A stretch of DNA of 64,000 nt from Octopus vulgaris. Taxonomy: Eukaryota. Within the stretch, counting starts at the first letter, position 1, and every line of letters begins with the position of its first letter. Where the stretch lies: NCBI GenBank assembly GCA_951406725.2, contig OX597821.1, forward strand, positions 109,988,001 through 110,052,000. Reading direction: 5' to 3'. Positions 1 through 64,000 of this stretch are shown here, one piece after another. Below the pieces are notes generated by a model, which was not told the origin of the DNA, ran no database searches, and saw only the letters and a list, made by a program, of their open reading frames with translations. A program made the translations under genes and the position numbers.

Positions 1-62
1 GGCAGACGAAATACGGCTACGCATTTCGCCCGGCGCGCTAACGTTTCTGCCAGCTCGCCGCT
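1..62 (-). mobile_element. 5' head of tRNA-derived SINE family B (runs off window start)
   Basis: Reverse complement GGCGAGCTGGCAGAAACGTTAGCGCGCCGGGCGAAATGCGTAGCCGTATTTCGTCTGCC matches the heads of the units at 47858-50585. Confidence 0.85.
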
Positions 63-143
63 TTCCCGGTCAAGGTATATTAAGAATCAACAGAAAGTAA
101 AAAATACTCAATAAAGTTTCAACTTTTAACTACTTGCCTCATA

Positions 144-348
144 CAGGGTCGGCCAAAAATCACCTGACAGTAAATTAAAACCCCATTTAATTCCAAGTTT
201 CATTTATGCTTAGCTATTGAATGAGACTTCGCTAATAAATAGACATATTCGATTATTAAACATTCATAATTGGAATGAATAAATAAAATTGAATATTAAG
301 TATTTATGGAATTTTGATATACTGTCGAGTGACTTTTGGCCATCCCTG
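144..348. mobile_element. Tc1/mariner-type MITE (205 bp)
   Basis: Imperfect ~29-bp TIRs CAGGGTCGGCCAAAAATCACCTGACAGTA / TACTGTCGAGTGACTTTTGGCCATCCCTG, flanked by TA on both sides. Confidence 0.8.
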
Positions 349-638
349 TATATGTTTAATAACAATTTGATTCATCTTTACTTAAAGTTTTGTGGGCGTA
401 GGATGTATTCAGTTTATCAGATGTTAGTTTAAACTGATAGATGGACAGTTGCTATAATGCTATTGCACATTATAATCTTATTTCCTCCTCTATATTCCAG
501 CATATTTTGACATGTATTAGATTACGTAACATTGTTATACTCAAGTATTGATCCCATTTTCTAACGCGGGAAATGTGTACGTATATTTTTAAGTGACGTC
601 TGTAGTATGCTGTATACACACACACACACATGCACGTA

Positions 639-717
<79 letters not shown>

Positions 718-875
718 CCTATGTTAGAAAAAGGGATCAACCCTTCAGTATAATTGTATACATATATGCTCATGGCGCTGTAATCGCCCAAAAACACCGA
801 TTCGTTAGCTTTCACTTTTAGCTGTGTAAGCGTCTTGACGCCCTTGGTCGCATACAGCGACAATTACACACACAC

Positions 876-974
<99 letters not shown>

Positions 975-1037
975 CATACATATATATATATATATAAATT
1001 ATATATATATATGCATATATACATACATATGTACATG

Positions 1038-1077
<40 letters not shown>

Positions 1078-1649
1078 TATACGGGTTCAGGACGTAACAA
1101 AACGTAAACAACATGTAATACGAAAAATGTACAAGGCTAACAAAAGGTTTTATGATTGGTATTGAATTCCAGGTAGTCTGCAGTCGAGATCCGAAGTCGG
1201 AGTCCATCATCAGTCAACTTTGTAAATCGATGGTTGCATTACCAAGTTAATATGGCATGTTTTCACCAAATGATATATAAGAAAATGGCATAAATAATGG
1301 GTTTCATACATTTATTTGGGCATTGTAGACTTAGAGGTGTTTCTGATCTAAAATTTGGTTGCGTACATGGTTCAGTTTACCCAGTCGATTGAAGGAGTCC
1401 AAAACATCAACTGTCACTTGATACATTGACTCTGAGTATGTGAGCATTCTAACGCTATATTTTCAATAGATCGATGGATCGATTGAGTACACTGAAGCAT
1501 GAACGCACCCATAATCTACATCAGAAAAAACCGTAAGTCTATAATGCTTTAACAACAACATGTATATATATAAACACACACACACGCACACACACGCGCA
1601 CACACACACACACACACACATACACACACACACATATATATATTTATTT

Positions 1650-1990
1650 ATTACCCACAAGTGGCTAAACACAGAGGTGACAAACAAAGACAGACAAAGG
1701 GATTAAGTCGATTACATCGACCTCAGTGCGTAACTGGTACTTAATTTATCGACCCCGAAAGGATGATAGGCAAAGTCGACCTCGGCGGAATTTGAACTCA
1801 CAACGTAACGGCAGGCGAAATATTTATTTCTTTACTACCCACAATGGGCTAAACACAGAGAGAACGAACAAGGGCAGACAAATGGATTACATCGATTATA
1901 TCGATCCCAGTGCGTAACTGAGACTTATTTAATCGACCCCGAAAGGATGAAAGGTAAAGTCGACCTCGGCGGAATTTGAACTCAGAACGA
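1650..1990 (-). mobile_element. SINE family B body, internally duplicated
   Basis: Two successive copies of the block GACCCCGAAAGGATGA..GTCGACCTCGGCGGAATTTGAACTCA, the reverse complement of the array unit. Confidence 0.85.
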
Positions 1991-2973
1991 ATAAAAAGAA
2001 TAAAAAGTAGATATATACAAATTTAAGAAAAACAGCTGGTTTCAATGTTATACTGTAAAGCTGAAATAATAATCGTGAAGTAAACGTGACTAAAGATACC
2101 AACATTGCTAGAAATAAGAGCTAAATTGCTCCGTTCCTCTTATAAATCATATAACATATTCTGATATATAACATATTCTGCAATCGATCCCAACACCTAA
2201 TACAGAATTCCTTAGATTGAGCGGTCAGTTTCGGCTATTTCCGTAGGCATCGTCAGTAAGGCCAAGGTAGATTCCGGAGCTCTTCACCCATCAGAATATA
2301 TCTATTTCCATCGGTCACTTTTGCCGAACCGCTAAGTTACGGGGACGTAGACATACCAATACCATTTCGCCCGGCGTGCTAACGTTTCTGCCAGATCGCC
2401 GCCTACATATATATGTGGGTGGGGGTGAGTGTGTGTGTATACGTATGTATGTATGTATGGATGGATGGATGTAAGTATGTATGAATGGCTGGTTGTCTGT
2501 ATGTAAGTATGTTTGGATGTACGCATATGTATATGAACGTTCTATTATAAAATATATATATGTGTGTGTGCGCGCGTACGTGCCTGCGTGTTTGTTTCTG
2601 TTTTTTTTTCTCTCAATATTTTGAGTCTCTTTTACATAAACTGTTACGATATTATAGTTCTCTTTCTATTTAATAAATCATGTACATACTTGCTTCTGTC
2701 TGGCTTTATACGTTGCCATTTTTTCTGTCAATCCTTAGACCTTGTGATATATATATATATATATACACACAGACACACACACACATACACACACACAGAC
2801 ACACATACAGACATACACTCGTGTACATACATACATATGAAGACACTCAAACACTCACAAACACACATATACGCGCACAAAGACTACAATTTTAAGGTCA
2901 ACAGTCTTCAAAATAGTTGTGTTGCTTTTGAGATTTTATATATATTTTTGCATTATTATTTTTATTATTATTA

Positions 2974-3044
<71 letters not shown>

Positions 3045-3640
3045 GTCGTTGTTGTTGTTGCTACTTCAAGTGGGTATTATTGGTGTACGATAAAACTTTG
3101 TCTCGTTGTTTACCCCGGAGTAATCTAAATAATTTACTACCTCTTTACTTCATCTTGGCAAAGTCTTCTTTTTCAAGTACAATAAACAGCTATAATATAT
3201 AGTATGTTTAATAAATGTATCATATTTAGATAATAAAAAGCAAAATAGCTAAATAAGTAAAATGACGTTGCACTTATTGGGTGTAATGACAACGAGTGAA
3301 CAATGGCGAATAAAACTGACAGCAATTCAAAGTTAATAAAGTTACATGTTATTGAGTCTATCATAACTCTATCATAAATATCTTATGCGCTTGCAGACTT
3401 GTGGGGTGTGTGTGCAGAGCTACACATTACCATTTCACACACACACAGAGGCACGCACACACGCAGGCACACACACATACACACACACACACTGGCCCGT
3501 TTGTGTAATAGGAATTTTTTTTCCAACTATGTGGTACCTGGTTCAGTTCTTCCGCGAGGCACTTTGTGCAACTGTTTTCTACAAAAGCCCCAGGCCCACC
3601 AGAGCCTCGTGAGTGGATTTAGGCGCCAGAGACTCAATAT

Positions 3641-3723
<83 letters not shown>

Positions 3724-5514
3724 GATATGTTCTGCATATACAATAACAGCCATACCAACAATCTAACAGACCTCCATCATCACCTGTCTAGTTAGACGTC
3801 ACTATGGTTTCGACACCTGGGCAGTAACATTCAATCCGGAGCATCAACAGCACTAAAATAAGTGTTGTTTGGGAACAAACATACCTTAGATATCACTACA
3901 TTCATTCAATCTTAATTCTAGGAAGGATCAAGCTCTGACATTATTAAGTAAACCACAAGAAAGAATCACATTTACCCTATATACAAAAACAGTGTCGGTA
4001 AATTAATATTTCTATAAATAAACCTATAATTAATTCCTAAAATATCTAACTAAATACCAAACTAGCCCATGCAGTCCATACAGATAATATTCCCACCAGT
4101 ATGTATGTGTATATTTACGTGTGTATATCTTCGAGTCTGTGTTCGTCCTCCTATCACCGCTTGACAAAACATGTTAGCGCTTTTACGTCTCCGTAACTTA
4201 GTGTTTCAGCAAGAGAGGCCGTTAGAGTAAGTAAGTACTAGGCCGACAAAAAATAGGTCCTGGGGTTGATTTCTTTGACTAAACCCCTTCAAGGCGATGC
4301 TCCAGCATGGCTGTAGTCAAATGACTGAAACAAATAAAAGAATAAAAGAATGAAAGAATACAACGAACTGAAGAGCGATGGTGAAAGAAGATATTGTGAA
4401 TATAATTAAAAGAGGAACAACGAAGTAGAAAGCCCAAAACAATACAATAGAACAATACGAAAGAAAAACAAAACAACAAAAGAGATACCCATAAACCGAT
4501 AGCACTGCTTATTGCTTATTGCTCCAGACGGGGCTGACCCGCCAATGTGGCATACAGACTTTGGTTTTGATTCAACTCTAGTCGTCTGGCGCCAGTGGAA
4601 GTCAACTGTTATACAAAATGACAGATTCCTTGCATGTCTCGCTGCTACGGGTTTACCCGAATGCGTTAGTCGCTCTTCTCTTTCTCTCTCTCTCTCTGTC
4701 TCTCTCTCTCTCTTTCTGTCTGTCTCTCTGTCTCTCTGTCTCTCTCTCTCTCTCTCTCTCGCTTTATCTCGCTTTCTCTCCTTCTCTCTCTCTCTCTCTC
4801 TCTCCTTTTCTTTTTATTTCTTCAGAATTTTTACCCATTCTCCAAACATGCGCATATTTACAAATACTCAGCCACATACTTGGACTCCGGTTATGATTCC
4901 CGGCACATGTGGTTCTGTCTGTGAGTGCCTTTCTGTGCGTGCGTGCGTGCGTGCGTGCGTGTGTACATGTATGTATATATATTTATGTGTATCTGTGTGT
5001 GTGTGTGTTTGTGTGTCTGTGTACGTACATATGGATATATCTATGTACATCTATGTATATATGTACATATACATATATATGTATATGTATGTATTTATAC
5101 TTATGTGTGTATATACACATGCTTGTAATATATGTATGTGTTTATGTGCGCTTGTGTATGTGTAGGTGCGAGCGTGCGTGTGATATATTTGTACGGATAT
5201 TGCATGTCTGAAGGTATGTACGTATTTCATGTCTGGACGTTTGAACTTGTCTGTCTCTGTGCGCATAAACATATGCAAATGTATGTTTGTCTCAGTCTAT
5301 ACGTACATATACAGACATACACATATGCAGACAGACATACATATATATAGACAGTCATATAGATAAATAAATAGATGGATAGATGGATAGATAGATATGT
5401 TTCTTTATTAGCCACACAGGGCTGCACACAGATAGAACAAATTACAAGGTAGAGCTTTTCTTTTGAAGGTTTAAGAAAGAAAAAAAAATAGATAGATAGA
5501 TAGATAGATGGATG

Positions 5515-5587
<73 letters not shown>

Positions 5588-5617
5588 TTAGATAGATAGA
5601 TAGACAGATAGATAGAC

Positions 5618-5680
<63 letters not shown>

Positions 5681-5707
5681 CAGATAGATAGATAGATAGA
5701 TAGATAT

Positions 5708-5758
<51 letters not shown>

Positions 5759-6289
5759 CACACACATACACACAAACACACTCACGTAAATATATATATG
5801 ATGTGAGACGTCTAAATACCCATGTGCCACTTTGCAGATTCTCAATCGCTTCACATGTCCTGGTGCGCACACATACGCAGACATACACACATACATGTGA
5901 ATATACATGGTGTGTGTGTGTGTGTGTGTGTGAGAGAGTGTGTTATGTGTATGTGTGGGGGGGAGTGTGAGCCTGTTAATTTCTTGGTAGACTCATTGGT
6001 TAGAGCGTTAACCAAAAATAACTTTTCGTGTTAGGTCCGACTCGTGTTTAATGTTCTAATACTGCTGAAGTGAACTTAACTCCTTATAACTCCCGGGTGC
6101 TCTATAAAACAAAATAATAGTCAAGTACTGGGGTCAACCAGCCGTGAGGGTTTCATCACAGAACTATTAATACAATAGTTGGAAGAAATATTAGTCGCAA
6201 GAATCGATCCCAGTACTATTTTTTTAAAAACCTGGTAACTATTCCATCGGTCTCGGAAGATTTTAATTAAAATCTTTTCTACTCTAGAC

Positions 6290-6420
6290 ACAAGATTTGA
6301 AGATTTTGGGTAGGGGAGCAGTCGATTAGATCGACCCCAGTACACAACTAGTACTTAATTTATCGACCCCGAAAGGATGAAAGGCAAAATCGACCTCGGC
6401 AAAATTTGAACTCAGAATGT
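6290..6420 (-). mobile_element. SINE family B 3' fragment
   Basis: ATCGACCCCGAAAGGATGAAAGGCAAAATCGACCTCGGCAAAATTTGAACTCAGAA core block. Confidence 0.75.
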
Positions 6421-7083
6421 TAATGAAACCACTTAAGCAGGGCAGGGGTGTGCCATAAAGACAAATGATAACGAGGAAGTATGGACGATTTGGCTTTAAC
6501 GAGATTCGCATTGCCTGGCAATTGCGCATGTGCGTATGTGAATATTTGAAGGCATGTGTACGTGGCTGTCTCTCCTTGTATATGTGAGTATATGTGTGTG
6601 CGTGTGTGTGTGCGTGTTTGTACGTATGTTGTGTTGACAAAAGTATCACGGGCCAAAGATCGATATTGATATATGGCGTGAAGTTCTGCGGATTACATTC
6701 TGCATAGACGATCATACTGACGATCTACAAATAAATTGTGTAAGTAAAATTACGTAATTTATTGATAGTGAAACAATTGTTTATGATTAATCGAAATTTT
6801 TGTTACTTTTCATTTGTCTTGTTCGCTTACGTTTCTGGTGTGCTAAATTTTTCTGGAGAACAATTCTTAGTGGTTAAGACCATAGCGGATCTTCTTCTAG
6901 CATAAGGGTTTCCACATAGTGGTTAAAAAATTCCCCCTTATATATATATATTCTTTTATGCATTTATTATTTTATTTGTTTCAGTCATTTGACTGTGGCC
7001 ATGCTGGAGCACTGCCTTTAGTCGAACAAATCAACCCAGGTCTTAATCTTTGTAAGCTTTATACCTATTCTATCACCCCATTT

Positions 7084-7157
<74 letters not shown>

Positions 7158-7512
7158 GCTTTTCAAAAAATACTTCTCTCAGAGTTCACTCTTTCCTCTC
7201 GTTCTGGTCCAAAGACCCTCCATGTTTGCTTTCGTTCGGTTTCCTTGTATGTCAACACTGTCATCTTTTTGTTCCCAGCTTTGACCCTTCGTAAATACTG
7301 AATTTTATTTTAGAATTTATGGAAGCAAATGTCTTTGAAAACACATATTGTCTTTGAATGCTCGGAATGAGGAGTAGATGGACAACTGTGTTTACTTGTC
7401 CTGTCCTCCATTTTTTTCTCGATGTTTACGTACTTCACTCGTTTTCCCGCGATTGTTTACGTATATTTCATGTTATTTGCACTGTTGGTGGGGTCCTGTA
7501 CCCGTATACACA

Positions 7513-7556
<44 letters not shown>

Positions 7557-7574
7557 ATAACTAAAACATATGCA

Positions 7575-7899
<325 letters not shown>

Positions 7900-7977
7900 T
7901 ACATATGTATTTATACTATATGCACTTCAATGTATACGCAAGAGTGTACTCATGTCTGTATGTATTATATATATATA

Positions 7978-8026
<49 letters not shown>

Positions 8027-8168
8027 CCACATACACATAAACATAAATTAACATAATTAACATAATTTTACACCAGATTAATGCAGATATTTCTACTAAC
8101 ACAAGATTTTGGAAGTGCTTAAATACGTATGTGCATGTATGTATGTATATATGTATATACGTGTCTGT

Positions 8169-8199
<31 letters not shown>

Positions 8200-8416
8200 C
8201 ACACACATTTACAAGTAAATACATGCACATTCATACTTGCATACTTAAAACGAAGGAGCATAAAACACTTCCAAACCCGCACATACACATAAATAAATAG
8301 ACATGTTTACATACACACACACACATAAACATACAGAGACGCATACGCATACGCATAAGCTTCTCCTCGTATAGGAATCGGGCACACATGTACCTTCTAG
8401 AATCTTCGACACTTAC

Positions 8417-8494
8417 CGAAGCACTTCTGGGTGGGATGAAGGGTGTAGTTTCCGGCGCCAGATTGACGGCAGGGCTCTGCCGTCCGTTAACAAT
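8417..8494 (-). other. Candidate 78-nt exon or structured-RNA island
   Basis: AG acceptor at 8496-8495 and strong GTAAGT donor from 8416; open frame IVNGRQSPAVNLAPETTPFIPPRSAS; weak polypyrimidine tract; the segment also folds into a hairpin. Confidence 0.25.
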
Positions 8495-8593
8495 CTGTAT
8501 TACCAACACCTCCCTTTCTCTAAACTTACGCACAGGTTACAGAGCTCCACCCATACATGCATACATACATATATATTTGTATGTAAATGTATA

Positions 8594-8653
<60 letters not shown>

Positions 8654-8690
8654 GTGTGTGTATATGTATATATATATATATATATGCCTG

Positions 8691-8723
<33 letters not shown>

Positions 8724-8728
8724 ATATT

Positions 8729-8796
<68 letters not shown>

Positions 8797-9456
8797 TACA
8801 TATAGATGTACGTGCATTCATGCATTCTTGCATTCTTGCATTCTCGCATTCTCGCACAAGCGCTAAAGGGTAACACCCAGACACATATTTTTTTAGAGAA
8901 ATATTCACGCTGTACGCAATATTGAGCACGGACACACAAACACCCCCCCACACACACACACACGCGCGCTCGCACATACATACACACACACAAATACTGA
9001 TAATACATACATTACTCGATGTAGACAAATGAATAGGCAAATTCATTTACAGAGTGAATTACAGATTGATGCAAATACACACACATATACACACGTACGC
9101 ATACAATTGCACACGCACACAAACGGATACACTCTTACTTGTGTGTGTGCATGTGTGTGTGTGTCGGGCGAAATCACCTGATCTGGCAATCTAGGCAGCA
9201 GTAACGGACGATTATATCCCGCTAGTGATATGAACTCGAGTGCTTATATGCACCCTAAAGTAAATATAAGAGTTTCTTGCATGGTAAGTATTTCAGCGGA
9301 GCTAAACATTAACTTTTAGTATTAATACTGTTATTATTATGATTATTATATATTTTTTTATATACTAATAATATTTTATAATAATACTAGCTGACCACGT
9401 GCCGTCAATAATGACGGCTAATTCTAGTATTTGTTATATAAATATGATACAAAAAA

Positions 9457-9825
9457 GGCGGCGAGCTGGCAGAAAGGTTAAGCACGCCAGGTGATAATGC
9501 TTAGCGGTATTTCTTCTACCGCTGCGTTCTGAGTTCAAATTCCGCCGAATTCGACTTTGCCTTTCATCCTTTCGGGGTCGATTAAACAAGTACCAATTAC
9601 GCACTGGAGTTGATATAATCGACTTAGTCCGTTTGTCTGTCCTTGTTTGTTCTTTCTGTGTTTATCTCCTTGTGAGTAGTAAAGAAATCGGTATTTTGTC
9701 TGTCTCTACGTTCTGAGTTGAAATTCTGCCGAAGTCGACTTTGTCTTTCATCATTTCGGAATCGATAAATTAAGTACCAGTTGCGTACTGGGGTCGATCT
9801 AATCCACTGGCCCACTCCCCAAAAG
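9457..9825 (+). mobile_element. SINE family B, full length with internal duplication
   Basis: Head GGCGGCGAGCTGGCAGAA, B-box-like GAGTTCAAATTCC, and core GACTTTG(C/T)CTTTCATC..GAT present twice. Confidence 0.85.
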
Positions 9826-10084
9826 GTACAAAATTAGGTACATAATAATCAAACATACAAACATTTACATACGTCCCTTGTATACCCACATACATACACA
9901 CATATACTCACACAAAGTTGAAAAGCTATTTTTTTTTCTTTTCACCCCTTCCTTCCTTTTTCTCATTGCTATTACTTTCTCTCACTCCTCGTAGTCAGGG
10001 CTATTACTCTCACTACTTCTCCTTCACTGAGTTACTATTTTCTCTCCTCCTCTGCGTCCAGCGTGATTGTGGATAAGCATATAT

Positions 10085-10498
10085 ATTCTTTTATTCTTTT
10101 ATTCTCTTACTTGTTTCAGTCATTTGACTACGGCCATGCTGGAGCAACCACCTTTTAGTCGGGCAAATCAACCTAAGGACTTATTCTTTGTAAGCCAAGT
10201 ACTTATTTTATCGTTTCTTTACGGCCGAACCGCTCGGTTACGGAAACGTAAACAGGCCAGAATCGCATGTCAAGCGATGTTGGTGGGGGACAAACACAGA
10301 CACACACACATACATACACATACATATATATATACGACGAGCTTTTTTCTGTTTCCGGACACAAAAATCAACTCACAAGGCTTTGGTCAACCCGAGGCTA
10401 TAGTAGAAGACACTTGCCCAAGTTGCTACGTAGTGGGACTGAACCCGGAACCATGTGATTGGTAAGCAAGTTACTTACCACACAGCCACTCCTGCGCC
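10085..10498 (-). mobile_element. SINE family A, full length (tRNA-like head, CORE-like CTTGGGCAAGT block, internal microsatellite, A-rich tail)
   Basis: Reverse complement starts GGCGCAGGAGTGGCTGTGTGGTAAG..GGTTCAGTCCC and ends GCTCCAGCATGGCCGTAGTCAAATGACTGAAACAAGT; more than 15 related copies in the window. Confidence 0.9.
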
Positions 10499-10609
10499 TA
10501 TATATATATATACAAATATATAAAAACACTACGCTCACTATTATATTTGGAAACTATTTATTTTATATTGTAATATATTATACATATTATACATATGTAC
10601 GTAGTTAGA

Positions 10610-10765
10610 CGAGGAGATGCTGGAAATTGTCTGACTTTAATGGTATCGCTAAGACCTAGTCAAAGGCCCAAACTTCGCCGTTTTTTATAGGGCTTAGTAA
10701 AACTGAAGGATCGCTGGAATAAGTGTGTGAATCTGAGAGGGGAATAAAATTTTGAAGAAAATCAT
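10610..10765 (+). mobile_element. Mariner transposase 3' remnant
   Basis: Translates to ..KLKDRWNKCVNLRGE, resembling the mariner C-terminal KL..RW.KC....G.Y motif. Confidence 0.55.
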
Positions 10766-10971
10766 GGTTAAATGATTCTCCTTTATATTCCTTTACTCAA
10801 AGCCAGTATCTTTTCAGCATCCCCTCCTATGTTCAGGCAAAAAATAATAACGTACATATCTCGATGGAACCATGTTAGTGGGCGAATTCTTTCGTAGAAT
10901 AAGAAACACACAACCTCTCACAGACATACACACAGGATGTCCACCCGCACAAACACACACGCAGTAACCGT

Positions 10972-11019
<48 letters not shown>

Positions 11020-11291
11020 CGATGACTTGCATTTTTTTGTTAATATGTTCCCAGTGTTTCGAACGCAAAATATGCTAATCGCTGGTGCATCCTTCACAGA
11101 ATATTATCCTCTCCTTTTACAATGACAATGTGTTTATAACGCAATCGACACATTGGTGCAACAGATTCTGCGACTTATCTCTCGATATGTTGCAGATATT
11201 ACTACTGATTAACGGCGATTTTGTTCCTTGAACTTACAAAACGCTTTTTGTTCAGATATACACACACAAAAAAAAGAAAAACGAAGACGCT

Positions 11292-11334
11292 GTTGACTGA
11301 CGAGGCACAACATGTTGAAACACCGGTGTCCGAG
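11292..11334 (+). ncRNA. Minimal hammerhead ribozyme motif
   Basis: CTGACGA (11297), stem II GGCA/TGTT, GAAAC, palindromic ACCGGT, then GTC triplet (11328-30); stem I imperfect. Confidence 0.6.
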
Positions 11335-11726
11335 AATCGACAATTCCCCTTCTATTATAGGAGATTAAATCTTTTATGTCACTTAAGAATAGGAGGTGTT
11401 GTGTTACTGACATTTGATCACTGATTGAAAATTCATAACATTTAACATGTGACATGACCTAATGATGACGAAACGAAGAAAGGCTAAACTTCCTAATAGT
11501 TTTATTATCAGCCTCAACTTGGCCTTGGAGTAAACATATGTAAGCACTCCAGTTATTCATCTGTTGTTGTTATGATTAATTGTGTTTTAAGTATTGAGTA
11601 CTTCTTCCTTTCGTTTGTACAACAGCCGTGAGTATGAGCAGGGGGTATCTGCATGTATGTGTATGTGTATAGAAATATACACATGTACACGAACACATAT
11701 ACGTATATGTATACGCACACGCACGC

Positions 11727-11801
<75 letters not shown>

Positions 11802-11851
11802 AAACACATATATATACATATATACACACATGTTATATATAAACACGCATA

Positions 11852-12008
11852 GGCGCAGAGTGATGTGTGGTACGAAGATTGTTTTGCAACCATATGGTTC
11901 CGGGTTCAATCCCACTGCGTGATACCTTGGACAAGTGTCTTCTAAAATAAACTCGACAAACCAAAGCCTTGTGAGTGAATTTGGAAGACGGAAACTTGAA
12001 GAAGCCCG

Positions 12009-12061
<53 letters not shown>

Positions 12062-12272
12062 GGTGCGTGTGCCTTTGTATCTTTGTTTCTGCGCTCCTCG
12101 CTTCACAACCGATACTGGTGTGTTAACGTCCCCGTAGCATAGTGGTTCGGCAAAAGAGAGCGATAGTATAAGTACTAGGCTGACAAAGAATAAGTCCTGG
12201 GGTCGATTTGTTTGACTAAAACCCTTTGAGGTCTTACTTCAGCATAGCCGCTGTCAAATGACTGAAACAAGT
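11852..12272 (+). mobile_element. SINE family A, full length
   Basis: Same head, core, microsatellite and tail layout as the copy at 14352. Confidence 0.85.
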
Positions 12273-12784
12273 TAAAGTAACCAGCACGGAATTTTGTCAG
12301 TGAACAGGTCGCGGTCTCAAAGCGACGAAAATATTTTGGCAATTTATATTTAAATGTTGAAGTGAATCTAACGGTTTTTGTGTGTTTTTTAAATTGCTTA
12401 TAAACATCTACGCTGCAATTGTTTTCGTACCAGCACACGATCTCAGATCAGGTGACTTGCTATGCAAGTACATCTCCGTAACAATTTAAAGTATAAAAGC
12501 ATAGACACACACATATAAAAGCATAGACACACACACACATACACACACATATCTTTATATTGTCATTAGGCTCCGGTCATGCTGGAGTAGTGCTTTGAAT
12601 GCATTGTAGTAGAACGGATCGACCTCAGTACTTAATTCTTTTATGCCACGGACTTATTCTACCGGACTATTTGACGAACCGCTAAGTGAATTATACATAT
12701 AAAAGATCGACATCGGTTGTAAAACGATCCTAGAGGACAAACACAGAGCCACACGCACATAGATATATACATACACATACATGC

Positions 12785-12826
<42 letters not shown>

Positions 12827-12959
12827 TGATAGATAGATAGACAGACAGACACATATATACATACATACATACATACATACATACATACATACATACATAC
12901 ATACATACATACATACATACATACGTACATACATACATACAAACATACATACCAATAAC

Positions 12960-13790
12960 TGGATGCACAAAAGGGATAGAGATGCAGGAAAAACAGAAAA
13001 TGTGACAACCGATGCAGACTTAGTGGAAGATATCGCCGAAGATATCACCCACATCATAAGTAGTTGTCCGAAAATGTCATCACAGTATTATCCACCGATG
13101 AGACGTTGTTGCTAGGATACTCTATAATGAAATCCGTCGGAAGGATAAACCCGAGGACAAGAAAATAAGAACGCACAGTATAGTAGAAGCCATAGTCACT
13201 CATAACAAAAAGGAATACTGGTCGAATGTCTCAGTGAAAATCTCAATAAAATGTAAGCACAACAGACCTGATATAATGATTTGGGATAGAGAAGAGAAAC
13301 TGTGCACATTTGTGGAAATTAGCTGCCCAGCGGATATTAACATAAAGCTGAAGATCAGTGAAAAAGAGAATACCTACGCTGAACTGTTGAGAAATCTGCA
13401 GTTACTCTATCTAGATTACAAGTTCAAGTTTATACCTGTAATTATTGGGGCCCTGGAATATGTAACACACTGCGTAAATACCAATCTTGAGAAATTAGGC
13501 TTCCCCAAACCAGAAAGGAGAAGGCTAATTCGAAGACTACAGATCCAATCCATCACTGGAACAATAAAAATCTGTAAAACTTTCTAGATGTTTATCATTT
13601 GAATATATATGAGAATATCTAGATATGCATGAGATGACATACATAAAACAAAACATACAAATCTGCACATATACATATATACACACAAAAATACTTTGTT
13701 GCTGCTGTTGAAATTCAAATGAAGGAGCACTGGATCTGGGTTCGAAACCGGTTCTTTCTCTGTTGGTAAGAAAGCTTGAAATAAAAGTGA
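12960..13790 (+). mobile_element. R4/Dong-like non-LTR retrotransposon 3' fragment (restriction-like endonuclease) plus 3' UTR
   Basis: EDITHIISSCP zinc-knuckle remnant, then HNRPDIMIWD..FVEISCP..EKENTY..IPVIIGAL (PD-D/E and K..Y endonuclease motifs); the 3' UTR recurs at about 45255-45345. Confidence 0.8.
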
Positions 13791-13963
13791 TCAATGACAT
13801 AAGCATAAAAAAAACGATGCTGCGACTAAAACCCCTGTAAGCCAGTGCTCCAGCTTGGCCGCAGTCAGATGACTGAAAGAAGAGAGAATAAAAGAATACA
13901 TATATATATATATATAATTGTGTGGATGTGTGTGCGTGTATACTTATATATGTTTATACGCAT

Positions 13964-14262
13964 GGGGGCGCAATGGACTCGTGGTTACGGCAGCGGACTC
14001 GCTCCTTGAGGCTCCGGCAGGGGGTGGTGGCGAACCCTGCTGTACTCTTTCACCACAACTCTCTTTCACTCGTACTTCATGTTTTTATTGCACCGGTATT
14101 TCAAAGAGCCAATCTTGTCACACTCTGTGTCACGCTGATTCTAAGTTAAGGGTACACGTGTCTGTGGAATGCTCAGCCACTTTGCACGTTAATTTCACGA
14201 GCAGGCTGTTACGTTGATCGGATCAGCTGGAACCCTCGCCGTCGTGACCGACGGAGAACCAC
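13964..14262 (+). mobile_element. tRNA-derived SINE family D (internally deleted head)
   Basis: A-box-like GCGCAATGGACTCGTGGTTA head and a GC-rich body distinct from the flanks; B box apparently deleted. Confidence 0.55.
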
Positions 14263-14351
14263 AATATTTATACACTTATTTATGTATATTCTTTTTATAT
14301 ACATGTGTGTATGTATGGACATATGTATATTTGAATATACACATATATATA

Positions 14352-14517
14352 CAGGAGTGGCTGTGTGGTAAGTAGCTTGCTAACCAACCACATGGTTCCG
14401 GGTTCAGTCCCACTGCGTGGCATCTTGGGCAAGTGTCTTCTACTATAGCCCCGGGCCGACCAATGCCTTGTGAGTGGATTTGGTAGACGGAAACTGAAAG
14501 AAGCATGTCGTATATAT

Positions 14518-14567
<50 letters not shown>

Positions 14568-14799
14568 ATGTGTGTGTGTGTGTATTTGTGTGTCTGTGTT
14601 TGTCCCCCTAGCATTGCTTGACAACCGATGCTGGTGTGTTTACGTCCCCGTCACTTAGCGGTTCGGCAAAACAGACCGATAGAATAAGTACTGGGCTTAC
14701 AAAGAATAAGTCCCGGGGTCGATTTGCTCGACTAATGGCGGTGCTCCAGCATGGCCGCAGTCAAATGACTGAAACAAGTAAAAGAGTAAAGAGAGAGTA

Positions 14800-14800
<1 letters not shown>
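14352..14800 (+). mobile_element. SINE family A, full length, well preserved
   Basis: A box TGGCTGTGTGG, B-box-like GGTTCAGTCCC, CTTGGGCAAGTGTC core, (TA)n(TG)n, and 3' block ending in GTAAAAGA-type repeats. Confidence 0.9.
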
Positions 14801-14849
<49 letters not shown>

Positions 14850-14860
<11 letters not shown>

Positions 14861-15225
14861 GGCAGTTTGTCTGTCTGCGTGTCTGTGTGTCTGTTAGGTT
14901 GTACCCTCACCCTGACCACGGCTTTCAACCAATTCTGATGAAACTTGACACACACATAGCCGAATGTCATAATTCAAAACTAACGCAGCGAAAACTTTGA
15001 AAAGTTCCCCCAGTTCTGAAAAAAATCGATAAATTCGACATGGGGTCGAGAATCAGAAACACAAACCACAGACAGTCTAAGGGACGCAACTCGACCTTTT
15101 TAACTCTCAAAAAAATTTACCATAATTTTTTTCCCTTTTTTTTCTATTTTTTGGCTATAACTCTCTAAAAATGCTTTATAGTTATTTCCCTTAGAAACCC
15201 GAGCAACGCCGGGCGATACTGCTAG
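14850..15225 (+). mobile_element. Non-autonomous Helitron
   Basis: 3' hairpin CCCGAGCAACGCCGGG followed 8 nt later by CTAG|T; (GTCT)n microsatellite near the 5' end; no TIRs. Confidence 0.75.
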
Positions 15226-15236
15226 TATATATATAT

Positions 15237-15352
15237 ATATCGTGTACTTGAGAACACATTTAGAGGCTTCCAAATAAGGAAGCCTTGTGCTAGAAAGAGC
15301 ACAAGGCTTTCCTATTTGGAAGCATCTTAATGTGTTCTCATGTACACGATAT
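15237..15352. repeat. Fold-back hairpin (~55-bp arms, 6-nt loop)
   Basis: ATATCGTGTACTTGAGAACACATT..GCCTTGTGCT / AGCACAAGGC..AATGTGTTCTCATGTACACGATAT. Confidence 0.9.
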
Positions 15353-15559
15353 TTTTATGTGAATAATATATAGCCTATTGACTTTTTTGTGCTAGGCCAC
15401 TGGTAATAATAATTCCTTATTACCCTAATATTATATATATATATTATATATATATATATGCATAAAATATATATATGATTCATAATAAATATTTGTGTTT
15501 ATATATAATCCATAAAATATTTATACACTCATTTGTATTCAATATGTATTATATGTAAT

Positions 15560-15983
15560 CTTTTACTCTTTTACTTGTTTCAGTCGTTTGACTGTGGCTA
15601 TACTGGAGCACCGCCTTTAGTCGACCAAATCGACTCCCGGACTTATTCTTTGTAAGCCTAGTACTTATTCTATCGGCCTCTTTTGCCGAACCGCTAAGTT
15701 ACGGGAACGTAAACACACCAGCATTGGTTGTCAAGCGATGTTAGGGGGACAAAAACATACACACAAACACAAACACACACACACACACATGCACACACAC
15801 ACACACACATATATATGTACACGACGGGCTTCTCTCAGTTTCCATCTACCGAATCCACTCACAAGGCTTTGGTCGGCCCGAGGCTATAGTAGAAGATACT
15901 TGCCCAAGGTGCCACGCAGTGGGACTGAACCCGGAACCATGTGAATCGTAAGCAAGCTACTTACCACGCAGCCACTCCTACGC
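15560..15983 (-). mobile_element. SINE family A, full length
   Basis: Reverse complement of the 14352 layout. Confidence 0.9.
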
Positions 15984-16010
15984 TTATACATGTGTATATA
16001 TATGCGTGTA

Positions 16011-16047
<37 letters not shown>

Positions 16048-16916
16048 ATGTAAATATGTATATACGTGAGTCTAATGTGTACAATTATATACCCGTTCCT
16101 GTGTGTGCGCCTGTGCATGCAAAGCCCGAATACCCCATCCGTTATTGTAGGTTTAGCTACATACTTTCAATCAAAATTATGCATAAGTTGTTCAATAGAC
16201 CATAGAACATTATAATGAATTAATGGATTACTTATAATATTTAATTAGCATTCTTAATGAGAATGTCTACGTCGTTGTGACTTCACCGATACTGAGGCGA
16301 CGCAACAAAATCAAGACGTATGGTTTTTCTTCCCGTTTCTAACGTCTCAATTAATTTAGAACAGCCATTTAGAAACTGTCTTATATCACATACAAACACT
16401 CTCATACACACACATATACATACACTCCCACTTATATATACGCACACAACATATATGCACACACACACACACACACATACACACACACACACACAACCAC
16501 ACAAACACACGCACATTTGCACATATATGCGCATATACAATATGTGTGTGTGTGTGCTTGTATGTGAGTGTATATTTAATATCAATGGGTAATAACCATA
16601 TAGCGATTTTCCAAAGCTCCTCTGCGGATGTCGGCTATCATATGCTATCATACAACAAGAATTCTCCTTCAAGTGGATACAGATGTGGAAATCCTTTAAT
16701 ATCCGCAGAATTCATACGAAAAACATTTCATTCAAGTAATTGAAATGAACAGCTTTTAATTCTAATCATTATAAGTGTTTCTGTGCATGAGTATCAACTG
16801 GTAATTGCTGAATGTTACATATCTTATACACACTATTGCATTAATATGATCCAATAATAACAGTGTACCTGCACGTCTTCAGGCACATGGGTATGATAGC
16901 ACACACACAGAGGTAT

Positions 16917-16955
<39 letters not shown>

Positions 16956-17234
16956 CATACATACATACATACATACATACATACAAACATACAGTTTACG
17001 TAATATTCCGTGTAATAACATGAATTGCTATATACAATTCGTGCTCAGTCTGTCTTACCATCTAAAACTCCACCTTGAACTGCAACTAAAATAAACAGCA
17101 GTAGTGTTGTAGCTCCTAGGTACAATGGCTATAAGTGGTTTATCATTGAGCAGGTACATGTACAATTGTCACAATCCAGTTGTCACAATAGAGTAGAGCT
17201 TAAGAAATAAGGAAGTATTAATAAATGCAGACAG

Positions 17235-17338
17235 TCTCTTACAGCTGTTTCAGAAATAGATGTGCCTATGATGTATTTCGCTGCAAAAGGAGTTAAGCTA
17301 TCCTTAGAGTAACGGTCTATTCTATCTTCAGGAAGAGG
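17235..17338 (-). ncRNA. Hammerhead motif with long stem II
   Basis: Minus strand: CTGAAGA, AGAATAGA...TCTATTTCT, GAAAC AGCT GTA, AGAG; stem I is offset by one nucleotide. Confidence 0.55.
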
Positions 17339-17510
17339 ATGAGGTAGGTCTTCAGTAGACAGCTTTGGTCTACTATATAATATATTGTCTACTAATACCT
17401 GTGTATGTGAGTGTATATACACACATATATATATATAATATATACATATATATATACAAAATAAGAAAATGGAGGAATACACATATTCTTTTACTGGTAT
17501 TATTATTATT

Positions 17511-17619
<109 letters not shown>

Positions 17620-17860
17620 TTAATAGCCTTTTGTAACTTAATACAATGAACCCTGGACTTTTTATATGTACAATTTCATGTGTATGCGTGTATGTATGTA
17701 TATTTTAATATATTGATCTAACTGTAACCTTATATGTATGTATATTATTATGTATATACTTATATATATGTATGTGCATGTGTATGTGTATATTATGTAT
17801 ATGTACTTATTCTTGTATATGTGTACCTTCTCTTATATTCATATTTGAATTGTACTTTTA

Positions 17861-17987
17861 ATCTCTGAAGAGGCCTTGGGATATATGTGTAAGTATCTCA
17901 TTTATGACCACATATTACCTTAACACACCTGGCTAATATGAGCATAAAGAGATACTCCTATCTACATGGCTGAAACAGCTGTAAGAT
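17861..17987 (+). ncRNA. Type I hammerhead ribozyme with ~100-nt stem II
   Basis: Stem I ATCT/AGAT; CTGAAGA; stem II GGCC/GGCT extended by AGTATCTC(A)TTTATG/CATAAAGAGATACT and CATATTA/TAATATG; GAAAC-AGCT-GTA. Confidence 0.75.
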
Positions 17988-18367
17988 CTAGTTTGTATTT
18001 TTATTTATATTTATTTATATTTATTTATAAGTATTGTACTTATGGTATCATATTACTCATTGATGTGTACTGTTTTGTTCTGTATTTTTGTGTTTAATCT
18101 TGATGTTCCTATGTAGTTGGTTAATAAATTATGCGAATGGGTATTATCTGGTAGTTGATTGATTAAAGTGTATTCCTCCATTTTCTTATTTTGTATTATG
18201 AATTTTAGGTAAAACATTTTACCTTCGCCCATATAATACAATAAATGAATTAATTGCATTGCAATTCTTAGCATTTATGTATTAACTTTACTGGGTGCTT
18301 TACTGGCAGTATATTGGATATATGTTATCTCATAGAGTGTTACACTCACAACCCCTATCTCACTTTG

Positions 18368-18414
<47 letters not shown>

Positions 18415-18415
<1 letters not shown>

Positions 18416-18548
18416 TACGACGGTCTTCTTTACAGTTTCCGTCTACCAATTCCACTCACAAGGTTTGGTCAGCCCGAGGCTATAGTAGAAGACACTCGCC
18501 AAGATGCCACGCAGTGGGAATGAACCCGGAACCATGTGGTTGGTGAGC
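18415..18548 (-). mobile_element. SINE family A 5' half
   Basis: Head and core only, bounded by (TA)n-type tracts on both sides. Confidence 0.8.
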
Positions 18549-18638
18549 ATATATATATAACTTTGTACATATATATACACATACATATATATAAATATAT
18601 ACATATATATATATATACATATATACAAACATATATAT

Positions 18639-18671
<33 letters not shown>

Positions 18672-18809
18672 CATATATATACATATATACATATATATAT
18701 ACATATATACATACATATATATATATATACATACGTACATATATATATACATACATATATATGTATATATATATATATATTTGTATATATGTATATATAT
18801 ATATGTATG

Positions 18810-19017
18810 CGTGTGTGTTTGTGTGTCTGTGTTTGTCCCCCTAACATTGCTTGACAACCGATGCTGGTGTGTTTACGTCCCCGTCACTTGGCGGTTCGGC
18901 AAAAGAGACCGATAAAATAAGTACTGGGCTTACAAAGAATAATCCCGGGGTCGATTTGCTCGACTAAAGGCGGTGCTCCAGCATGGCCGCAGTCAAATGA
19001 CTGAAACAAGTAAAAGA

Positions 19018-19019
<2 letters not shown>
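18810..19019 (+). mobile_element. SINE family A 3' half
   Basis: GTGTTTGTCCCCCTAACATTGCTTGACAACCG..GACTGAAACAAGTAAAAGAG. Confidence 0.85.
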
Positions 19020-19083
<64 letters not shown>

Positions 19084-19084
19084 G

Positions 19085-19426
19085 GAGGAGGAGGAGACCC
19101 CCTTCGGTCACGACACAGACCATGGGATTGCACCTAGAAAGTTACCCTCCTAGACACAAATCCGAGCGAGGTTGTTTATGGAAGACCAGCAGTCGCCCAT
19201 GCATACCAGCCTCCCCTCACCACGCCACCAGTGTTATCCAAGGGAAAGACAAGGTCGATACAGCTTGGCACCAGTGACGTCGCAACTCATTTCTACAGCT
19301 GAGTGAACTGGAGCAACGTGAAATAAAGTGCCTTGCTCAAGAACACAACACGCAGCCCGGTCCGGGATTCGAGCTCACAACCTCACGATCGTAAGCTCGA
19401 CGCTCTAACCACTGAGCCATGCGGTT

Positions 19427-19430
<4 letters not shown>
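19085..19430 (-). mobile_element. tRNA-derived SINE family C, full length
   Basis: Minus strand has A box TGGCTCAGTGG, B-box-like GAGCTCGAATCCC and central GTGTTCTTGAGCAAGGCACTT; flanked by (TA)n. Confidence 0.8.
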
Positions 19431-19470
<40 letters not shown>

Positions 19471-19523
19471 TACACACACATATATATATATATATATATA
19501 CATATAAATACATATATATATAC

Positions 19524-19722
<199 letters not shown>

Positions 19723-20093
19723 TAAACCATATTATATGTCCGGAAAATGGAAAATACGTGAAACTTTATTGCTCACAACGATCGTTTCGACCCATCTTGC
19801 ATCGATCCCTCACGAGTGGGATACACTGTATAATTGGTTTTCACTAATTTTTTTCCAAGCGACATGTTCTACAATATACAGAACACGTTGATATACGTTA
19901 ATATCTTTCACTTTCTCTTTAGTTCTGTCTTTTTCCTCTCCCATTGTTATTTCATTCTCTTTTTCTTTATATGTCTGTTTATGCAGCTTCATCCTCATCT
20001 TTCTATCTGCCTATGTATCTGTTCTATAATCTTACGTATCTAGTAAGTTATCTATCTCTCTATCGATCGATCGGTCTATCTGTCTATTTTTAT

Positions 20094-20152
<59 letters not shown>

Positions 20153-20204
20153 CGTTTATATATTTGTTTTGCAAGATTTTTGATGTGAAATCGTGTGTTG
20201 GAAC

Positions 20205-20392
20205 ATATATTGTTGTATTTAGGAGTGGTCATTTTGCCAGTTTAGCCAATAAGAACACACGCACTGGCCGAAATAAGATTATGATTAATGTAAAAATAAA
20301 TAACGATGAAGCAAAGTAACACCAAATATATAGAGCCTGTGCTTTTATTGGCTAAACTGGCAAAATGACCATTCCTAAATACAACAATATAT
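20205..20392. repeat. Inverted repeat (~54-bp arms, 80-bp spacer)
   Basis: ATATATTGTTGTATTTAGGAGTGGTCATTTTGCCAGTTTAGCCAATAA / TTATTGGCTAAACTGGCAAAATGACCATTCCTAAATACAACAATATAT. Confidence 0.9.
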
Positions 20393-20415
20393 ATATATAT
20401 ATATCTTTATATATA

Positions 20416-20456
<41 letters not shown>

Positions 20457-20532
20457 TTATATATATTCATATATATATATATATATATATATACGTTTAC
20501 CTTCTCTTATATTCATATTTGAATTGTCACAG

Positions 20533-20781
20533 ATATTTAACGGGACGAATTTAATCTCTCTCCGTCTGACTTCCGTTTTGTTTATAGTAGCGTCACAGAT
20601 ATGCGATTGTTTTTCTTGATAGCAGATGATTGATAGTAAAAAAGCTTCTATTCATATGATTTCTGCTAATATTTTCTTTTTCCTTCTTCCACCATCGATA
20701 CTCTCAAAACCCTCTGAGCTATTATTATGCGAAAAAAGGTAGTGAAATATTTTAAACCAGGCAACCCAAATCTTGAAACAT
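20533..20781 (+). repeat. ~250-bp local duplication, copy 1 (copy 2 at 24255-24504)
   Basis: Near-identical from ATATTTAACGGGACGAAT to CCAAATCTTGAAACAT. Confidence 0.95.
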
Positions 20782-20806
20782 ATTATTATTATTATTATTA
20801 TTATTA

Positions 20807-20904
<98 letters not shown>

Positions 20905-20947
20905 TATCTTTATATATTATTATTATATATATATATATATCTTTATA

Positions 20948-21006
<59 letters not shown>

Positions 21007-21023
21007 CTTTATATATATATATA

Positions 21024-21340
21024 GCCATTACTTTGCTAGGCTCCACTTTGATATGCCCCAATCTTAATCTTAAAAGAGGAGTAATTAAGGTCGGAGCAAA
21101 GCAAAGTGAGGTACACCATAATAATAAGTGTATGCTAAAACAAATAAATGTGTAAACATTCCTGTTTATGAAGGATGCATCGATGTAGGCAAGTTCAATG
21201 GTGTTTCGTGAACCGAAATTCCATGAGTATGGTCGTGAAGCATGTACTTACCCATCAGACGGGTAGACACGGTGGGTATATTGGGCTGTGTACATTTATA
21301 CCCCAGTGTTACTTTGATGGCATGGGCTGCTCTCTCCTTC
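21024..21340 (+). mobile_element. Retroelement 3' end with (AAT)n tail
   Basis: Last ~120 bp match 23050-23168 (ATCAGACGGGTAG..ACCCCAGTGT..GATGGCATG..CTGCTCTCTC); both copies run into (AAT)n. Confidence 0.6.
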
Positions 21341-22050
<710 letters not shown>

Positions 22051-22100
22051 AAATATATATATCTTTATATATATATAGCCATTACTGTGCTAGGCTCCAC

Positions 22101-22179
<79 letters not shown>

Positions 22180-22310
22180 CATTATTATTATTGTTATTAT
22201 TAATAGTAATAATAATTATTATTATTATCATTTTACTTGTGCACCCTTTTCAAGCCTAGCCAGGCTCATGGGCCCGGTTTCCATGCCGTATGTGTTCTCC
22301 TCAGCTGGAG

Positions 22311-22649
22311 GACCCTAGGACTTATTCGTTGTAAGCATAGTACTTATTCTATCGGGCACTTTTGCTGAACCGCTATGTTACAAGGACGTAAACATACCAG
22401 CATCGGTTGTCAAGCGACCTTGGGGGGACAAACACAGATACATAAACATGCACACATATACATATATATATATGTATACATATATACGACGGGCTTCTTT
22501 CAGTTTCCGTCTACCAAATCCACACATAAGAATTTGGTCGGCCCAAGGCTATAGTAGAAGACACTTGCTCGAAATACCACGCAATGAGACTGAACCCCGA
22601 ACCATGTAGCTGGTAAACAATCTACTTACCACACAGCCACTCCTGCGCC
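22311..22649 (-). mobile_element. SINE family A, 3'-truncated
   Basis: Matches the family layout on the minus strand. Confidence 0.85.
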
Positions 22650-22664
22650 TATAAAAATAATAAT

Positions 22665-23167
22665 ATGGAAGTGTTATCATGTATATTGTTTTGTCTTGGT
22701 ATAAAAGATGGGCTACAGCAAATATTCTGCTCAATACCACAGATTTGCTTGTCAATTGTTTGAACTTCACCAGTTGAGCATGTCCCTTAGTGGCTGACGA
22801 TATGTGCATTTCTGATAACGAGCAGAAGTAGTGGGGGAGCATCATAACCATGTGTTGAGAGGGATTCTTTGGGGTTTGAATAATTCACCTTTGGAAACAT
22901 GGGTGTTTCGTTCAACATCCTTAAACAACCCTTATTCAGGGACCTTTTTAGCGGGATGGGCTACTCGACCAAAAGAAAATTATAACTGGGCCCCACCTGC
23001 AAGGTGATGCGCTGTTTATCTTGATATGAGATCACCATGTCTCGCACATATGGTTGTGATGCATGTGCCTAGTGTACCCTTATCAGACGGGTAGTCATGA
23101 TGGGTATACTGGGCTTCGTATATTTTACCCCAGTGTCACTATGATGGCATGCACTGCTCTCTCACTC

Positions 23168-23168
<1 letters not shown>
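22665..23168 (+). mobile_element. Retroelement 3' region with (AAT)n tail
   Basis: Shares its 3' end with 21024-21340 and terminates in (AAT)n. Confidence 0.6.
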
Positions 23169-23221
<53 letters not shown>

Positions 23222-23430
23222 CCTTATATATAATGACAATCGATTACAACGACTCCAGTGCTCACCTGGTACTTATTTTATCGACCTCGACAGCATGAAA
23301 TGCAAAGTCGATAGAGAGATGCGTTGGCAAATATAATTACCTGTTATACAAAAACGACTGAGTGGCTACGGCTGGAACGTCTCTAATCATAGGCATGCTT
23401 GCTCTATCATAGCTGGCCTTGAACACCACC

Positions 23431-23462
<32 letters not shown>

Positions 23463-23675
23463 CAACAACAATTATCAACAGCATTCTGTGTATACCATCC
23501 TCTAGTTTCTCTAACATTCCTACTTCTATTCCTTCGCTCCTTGTCCATCTGTCACAAGTAAACTTATTGCTGTCATAAAACTCCATCGTAATTGCTATCA
23601 CAATCAGACCACACACAATCTGACCGCTCTAACCGGATACTGTAGTAACTGAATGTAATAGTCATCTATCACTCG

Positions 23676-23750
<75 letters not shown>

Positions 23751-24025
23751 GCTCCCCTCCTCTCTTTCTCTCTCTCTCTGTCTATCTCTCTCTCTCTGTC
23801 ATATATATATATATACACATATATATGTATATATATGTATGTGTGTATGTGCGAGCCCATGTGTATCTATCCGTCTCTGTCTGTCTGTCTACTTGTCTCT
23901 CTTTATTTCGTTCTATCTCTTTCTTTCTTTCTCTCTCTCCCCCCTCTCTCTCTCACTATATATATATATATATATACATATACATACATATATAGATATA
24001 TACACATTTATACATGCATATATAT

Positions 24026-24076
<51 letters not shown>

Positions 24077-24102
24077 TAATATATTATACATATATAGTAC
24101 AT

Positions 24103-24134
<32 letters not shown>

Positions 24135-24254
24135 GTATATATATACTTATACTTCTATATATATAATATATATATATATATATACACATATATATATATA
24201 CACACAAAAGATGTCTGTGTGTGTGTGTATGTATGTATTATGTATATATTGATA

Positions 24255-24504
24255 TATATTTAACGGGACGAATTTAATCTCTCTCCGTCTGACTTCCGTT
24301 TTGTTTACAGTAGCGTCACAGATATGCGATTGTTTTTCTTGATAGCAGATGATTGATAGTAAAAAAAGCTTCTATTCATATGATTTCTGCTAATATTTTC
24401 TTTTTCCTTCTTCCACCATCGATACTCTCAAAACGCTCTGAGCTATTATTATGCGAAAAAAGGTAGTGAAATATTTTAAACCAGGCAACCCAAATCTTGA
24501 AACA
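24255..24504 (+). repeat. ~250-bp local duplication, copy 2
   Basis: Matches 20533-20781. Confidence 0.95.
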
Positions 24505-24524
24505 TCTCTCTCTCTCTCTCTCTC

Positions 24525-24649
<125 letters not shown>

Positions 24650-24661
24650 TATATATATATA

Positions 24662-25105
24662 TACAAAATGGGACAAGAACGCAAAACATCCAGAAGACTA
24701 TACAAAAAACACGGACAGGTCATTCGAAGCCTTTAATCTTCAGTCAAGAACCGGATCATCCTCGCAATTTCGGCTGATTAGTCTTGAGATTACGCCAATC
24801 TGGCCAGCCCCAAGGAAAAACTAAGCTACGTGCTTTAGATTCCTTGGAAAAAACCTTCGAATGTATACGAAACAAGGACGGAAAAACGGACGATGTTACA
24901 CGAATATAAATACAAAAATAATACGAACAAACAATAATAATAATAACAGGACATCACAACAGGCGTCTTTCGGCTAGGAAACGAATTGAATTCATCTGGC
25001 GTGTTAGGAATTGTGCCTTACGGCAGAGAAAAAAATGTTGATGTTGCCGCGACCGCTACCAGACCCAAAAAGGTCAGCAGTCGGCCAAGCGGTCGCCTGA
25101 GAAGA
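24662..25105 (-). mobile_element. Non-autonomous Penelope-type terminal repeat
   Basis: Reverse complement aligns with about 55780-56130 (CCTAGCCGAAAGACGCCT, GTTTCGTATACATTC, CTTAGTTTTTCCTTGGGGCTGGCCAGATTGG); adjacent to a PLE RT fragment. Confidence 0.55.
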
Positions 25106-25299
25106 GAAACACACACACACATATACATACATACACATGCACACACGCACATATACACACAGACATAATTACATAGTGCGCTTTTCCGCGACACTCCACC
25201 TGCATCTAGTGAGGAGGACTGCTTCACCGACCTGGGACACCGACCATCCCAGTGGACGCCAGCTTCTGGCCAGTTCCAAGCATTCGATCTTTATGCGGG

Positions 25300-25573
25300 C
25301 GCCTCTACAAGGCCGAAGCTCTCTGACAACTTCAAGACACCTCCTTCTACTGCTCTCTGCCCTCTGACCCCACGCCCAGCTACCAAGGGACTGTGTCCTC
25401 CACTATCCATGACCGACCTCATCTCCTTCTCCCGTCTCTCCCCATCGCCTCTGGCCTCATTGTCCGCACCCTTCGCACCCCCAGTATTTACTTCTTCCCC
25501 CTAAATCCACAAACCTAACAACCCTGGCGGCCCCATCGTCTCCGCTTGCAACTGCCCCACTGAACTCATCTCC
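25300..25573 (+). pseudogene. Penelope-like RT N-terminal fragment, frameshifted
   Basis: LYKAEAL*QLQDTSFYCSLPSDPT..TPSIYF/PKIHKPNNPGGPIVSACNCPTELIS matches the PLE Y.LPKIHK..PGRPIVS motif. Confidence 0.8.
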
Positions 25574-25723
25574 GATCGAGAACTTATGGAATTATGTTTC
25601 CCAAAAAGTCCATGCTAAAAAAACCACCTAATCTAAAACAATTATTCGATTATATCAATGAAATATTGTTAAAACATTCCCATAGAATTTCGTAATGCCG
25701 AGGCGTTGTTCAGCCGTTATTAA

Positions 25724-25917
25724 GCACAAATTACAAATATATGGCAGAAATTACTTATACGGCAGAAATTACTTATACGGCACAAATTACTTATACGGCA
25801 CAAATTACTTATACGGCACAAATTACTTATACGGCACAAATTACTTATACGGCACAAATTACTTATACGGCACAAATTACTTATACGGCGCAAATTACTT
25901 ATATGGCACAAGTTACT
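25724..25917 (+). repeat. 18-bp minisatellite (GGCACAAATTACTTATAC), ~10 copies
   Basis: Direct reading; no spacers between units. Confidence 0.95.
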
Positions 25918-26827
25918 AATATGCATTTCGTTCTCGTTGCTCCTTTTTGCAACAATCTTAAGCTTTAAATAAAATTATAATGATACGGTCTTAAACTAAT
26001 TTTGCTGGTAAATTTGAAACGTTTATATTAATATAGCATTAGAATTCTTCAAGTTGTATAAAAATAGTTATTGTCGCATCATTCGAAAGAGAAATAAATT
26101 CTGCAAAAGGTGTAAAAGATAAAAGTAATTTGTATGGTCTTAGTAACAAAATATTTTGTAAGAAATAACTTTTATCATTGGTCTTAAATTTATTTTCACC
26201 AGTGTATATATAAAAGAGTAAAGCCGTATAGGCAAATCAATAAATACGTATTTGCCTACAATTTATATAATTTCTATATAAATGATATATATATATATAA
26301 ATTTTGTAGTCAGTTTATATATATAAATTCGGTAGTCAATTTGCTCCACAAAACCCTTTCGGGTAGAGCTCCAGCATGGCTGCACGCAGCCCAGTGACTG
26401 AAACAATAGCAAAATTTGAATTTCTGGATAATTCTCTAATTCTGTTGGTTCTATGAGAAGAATTACGTAGAACAGTGTAAAACCGGGAAATAATATTTCC
26501 ACTGTCTGAAACTAACTGCATTTGAAGGTGGGGATCGGTCTTGCGGTTATACAAAAGCTATACATAAAAAGTGTCTGAAGACTTCGCCATATCACGTAGA
26601 ATTAAGTCGAACTGCAGGCTTTTGAAAGAGTTCTTTATTCATCCGTGCATTCTTTGGGGTTATATAAAAGACTGGTAAATTCATTATTGCCTTCAAGACT
26701 GTAGAACGACGGAACTTACAAATCATCAACAGTTTTATCCTGTGTTGGTTAAATGCTCATGCAAGAATTGTTTTTATTATGTTTCAAATACATCTCACCC
26801 CTTCTCTCCCTCTCTCTCTCTCTCTCT

Positions 26828-26862
<35 letters not shown>

Positions 26863-27460
26863 ACACACACACACATGCATGCACGCGTATAGGACGAATG
26901 ATTAAGACGTTCGCTTAAGCAGCCACGAGGATTCACGTTCGATCTCGTGTGGTATCAAGGAAAGATTTCTATAACCTCGGGTAAACCTCATACTTTCTGA
27001 ATGGAATCGGATTGACGGAAACTGTACGGAAGCTTATCGAAAGGATTGCATCTGTAATTACATGTGTGTGTGTGTATGTGTGTGTGCGTGTGTATGTATA
27101 TATATATGTGTGCTTCGTTTTGGGATTAGGTTTGAAAGATTCCTTATGCGAGTTCGTGTGTCGTAGCATACATACATACATACATACATACATACATACA
27201 TACATACATACATACATACATACATACATACATACATACATGTGTATGCGTACACACACTAACCCACACACATGCGCCCAAACAAATAAAAAGAACGCAG
27301 CTCGGATAACGGACAGAGTCAACAACTATTGAAAAGGTTGCAAGACGCAACGAAAATTTTAGGAAAAATAATTAAATGAGTGGAAACTTTACCCGTGCGT
27401 GTGTTAAATTATAAGGCACTAAAAGAGAATGACTCTCCCCAGACACAACAGCATGTATAT

Positions 27461-27529
<69 letters not shown>

Positions 27530-27531
<2 letters not shown>

Positions 27532-27710
27532 GGGGAGAATTCGCAAAAAAACAAAAGACGAAGACAGGTGGTGTAGACAACAAACAGAGGTATTAGTTTA
27601 ACGCTCGGGAAGTAAAAAAGTCTTTAATGTTTCGAGCCTACGCTCTTCCACAGAAAGGAACACAGAAAGAAACAAGGAGAGAAAATAAGGAATGTGTAGT
27701 GGCTAATGAT
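27530..27710 (-). mobile_element. Penelope-type terminal repeat with degenerate hammerhead (27621-27658)
   Basis: Homologous to 28647-28850 and to 37780-37860 (opposite strand); starts at a (TA)n tract. Confidence 0.55.
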
Positions 27711-27749
27711 CTTCATGTATGTATGCATGTACCATATGCTCTTCCCTAG

Positions 27750-28065
27750 GATGTCATCCAACAACACCAGGGACCTTGGAGCAATTGTTGATAACAATCT
27801 AAGCTGGAATTCCCACGTAAACAGCAAGGTTGATTTGGCCCGCAAGATGTGCTCCTGGATTCTGAGAACTTACTGGTCTAGAGATGCCTACGCCATCATC
27901 CTTCTCTACTCTACTTTTGCCCGACCCCACCTTGAGTACTGTTGCCTACTGTGGTCCTTTCATACGAAACAACTCATTATGAAAGTAGAAGCACTCCAGA
28001 GGTCCATAACAAGAAAGATAGACGCTATGGGAAGCATTGATTATTGGGGACGACTAAAAGAGACT
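27750..28065 (+). pseudogene. CR1-clade LINE RT C-terminal fragment
   Basis: RDLGAIVDNNLSWNSHV..LYSTFARPHLEYCCLLWS..VEALQRSITR..Y..RLKE; cut off by a SINE A insertion. Confidence 0.85.
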
Positions 28066-28086
28066 CAACTACATGGTTCCGGGTTT

Positions 28087-28527
28087 AGGAGTGGCTGTGT
28101 GGTAAGTAGCTTGCTTACCAACCACATGCTTCTGGGTTCAGTCCCACTGCGTGGTATCTTGAATAAGTGTCTTCTACTATAGCCTCGGGGCGACAAAAGC
28201 TTTGTGAGTGGATTTGGTAGACGGAAACTGAAAGACACCCGTCGTATATATGTATGTGTGTGTGTGTGTGTGTGCGCGAGTGTGTGTGTGTGTGTGAGTG
28301 TGTGTGTGTGTGTATGTTTGTGTGTCTGCGCTTGTCTCTCTAGCATCGCTTGACAACCGATGGTGGTGTGTTTACGCCCCATAACATAGCGGTTCGGCAG
28401 AACAGACCGATAGAATAAGTACTAGGCTTACAAAGAATAAGTCCTGGGGTCGATTTGCTCGACTAAAGGCGGTGCTCGAGCATGGCCATAGTCAAATGAC
28501 TGAAACAAGTAAAAGTGTAAAGAGTAA
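28087..28527 (+). mobile_element. SINE family A, full length
   Basis: Family layout; preceded by a short duplicated head piece ACATGGTTCCGGGTT. Confidence 0.9.
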
Positions 28528-28540
28528 AATAGTATATATA

Positions 28541-28580
<40 letters not shown>

Positions 28581-28590
28581 ATGTTTGTGC

Positions 28591-28646
<56 letters not shown>

Positions 28647-28742
28647 CGGCAAAGTTTACGAAAATAAACAAAAGACGAAGGCAGGTGGAGTACAAACAAA
28701 CAAATGTATTAGTATAGCGCTCAGAAATAGAAATAGAAAAAG

Positions 28743-28780
28743 TCTTTTACGTTTCGAGCCTACGCTCTTCGACAGAAAGA
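28743..28780 (-). ncRNA. Minimal hammerhead-like motif with variant core
   Basis: TCTTT, CTGTCGA, A, GAGC(GTAG)GCTC, GAAAC, GTA, AAAGA; stems I and II perfect; core position 6 is U rather than A. Confidence 0.55.
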
Positions 28781-30230
28781 TACACAGAAAAAAATAAGGA
28801 GAGAAACAAGGAGAGAAAAAAAATGCGTGTAGGAGCTAACGATCTATCATGGCGTCCTGACTTCGGATATATATATATCGAAATAATCTTTTTTATTCGC
28901 AAAATGAGCCCCTTTAATTTTGCTCAGATTGCTTTCAATTTGGGTGTATCGATGCAACTCTGAATTTTTATTACGATTAACCAATTACTTTATCTCGTAA
29001 ATTATATAATCTGATTTTATTTGGAATTAAATTTGGGAAATTTGGGTAATTTTAGCCAATCAACACACAGCTTTGCATTTGCTGCTTGTTACCATGACAA
29101 CTGCACGCTGTATTGCGCTTCATTTCACCCGTGACTGTGCCGCACGTTGATCCATGTTGATTTTTCACACTTGAATCTTCACACTACGTGATACTCTTCA
29201 CCCGCGTGTTTCATTCTAATTTATCTGTGTATTAGTACATTACATATTTTTCTGTGCTCCTGTGTGTTAGTATTTTTCTGTGTTAGTATTTTTGCATATT
29301 ATTTATTTCATATATTTTTCATACATATTCAGGGACTCATTGATTCAGATAACTGGATTTATGAATTCACTAGGTTAATTCTATTCATAAAAAATTTTAA
29401 TTAGGATTATTTCTTAAACCGTTAGCTTCACATTTCAACAGCTTAACTGAAAGTTAGGAACTGAGAGATATCATGGAACAGAGAAACTGTGGGTGATACA
29501 GATAATTTGACATTATTTTTGAATTCTGCATGCATAAATCATAGAAGATACAGGTATTCTTTTCCTTGGGACAAATTCTTTGTTGACCAGTGTTATTCTT
29601 ATTGTAGTTTACAAATCCAAGCATGAAAACGTTACGCAACTTTGGAGTTTTGGAGACAGACAGACAGACAGATTCACACACACACATGAATGCGTAAATG
29701 TACATATAAACTTGCATATGAATACATACATCCACCAGCACTTATATATTAATGATGTACATAAATACATGACAGGTATACGAAATATTGAAATACGCAT
29801 CAAGTAAACATATGCAGACAAATATATCAATATAACAAATTTTTTAAAATAATAAAAACATACAATCAATGAAGAAACAAAAGAAACAGTAAGATGATAC
29901 ATGGTGATTTTATTAGGTATTTCTGTTTATTTAGAAACCTACAATGAACAGATCATGTCACAGACGCTTGACTATAAATTTCACAGGGTACAACCTAAAA
30001 GTTGACACCGTTCCGCTAAACGCAGAAAATTTCCATCTCGTTATTGACTAAAAATACAGAATTTTTCCGATTTTAAAACCTTGGTAATTTTTTCCTCTAA
30101 TTTTTTTTTCTCCACATCATACCTTCATAGTAATGAGACTGGAAGACTACATTATTATAGCCGATTTTCAGATTTTTTTTACTTCCTTTTAAAAAATGCA
30201 TATTTTGCGAATGGAAGAAACTAGATCAAT

Positions 30231-30309
<79 letters not shown>

Positions 30310-30317
<8 letters not shown>

Positions 30318-30525
30318 TGTGTCTGTGTTTCAACACCCACCACCACCATTATCACCACCACCACCACCATCGCTTGACAACCGATGTTAAAGTGTTTACG
30401 TCCGGGTACTTAGCGGTTCGACCGATAGAATAAGTACCAGGCTTACAAAGTCCTGGGGTCAAGTTGTTTGACTAAAGGTGGTGCTCCAGCATGGCCCCAG
30501 TCAAGTGGCTGAAACAAGTAAAAGG
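30310..30525 (+). mobile_element. SINE family A 3' half
   Basis: Follows (GT)n and matches the 3' block. Confidence 0.8.
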
Positions 30526-31249
30526 ATAACAGATTATACTTTATTCGTGAGTGTACGTCATTTTGTGTGTGTGTATGTGTGTGTGTGTGTGTGTATGTGT
30601 ACGCATAGTTTGCGAGACTGCGCACCTGTGTATGCGTGTGTGATATGTGTAGGTATACGTGCGCGTAAGTGTATGGTCGCGCTTTTTATGTGTGTGTATA
30701 CGTGTGTAGGAGAGTGTGCGTTGTAAAAAAAAAAATTTCAAATTTTGACGTGTGGGTGTTTGTTTATGTACAGCTATGTGAGACGAGGTTAGTAATACTG
30801 TTTGAAATAAAGAAGACAACAAAAAAATATACGTAAAAATCACCCCCCAAAAAACACAGCACATAGACACACACACACACACACAAAAAATAAAAAAATA
30901 AAAAACTCCGGAATGGGTTTAGTAAAATGACACATGGGGAGTAGATTGAGTTCAAGGGACAGAGACGAAAAAGACGAGAGAGAGAGAGAGAGAAGAAGAG
31001 TGAAATAGAGAGAGAAACGAGACACGGGTGGTAGAGAAATCTTTTGGATCAGACACATGGGGTTTTTCTGTTCTGTTAGCATTTTACCATTTTTTTCTTC
31101 TTCTTCTTCTTCTTTCTGGAGTCTAGGATGGTGCCAAACAGTCTCGTATTGGAAACTGTTTTACAGATAGTAAAGCATCGGATTTCTCAAAACACGCTCT
31201 ATCAAAATACTGCATTTATATATTTGCATGTATGTGTAGGTAGGTAAGG

Positions 31250-31280
<31 letters not shown>

Positions 31281-31324
31281 GTCTATATACACACATACAT
31301 ACTTATGTGTACGTACATACATAC

Positions 31325-31364
<40 letters not shown>

Positions 31365-31427
31365 ATATATATATATATGTATATAAATGTATATGTATAT
31401 ATGTATATATGTATATATGTATATATA

Positions 31428-31484
<57 letters not shown>

Positions 31485-31557
31485 GTTGCTTTGTTTTTAT
31501 ACGCATGCATTCAGGAGTGGGATCACAGGCATGCATACATATACATGTGTGTGTGTG

Positions 31558-31671
<114 letters not shown>

Positions 31672-31674
31672 TCT

Positions 31675-32070
31675 TTTTGTCTTTTACTTCTTTCAGTCAT
31701 TAGACTGTAGTCATGCTGGGGCACCGCCTTGAATTTTAAGTCGAATGAATCGACCCCCAGGACTTATGTTATAAGCCTGATACTTATTCTATCGGGCTCT
31801 TTTGCCGAACCACCAAGTTACGGGGATGTGAACACACCAACACCGGTTGTCAAGCCGTGAGACACAAATACACACCCACACACTCACACACAGACACATA
31901 TATATATATACATATATACGACGGACTTCTTTCAGTTTCCATTTGCCAAATCCACTCACAAGGCTTTGGTCGGCCTGAGGCTATAGTAGAAGACACTTGC
32001 CCAAGGTGCCCCGCAGTGGGACTGAACCAGGAACAATGTGGCTGGTAAACAAGCTACTTACCACACAACC
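31675..32070 (-). mobile_element. SINE family A, full length
   Basis: Family layout on the minus strand. Confidence 0.85.
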
Positions 32071-32082
32071 ATGCTTTACATA

Positions 32083-32125
<43 letters not shown>

Positions 32126-32211
32126 ATAAATATTACGTGTTTCTGTATTTGACTACTACATAGAAACTGACATACAAACATATATACATTTACATATATG
32201 TCAATATGTTG

Positions 32212-32585
32212 GTGTAGCTGTGTGGTAAGTGTCTTGCTTACCAACCATATGGTTCCGGGTTCAGTCTCACTGCGTGGCACCTTGGACAAGTGTCTTTTAC
32301 TATAGCGTCAGGCTGACCAAAGCCTTATGAGTGGATGTGGTAGATGGAAACTGAAGGAAGCCCGTCGTATATATATATATATATATTCGTATATGTTTGC
32401 GTGCCTGTGATTTGTATCCACCCCACCATCGCTTAACCAGTGTTGGTGTGTCTACGTCCCCGTAACTCAGCGGTTCGGCAAAAGAGGCCGATTCAATAAG
32501 TACTTGGTTTACAAATAATTTCTTGGGTCGATTTCTTCGACGATCCAGCATGGTCGCAGTCAAATGAGTGAAGCAAATAAAATGA
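32212..32585 (+). mobile_element. SINE family A, full length
   Basis: Family layout; head-to-head with the previous copy. Confidence 0.85.
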
Positions 32586-32620
32586 GTAATATATATGTAT
32601 ATATATTCCGAGAGAGAAAG

Positions 32621-33050
32621 TAGTGTTATATGGTAGTGAAACATGGGCTACCACAAAGGGAGAAGAGCAAAGACTGGTAACGGCTCAAAGAGCCATGGAA
32701 AGGTCAATGCTTGGTATCTCGTTGAGAGAGCACATAAGTAGCAAGATCATCAGAAAGAAGTCCGGCGTGAGAGATGTCATCGCAGAGTATACACGCAGCA
32801 AGTACAGATGGGCTGGACACGTCGCCCGGCTCACCGATAATCGGTGGACGCACGCAGTTGTCGAGTGGTACCCGCGTGAGCGGAAAAGACCACCCGGAAG
32901 ACCTCCACGACGGTGGAGTTGCGATTTCAGGAGGACGATTGGGATCACGTGGATGAGAAAGGCGCGATCCAGAGAGGAGTGGACAGCGTGCTGTGACCAG
33001 CGGTGTCAAATGGACGCCTGACGGACTGGTCCGTCAAGGTGATCAAGGTG
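32621..33050 (+). mobile_element. RTE-clade LINE 3' end (open frame 32623-33021)
   Basis: LYGSETW..QRAMERSMLG..WAGHVAR..RWT...W.P...KRPPGRPPRRW; short tandem tail TCAAGGTGA x2. Confidence 0.9.
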
Positions 33051-33310
33051 AGAGAGAAAGAGAGGTGGTTATAAGCTTTATTCTATTGTACAAACTACTC
33101 CATGTTGGCCGACACCAGGAGCAAATACTTGTCAAACCTGATATTTTACAAACTTCTGGAGGATGCGAATCAAATTTCATTTCAGTGAGATTTGAACTCA
33201 GAACCTATAAATATGAAATAAATACTGCAAAATGATTTTGTTCGACCATCTAACCATTCTGCCAAAGTCACCAACAGTATCGTCTTCATAACTAAAATAT
33301 TAACTTTCTG

Positions 33311-33746
33311 GGATCTTTTTGGTTTGAACGGCAGTTTTTAAAATAATTTCCACGTAACTAAACACTTTTAAACTTCGTATACTGGTAGAATGTGTTTATA
33401 AAACATATTTTTCTCTTGGCTTCATTGAGAAAATTCTATAGTTTGTAAGCTATTTGTTGTTTTTTTCTTCAATTTCTGCAATTTCAACCAATCACTGACG
33501 TCCATTGAGGTAAGCAACATTCTGTGCCGTATAAATATGTCCCTCGTTTAAAAAACAGATTGGGTTTATTTACATTTGTGAAGAAAAAAGATACCCTTCC
33601 CTCCACCCCTAACCCTAACCGTAACCCTAACTAACCCTAACCCTAAAATAGATTGAAATGCAATAGATCGATACTAGGGTCATAATTATGAGTGACAATT
33701 TCATATGACACTGCTATAAAAAACTGCCTTCAAACCGAAAAGATTC
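33311..33746. mobile_element. Non-autonomous DNA transposon, 8-bp TSD, probably Merlin (hAT not excluded), with internal CCCTAA repeats
   Basis: TIRs GGATCTTTTTGGTTTGAACGGCAGTTTTT / AAAAACTGCCTTCAAACCGAAAAGATTC; perfect TSD ACTTTCTG at 33303-33310 and 33747-33754. Confidence 0.85.
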
Positions 33747-33869
33747 ACTTTCTGTCTAATATATAAAAGTGAACGCAAAGCATTAGAAGTCGGGTAACTT
33801 ACAGCTATTTAAATCTAAGTAGCCAGTTAGGAAATGTTTGTAAGAGATGAAAGTAATAACTATACTCTT

Positions 33870-34035
33870 TACTACTCAAGGCACAAGGCCTGAAATTTGG
33901 GGGTAGAATTTGAACTCAGATCATAAAGACAGATGAAATACCTATTTCTGTACTACCCGCAAGGGACTAAACACAGAGAGGACAAACAAGGACAGAGAAA
34001 CGGATTAAGTCGATTATATCGACCCCAGTGCGTAT
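33870..34035 (-). mobile_element. SINE family B fragment
   Basis: AAACACAGAGAGGACAAACAAGGACAGA..GATTAAGTCGATTATATCGACCCCAGTGCG. Confidence 0.75.
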
Positions 34036-34680
34036 CGACCCCAGTGCGCAGCCACGCCTGCGCCTACGTTTTAAAAAGTCCTATTGTGTTTTTAGAATTA
34101 AATATTATTATGAATCGTATAAAAATGTTTAAAATATTTTGTGCATTGCAGAAACATCACCAATTTAATGCAGATAAATTTTAATGACAAAATCTTACAT
34201 GGACCCTCAAGGGTCAATTGAACTCCGGCTGAGAACCACTTTATGTCGAGGATCCTTGGTTTCTGATCAAAATATTCTTGGAACTGAATATACCAATAGC
34301 AGTACTGTTTTCTTATGAGTTTGTATTCTTTAAAGTTATATCATATCGCAAATTATTGAAGCTGGTAGACGAATGAAGACATTGACAGGAATTGTTTTTG
34401 TAACATAAATTGTTTTTAAATCTTGGTGAGAGATGGTTTTATTGTATGTTAATGTGAGAATGTGTTTGTTTAGATGTTTCAATGTGAATAAGTGTGTGTG
34501 AAAAGATAACGTGCACACATCGCGTATATATGTATATAATGAGTATGCATATAAATATATATACTTGTGTGTGCATGTGCGTACATGCATGTGTGTGTAT
34601 ATGTGTGCATATGCGGATTCTATGAATGAAGTATTACATTCACCATGCCTATGTATATATATATATACACACACACATAC

Positions 34681-34807
<127 letters not shown>

Positions 34808-34967
34808 ATATAAATTAGAGATAAAACCTATTAGGCAACTCAAACAGTGATAGACATGAACCAAAACATAAAAAATAAAAAAATGAATATAGTTAATATA
34901 ATATATAATATATATAAAATATAAAATTTAAAATTTAAATTATTAAAATTTTAAATTTTAATATTTT

Positions 34968-35005
<38 letters not shown>

Positions 35006-35019
35006 AAATATTAAAATTT

Positions 35020-35057
<38 letters not shown>

Positions 35058-35143
35058 ATAAATATTAGGGAATAAATCCAAATTTACAGGGAAAAAATCA
35101 GATTTAGGATTAAATCCAATTTTATAGTAAAATATTATATAAT

Positions 35144-35284
35144 ATTATTAGAGACAAAACCACTATTTTGCAAAACAAACAAGGAAAGACTTAATCAATA
35201 CATAAAATTTTAATAAAAAGTCAAAATTTTATGTATTGATTAAGTCTTTCCTTGTTTGTTTTGCAAAATAGTGGTTTTGTCTCT

Positions 35285-35291
<7 letters not shown>
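35144..35291. repeat. Perfect fold-back hairpin (~67-bp arms)
   Basis: ATTATTAGAGACAAAACCACTATTTTGCAAAACAAACAAGGAAAGACTTAATCAATACATAAAATTTT followed, after a short loop, by its reverse complement. Confidence 0.95.
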
Positions 35292-35344
<53 letters not shown>

Positions 35345-35447
35345 ATAAAAATGCTAAGACAATAAAGTAATGAAAGAGACCTCGATATTATGTGAATAGA
35401 GGAATTTATCTGTAAAATTTAATATGTGACAATTATTCGGTAGCTAT

Positions 35448-35508
35448 GATAAAACTCCGAGTTTCGGATGCCGAGGTGGAAATCCACGCCGCCATCTCTT
35501 CAGTTATC
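35448..35508 (-). ncRNA. Type I hammerhead ribozyme, well formed
   Basis: Stem I GATAA/TTATC; CTGAAGA; stem II GATG..GTGG/CCAC..CATC; GAAACTC-G-GAGTT (GUU triplet); enclosed by a 23-bp inverted repeat at 35421-35443 / 35526-35548. Confidence 0.75.
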
Positions 35509-36009
35509 TGGCCAGCGGAAAAATACTACCGAATAATTGTCACATATTACTTTTACAGATATATATATATATGCATACATATAGACATACATACATATAT
35601 ATACTGTATGTATGCATTTATATGTGTGTATAGGTATAGTATGTGTGTGTGTGTGTATGTGTATGAAACATCTTGTATTGTCTGTAGTATTAGTATGCGC
35701 GTTCTAACTTTCTGAAGATATAATTTACGAACATGAAGCTTTAATATTGGTACGGTTCGTGTAAAGAACATCAAGCTATTTCGTATCAATTTTTTATATT
35801 GCAAACACGCCTATATTCAAGTTTGATGATTTTAATCAACAATTTTTCATATTTTCTTATGGGTTCTTTATTCGTCGTGTAGAACAGTGGCATTTCTAAA
35901 CCCCTTGATCTGATGTTTCGAGATTTTCACGCACCGATATTATACATATGTAATACGGAACCAATCTTTGAAAAAATTTCTCCATCCTTTGTTTTATTAC
36001 GTTGTGTTG

Positions 36010-36445
36010 ATTCAAAAGTCTTGCAATATTTTGGTAACCTATTTGGTTTCCTCATCAAGCAGCCTAGCATTCAAAGTAAAGGCTATCGTATTGTATGGCC
36101 TGAAGCTACCTTTCTGACAGTTCTTTGATCCATGTTGATACAGTTCTTGTCCTTCGAGGAGAAGAATTCCTTCGAGGAGAAGAATTCCTTCGAGAAGAAG
36201 AATTCCTTCGAGGAGAAGAATTCCTTCGAGGAGAAGCTTCCATCTTCTCTTCGTTGTTGAAGTGTCCTAAGCGCAGGAAGTGAGCCTCGAAGGACAACTA
36301 CTAGCATGGGATCAAAGAACTAGCAGAAAGGTGGTTTCAGACAGTGTAACACAAAGCCCCTACTTTGAATGATGGGCTGTTTGTGTTGTAACTTGACGAA
36401 TGAAGGACATAATTTACCAAAATATTGTAAAACGTTTTGACCCTT
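36010..36445. mobile_element. Mariner-derived fold-back: two inverted transposase 3' ends plus an 18-bp tandem
   Basis: Minus strand AHFLR..HFNNEEKMEAS..KEFFSSKDKN/../IKELSER; plus strand HGIKELAERWFQTV../YFE*; CCTTCGAGGAGAAGAATT x~5 at 36151-36237. Confidence 0.7.
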
Positions 36446-36481
36446 CGATAATATTTTCAGTAGCCCAACCATTACATTCCC

Positions 36482-36628
36482 AAAATTATGTACATTATTT
36501 ACCTTTGATGGATATTTGTCCTCATCTTGTTTGTTTTAAACACGTTTCGGCTGATGTACCCTCCAGCCTTCATCAGGTGTCTTAGGGAAATTTTGAACCT
36601 GGGTTCTCATTCCTAGGGTATTTTTCGA

Positions 36629-36697
<69 letters not shown>

Positions 36698-36769
36698 CAT
36701 CATCATCTTTATTGTTCAGGTCACTGCGTGTTCAGGTCACTGCCGAGTTCGATTTCAGGAAGTGACCTG

Positions 36770-36812
<43 letters not shown>

Positions 36813-37114
36813 GCAACAACAACAACAACAACAATAATAGTAATAATAATAATAATAATAATAATATTAATAATAATAATAATAATAATAATAATGATTA
36901 TAATAATAACAACAACAACAACACCAACAACATCGAAAAATACCTTAGGAATGAGAACCCAGGTTCAAAATTTCCCCAAGACACCTGATGAAGGTTGGAG
37001 GGTATATCAGCCGAAATGTTGTGCTAAGAACAAACAAGATGAAGACAAATAACCGTCAAATGTAAATAATGTAAATAATGCACATAATTCCTCATCTCTT
37101 AAATATAGAACTGT
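36482..37114. mobile_element. Palindromic Penelope-type insertion with two hammerhead motifs and an 11-bp TSD
   Basis: Arms at about 36485-36725 and 36759-37088 are reverse complements; ATTACATTCCC flanks both sides (36471-36481, 37115-37125); hammerhead cores at 36538-36581(-) and 36980-37024(+). Confidence 0.8.
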
Positions 37115-38320
37115 ATTACATTCCCTGTCGGTAACTCTTATTTGCATTGATTCCGTATCCCTTCGTTGGATTCTAGTTACTTCTTCCAGGATCAGGACTT
37201 ATTGACTGTGTTCGTTCATTATACTCCATTTCTTGACGTCTTCTTGCCTATTATATATTCTATAATACTATAAGCAATATAAAATAGGAAACAAGAAAAG
37301 TCACTAATAAATAATACTGTGATTCACGATAGAATCTCACGAAAAAGAAATTATAAAAGAAAACATAAGGGGAATCATTGTGGTAACTTTACTAGTGCCA
37401 CTTTACAATTCTAAATGAATCACGGTGAGAGACTGCATATGAAGATATCATATGATATTCTGAAATCTCGGTGACTTATCAGTGGATAATTTTGAGTCAG
37501 GCGTTGATGAATTCAGCACTCATGAAATAATTCTCATGACCCTTTGCGACTTAATACAGAACCCACGGATTGCTCTTCATTATAACAGCATAATTTGAAT
37601 ACGAGATCGTAGAAGTTTCGAAACGTCAGACCAATGGATTGAGGAATATTATTGTTTGAAAGCGAAAATGGATGAATACTAAAGGAATCCTTACTTATAA
37701 AGAACAAACTCGAAAACTATGGTGTTTTTAGTTTAACATAGTTACACTTTTTTCTTTTAACATAGTTACACTTTTTCATTTTTCCCGAGCGTCAAAACTA
37801 ATATACTTGTTTGTTGTTCATACACCTGTCTTCGTCATTTGTTTTTCTATAAATTTCAACTATATATATATATAGCTATGGTATATTCCATTAGGAATGT
37901 GGCGGAGTACAGTATAAACCTCGTCCACCCTTAGCATTACTCAATACTCTCCGGTAGCATTATTATATATTTTCAAGTTTACGTTTGGGCATTCGTCATG
38001 TGTGTATATATAGACACACTCTGGCAGCAAGCAACATGCATCTACTGGATGCTCCCGATTTCAAACCAAGTCAGACGGAGGGGATCGTCTTGAAATCGAG
38101 GTTTATAAACTGACGGAGGCAACACTAGAATGTCACCTGAGGAAACACAACTAGATCACATTATGCAAAGAAACAGTTGCATAAGCAAATACCTATATTT
38201 TGGGAGAACTTCGTTGCGTGGAAACATTTGTAGAGATTAAAAAATAACTGTTCAACCGTACTCCTTCAATCTTATGTGTATGTGTGTGTGTGTATGTGTG
38301 TGTGTGCGTGCGTGCGTGGG

Positions 38321-38368
<48 letters not shown>

Positions 38369-38636
38369 CTGTGTATAAGCGTGTATGTTTTTCAGCATGT
38401 ATGATGCGTGCAATGGATTGTTTTTTAACGGTGGATGAATCTATAAATAATACAAAATGTAAATGTTGAATTACATCCCCTTGGATGGATATGTATGAAT
38501 GAATGTATGTATAGATATATATATACACACATACATATATGCGTATGTATGTATATATATAGATATATATACATATATATATATATATACACATATATAT
38601 ACCCACACACACACATATATATATACATACATACAC

Positions 38637-38720
<84 letters not shown>

Positions 38721-39193
38721 CACCGGGTGGTGCTATTAAGTTAGACATGGCCTGGGCCAATAATGGCCGAAACCTATCAAAGTATCAAAGTATCAAAGTA
38801 TATATATATATATCTGCGTATCTATACATGCTTCTGTGTGTGTATGTATGGGTGTGTGAGAGAGGGAGAGAGAGAGATAGAAATATACAGTTTGTATGTT
38901 TGTGTCAGTGTGTCAGCATCAGCGTGTGTGTGCGTGCGTGTGTACGTGCGCGCGCGCGTGTGTGTGTACATGTCTGCTAGACTATTTATAATGATGTCCA
39001 ATGGCAGAAACGGAAGACTGGCACCAAATTAAATGCATTGCGGTGTTTAGTTTGATATTTCCCACCATTAAACACACCTCAAATGCTACATCTGTTTCAC
39101 TGATTAAGATGTACTATTAGAGACGAAGTACTTATTACATAGGGGAATAGATCTCTCTCTCTCTCTCTCACGCTTTCCCTCATAATACTTTTT

Positions 39194-39231
<38 letters not shown>

Positions 39232-39367
39232 ACTCTCTATATAGATATATACATAAATGTATGTCTATATGTGTTTGTATGTATGTATGCATGCCTATAT
39301 ATATATTCATATATATATGCCTATATGTTGTGTATATATATATACATATGTATATATATATATATAC

Positions 39368-39434
<67 letters not shown>

Positions 39435-39460
39435 CAAACTTACAACCCTCCACCCTGTCT

Positions 39461-39548
<88 letters not shown>

Positions 39549-39964
39549 GTATCTATGTATGTATATATGTATGTATCTATCTATCTGTCTGTCTGTCTGT
39601 CTGTCTATCTTTCTATCTATCAATATATATATGTGTGTGTGTGTGTGTGATTGTGTGTGTGCGTGTGTGTGTGTGTGTGGATATATAGGCACACACACAC
39701 ATACATAAATATATAAGGCAATGCCACAGCATGACCGCAGTCTCATGACTGAAACATGTAAAAGATTGAAGACTATATATATATATATATATCGGAGTAA
39801 ATGCACTATCGATCAGATTCCCGAGAGAGGGCGACACAGAACGAACGCTATGTTTTCACACCTCTTAACCATAAGAGAGATTCTATCTCCACAGTAGCAG
39901 TTGAATTATGCGACAAACATATTTCAACTAACCTAAATTGTGAATATATATGTTTGGTTATTTT

Positions 39965-40004
39965 TGGTGGGATGTTTGGTGGGAAGACAAGCACAGATAC
40001 AAAG

Positions 40005-40035
<31 letters not shown>

Positions 40036-40240
40036 CACGCACGCGCACACACACACACACATACACACACACATATATATATACGACGGGCTTTAGGTTT
40101 CCGTTAACCAAATCCACTCACAAGTCTTTGGTCGGCCCGAAGCCATAGTAGAAGACACTTGCCCAAGGTACCACGCCATGAGACTGAACCCGGAACCATG
40201 CGACTAGGGACCAAGCTTCTTACCACACAGTCACGCCAGC
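39965..40240 (-). mobile_element. SINE family A 5' part, abutting a plus-strand 3' tail (40253-40332)
   Basis: Matches the family head and tail blocks. Confidence 0.75.
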
Positions 40241-40408
40241 CCCTAATATACTTCGACTAAGGGTGGTGCGACAGCATGGCCGCAGTCAAGTGACTGAAAC
40301 AAGTAAAAGAGTAAAAGAATAAAAGAATAAAAGGATATATATATATATATATATATACGAAAGAAGGTATATAATTCCACTCGTGCGATACCCCACAACT
40401 CAACTTTG

Positions 40409-40522
<114 letters not shown>

Positions 40523-40901
40523 GAATAGATTCGTAGATTGAATAGATTTTATGGGTTAGCGTGCGTGTATTTTGTGAGTGTGTGTGTGTGTGTGTGTATG
40601 CATTGTATGTGAGACTGCGCACCTGTGTATGTGTGTGTATGTCCGTAGTTTTATTACGAATCATTGTGAGTTGCTCGCCGAGTAGTATTAGTTGTATGAT
40701 AGCACGTGCAACAAGGAGGATCTTTTCTGATAACATTTCGTTGAGATATTTTCGTTAATAGATATATAAATGGCGTCAAATGCCATTATTTGTTTCAAGT
40801 GATTTATTTGTATGGAGCGCTTATGTGCACTTCTATGTGTGTTTATGGTCTGTGTATGCTTATATATATATATATCAATACACACACACACACACATACA
40901 T

Positions 40902-41195
<294 letters not shown>

Positions 41196-41611
41196 AAGGA
41201 TGTTAATATATGATCTGTGTGTGTGTGTGTGTGTGTGTGTCTATGTGTGTGTTTGTGTATACATCGATATTAACAGTAGAAAGCGAATTAGATAAAGCTA
41301 TAAAAAAGAACATGTAAATATCACGTAAGCACAGGCTCTCTCACTCTCACTCTCTCTCTTTCTCTTTCTCTCTCTCTCTCCTCTCTTTCACAGACACACA
41401 GATAGACACTCACACACACACACACATTTACGCACACATTGAGAGAAAGAGAGAGGCAGACAGACAGAGAAACATGATTAGAACTAAACACGCGTACATA
41501 CATGCCTATAAATGTGTGTGTCTATCTCAATTTGTATATATATATATATATATATATATTTGTACGTGTGTGTGTATAGATATATGTACATATATATGCA
41601 CATATATTTAT

Positions 41612-41648
<37 letters not shown>

Positions 41649-42052
41649 TTTGTATATATGAGTAAGTAAGCGTATGTTAATTGGTACGTATAACTAACTA
41701 GATTTTGGGTACATCCATACATGAAAAGCAAAAAGAGGCTAGACGTTGTTAGTGTGTACTGAGAAAGCTAAAAACATCGCGATCTTTGTAAGAGATAGTA
41801 GAGTTTTTACTGCCTCTAGAGTTCAGCTGTTCAACGATGTCTTGTAGAAAGATTCCGCAGACATCTGTCATTTTAGTTGAGATATATGGTGGGGACAGAC
41901 ATGGAAACGGGAAGAAACCAGCTTATCCATGTCTAATCGCAGTTTATATGCATACGTATGTATCTCTCTCTCTCTCTCTTTCTCTCCATGTATATATACA
42001 CACACACATATATATATATATGTGTGGGTATATATATATATATATATGTGGG

Positions 42053-42091
<39 letters not shown>

Positions 42092-42118
42092 ACCTCTCCC
42101 TCTCTCTCCCTCTCCCCC

Positions 42119-42149
<31 letters not shown>

Positions 42150-42269
42150 CATAATTACAATGTGTTGCAGTGAAAGAGAAGGATAGAGAGCGATAAATCG
42201 AGATTAAAACGGAAGACGCAAAATGGAGGAATAGAACTCTCGTATATTTGTGCATGTGTGAATGCGTGC

Positions 42270-42339
<70 letters not shown>

Positions 42340-42366
42340 CAAAAGTTTAAAAAAACGGGTTATGTA

Positions 42367-42407
<41 letters not shown>

Positions 42408-42521
42408 GCATATACATGCATACACACGCACACACACACACACACACATATATATATGTGTGTGCGTGTGTATTTTATATATATATGTATGTATGCATGT
42501 ATGTATGTATGTATGTATATA

Positions 42522-42787
<266 letters not shown>

Positions 42788-43968
42788 TGGATTACTGCGG
42801 ATTCCCTACCCCTTTCCAAATTAACTTAACAACTATTTCTCGGCCCGGCTTCATCGCTGAACACACTGGCCCAAGCTACTCTGCGATGGGACCGAACCTG
42901 ATACTACGTAGATGGAAAGTGAACTATGTGGTGATGCGATCAGTAAACTTGAAATTTCATTCTATCAACATTTTAAATTTCTAACACGTGACATCAAACG
43001 CATCGACACGTTATGCGCTGCGTGGCAGTGAATGAGTAATATATACCGGCAACTGTCAGTTTCATCGTTTGTTTCTTCAGATCGATTGAAGGAGAATCAT
43101 AGAACGAAACTGCAAGGTTGCCAGGATATTTAGTTCTTTCTAATTCCCGGAATAAACATCACCCTGCACCGAGTTATGAATGTTCTTGTTTCATCACTAC
43201 GCCAGCTGAATCCCCGAGCCCTACTCCAGTTCTTCGGCGTGGGGGAGATGTCACGGTTATCTAACAAGACCGGTATCTCATTGTTTTCTACTTATTACTT
43301 GACTTCAATACAAATTGCCAACAATAAGAAATGACAGCATAACTCTGTGTTAGTGAGAGACCATTATTCATCAATTCACCAGAGAATAAAAAGAAGAAAT
43401 ATATAAATGAAATGGAATAAAAAAAAAAAACAAGAAAATGTTTATGAACTCGTGTGAGTCATTCGGTGAATACATATTTATCATTATCACGATTACTCTT
43501 GTTTATATCATATCAGTAAGACTAACAAAAACAATAATAACAACAACAACAACAACAACAAAAGCAACTACAATAGTAATAATAACAACAACTACAATAA
43601 CAAGACCAACATCAATGGAAATAAAAGATGCAAAAAAAAAAAATGAAGAAAAAAAGGGGGAAGAGAGAATGAAATAATATGTGAAGAAAGGAAGGAAAAA
43701 ATGAAAGAGAATGAAGATAGACCTTCAGATTTGTGGCCCCCATGTTGTGAATGATAAAGAAAGAAGAAGAAGAAAGAAAAGAAGAACGTCGATCATTTTA
43801 CAAGATGTCATTCTTTCCGATGAGAATATATTTACCGAAACAGAGACACATGAGAAATATTAAAGCAGAAATAAGTGAATATTTGTGTTTATGGGTGCAT
43901 TCATACACGTGTATAGCTGTCTCTCGAGCACACTATCTCTTTCTCTCTCTCACTCTTCTTCTTCTCTC

Positions 43969-44076
<108 letters not shown>

Positions 44077-44513
44077 ACTATCTACCTCCCTCTTTCTCTC
44101 TCAGTCTCTCACTTCACGCTAACTCTCCCATCTCCCTTCCTCTCCTCCTACTGCGCTACTCACCGTCTCTCTTTCCTCTTTCTTTCTACACACACACATG
44201 TCCACATGCATAACTGAATATGTATGTGTATATGCGCATGTATATATATGTATATATATATATGTATATATATATGTATATATGTATATATATATATTGG
44301 GTAAATGTTTTTATTTTCCTTTGGTTTCTGAATTACAACTATTTAGCGGTTTGAGTTTAGCTGCTCTTTCTAGTGGGTCGAATGGCCTATCAAGGCCATT
44401 CCTTAATATTGTTGAAGGTATATTATATAGTCTGTTGACTATTTTTTCTTTCTCACTGGACCGCTGGTGGCGAAAAATTTCTCTTGAATTTTTTGCTACC
44501 CTGATATTGATTA

Positions 44514-44593
<80 letters not shown>

Positions 44594-45539
44594 TCTGTTG
44601 CACGCGTTAATAAAATAACCATTGTTTTAGTTTATTTATTTCACTTCAACTTTTTCACATTTTTATATGAATTCTTCTACATTTCTTTGAAACGTTTCCA
44701 CATTTCACGGTCTCATCTTCAGGACGAAGCAGTTGGTGTTGATGACTGCACTTTTTTACAGCCGACTGTGCAATAGGATTTAACGATGGTGTTGACATAG
44801 AATAAATCTACGATCGAATAGATGATTAAATATTAAAGCCATATGAATAATAGCAACGTTCAATTCGAAAACAAAAATACAAACAGCGCACGCCCTAATC
44901 AAAATCAAAAATAAAAGAAAATTTCATGCGTCTTCAAATAAAACATGAACATACATACATTGAAATTGCGATTGTAATGTCGACATAAAAACAAATCTTT
45001 CTGTACCAGGATAAAAGAATAGTAAAAGAACATATATCTATGTACCCATATGTATTGAAATGTCTTAACTGAAGAAGGTTTACGTAATCCTATACATTAG
45101 ACAAACCTGAAACGGGCGTATTAAATTATTTCGATATATCACTATATACATGCATACATAGATACATTCATACACGCATACATACATACATACATACATA
45201 CATACATACATACATACATACATACATACATACATACATACATACAAAATACCCTGTTATTGATGTTTAAATTCCAATGAAGCAGCCTTGAATCTAGTTT
45301 AAAATCCGGCTTTTTCTCAATTGGCAAGGAATCTTGAAATAAACGGAACAATGACATACATACACATCATTTAATTTACACAATTGCGAAAATGCAACCA
45401 ATTTCGGAAATAAAAGAATGAACCAGCAATATCAAATTGAATAAATTTAGACTCTTACTCGCTATCTAACACTTCCATGCTGTTACTCAATAATGGGAGA
45501 AATATCGTATATTTTACTGTAAGAAAAATCTTTTAGAGT

Positions 45540-45910
45540 TTTCTGGAAAAGAAAAGTAAGAGCAATTGAGAGATGTTACAGGCTGTTACTATATCTCGTA
45601 CAAGGAACATGTGACGAATAACGAAGTGAGGATGGGAATAACTCAGGTTATTGGATGACACAATGATCTGCTGACGATTGTAAAGACAAAGAAACTGGCG
45701 ATTTTTACGAACAGAGAACAATCCTGCTTAAATTGACGAAGCAGCAGCCAGAAAGATGAATTTGTAACATCAAAGACTGGACGGGCCTAATTTCGCCGAT
45801 TCACAGAGAGTAGCGGAAGACCGAGAGAAGTGGGGAAATCTGATGCGACTTTATCAGGGAATCCCCATCCCCTGATAACCACACGGTGAAGGGATAGGAT
45901 AGGACAGATA
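45540..45910 (+). pseudogene. Degraded RTE-like LINE 3' end
   Basis: ISYKEHVTNNEVR..DLLTIVKTKKL..NIKDWTGL/..QRVAEDREKW; tail GGATA repeats. Confidence 0.7.
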
Positions 45911-46543
45911 AAATTTCCCTGCCAACTTTTTCCTGCTGTATGTTTTCTACGGTTAATGAAGTTGCATTTCACTTAATCGTAACGTTTAATTTGTTATCCT
46001 TAAACGTAACATATGGTTGTGAGAGAGGAATATGTACTCTACATCATCTCTCTAAGTTGCATAGTGGCAATTAATTTCCAGATTGTTTGGGAGACTTTTG
46101 TATCCTAGTTCCAGAATTTTATGAACTACTAATACTAACAGCTTATGTTATATATCTATATATGTTCTTGAATAACATGCAAAGATTCTTTGTGTTAACG
46201 AAGGAAACGTGTATCACCTCGGAATTATGTAAAGATGTCAAATTCTTTTTCAAAGAACTCTGGAATTTGTTGTACACTTTGTGGAATATGACACATTTTT
46301 ATGGGGTTAAAAAATCGTTTTAAATTATTCTGCGCTTTAGTTTTGCGTCCTCGCGTTTCCCTTGTATCTTCAAACTGCGGCATTTATAGATAGAAAGATA
46401 CATACATAGATAAAAACACGCGTACATATACCTACGTATATATGTATATATCATATATACATAGTTTCATATTAAAATATGTCCGGATATAGACATATAT
46501 ATACATACATATACATACGTACATACATACACATAGATAGATT

Positions 46544-46621
<78 letters not shown>

Positions 46622-46889
46622 GAGATAGACAGACAGATAGACAGACATACAGACAGATGGATAGATAGACAGACAGATATATAGATATATGTATATGTAA
46701 AATTATATTTGTGCATATATATATATATTTATATATACCCGTACATATAAATCTATATACATATATATGTATATGTATGTGTGTGTGTGTGTGTGTGTGT
46801 ATATATACATATAAGCATTCAGTTATATAACTATATTTTGATATGCGTATATGTACGTGTGATTGACTATCTCATTGTGTGCGTGTGTG

Positions 46890-46940
<51 letters not shown>

Positions 46941-47370
46941 TTGCGGAGAATGTACGTCACATGCGCTGCTCTTGAAATAAAATAGGAAACTAACATGTGA
47001 TCAATGTCTCACAGACACCAACATCCACACACAGATAGAGAGACACACAGACACACAGACAGACACAAACACAGACAGACAGAACATACACAATAAACTT
47101 ACAGAGAGAAGACAGAGAGAGAGACAGCAGAACAGCGTAGATAACAAAAGTGCGCAGACGCGATCTGTTGAGGGCCCTGCCTAATCTAACAGCTGTAAAA
47201 ATCTAACAACATATGTTTATCAACAGAAGAATTAAAACCTCTATTTCTATGCATAGGTCTGTCTCTATCTCCTGATTCCTACACCACTCACCTTTTCTTC
47301 TTCTTCGAAAAAAATCCTCTCTTTTGTCAGACATTCACAGATTCTAATGACGGCATCGCTTTTGCCCTAA

Positions 47371-47385
47371 AGCGCCATCTACTAG
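47371..47385 (-). promoter_or_regulatory. Candidate CTCF-binding motif
   Basis: CTAGTAGATGGCGCT has one mismatch to CCASYAGRKGGCGC; motif match only. Confidence 0.3.
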
Positions 47386-47857
47386 AGATGGTGTTTGGGT
47401 GAGATCCGGGTTGATCATGACTAGATTGTGGATGGTTCCTGGCAGATATGCTTCTTGTCAAAAACAACTGATATGGTTAGCAGATCTTGCAGATATCCAT
47501 CCCTGTTTATCGCCCAAAGGTAACCATCCAGCTTTGATTTAAACCACATCTCCCTCAAGAAATACACATTTTTATCAGAAACTTTACTCTCTCTCTCTCT
47601 CTCTGCCCTCTGCTCCCTCTTATTCTCCACCCCACCCACCTTGCTGCTCATTATAGTTATGATTGTTATTGCTGTTGCTGTTCTTGTTGTCGTTGTTGTT
47701 GTTGTTGTTGATGTTGGGGAGGTGGTTATAGTTTTACTGTTCATCTTAGTGTTGACGGCGTTGTTGGCGATGTTGGCGTCGATCGGAATAATTACCTTGC
47801 GTTATTCGTTCCAGCTAAGGCGGCGAGTTTGCTAGATTGCTTAACGGTATTTCGTCC

Positions 47858-50585
47858 GGTGAGCTGGAAGAATCGTTAGCACGCCGGGCGAATTGCGTAG
47901 CCAATATTCTCGTCTAACGTTACGTTCTGAGTTCAAATTCCGCCGAGGTCGACTTTGCCTTTCATCCTTTCGGGGTCGATAAATTAAGTACTAGTTACGC
48001 ACTGAGGTCGATATAATACTTAATCCGTTTGTCTGTCCTTGTTTGTCCTCTCTGTGTTTAGCACCCTGTGGGTAGTAAAGAAATAGGTATTTCGTCCGGT
48101 GAGCTGGAAGAATCGTTAGCACGCCGGGCGAATTGCGTAGCCGTATTCTCCTCTAACGTTACGTTCTGAGTTCAAATTCCGCCGAGGTCGACTTTGCCTT
48201 TCATCCTTTCGGGGTCGATAAATTAAGTACTAGTTACGCACTGAGGTCGATATAATCGACTTAATCCGTTTGTCTGTCCTTGTTTGTCCTCTCTGTGTTT
48301 AGCACCCTGTGGGTAGTAAAGAAATAGGTATTTCGTCCGGCGAGCTGGAAGAATCGTTAGCACGCCGGGCGAAATGCGTAGCCGTATTTCGTCTAACGTT
48401 ACGTTCTGAGTTCAAATTCCGTCGGGGTCGACTTTGCCTTTCATCCTTTCGGAGTCGATAAATTAAGTACTAGTTACGCACTGGGATCGATATAATCGAC
48501 TTAATCCGTCTGTCTGTCCTTGTTTGCCTCCTTTGTGTTTAGCCCACTGTGAGTAGTAAAGAAATAGGTATTTCGTCCGGTGAGCTGGAAGAATCGTTAG
48601 CACGCCGGGCGAAATGCGTAGCCGTATTTCGTCTAACGTTACGTTCTGAGTTCAAATTCCACCGAGGTCGACTTTGCCTTTCATCCTTTCGGGGTCGATA
48701 AATTAAGTACTAGTTACGCACTGGGATCGATATAATCGACTTAATCCGTCTGTCTGTCCTTGTTTGCATCCTTTGTGTTTAGCCCCCTGTGGGTAGTAAA
48801 GAAATAGGTATTTCGTCCGGTGAGCTGGAAGAATCGTTAGCACGCCGGGCGAAATGCGTAGCCGTATTCTCGTCTAACGTTACGTTCTGAGTTCAAATTC
48901 CGCCGAGGTCGACTTTGCCTTTCATCCTTTCGGGGTCGATAAATTAAGTACTAGTTACGCACTGAGGTCGATATAATCGACTTAATCCGTTTGTCTGTCC
49001 TTGTTTGTCCTCTCTGTGTTTAGCACCCTGTGGGTAGTAAAGAAATAGGTATTTCGTCCGGCGAGCTGGAAGAATCGTTAGCACGCCGGGCGAAATGCGT
49101 AGCCGTATTTCGTCTAACGTTACGTTCTGAGTTCAAATTCCGTCGGGGTCGACTTTGCCTTTCATCCTTTCGGAGTCGATAAATTAAGTACTAGTTACGC
49201 ACTGGGATCGATATAATCGACTTAATCCGTCTGTCTGTCCTTGTTTGCATCCTTTGTGTTTAGCCCCCTGTGGGTAGTAAAGAAATAGGTATTTCGTCCG
49301 GTGAGCTGGAAGAATCGTTAGCACGCCGGGCGAAATGCGTAGCCGTATTTCGTCTAACGTTACGTTCTGAGTTCAAATTCCACCGAGGTCGACTTTGCCT
49401 TTCATCCTTTCGGGGTCGATAAATTAAGTACTAGTTACGCACTGGGATCGATATAATCGACTTAATCCGTCTGTCTGTCCTTGTTTGCATCCTTTGTGTT
49501 TAGCCCCCTGTGGGTAGTAAAGAAATAGGTATTTCGTCCGGTGAGCTGGAAGAATCGTTAGCACGCCGGGCGAAATGCGTAGCCGTATTTCGTCTAACGT
49601 TACGTTCTGAGTTCAAATTCCGCCGAGGTCGACTTTGCCTTTCATCCTTTCGGGGTCGATAAATTAAGTACTAGTTACGCACTGGGATCGATATAATCGA
49701 CTTAATCCGTCTGTCTGTCCTTGTTTGCATCCTTTGTGTTTAGCCCCCTGTGGGTAGTAAAGAAATAGGTATTTCGTCGATATAATCGACTTAATCACCG
49801 AGGTCGACTTTGCCTTTCATCCTTTGTCTGTCTAGTTACGCACTTGTTTGACAATCCGTCTGTCTGTCCTTGTTTGCCATCCTTTGTATTTAGCCCCCTG
49901 TGGGTAGTAAAGAAATAGGTATTTCGTCCGGTGAGCTGGAAGAATCGTTAGCACGCCCGAAATTAGCCGTATTTCGTCTGCTGTTACGTTCTGAGTTCAA
50001 ATTCCGCCGAGGTCGTCTTTGCCTTCCATCCTTTCGGGATCGATAAATTAAGTACTAGTTACGCACTGGGATCGATATAATCGACTTGTAAAATAGGTAT
50101 TTCGTCTGGTGATGGAAGAATCGTTAGCACGCCGGGCAGTCATGCGTAACCATATCTTCGTCTAACGTTACGTTCTGAGTTCAAATTCCACCGAGGTCGA
50201 CTTTGCCTTTCATCCTTTCGGGGTCGATAAATTAAGTACTAGTTACGCACTGGGATCGATATAATCGACTTAATCCGTCTGTCTGTCCTTGTTTGCATCC
50301 TTTGTGTTTAGCCCCCTGTGGGTAGTAAAGAAATGAGTATTTCGTCTGGTGAGCTGGAAGAATCGTTAGCACGCCGGGCGAAATGCGTGCTCGTATTTCG
50401 TCTAACGTTACGTTCTGAGTTCAAATTCCACCGAGGTCGACTTTGCCTTCCATCCTTTCGGGATCGATAAATTAAGGACCAGTTACGCACTGGGGTCGAT
50501 ATAATCGACTTAATCAGTTTGTCTGTCCTTGTTTGTCCTCTCTATGTTTAGCCCTTTATGGGTAGTAAAGAAATTAGTATTTCGT
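47858..50585 (+). repeat. Tandem array of 240/241-bp SINE-B-derived units (~12 units; 8 clean, then a disturbed zone)
   Basis: Unit starts at 47858, 48098, 48339, 48579, 48819, 49060, 49300, 49540, (scrambled ~49780), 49930, ~50108, 50348; intact units carry the tRNA-like head and GAGTTCAAATTCC. Confidence 0.95.
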
Positions 50586-50759
50586 CCGCTTTCAGGTTCT
50601 GAGTTCAATTCAACCGAAGTCGACTTTGCCTTTAATCCTTTTGGGGCCGATAAAATGTGTACCAGTTGAATACCAGGGTCGATGTAATCGACTTAACCAC
50701 TTACCCTCGAAAGTTCTTGCCTTGTGCCAAAATTTTGAAACCGATATTAATTCCAGCTA

Positions 50760-50975
50760 AGGCAGTGAGGTGGCAGAATCGTTAGCACACGGGAAAAAAA
50801 TGCTTAGCAGCATTTCGTCCGTCTTTACGTCTGAGTTCAAATTCCGTCGAGGTCTACTTTGCCTTTCATCCTTTCGGGGCCGATAAAATAAGTACCAGTA
50901 CATAACTGGGAACTGCCGCAATCGATCAGACCCCTCTTCCCAAAATTTTAGGCCTTGTGCTTTTAGCAGAAAGGA
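50760..50975 (+). mobile_element. SINE family B monomer
   Basis: GGCAGTGAGGTGGCAGAATCGTTAGCAC..CTGAGTTCAAATTCC..CCTTTCATCCTTTCGGGGCCGATAAAATAAGTACCAG. Confidence 0.8.
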
Positions 50976-51282
50976 TATTTATTCCAGTTCTCTACATTCA
51001 GCGTTCAAATCATGCCAAGGTTAACTTTGTCACACCATCCATCCTTGGTCGATTAAATAAAGTACCGATGATATATTTGAATCAATGGTATCGATTAAAC
51101 TCCTATAAAAAAAAAAAAAAAATTGCTGACCGTAAACCAAAATCAATAAGCCATTACTTTTGACAGTGTCGTTGTCGGACGCACTGGAAACTAGAATCGC
51201 TTACAGAGGTTTGCAGCAAATAATTACGAAAACTGTGGTCACACAATGGCCCCCTTCTCATTTAACCAGTGGCGAAACGTGA

Positions 51283-51344
<62 letters not shown>

Positions 51345-52314
51345 TGCTGTATAGTAAAACTTCAAACTCTTCACAAGAATGAACAGAATTGAAAGATGAT
51401 AATGGTGATAAACAAACAATATTAATATTTTACAAAGTCTCAACATAATTTTCTATACATCTCTACATTATTATTGTTTATCGTACACTACACACTTTCA
51501 CAATAAAACTGAAACCACAATATTATATAGACATATCAAATATTCACTTCTACCTTTCTGTACCACATACAAAAGCTTTGCGACCCATACAGAGAATAAG
51601 AAACAATAATGCTTATATGTTTTTAAAATCTTAACACACATACACTTGTAAATGATTTAATATATATATAGTTTCTGTGTTAAGTATGTGTGTGTGTGTA
51701 TAAGTGTGTGTATGTGTTAATCTATTGTGTGTTCGCGTCTATAGACGTCCGTGTGCAACTGGGTTGCAAGAAATAGTCATGTTATCTCATTTTACAAACA
51801 TAATAAATAATTAGATATCGTCTGATATTATGAGATAGAATAATTGTATTATTGTTTTATTAACTTCGAAAGGTGCGTGTAAGTTGGAATCATTACTTAT
51901 CAAATTAATTATTCTATTATAATATGTCAAGCGATATTTATGAACACATACACTCAGAGTTGAACAATATATATATATGTAACTTGATTGGACAGCGGAA
52001 AATCCCTTGACGAATACATCTCAAGAATATAAGACTTACAGGATGATAACATGCCACTTTCTCGAAAATAAAACTCTGGTCAGAACTGGAAAGATTTGAT
52101 GACCACTTGCCAGATCTAAGAATGAAACAAACTTTGGCACACACAGAAAAGTTCATTCGTGAAAATTTGTAACGACTCATAACTACAATACACAAAAATT
52201 AAAGCAAATGGTTGCTTAGGTCTACTACTGAGGCACTGTACAGCATAGGATATTATATATATTAAGAAGATATGTAATCCAGTTTTATAAGATCTGTGTA
52301 TCTTAGGTTGTTTT

Positions 52315-52625
52315 CCCAACCATATGGTTCTGGGTTCAGTCACACTACGTGGCATCCTTCGAAGCCTTGAGAGTGAATTTGGTTCACGGAATCTGACAGA
52401 AAGTGTGTACTAATGTATCAGAGTTTGACCATACAGTGGCTTGTTTACAGGTGTTGGTATGTTTACGTCTCCGTAATGTAACGGTTCGGAAAAAAGGACT
52501 GGGTGAATAAGTACCAGGCCTTAAAGGAAAACAAATGTTCTGTGGGGGGGGGGGTCGATTCGTTCAAACAAAATCCTTCAAGGTGGAGACCCAGTATGTG
52601 CACTCTAATGACTGAGACAAGCCCA
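52315..52625 (+). mobile_element. Degenerate SINE family A
   Basis: Recognisable head and tail blocks with many substitutions. Confidence 0.6.
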
Positions 52626-53141
52626 ACAGATCAAAAAGATCTCTGACAGAAAGTTGACACTACACACACACACACACACACACACAGATACACACACACG
52701 CACACACACACACAAACACACAGACACACACACACAGACACACACACAGACACAGACACACAGACACACACACACACACATCACACAGACACACACACAC
52801 ACACACACACACATACAGGTTCGACCTCGGGGCAGGCGGAAACAAGGAAAATGCCACTTGTACTTGAACACTATACAAATATTCTTAAAAAAAAAAACTT
52901 TTCTTTTAATTTTTCCAAAACTTAATTGTTTTCCATACTTACAGTTGAAAAAGTCTCAATGACTGAAACCGGTACTGAAATGTTTTTTATAAAATTATTT
53001 TAGCATTTTCTACCTTGACTTTTTTTTTTTCCATATATATATATATATATATATATATACATGTCTTCTACTATAGCCTTGGGCCTGACCAAAGCATTGT
53101 GAGTGGATATGGTAGACGGAAATTGAAAAAAGCTTGTCTAC

Positions 53142-53189
<48 letters not shown>

Positions 53190-53399
53190 GTATATATATA
53201 TATATATGTATAAGAAAGTTTGTTTGGTAAAGCACGTGGGTGAATATATAAGAAAATAGTAAAGTGTGAAAAAACGACAGAAGGCTTAAATGTTAAAAAA
53301 TATATATATTTGTGTCAAAATGTCTGGAGAATATTGGAAAATTTTTTTTTTTTTTTTTTTCCCTTTCCTTAAAATGACATAATTTTAAAATTTTTAAAG

Positions 53400-53433
53400 A
53401 AATTACCGGTTTCGCGTGTAGCTTTTCAAATTT
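53400..53433 (-). ncRNA. Degenerate minimal hammerhead in the PLE 3' terminal repeat
   Basis: AAAT, TTGAAAA, GC(TACAC)GC, GAAAC CG GTA, ATTT; 140 nt downstream of the PLE stop codon; first core box non-canonical. Confidence 0.5.
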
Positions 53434-53572
53434 CTTGTGACGTTATGTTTATATTGCATGGAATTATCGTTGTTTTTATTTCCAGGAGATTTCTAAATAA
53501 GGGGAGGTAATGAGTGATTTTTTCCGGTGTAGGGGAGATAATCGCTTAAAAATTTTTTTTCCCTTTTCCTTG

Positions 53573-54961
53573 TTAATTTCTCTGTGTCAGTATGTTCGGA
53601 TGGTTGAGTCTGGGTTTGTACTTTTCAATGAAGAATGTTTCCTTGTTCAGTCTCATTTGTGTTGATGATCCGAAAGCACATTGGTAAAATGGGAAGATTA
53701 AAAATTGTGGCAGTAGTTGCTTTGCGCATTTCTCAATGTGCTCACTAAAAGGTATCATTCTATATTCTGGGAATGCAATCTGTTGTCGATGCAGTGTGCA
53801 TCTGCGCCTGAGTGATAGTCCCGTGGAACCCACGTAGTCTTGGTGGCAGCCCGAGCATTTAATAACATAAATTATGTTTTCAGAGGCACAAGTAAAGTTA
53901 GATTTGATCTTAAATTTCTGTCCCTCTTTAAAGAAGAATTCTGATCCTTCCAATAGGTTAGGACATGTTGCACAGTTCGATCTACCACATTTTTTTACTT
54001 TTGCATCCGTAATTTTAGAAGACAATTTTGCCTTTGTGAGAATCTTTTTAAGTGATTTAGGCTGTTTGTAGCTTTTAATGATTTGGTGTATGTTTAGAAT
54101 TTCCTTTAATTTGGGGTTTTTATGAAGTATTGGTAAATTCTGGGTGATGATGGTGAAGGCTTCTTTGTTTCTGGGGTTGTATGTAGATATGTAAGGTAGT
54201 ATTTTCGGGGAAGGTGTGTTGTTGTGTTGAACTTTTCTTAAAGTTTCTATGTTGATTTCTGTTGCACGTCTGATCCCATCCTCTATGAGTTGAGCTGAGT
54301 AATGTCTGTCAATTAGGGTGTTTTTGAGTTCTTGCAGTCTAAAGTTCCTGGTATTTTGTTCTGACACTATTGTGCATATCCTTCTTGCAAGGTTGAAGGG
54401 GATGTTTGTTTTAGTGTGTCTTGGGTGGCATGAATTAAAAAGAAGGTATTGTTTGGCGTCTGTGGCTTTGTAAAAAATGTCTGTTTCTATTTTAAGGTTA
54501 ATTTTTTTAATTAGTATATCCAAGAACGGTAGCTCCTTTTGGTTGTATTCCATTGTGGACTGTATATTTGGGTTTATGCTGTTCAATAGGTTTTTAAATT
54601 TTAGGAGTTTATCTATGTTTTCATTCCAGAGAATGAAACAATCGTCTAGGAATCGTTTCCAATTCTCTTTTATGTATTGAGAGAGGGAGTTTCCAAAGAT
54701 TGATAGAGATTCCTGGTAAATGATTATTTCCATGTATCCCATTGTTAAGTTCGCAATGACTGGTGCTGCCCTTGTACCCATAGCAATTCCGGATTTTTGA
54801 CGGTAAAATGTATTGTCAAACATGAAGTGGTTATTGTGTAGGATGAATTCAATTGATTTAGTAATGAATTCCTTACTGATCCTTTTTGGTATTTCTTCCG
54901 GAAATTGGTCTAACCAGAATTGTATTGCCTCCAGTCCATAATTATGAGGTATACTGGTATA
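53573..54961 (-). CDS. Penelope-like retroelement polyprotein (RT plus GIY-YIG endonuclease), 5'-truncated, probably Neptune clade
   Basis: YTSIPH, YRQKSGIAMGT..AP..ANL, KRFLDD, LPFLDI, YLLFNSCHP; Cys linker CGRSNCATC; NIIYVIKCSGC..YVGST..RR..H..E..FI...P.LN. The first 11 codons of ORF 53573..54994 are microsatellite. Confidence 0.93.
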   Translation of the reverse strand, partial: YTSIPHNYGLEAIQFWLDQFPEEIPKRISKEFITKSIEFILHNNHFMFDNTFYRQKSGIAMGTRAAPVIANLTMGYMEIIIYQESLSIFGNSLSQYIKENWKRFLDDCFILWNENIDKLLKFKNLLNSINPNIQSTMEYNQKELPFLDILIKKINLKIETDIFYKATDAKQYLLFNSCHPRHTKTNIPFNLARRICTIVSEQNTRNFRLQELKNTLIDRHYSAQLIEDGIRRATEINIETLRKVQHNNTPSPKILPYISTYNPRNKEAFTIITQNLPILHKNPKLKEILNIHQIIKSYKQPKSLKKILTKAKLSSKITDAKVKKCGRSNCATCPNLLEGSEFFFKEGQKFKIKSNFTCASENIIYVIKCSGCHQDYVGSTGLSLRRRCTLHRQQIAFPEYRMIPFSEHIEKCAKQLLPQFLIFPFYQCAFGSSTQMRLNKETFFIEKYKPRLNHPNILTQRN

Positions 54962-55063
54962 CACACACACATACACACATACATGTATACGCATGTATAT
55001 ATATATTTGTGAGTCTGTGTTTGTCCCCCGCGATCATTGCTTGACAACCGATGTTGGTTTGTG

Positions 55064-55104
<41 letters not shown>

Positions 55105-55205
55105 CACAAACCAACATCGGTTGTCAAGCAATGATCACGGGGACAAACACAGACTCACAAATATATATATACATGCGTATACATGTATGTGTGTATGTGT
55201 GTGTG
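54958..55205. repeat. Inverted duplication (~105-bp arms) of a SINE A fragment centred on (TA)n
   Basis: 54958-55066 is the near-exact reverse complement of 55103-55205. Confidence 0.92.
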
Positions 55206-55334
55206 GTCTAGTGCGCTTAGCTTTTCGTTTCTTGGGACTGGCCAGACTGGAGCAGTCTCGAGTGTTCTCTTTTGTATCGTCTGTCCGGATATTTTGTTGT
55301 CGCCTGTTATGTTCTTGCTCCATTTTGTATTTTC

Positions 55335-55382
<48 letters not shown>

Positions 55383-56133
55383 GGCGTACCTACACTTTTG
55401 GTCTCCTGTATGTAAGTACATATATATCTAAATACTGTACGGCTCTTTTTCTCTTTCTTTTAGCCCCCTTCACACTCTCTTCGTTCTTTCCACTTTTCTT
55501 TTTCTCGCTCCCCCTCTCTCACATTCTCTTCATTCTCACTTTCCCTCTTCTTTTACGTCACTCTTTCCCTTTCCTTACTTTTTCTCCTTTTCACGTCCCT
55601 CCCTAATTCTTCAATCCGTCTTCCCCCTACCTCTCTCCTCTCCTTCCATGTGACTGGTGTTCCACCAAGCCTGACCCTTCTTTCTCGGTTTGACTACCAT
55701 CCGAGTAGCATCTCTTTTATTTCTTCCCATGACTTCCATCTTCTAAGTTCCTGCCGTAGGTCTTCACTTCCACACACATGCCAGCAGAAATTTAATTCGC
55801 CCTTAGTCGAAAGACACCTTTTGTCAGTGACCGGTTGTTTGTATTTGTAATTGTGTAATATTTCTCTGCTTTTTTTCATCCTTGTTTTCGTATACATTCC
55901 CTTGCTTTCTTCGAAGGAGTGTAGTATTCTTAGCTTGTTTTTTCTTAGGGCCGGTCGGATTGGAGTAGTCTCGCGTGTAACTGGCCGAAACTGCAAAGAC
56001 GATCTGGAACCTGACTGAGGATAAGAAGCTCCGAATGACCCGTCCAAGTTTTTTCCCTGTCTTTTTTGTATCGTCTAACTGTCTGGATGTTTTGTTATCG
56101 CCTGTAACGTTCTTGTTCCATTTTTTATTATCT

Positions 56134-56135
<2 letters not shown>
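55205..56135 (+). mobile_element. Non-autonomous element with diverged terminal direct repeats (pLTR-like)
   Basis: 55215-55330 repeats 55929-56125 with an internal deletion; same family as 24662-25105; ends in (TA)n. Confidence 0.55.
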
Positions 56136-56177
<42 letters not shown>

Positions 56178-56809
56178 TCTTTTATTCTTTCGTTTGTTGA
56201 TTGCGGGTATGCTGGAGCACCGCCTTATATATATACGTATGTATGTATGTATGTATGTATGTATGTATGTATGTATGTATGTATGTACATATATGTACGT
56301 ATGTAATGCTTATCTATTTATCTCATCAGCAAATATTTATCTCAATTTTTTTCTTCTTATCTCTCTCTCTCTCTCCCCCCTATTTATCTGTCTGATTTAC
56401 CAGTTCCTGTGTCACTCATTTTCTCTACATCTCTAATCAACACTCTTTTATTCATTCACACACATACATACATGTACTAATACACACACAAACACACACA
56501 CAAACATTTACACACACACACATTTACACACACATTTACACACACACACATATATATATATATGCAAATGAGATGACAAAGGAATAAAAGATTATCTTAT
56601 GAACTTGATTAGCTTACAGTTGTTTCCGCTATAGGTGTCAGTGGATTCATAGTTGAGTGCTTGAGTAACATCTCATAGCTTCATCGAAACCTTGATATGA
56701 AGTGCAATTTAAAATAAAGATAATACTCAGACACTCAGCTATGATTCCATTGCATCTTATACGAGAGAAATCCATAATCGTTTATTCCTTTGCCATCTCA
56801 ATATGTTAA

Positions 56810-56883
<74 letters not shown>

Positions 56884-56931
56884 GGATAGATGGATAGATT
56901 AGATGGATAGATGGATATATATATATATATA

Positions 56932-58009
<1,078 letters not shown>

Positions 58010-58063
58010 TCATAGATGTATAGATAGACAGGCAGACATATATACTCGTATATCTATATATAC

Positions 58064-58107
<44 letters not shown>

Positions 58108-58437
58108 TTATATATGCATACATACATATGTTTATAATATATATACATACTCACACATACATGTATGGACGTTTGCATGCATGTATGTTTGTATGTATGC
58201 ATATTATATACATTCACAAAAATATATATTTAGAAAGAGACTGTGGGGAGAGAGAAGGAGCTATTAAAGAGAGAGAGAGAGAGGGGGGAGAGGGGGAGTG
58301 AGAGATAGAGAGGGAGACATACAGATCGATAGATAATTAGATAGAGTCTACGATAGTCTTATCATAAATCATAAATATAAATTCAGAGACAGAAAGAGCG
58401 AAATTGTTGCACAAGAGTTTTGTTTGTAGGTTACAGA

Positions 58438-58609
<172 letters not shown>

Positions 58610-59122
58610 GAGGAACAGGGAGAGAGATGCTGAGCGTAAGACAAGCGAAACAAAGATTCAAATAAATGTAAAAACAAACAAATGAAAAAAAAAAAAAATT
58701 GGGAAAAAACAAAAAGATAAAAAAGACACAGAAACAACCCCCACCCCAGCCCACTCCACCCCACCCCACCCCCTTTTCCGCCCTAAACACATAGAGATAA
58801 CCACGAATTATATATATATATAAGTGCAAAGATCTTGGCAGCCACACATCTGATGTTTGGTGTAACAGAATAATGAAACGTATGTCACAAGTGTTCTCCG
58901 AAATAGATATATCTTAACATCCATAGAGAAGTCGTAAATATTAGTTGCAAAACAGCTGCTTGCTCCTCAAAGAATTTTCTGATAAACATTCTGTATTATA
59001 TGCTATTCATAATATGTATTGCTTGAAATTTTTGCAATACTTACCCCACCAACACCCTTCCACCCCGTATTTTAATATCAGCAGAATATGAATATGTGTG
59101 TGAGTGTGTGTGTGTGTCTGTG

Positions 59123-59256
<134 letters not shown>

Positions 59257-59257
59257 G

Positions 59258-59288
<31 letters not shown>

Positions 59289-59295
59289 ATATACA

Positions 59296-59423
<128 letters not shown>

Positions 59424-59443
59424 TATGTATATGTATAAATATG

Positions 59444-59493
<50 letters not shown>

Positions 59494-59592
59494 CAGGCAG
59501 ATAGACAGATGAGTACAAACATACACACATATATATATATATATAGACACAGAGACACATGCAGCACATAAATGCACATATACACACACACA

Positions 59593-59638
<46 letters not shown>

Positions 59639-59718
59639 TATACATGTTTATTGCCACCACGCTGTTTCTCTCTCTCTCTCTCGCTGTCCTTTGTCTTTTC
59701 TCTGTCCCTTTTTTCTCC

Positions 59719-59842
<124 letters not shown>

Positions 59843-59857
59843 GCACATATATATATA

Positions 59858-59893
<36 letters not shown>

Positions 59894-60153
59894 CATACAT
59901 ACATACATACATACATACATACATACATACATGCATGCATACATACATGGGGTAAAATGTGAGATGTATGCGTATATTCATAGATGCCCAAAAACATATA
60001 CATTCGTTTAAGCAAGTTTACATCACAGATATAATATCTAGATGTATGCGATAACCGACAATAATTAAGATATCTATCCGTGTGCCTATCTGCCTGTCTG
60101 GCAGTTTTGTCTTTATCTCTCTACACAACTAGATAAATAGCTAGATACATATA

Positions 60154-60202
<49 letters not shown>

Positions 60203-60454
60203 GCGCGCGCGCACACATACACACATACAAATGGGTTGTTAGGTGGGTGTGTAGATAGACAGGTAGGTAAGTAGGTAGGTGTGTACGCAGCGTAATGTTA
60301 AGGAGATACGAATGGCACTGATATGCAACACACACATACACACACACACATACCCAAAACCACAGAATAGCAAAAATAAGTTTGTGAATCACGTGTGCGT
60401 ACGTATCTATATCTATAGCTATAGCTGTATCCATCCGTCCGTCCAACATCAGAG

Positions 60455-61010
60455 TCCGGCAAGTTTGTCAGTACCACACGAGAGCTGCATAGAACAGCAG
60501 CACATATTTAAGGTCGAGCAAATATGACGAGCTGGCAAATCAGCTTGGGATTGAGGGTTTCCCCTGTACTGTGAAACCAGTTGACGTTGAATCGCTAGGG
60601 TACGTGGCTGCATGGACCAGTCAGCATACTCAGGCAGTTGGGTATCGAAGGCCACTGAAGGACGGTCACAATTACACGGTTGTCTGATGTTGCTGGAAAG
60701 AGCTCAGTATGGATATGGGCAAAGAGAAATGACCAATGGACCTAGTTATGGATTTCATTGCTTATTTACAGGAAAAGTAAGGAAGAAGAGAACTGGTTCC
60801 CTCGTGAGTCATCGTGGCCTGGTGGACTAAAACACAGACCCGGGAATAAAAGAACGACCCAGGTTCAAATCCTGCTGGAGACAGGGTTCGGGAAAGCAGC
60901 AGAGAACACCCAGGAGTCATGCCCTGGGTGAACCCGGTTCCTCTAGTGTGTCAGGTATAAGGGCCGAAACATTTGTCGAATGGGAGTCCTTACTTTGAAG
61001 ATTACTCTTT
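60455..61010 (+). mobile_element. HERO/NeSL-like non-LTR retrotransposon 3' end (restriction-like endonuclease) plus UTR
   Basis: LSVPHESCIEQQHIF/SKYDELANQLGIEGFPCTVKPVDVESLGYV../ILRQLGIEG..RLSDVAGKSSVWIWAKRNDQW, with frameshifts. Confidence 0.65.
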
Positions 61011-61742
61011 GCGCTCGCCTTACGGCAAGTTTCTGTCATTTTTTTTTTCTATTTATCGTAGCAGCGAGATTCGGCTGATATTTGGTGACCAGGCGCCTCC
61101 TACTGATGATGTCCAGGAGACTGAAATTATACAGTAGACTGAAAGATACAGGAATTCTGGTGCCCATGACAGATGATTCCCTTCTGCTATGATTCCCTTC
61201 TGCATATGAGACGTTCTGTCAAGGCTAATATCAAAATATTCGATGTGCTAACAAGGCATATATGTTTAGTTGGATATAAAGATCGCCCTTATACACACAC
61301 ACAGACATACACGCACACACACATACGCATTCACACTCACACTCACACATACACACATATATGTGTGTATACATACATACATACATACATACATACATAC
61401 ATACATACATACATACATACATACATACATACATACATACATACATAGACTGTAAGCTGGGAATATCTTTAAGACTTCAGACGAAATGGCTTGACGTTAT
61501 GATTTGAAATCTTGGACAGGTTAACTTTGTCTTTCATCCCTTTGTGGACGATAACATAATATACCAGTCATGTACTCGTGTCGATACAATCGACTTCCTT
61601 GTCCTCTTTTCTCAAAATTGCTGGCCTTCAACTCTGCAACGGAATGCCGTTCCCTTCACTGGCAATGTCGTAATTCTAGTGACGTATATGCTATGTCGTG
61701 GAAAATGAGTAAGCGGCTTATGTGTTCTAGGGTTAAACAAAA

Positions 61743-61814
<72 letters not shown>

Positions 61815-61850
61815 TTTGTACACTTGTAACATCATATATATATATATATA

Positions 61851-62747
61851 CTAGCAGAGATACCCGGCGTTGCCCGGTTACATTCATTTGAAGAATTAGA
61901 CTTTTCTATTATATATTCTGCCGGTTACATTCATTTGAAGAATCAGACTTTTCTATTATAAATGAACTGGAACATCTATGTTTCGAATTTCATCAAAATT
62001 GCAGATGAGGGTTATTTCCCTCTTTACACACCCTAAAAAAATTGTAATCGTGCCACATGGAAACCAAAAGACGAATGATCACAATAAGCAGTCAGTAACC
62101 CTACTGGACAGAATGAATTTATAATCTATAAATGTCTTTGAATAACCAGTCACTCATCTGGGAATAATAATCAATGTTACCATCAGGAGACTATGTGTGA
62201 CCGAGTGATAATAAAAAGACTGAAAAGAGGTCTGGAATCAAATAACTTTACTCAACACTTTGCAACTGAATCAGTGGAGACAAAGATGCCTCTCATTTAC
62301 TTAACAATTTATGCACCACATTGCAGAAATCACAATCTAAGTGTATGTCAAAGCAAGCTGTTACACTGTTGTAGCATTGAATTACAAATAGTGCCCAACT
62401 TTTATGCCCGGGTAAGCCGACAGATTCCAAGAGCACAACTGTATTCGTTTTTGCTTAGATAAAATGACAAAATTTTGGGTGTTAAGTCCCCATTGAGGGG
62501 TGTTTCTAACTTTGTAAGAAGATGGAATTTTATAAATATTACTTCATTTGTGTTTTATATGTATGGTTAAAATTTCATCAACAGCAAAAATATATGAATT
62601 GTCATAGGGGTTATGGCCCTTATCCTTAGAATATAATTTCCAAATTTCGTAAAGATCCATTCAGTACTTTTGACCTAGTTTGGGATCATAAAAGAAATGA
62701 CTAAAATTTGGGAGTTAAGGCTCCCATTAGGGTGTTATATATATAGA
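61851..62747 (-). mobile_element. Non-autonomous Helitron (~0.9 kb)
   Basis: Minus strand starts A|TCTATATATATAACACCC and ends CCGGGCAACGCCGGG-TATCTCTG-CTAG|T; 40-bp internal duplication at 61874 / 61921. Confidence 0.75.
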
Positions 62748-62821
62748 TATAGATATAGATACACACACACACAAAGATAAATTGATAGATACAACTGAGT
62801 GAGCAAACAAAAATATGAGAC

Positions 62822-63032
62822 ACAGCCTAGTGCTTTTTTATGTTGATGAGCCTAGTACTTATTGTATCAGTTTGTTCTTGTGAAACCAGTAAATTATGTG
62901 GATGTAAATAAATGAACAGCAGTTGTGAAGCAGTGATGAGGGCGAAACACACAGACAAAGATACAAACATACACTTACATATATACATATATATACGATT
63001 GATTTGTTTCAGTTCCTGTCTACGAAATCCAT
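62822..63032 (-). mobile_element. Degenerate SINE family A fragment
   Basis: GCCTAGTACTTATTGTATC..TTTCAGTTCCTGTCTACGAAATCCA. Confidence 0.55.
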
Positions 63033-63079
63033 ATATATTGTTGTTGGCATCCTTTTTGTCTCTGGAGTAAATGGAGTTG

Positions 63080-64000
63080 CGCATAAAATAATCTAGTCCG
63101 GCTTTTACATTTCATGTCCTAATACATCTCCTGCTGTGGCTGTGTAGTCCTATACTGGACAAACACTCCCTCTGGCAGGTACCGCAAATGTAGCGAAGAC
63201 TTTGCCTGGCTGGTTGTAATGTCATAGTTTCTTGTAGACGTCTTTTCTTGTCTCTCCATATCTCCTCTCTCTCTCTATGTCACTCCTTTTTGTTCCCTCT
63301 TTTACGGTACGTCGCCAATCTCCACGGCTGCTGGCAACTGCTTCCCAGTTGGTAATATTGATGTTGCAGGTATTCATGTCCCTTTTGCAAACATCCTTGT
63401 ATCGTAAGAACGGTCTCCCCACAGACTTAGTGCCCCTAGCAAGCTCTCCGTTGAGTATGTCCTTGGAGATTCTGCCATCTTCCATACGGCTAACACGTCG
63501 AAGCCATCTCATACGTCTTTGTGTGAGGAGGGTAAACATGCTTGGTATTCCTGCTTGCTTGAGGACATCTTTGTCGGGGACATGATTCTGCCATTTGATG
63601 CGAAGAAATTTCCGGAGGCAGCGCAGGTGAAAGATATTTAGGCGACGTATGGCGTCGTATGGCGTGTGTATGGCGTCCAAGTCTTACTTCCATACAGTAG
63701 AGTTCTAAGAACACATGCCTGGTAAATCATTTTTGTGGTCTTGGTCAGCTTATTGTTGTCCCATGCCCGTTTGGAGAGTTGGGCCATCACAGAAGCTGCC
63801 TTGCCAATGCGTATATTGAGCCCTGTATCAAGGGATAGGTTGTAGGTGACGGTAGATCCAAGATAGGTTAACTTCTCCACCTCCTGTAGTCTGTGGTCTC
63901 CAATATGTATGTTTGGGATGGTCGATGTAGCCTGACCCATGATGTTGGTCTTCTTGAGGCTGATAAATAAGCCAAAGTTGCCACATGCTTGCTCAAAACT
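63080..64000 (-). pseudogene. RTE-clade LINE C-terminal region, frameshifted (runs off window end)
   Basis: VEKLTYLGSTV..RIGKAA..IYQACVLRTLLYGSKTW / RRLNIFHLRCLRKFLRIKWQ..GELARGTKSVGRPFLRYKD. Confidence 0.9.

Follow-up and report, generated by a model that had tools for sequence, protein, structure and literature searches.

The palindromic insertion in the window

Two facing copies of one repeat lie at positions 36471-37125 of the window, that is, the whole 64-kb stretch of Octopus vulgaris DNA analysed here, and the question raised by this locus is what kind of element inserts in such a form and by which route. An earlier sequence-only reading had described a 633-bp palindromic insertion with an 11-bp target site duplication (TSD). 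This description was confirmed in its coordinates, its arms and its hairpin fold: the interval of 655 bp holds 633 bp enclosed by two ATTACATTCCC 11-mers, which occur just twice in the whole 64-kb window, both times flanking the palindrome, and the unique parts of the two arms are 88.7% identical over 151 nt. The RNA of 36471-37125 is predicted to form a single long hairpin of -310 kcal/mol, as compared with -102 +/- 5 kcal/mol for 20 shuffles, in agreement with the proposal that a read-through transcript would be long dsRNA. The pairing of the arms, which had been taken to be complete, holds for the (TTA)n and (AAT)n tracts; the (AAC)n tract is mostly looped out, and 25 nt of the right arm (37090-37114) are unpaired and have no counterpart in the left arm, leaving the palindrome asymmetric.

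Read against other copies in the genome, each arm consists of a tRNA-derived head, a microsatellite and a tail, which together make up a terminal repeat (pLTR). The features of the insertion are as follows (coordinates, strand, description and, in brackets, basis).

36471-36481, plus: left copy of the TSD, 11 bp (direct comparison; family TSDs are 7-16 bp)
36482-36744, minus: short arm, an inverted, 5'-truncated pLTR with its outer end at about tail position 161 of 189 (91% identity to the family tail, positions 1-151)
36538-36581, minus: minimal type-I hammerhead of the short arm, with a 3-nt deletion at the cleavage site, predicted inactive (sequence)
36629-36712, minus: (AAT/GAT)n microsatellite of the short arm, (TTA)n when read on the plus strand (sequence)
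36713-36744, minus: last ~15 nt of the tRNA-derived head as a tandem duplicate with a 16-nt period (repeat scan and alignment)
36743-36744, no strand: junction of both 5' ends with a 2-nt overlap, CC (head 64-76 on minus, head 49-76 on plus)
36743-36770, plus: head remnant of the long arm, positions 49-76 of 76, with the B box at 36746-36756 carrying one change and the A box absent (alignment to the head)
36770-36928, plus: (AAC)n(AAT)n microsatellite of the long arm (sequence)
36929-37114, plus: pLTR tail of the long arm, the 5' end of a Penelope ORF, with a putative ATG at 36951 and a premature stop at codon 34 (N-terminus of an 847-aa RT protein matched at 43% over 46 aa)
36980-37025, plus: minimal type-I hammerhead of the long arm, inside the reading frame, with a predicted cut after 37020 and two nearby changes (sequence against the features given in the available part of PMC4209133)
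37090-37114, plus: Penelope-type 'tail' extension, on one arm only (arm alignment and fold)
37115-37125, plus: right copy of the TSD, whose first 4 nt coincide with the element's continuation (comparison with copy L220)

The centre of the palindrome, overlooked in the earlier reading, is by alignment the remnant of two tRNA-derived heads, of which the long arm retains positions 49-76 and the short arm about 62-76. The two arms differ from the family majority at 9/137 and 7/140 sites. Because the A box is absent, the frame stops at codon 34 and both ribozymes are damaged, the window copy is, as judged from its sequence, a dead and inert insertion. No empty site of this insertion was seen, and no host exon was recognised among the window ORFs on inspection by eye. 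In one sample of a second organism, a contig of single-copy depth runs from the left flank through the 11-mer and 27-28 nt into the arm, with the right flank (37140-37310) uncovered; this single sample, with an arm overlap below the search threshold of 31 letters, gives a weak hint that the insertion is shared with the second organism.

Several other repeats were observed in the window. An older self-inverted repeat adjoins the insertion at 36012-36440 (65% self-identity, with a central 18-nt tandem) and is multi-copy, being found at L009 and L062 and showing raised read depth. A perfect 70-bp inverted repeat with an 11-nt spacer is located at 35142-35292, a short interstitial (CCCTAA)n tract at 33607-33646, and a 486-aa open frame, a fragment of another Penelope-like RT-endonuclease, at 53573-55033 on the minus strand.

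The Penelope-like element and its terminal repeat

In the searched assembly (2.8 Gb in 227 contigs), the terminal 30-mer of the arm has 3,462 exact copies (control, 0), giving the family at least this many ends in the genome, or at least about 1.2 ends per Mb; the arm used as a query gave 2,285 first-look candidates genome-wide. A sample selected by the 3' end was made up of 80 of the first 81 position-ordered copies of the 30-mer. Among these 80 copies, 43 are accompanied within 1.2 kb by an inverted short arm and 50 by some inverted part, while the 76-nt head lies upstream of the microsatellite in 52; at loci selected by the head, the tail follows in 28/30. The order of the pLTR is a tRNA-Arg-like head, (AAT/AAC)n and then ~55 codons of the element's ORF, with the hammerhead within. 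The tail hairpin is no more stable than its shuffles (z 0.8, -0.9 and -1.5). LINE 3' ends were also observed inside the (AAT)n of the pLTR, splitting head from tail (L060, L064, L096, L105, L054, L095, L011 and L171); these LINEs with a restriction-like endonuclease we take to be of the R4/Dong type. A ~550-nt repeat likewise splits head from tail in L002, L009, L017 and L027.

The same repeat is linked to a reverse transcriptase (RT) ORF: in L174 and L167, among others, the ORF ends immediately before the head, and in L207, L209 and L221 the tail reads in frame into the ORF. A genome search with this ORF gave 597 candidates, the best 39 of which, besides the query, are 91-93% identical to the query. 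In 30 ORF loci the ORF is terminated by this head and tail, which often recur in inverted form on its 5' side; none of these 30 copies has an intact frame, the longest being 301 aa. The Pfam domain RVT_1 was found in L203 and L206 (E~1e-10), and the translated window arm matches the N-terminus of the 847-aa homolog with 43% identity over 46 aa (E 4e-8 in a two-sequence comparison). A GIY-YIG-like motif (Y.I.C.C...Y.GET) is present in 3/9 copies scanned; in Pfam, the endonuclease gave no match in L225, an E of 0.23 in the closest full-length homolog P0005 (48% identical) and a match over the cut-off in P0007 (29% identical). From motifs rather than an RT tree, we provisionally take the clade of the element to be Penelope/Poseidon. 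As the repeat is joined to the RT ORF in longer copies, the window arms are, on alignment, the terminal repeats of a protein-coding Penelope-like retrotransposon. The suspected Penelope (PLE) origin is thereby upheld; the label 'non-coding' fails, since the arm carries the first ~55 codons of the Penelope ORF.

Two other sources were considered and dropped. A stand-alone SINE moved in trans was abandoned once the head was found joined to the RT ORF, and a young 781-aa Penelope-like family, together with other GIY-YIG matches, was set aside because the tail is absent from 30 + 20 of their loci beyond a 17-nt chance word. This second family (L141-L144, L155 and L156) has many 781-aa open frames, and its 3' repeat bears a variant hammerhead-like core (TTGATAA ... 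GAAAC). The same architecture is seen, in a very recent form, at L145, where a coding Penelope-like copy inserted in a (TA)n tract has an inverted 5' copy of 766 bp with 100% identity (1785-2550 and 4182-4947 in the orientation used).

One hammerhead per arm, each imperfect around the cleavage site, had been noticed in the earlier reading, and both motifs were found again, at +36985 and -36576, damaged near the cut site. The right-arm motif departs from the family letter at 37017 and 37024, and the left-arm motif has lost 3 nt at 36542/3, so that G now occupies the cleavage position. The calls were made on the features of the minimal hammerhead (min-HHR) listed in the available part of PMC4209133. 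As in the metazoan PLE min-HHR described there, the motif has a 5-bp helix I, an extra base before helix II, G10.1-C11.1, a palindromic 15.2-16.2 and no loop 3; unlike it (helix II of 7-8 bp), helix II here is 5-6 bp and both window copies are damaged. Rfam gave no hammerhead at the window insert (E<=10) nor in the better-preserved copy L030. The strict core is intact in 17/57 long arms and in the family majority, and no sign of selection on the ribozyme was seen in the genomic copies (core 94.5% vs 95.0%); the hammerhead boxes of the pLTR sit inside the Penelope reading frame, as translated from 36951. A 'double-ended ribozyme element' as a working unit is not borne out at this locus, where both motifs are decayed and would be locked in duplex.

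What was found agrees with the description of EN+ Penelope-like elements: an RT in a single ORF linked to the repeat, direct or inverted pLTRs arising from truncated copies, a one-sided tail and a type-I hammerhead motif. Like these elements, for example PAc (Poseidon) of Anolis carolinensis with its C-terminal GIY-YIG, the octopus family has 5'-truncated copies with an inverted pLTR at the 5' end, a tail (30-40 bp in the published elements) on one end only and, probably, two RT start sites (PMC11167929, PMC8557442 and PMC8969392, in the parts available); like PAc, it has a hammerhead that overlaps the ORF start (same part of PMC11167929). In Schistosoma mansoni, dual min-HHRs lie 100-700 bp apart on opposite strands (PMC4209133, as far as available), so that such inverted pairs are known in outline; an analysis of TSD, tail or tRNA head was not found in the available part of that paper. 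Inverted pLTRs, one-sided tails and opposite-strand hammerhead pairs 100-700 bp apart are thus already in print (accessible text of PMC8557442, PMC8969392 and PMC4209133), and the origin of the inverted repeats and one-sided tail is called an undefined feature of the Penelope cycle in the accessible text of PMC8557442. The accessible portions of PMC6962438 and PMC7229834 hold nothing on the octopus element. Unlike the non-LTR retrozyme, which consists of head-to-tail tandem units with a hammerhead each (bioRxiv 10.64898/2026.07.22.740005, in part), the copies here are inverted pairs or singles, with a few partial tandems.

The tRNA-derived head and Pol III

Octopus genomes contain the tRNA-Arg SINEs OR1 and OR2, and the head of the present pLTR is identical to the genome's tRNA-Arg(ACG) gene at 46/67 nt without gaps, in a comparison made with this one isotype and with a partly preset search pattern. 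Its A box matches exactly the consensus given in the available part of PMC8969392, and the B box lies 33 nt downstream. No tRNA fold was found in the head by ARAGORN (0/14 loci), and Rfam gave no tRNA match at the insert or L030; the A and B boxes and their spacing are kept, and the acceptor, anticodon and T stems are broken. A separate tract at G000:C2:211887716-211907120 was seen to hold a cluster in which a tRNA-Arg(ACG)-like motif is matched ~19 times, in many cases at a spacing of about 206 bp.

The 5' ends of the copies cluster at the start of this head. Among 142 head copies, 55 are cut within the head, 76 end at -8..+4 and 11 continue upstream into the ORF end, so that 76/87 of the heads reaching the start stop there. 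The rate of 5' stops is ~0.16 per nt at the head boundary vs 0.009 inside the head, about 18-fold, and a start at about -2..+1 is kept by many arms even where truncation of the partner lies in the tail. The head start falls within a natural short palindrome, and fold-back at this palindrome may inflate the -7 peak (15/76) and part of the pile-up.

The ORF was further examined for runs of four T (T4) on the sense strand. Its majority sequence (2,331 nt) has 14 TTT and 0 TTTT, while the 30 ORF copies (47,068 nt) have 295 TTT and 14 TTTT, with 19/30 copies T4-free and 11/30 T4-bearing. The absence of TTTT gave P values of 0.012 with mononucleotide and 0.070 with dinucleotide shuffles, and of 0.042 and 0.006 with two synonymous controls on three natural segments. 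The ORFs of three other Penelope-like families in the genome have 9, 9 and 8 T4 runs; four LINE fragments from the window, of insufficient length for a T4 control, have 0, 0, 0 and 1.

Two readings of the head were weighed on these data. The stopping of 76/87 heads at the start and the lack of sense TTTT in the ORF point to Pol III as the likely source of the short RNAs; Pol III transcription of the full element is possible, though we lean slightly against it. Alternatively, the head may be a passenger, derived from an old tRNA or SINE that was picked up downstream of the stop codon by an element read by Pol II, in which case the pile-up would come from RT stalling or RNA processing. Such a passenger would account for the 11/87 heads that run on into the ORF end and would fit a TTTT depletion that is borderline under the dinucleotide control (P 0.07). 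However, the boxes and their spacing have been kept while the stems are broken, a pattern that speaks against processing by RNase P and against a strong structural stall, and each of the three other Penelope-like ORFs has 8-9 T4 runs as against none in the majority sequence. We consider the passenger explanation rather unlikely.

Unlike PAc (available part of the PAc report), the octopus pLTR has a tRNA-Arg-like A/B-box head at its beginning, followed by a microsatellite; this head is where most copies start, and the ORF has no T4 runs in the majority sequence. Like tRNA-derived SINEs (PMC8969392, in part), the family has an A/B-box head, a length of about 300 nt, thousands of copies and a 3' end in common with an autonomous retrotransposon; unlike them, the whole unit including the head belongs to the autonomous element and single copies are mostly without a TSD (1/18). 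The A/B-box head is a family property, the window copy having the B box only, and no separate non-coding family was seen. The SINE-like elements Sm-alpha and Sj-alpha of Schistosoma likewise have a Pol III promoter, putative in the octopus, followed by a hammerhead, but these are non-coding tandem repeats, whereas here the unit is the end repeat of an RT-coding element with the ribozyme in frame (PMC6765202, in part). The literature searched contained no coding Penelope with a tRNA-derived head in its pLTR; Repbase, Dfam, SINEBase, subscription journals and supplements lay outside the range of this search.

Paired arms and the mode of insertion

In a survey of 140 loci, inverted pairs numbered 64 and other long ends 56. 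Of the inverted pairs, 44/64 are flanked by a TSD of >=7 bp, with lengths of 7-16 bp and one of 23 in a TA run; together with the TSD at the window locus, this supports the claim of one integration event. Among head-and-tail copies without an inverted part, several of which run into ORF sequence so that their true 5' end is outside view, only 1/18 has a TSD of >=7, and that copy has a small inverted remnant. The sequence-only reading had suggested counting palindromic copies with TSDs; in the sample of 80 position-ordered copies, 43/80 are palindromic, with a TSD of >=8 in 28/43 of them, vs 4.4% of 838 mismatched pairs. In 23/44 cases the continuation of the element overlaps the TSD by 1-5 nt, as at the window, where ATTA, the first 4 nt of the TSD, is the element's own continuation in one ORF-linked copy, L220.

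The outer ends of the arms follow a rule: short arms end at tail 135-160 and long arms at about 185-192. In sets not chosen by the 3' end, long/short pairs make up 28/30, with 2 short/short and 0 long/long (L223 is a complex locus); in the 3'-selected set, the inverted arm reaches 174 or 189 in 2/43. The inner ends of the 64 pairs are mixed, with the long arm further in 20, the short arm further in 18, both equal in 15 and 11 unscored, and the inner junctions vary from copy to copy. The 'MITE-like class' proposed earlier, in which a non-autonomous palindrome would move as a unit, has in its favour the inverted arms, the TSD and the thousands of copies. It is excluded as a serious candidate because the TSD varies in length (7-16 bp), the ends are asymmetric and the inner junctions are diverse; moreover, the same ends flank RT-coding copies. 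We regard it as very improbable.

The two arms of a pair also share variants. At three sites, minority alleles are common to both arms (2x2 tables 36/3/2/8, 46/1/5/7 and 31/2/3/7; p 1e-5 to 1e-4), with discordant pairs in 5/49, 6/59 and 5/43. Among 86 pairs checked, one was discordant at two sites (L074, arms ~1.9 kb apart) and several at a single site. Shared non-CpG variants amount to 0.95% within pairs vs 0.31% between pairs (0/2000 permutations), and the arms of one insertion are closer to each other than to other copies in 33/47 pairs with enough overlap (8.9% vs 10.6% difference). These shared alleles contradict, family-wide, the possibility raised in the sequence-only reading that the arms belong to independently inserted subfamilies. 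Two insertions lying head to head by chance might be entertained in a family with at least about 1.2 ends per Mb, and at the window itself the arms differ at 13/137 sites and share one minority variant only, at a CpG. Nevertheless, a single TSD brackets both arms, 43/80 copies have the two-arm form and the allele sharing holds across the family, so we find a chance encounter scarcely credible. The shared alleles do not distinguish between one RNA, two sibling RNAs and one arm copied from the other.

Copying of one arm from the other is what a fold-back would entail: the cDNA 3' end, aided by the palindrome at the head start, would snap back and copy itself, the hairpin would be resolved, and later apex deletions would vary the junctions. 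The shared alleles, the 10/64 pairs in which both heads are complete and meet at the natural short palindrome, and the short inverted-head remnants ahead of some heads (L179, L182 and L188) would all fit. If fold-back started from one fixed arm, however, that arm should always be further in, and the count is 20 vs 18; fold-back alone also leaves unexplained the link of the TSD to the two-arm form (44/64 vs 1/18). We therefore think it an unlikely course.

In L1 twin priming, too, each of the two nicks in the target primes synthesis on the RNA, and a single TSD then encloses an inversion; unlike the inverted parts of L1, which do not overlap, both octopus arms copy the same 100-250 nt. No report of twin priming for Penelope was found in the literature searched. 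In PAc, both target strands are cleaved and extended in vitro, and two RT start sites bound the tail (PMC11167929, in the part available). The start site shows no difference between strands in that assay, which counts against a model of one start per nick. Still, the simplest joint reading of the pair rules and the two-strand, two-start behaviour of PAc is that both nicks prime on one RNA, one per start site.

On this two-nick reading, Pol III would start at about -2..+1 of the head and yield a ~300-nt SINE-like RNA, longer where the ORF follows. The endonuclease would then nick both target strands 7-16 bp apart. Priming from one nick would use the outer start site (tail ~185-192), in many cases with microhomology of 1-5 nt (ATTA at the window locus), and priming from the other would begin about 25-45 nt further inside, in the A-rich loop of the tail hairpin. 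Both cDNAs would extend toward the RNA 5' end and stop independently, and their joining head to head, with a 2-nt overlap at the window, would give the palindrome and its TSD; the palindrome itself would be a by-product of insertion. Overall, the window locus is probably one dead insertion of two inverted, 5'-truncated pLTRs of a coding Penelope-like element, written by the enzyme of that element, with both nicks of the target serving as primers on one RNA whose start likely lay at a tRNA-derived Pol III promoter. A more far-reaching scheme is tentative and, in our view, doubtful: an autonomous Penelope transcribed end to end by Pol III, with a captured tRNA-Arg promoter, TTTT purged from its 2.3-kb ORF and its end repeat shed as a SINE, and long/short palindromes made by the two RTs of one dimer copying a single RNA from two starts ~40 nt apart.

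The shape with one long and one short arm likely records how Penelope-type elements insert. The family offers thousands of natural products obeying a sharp rule, namely a long and a short arm, matched alleles and a TSD tied to the two-arm form, and this rule makes the model of one RNA and two primers testable in the existing PAc assay. Read-through transcription of such palindromes could provide dsRNA for editing. Should the head function as a Pol III promoter, an RT-endonuclease would be translated from a Pol III transcript, of which no report was found in the literature searched, and a coding retrotransposon and a SINE would be two outputs of one element.
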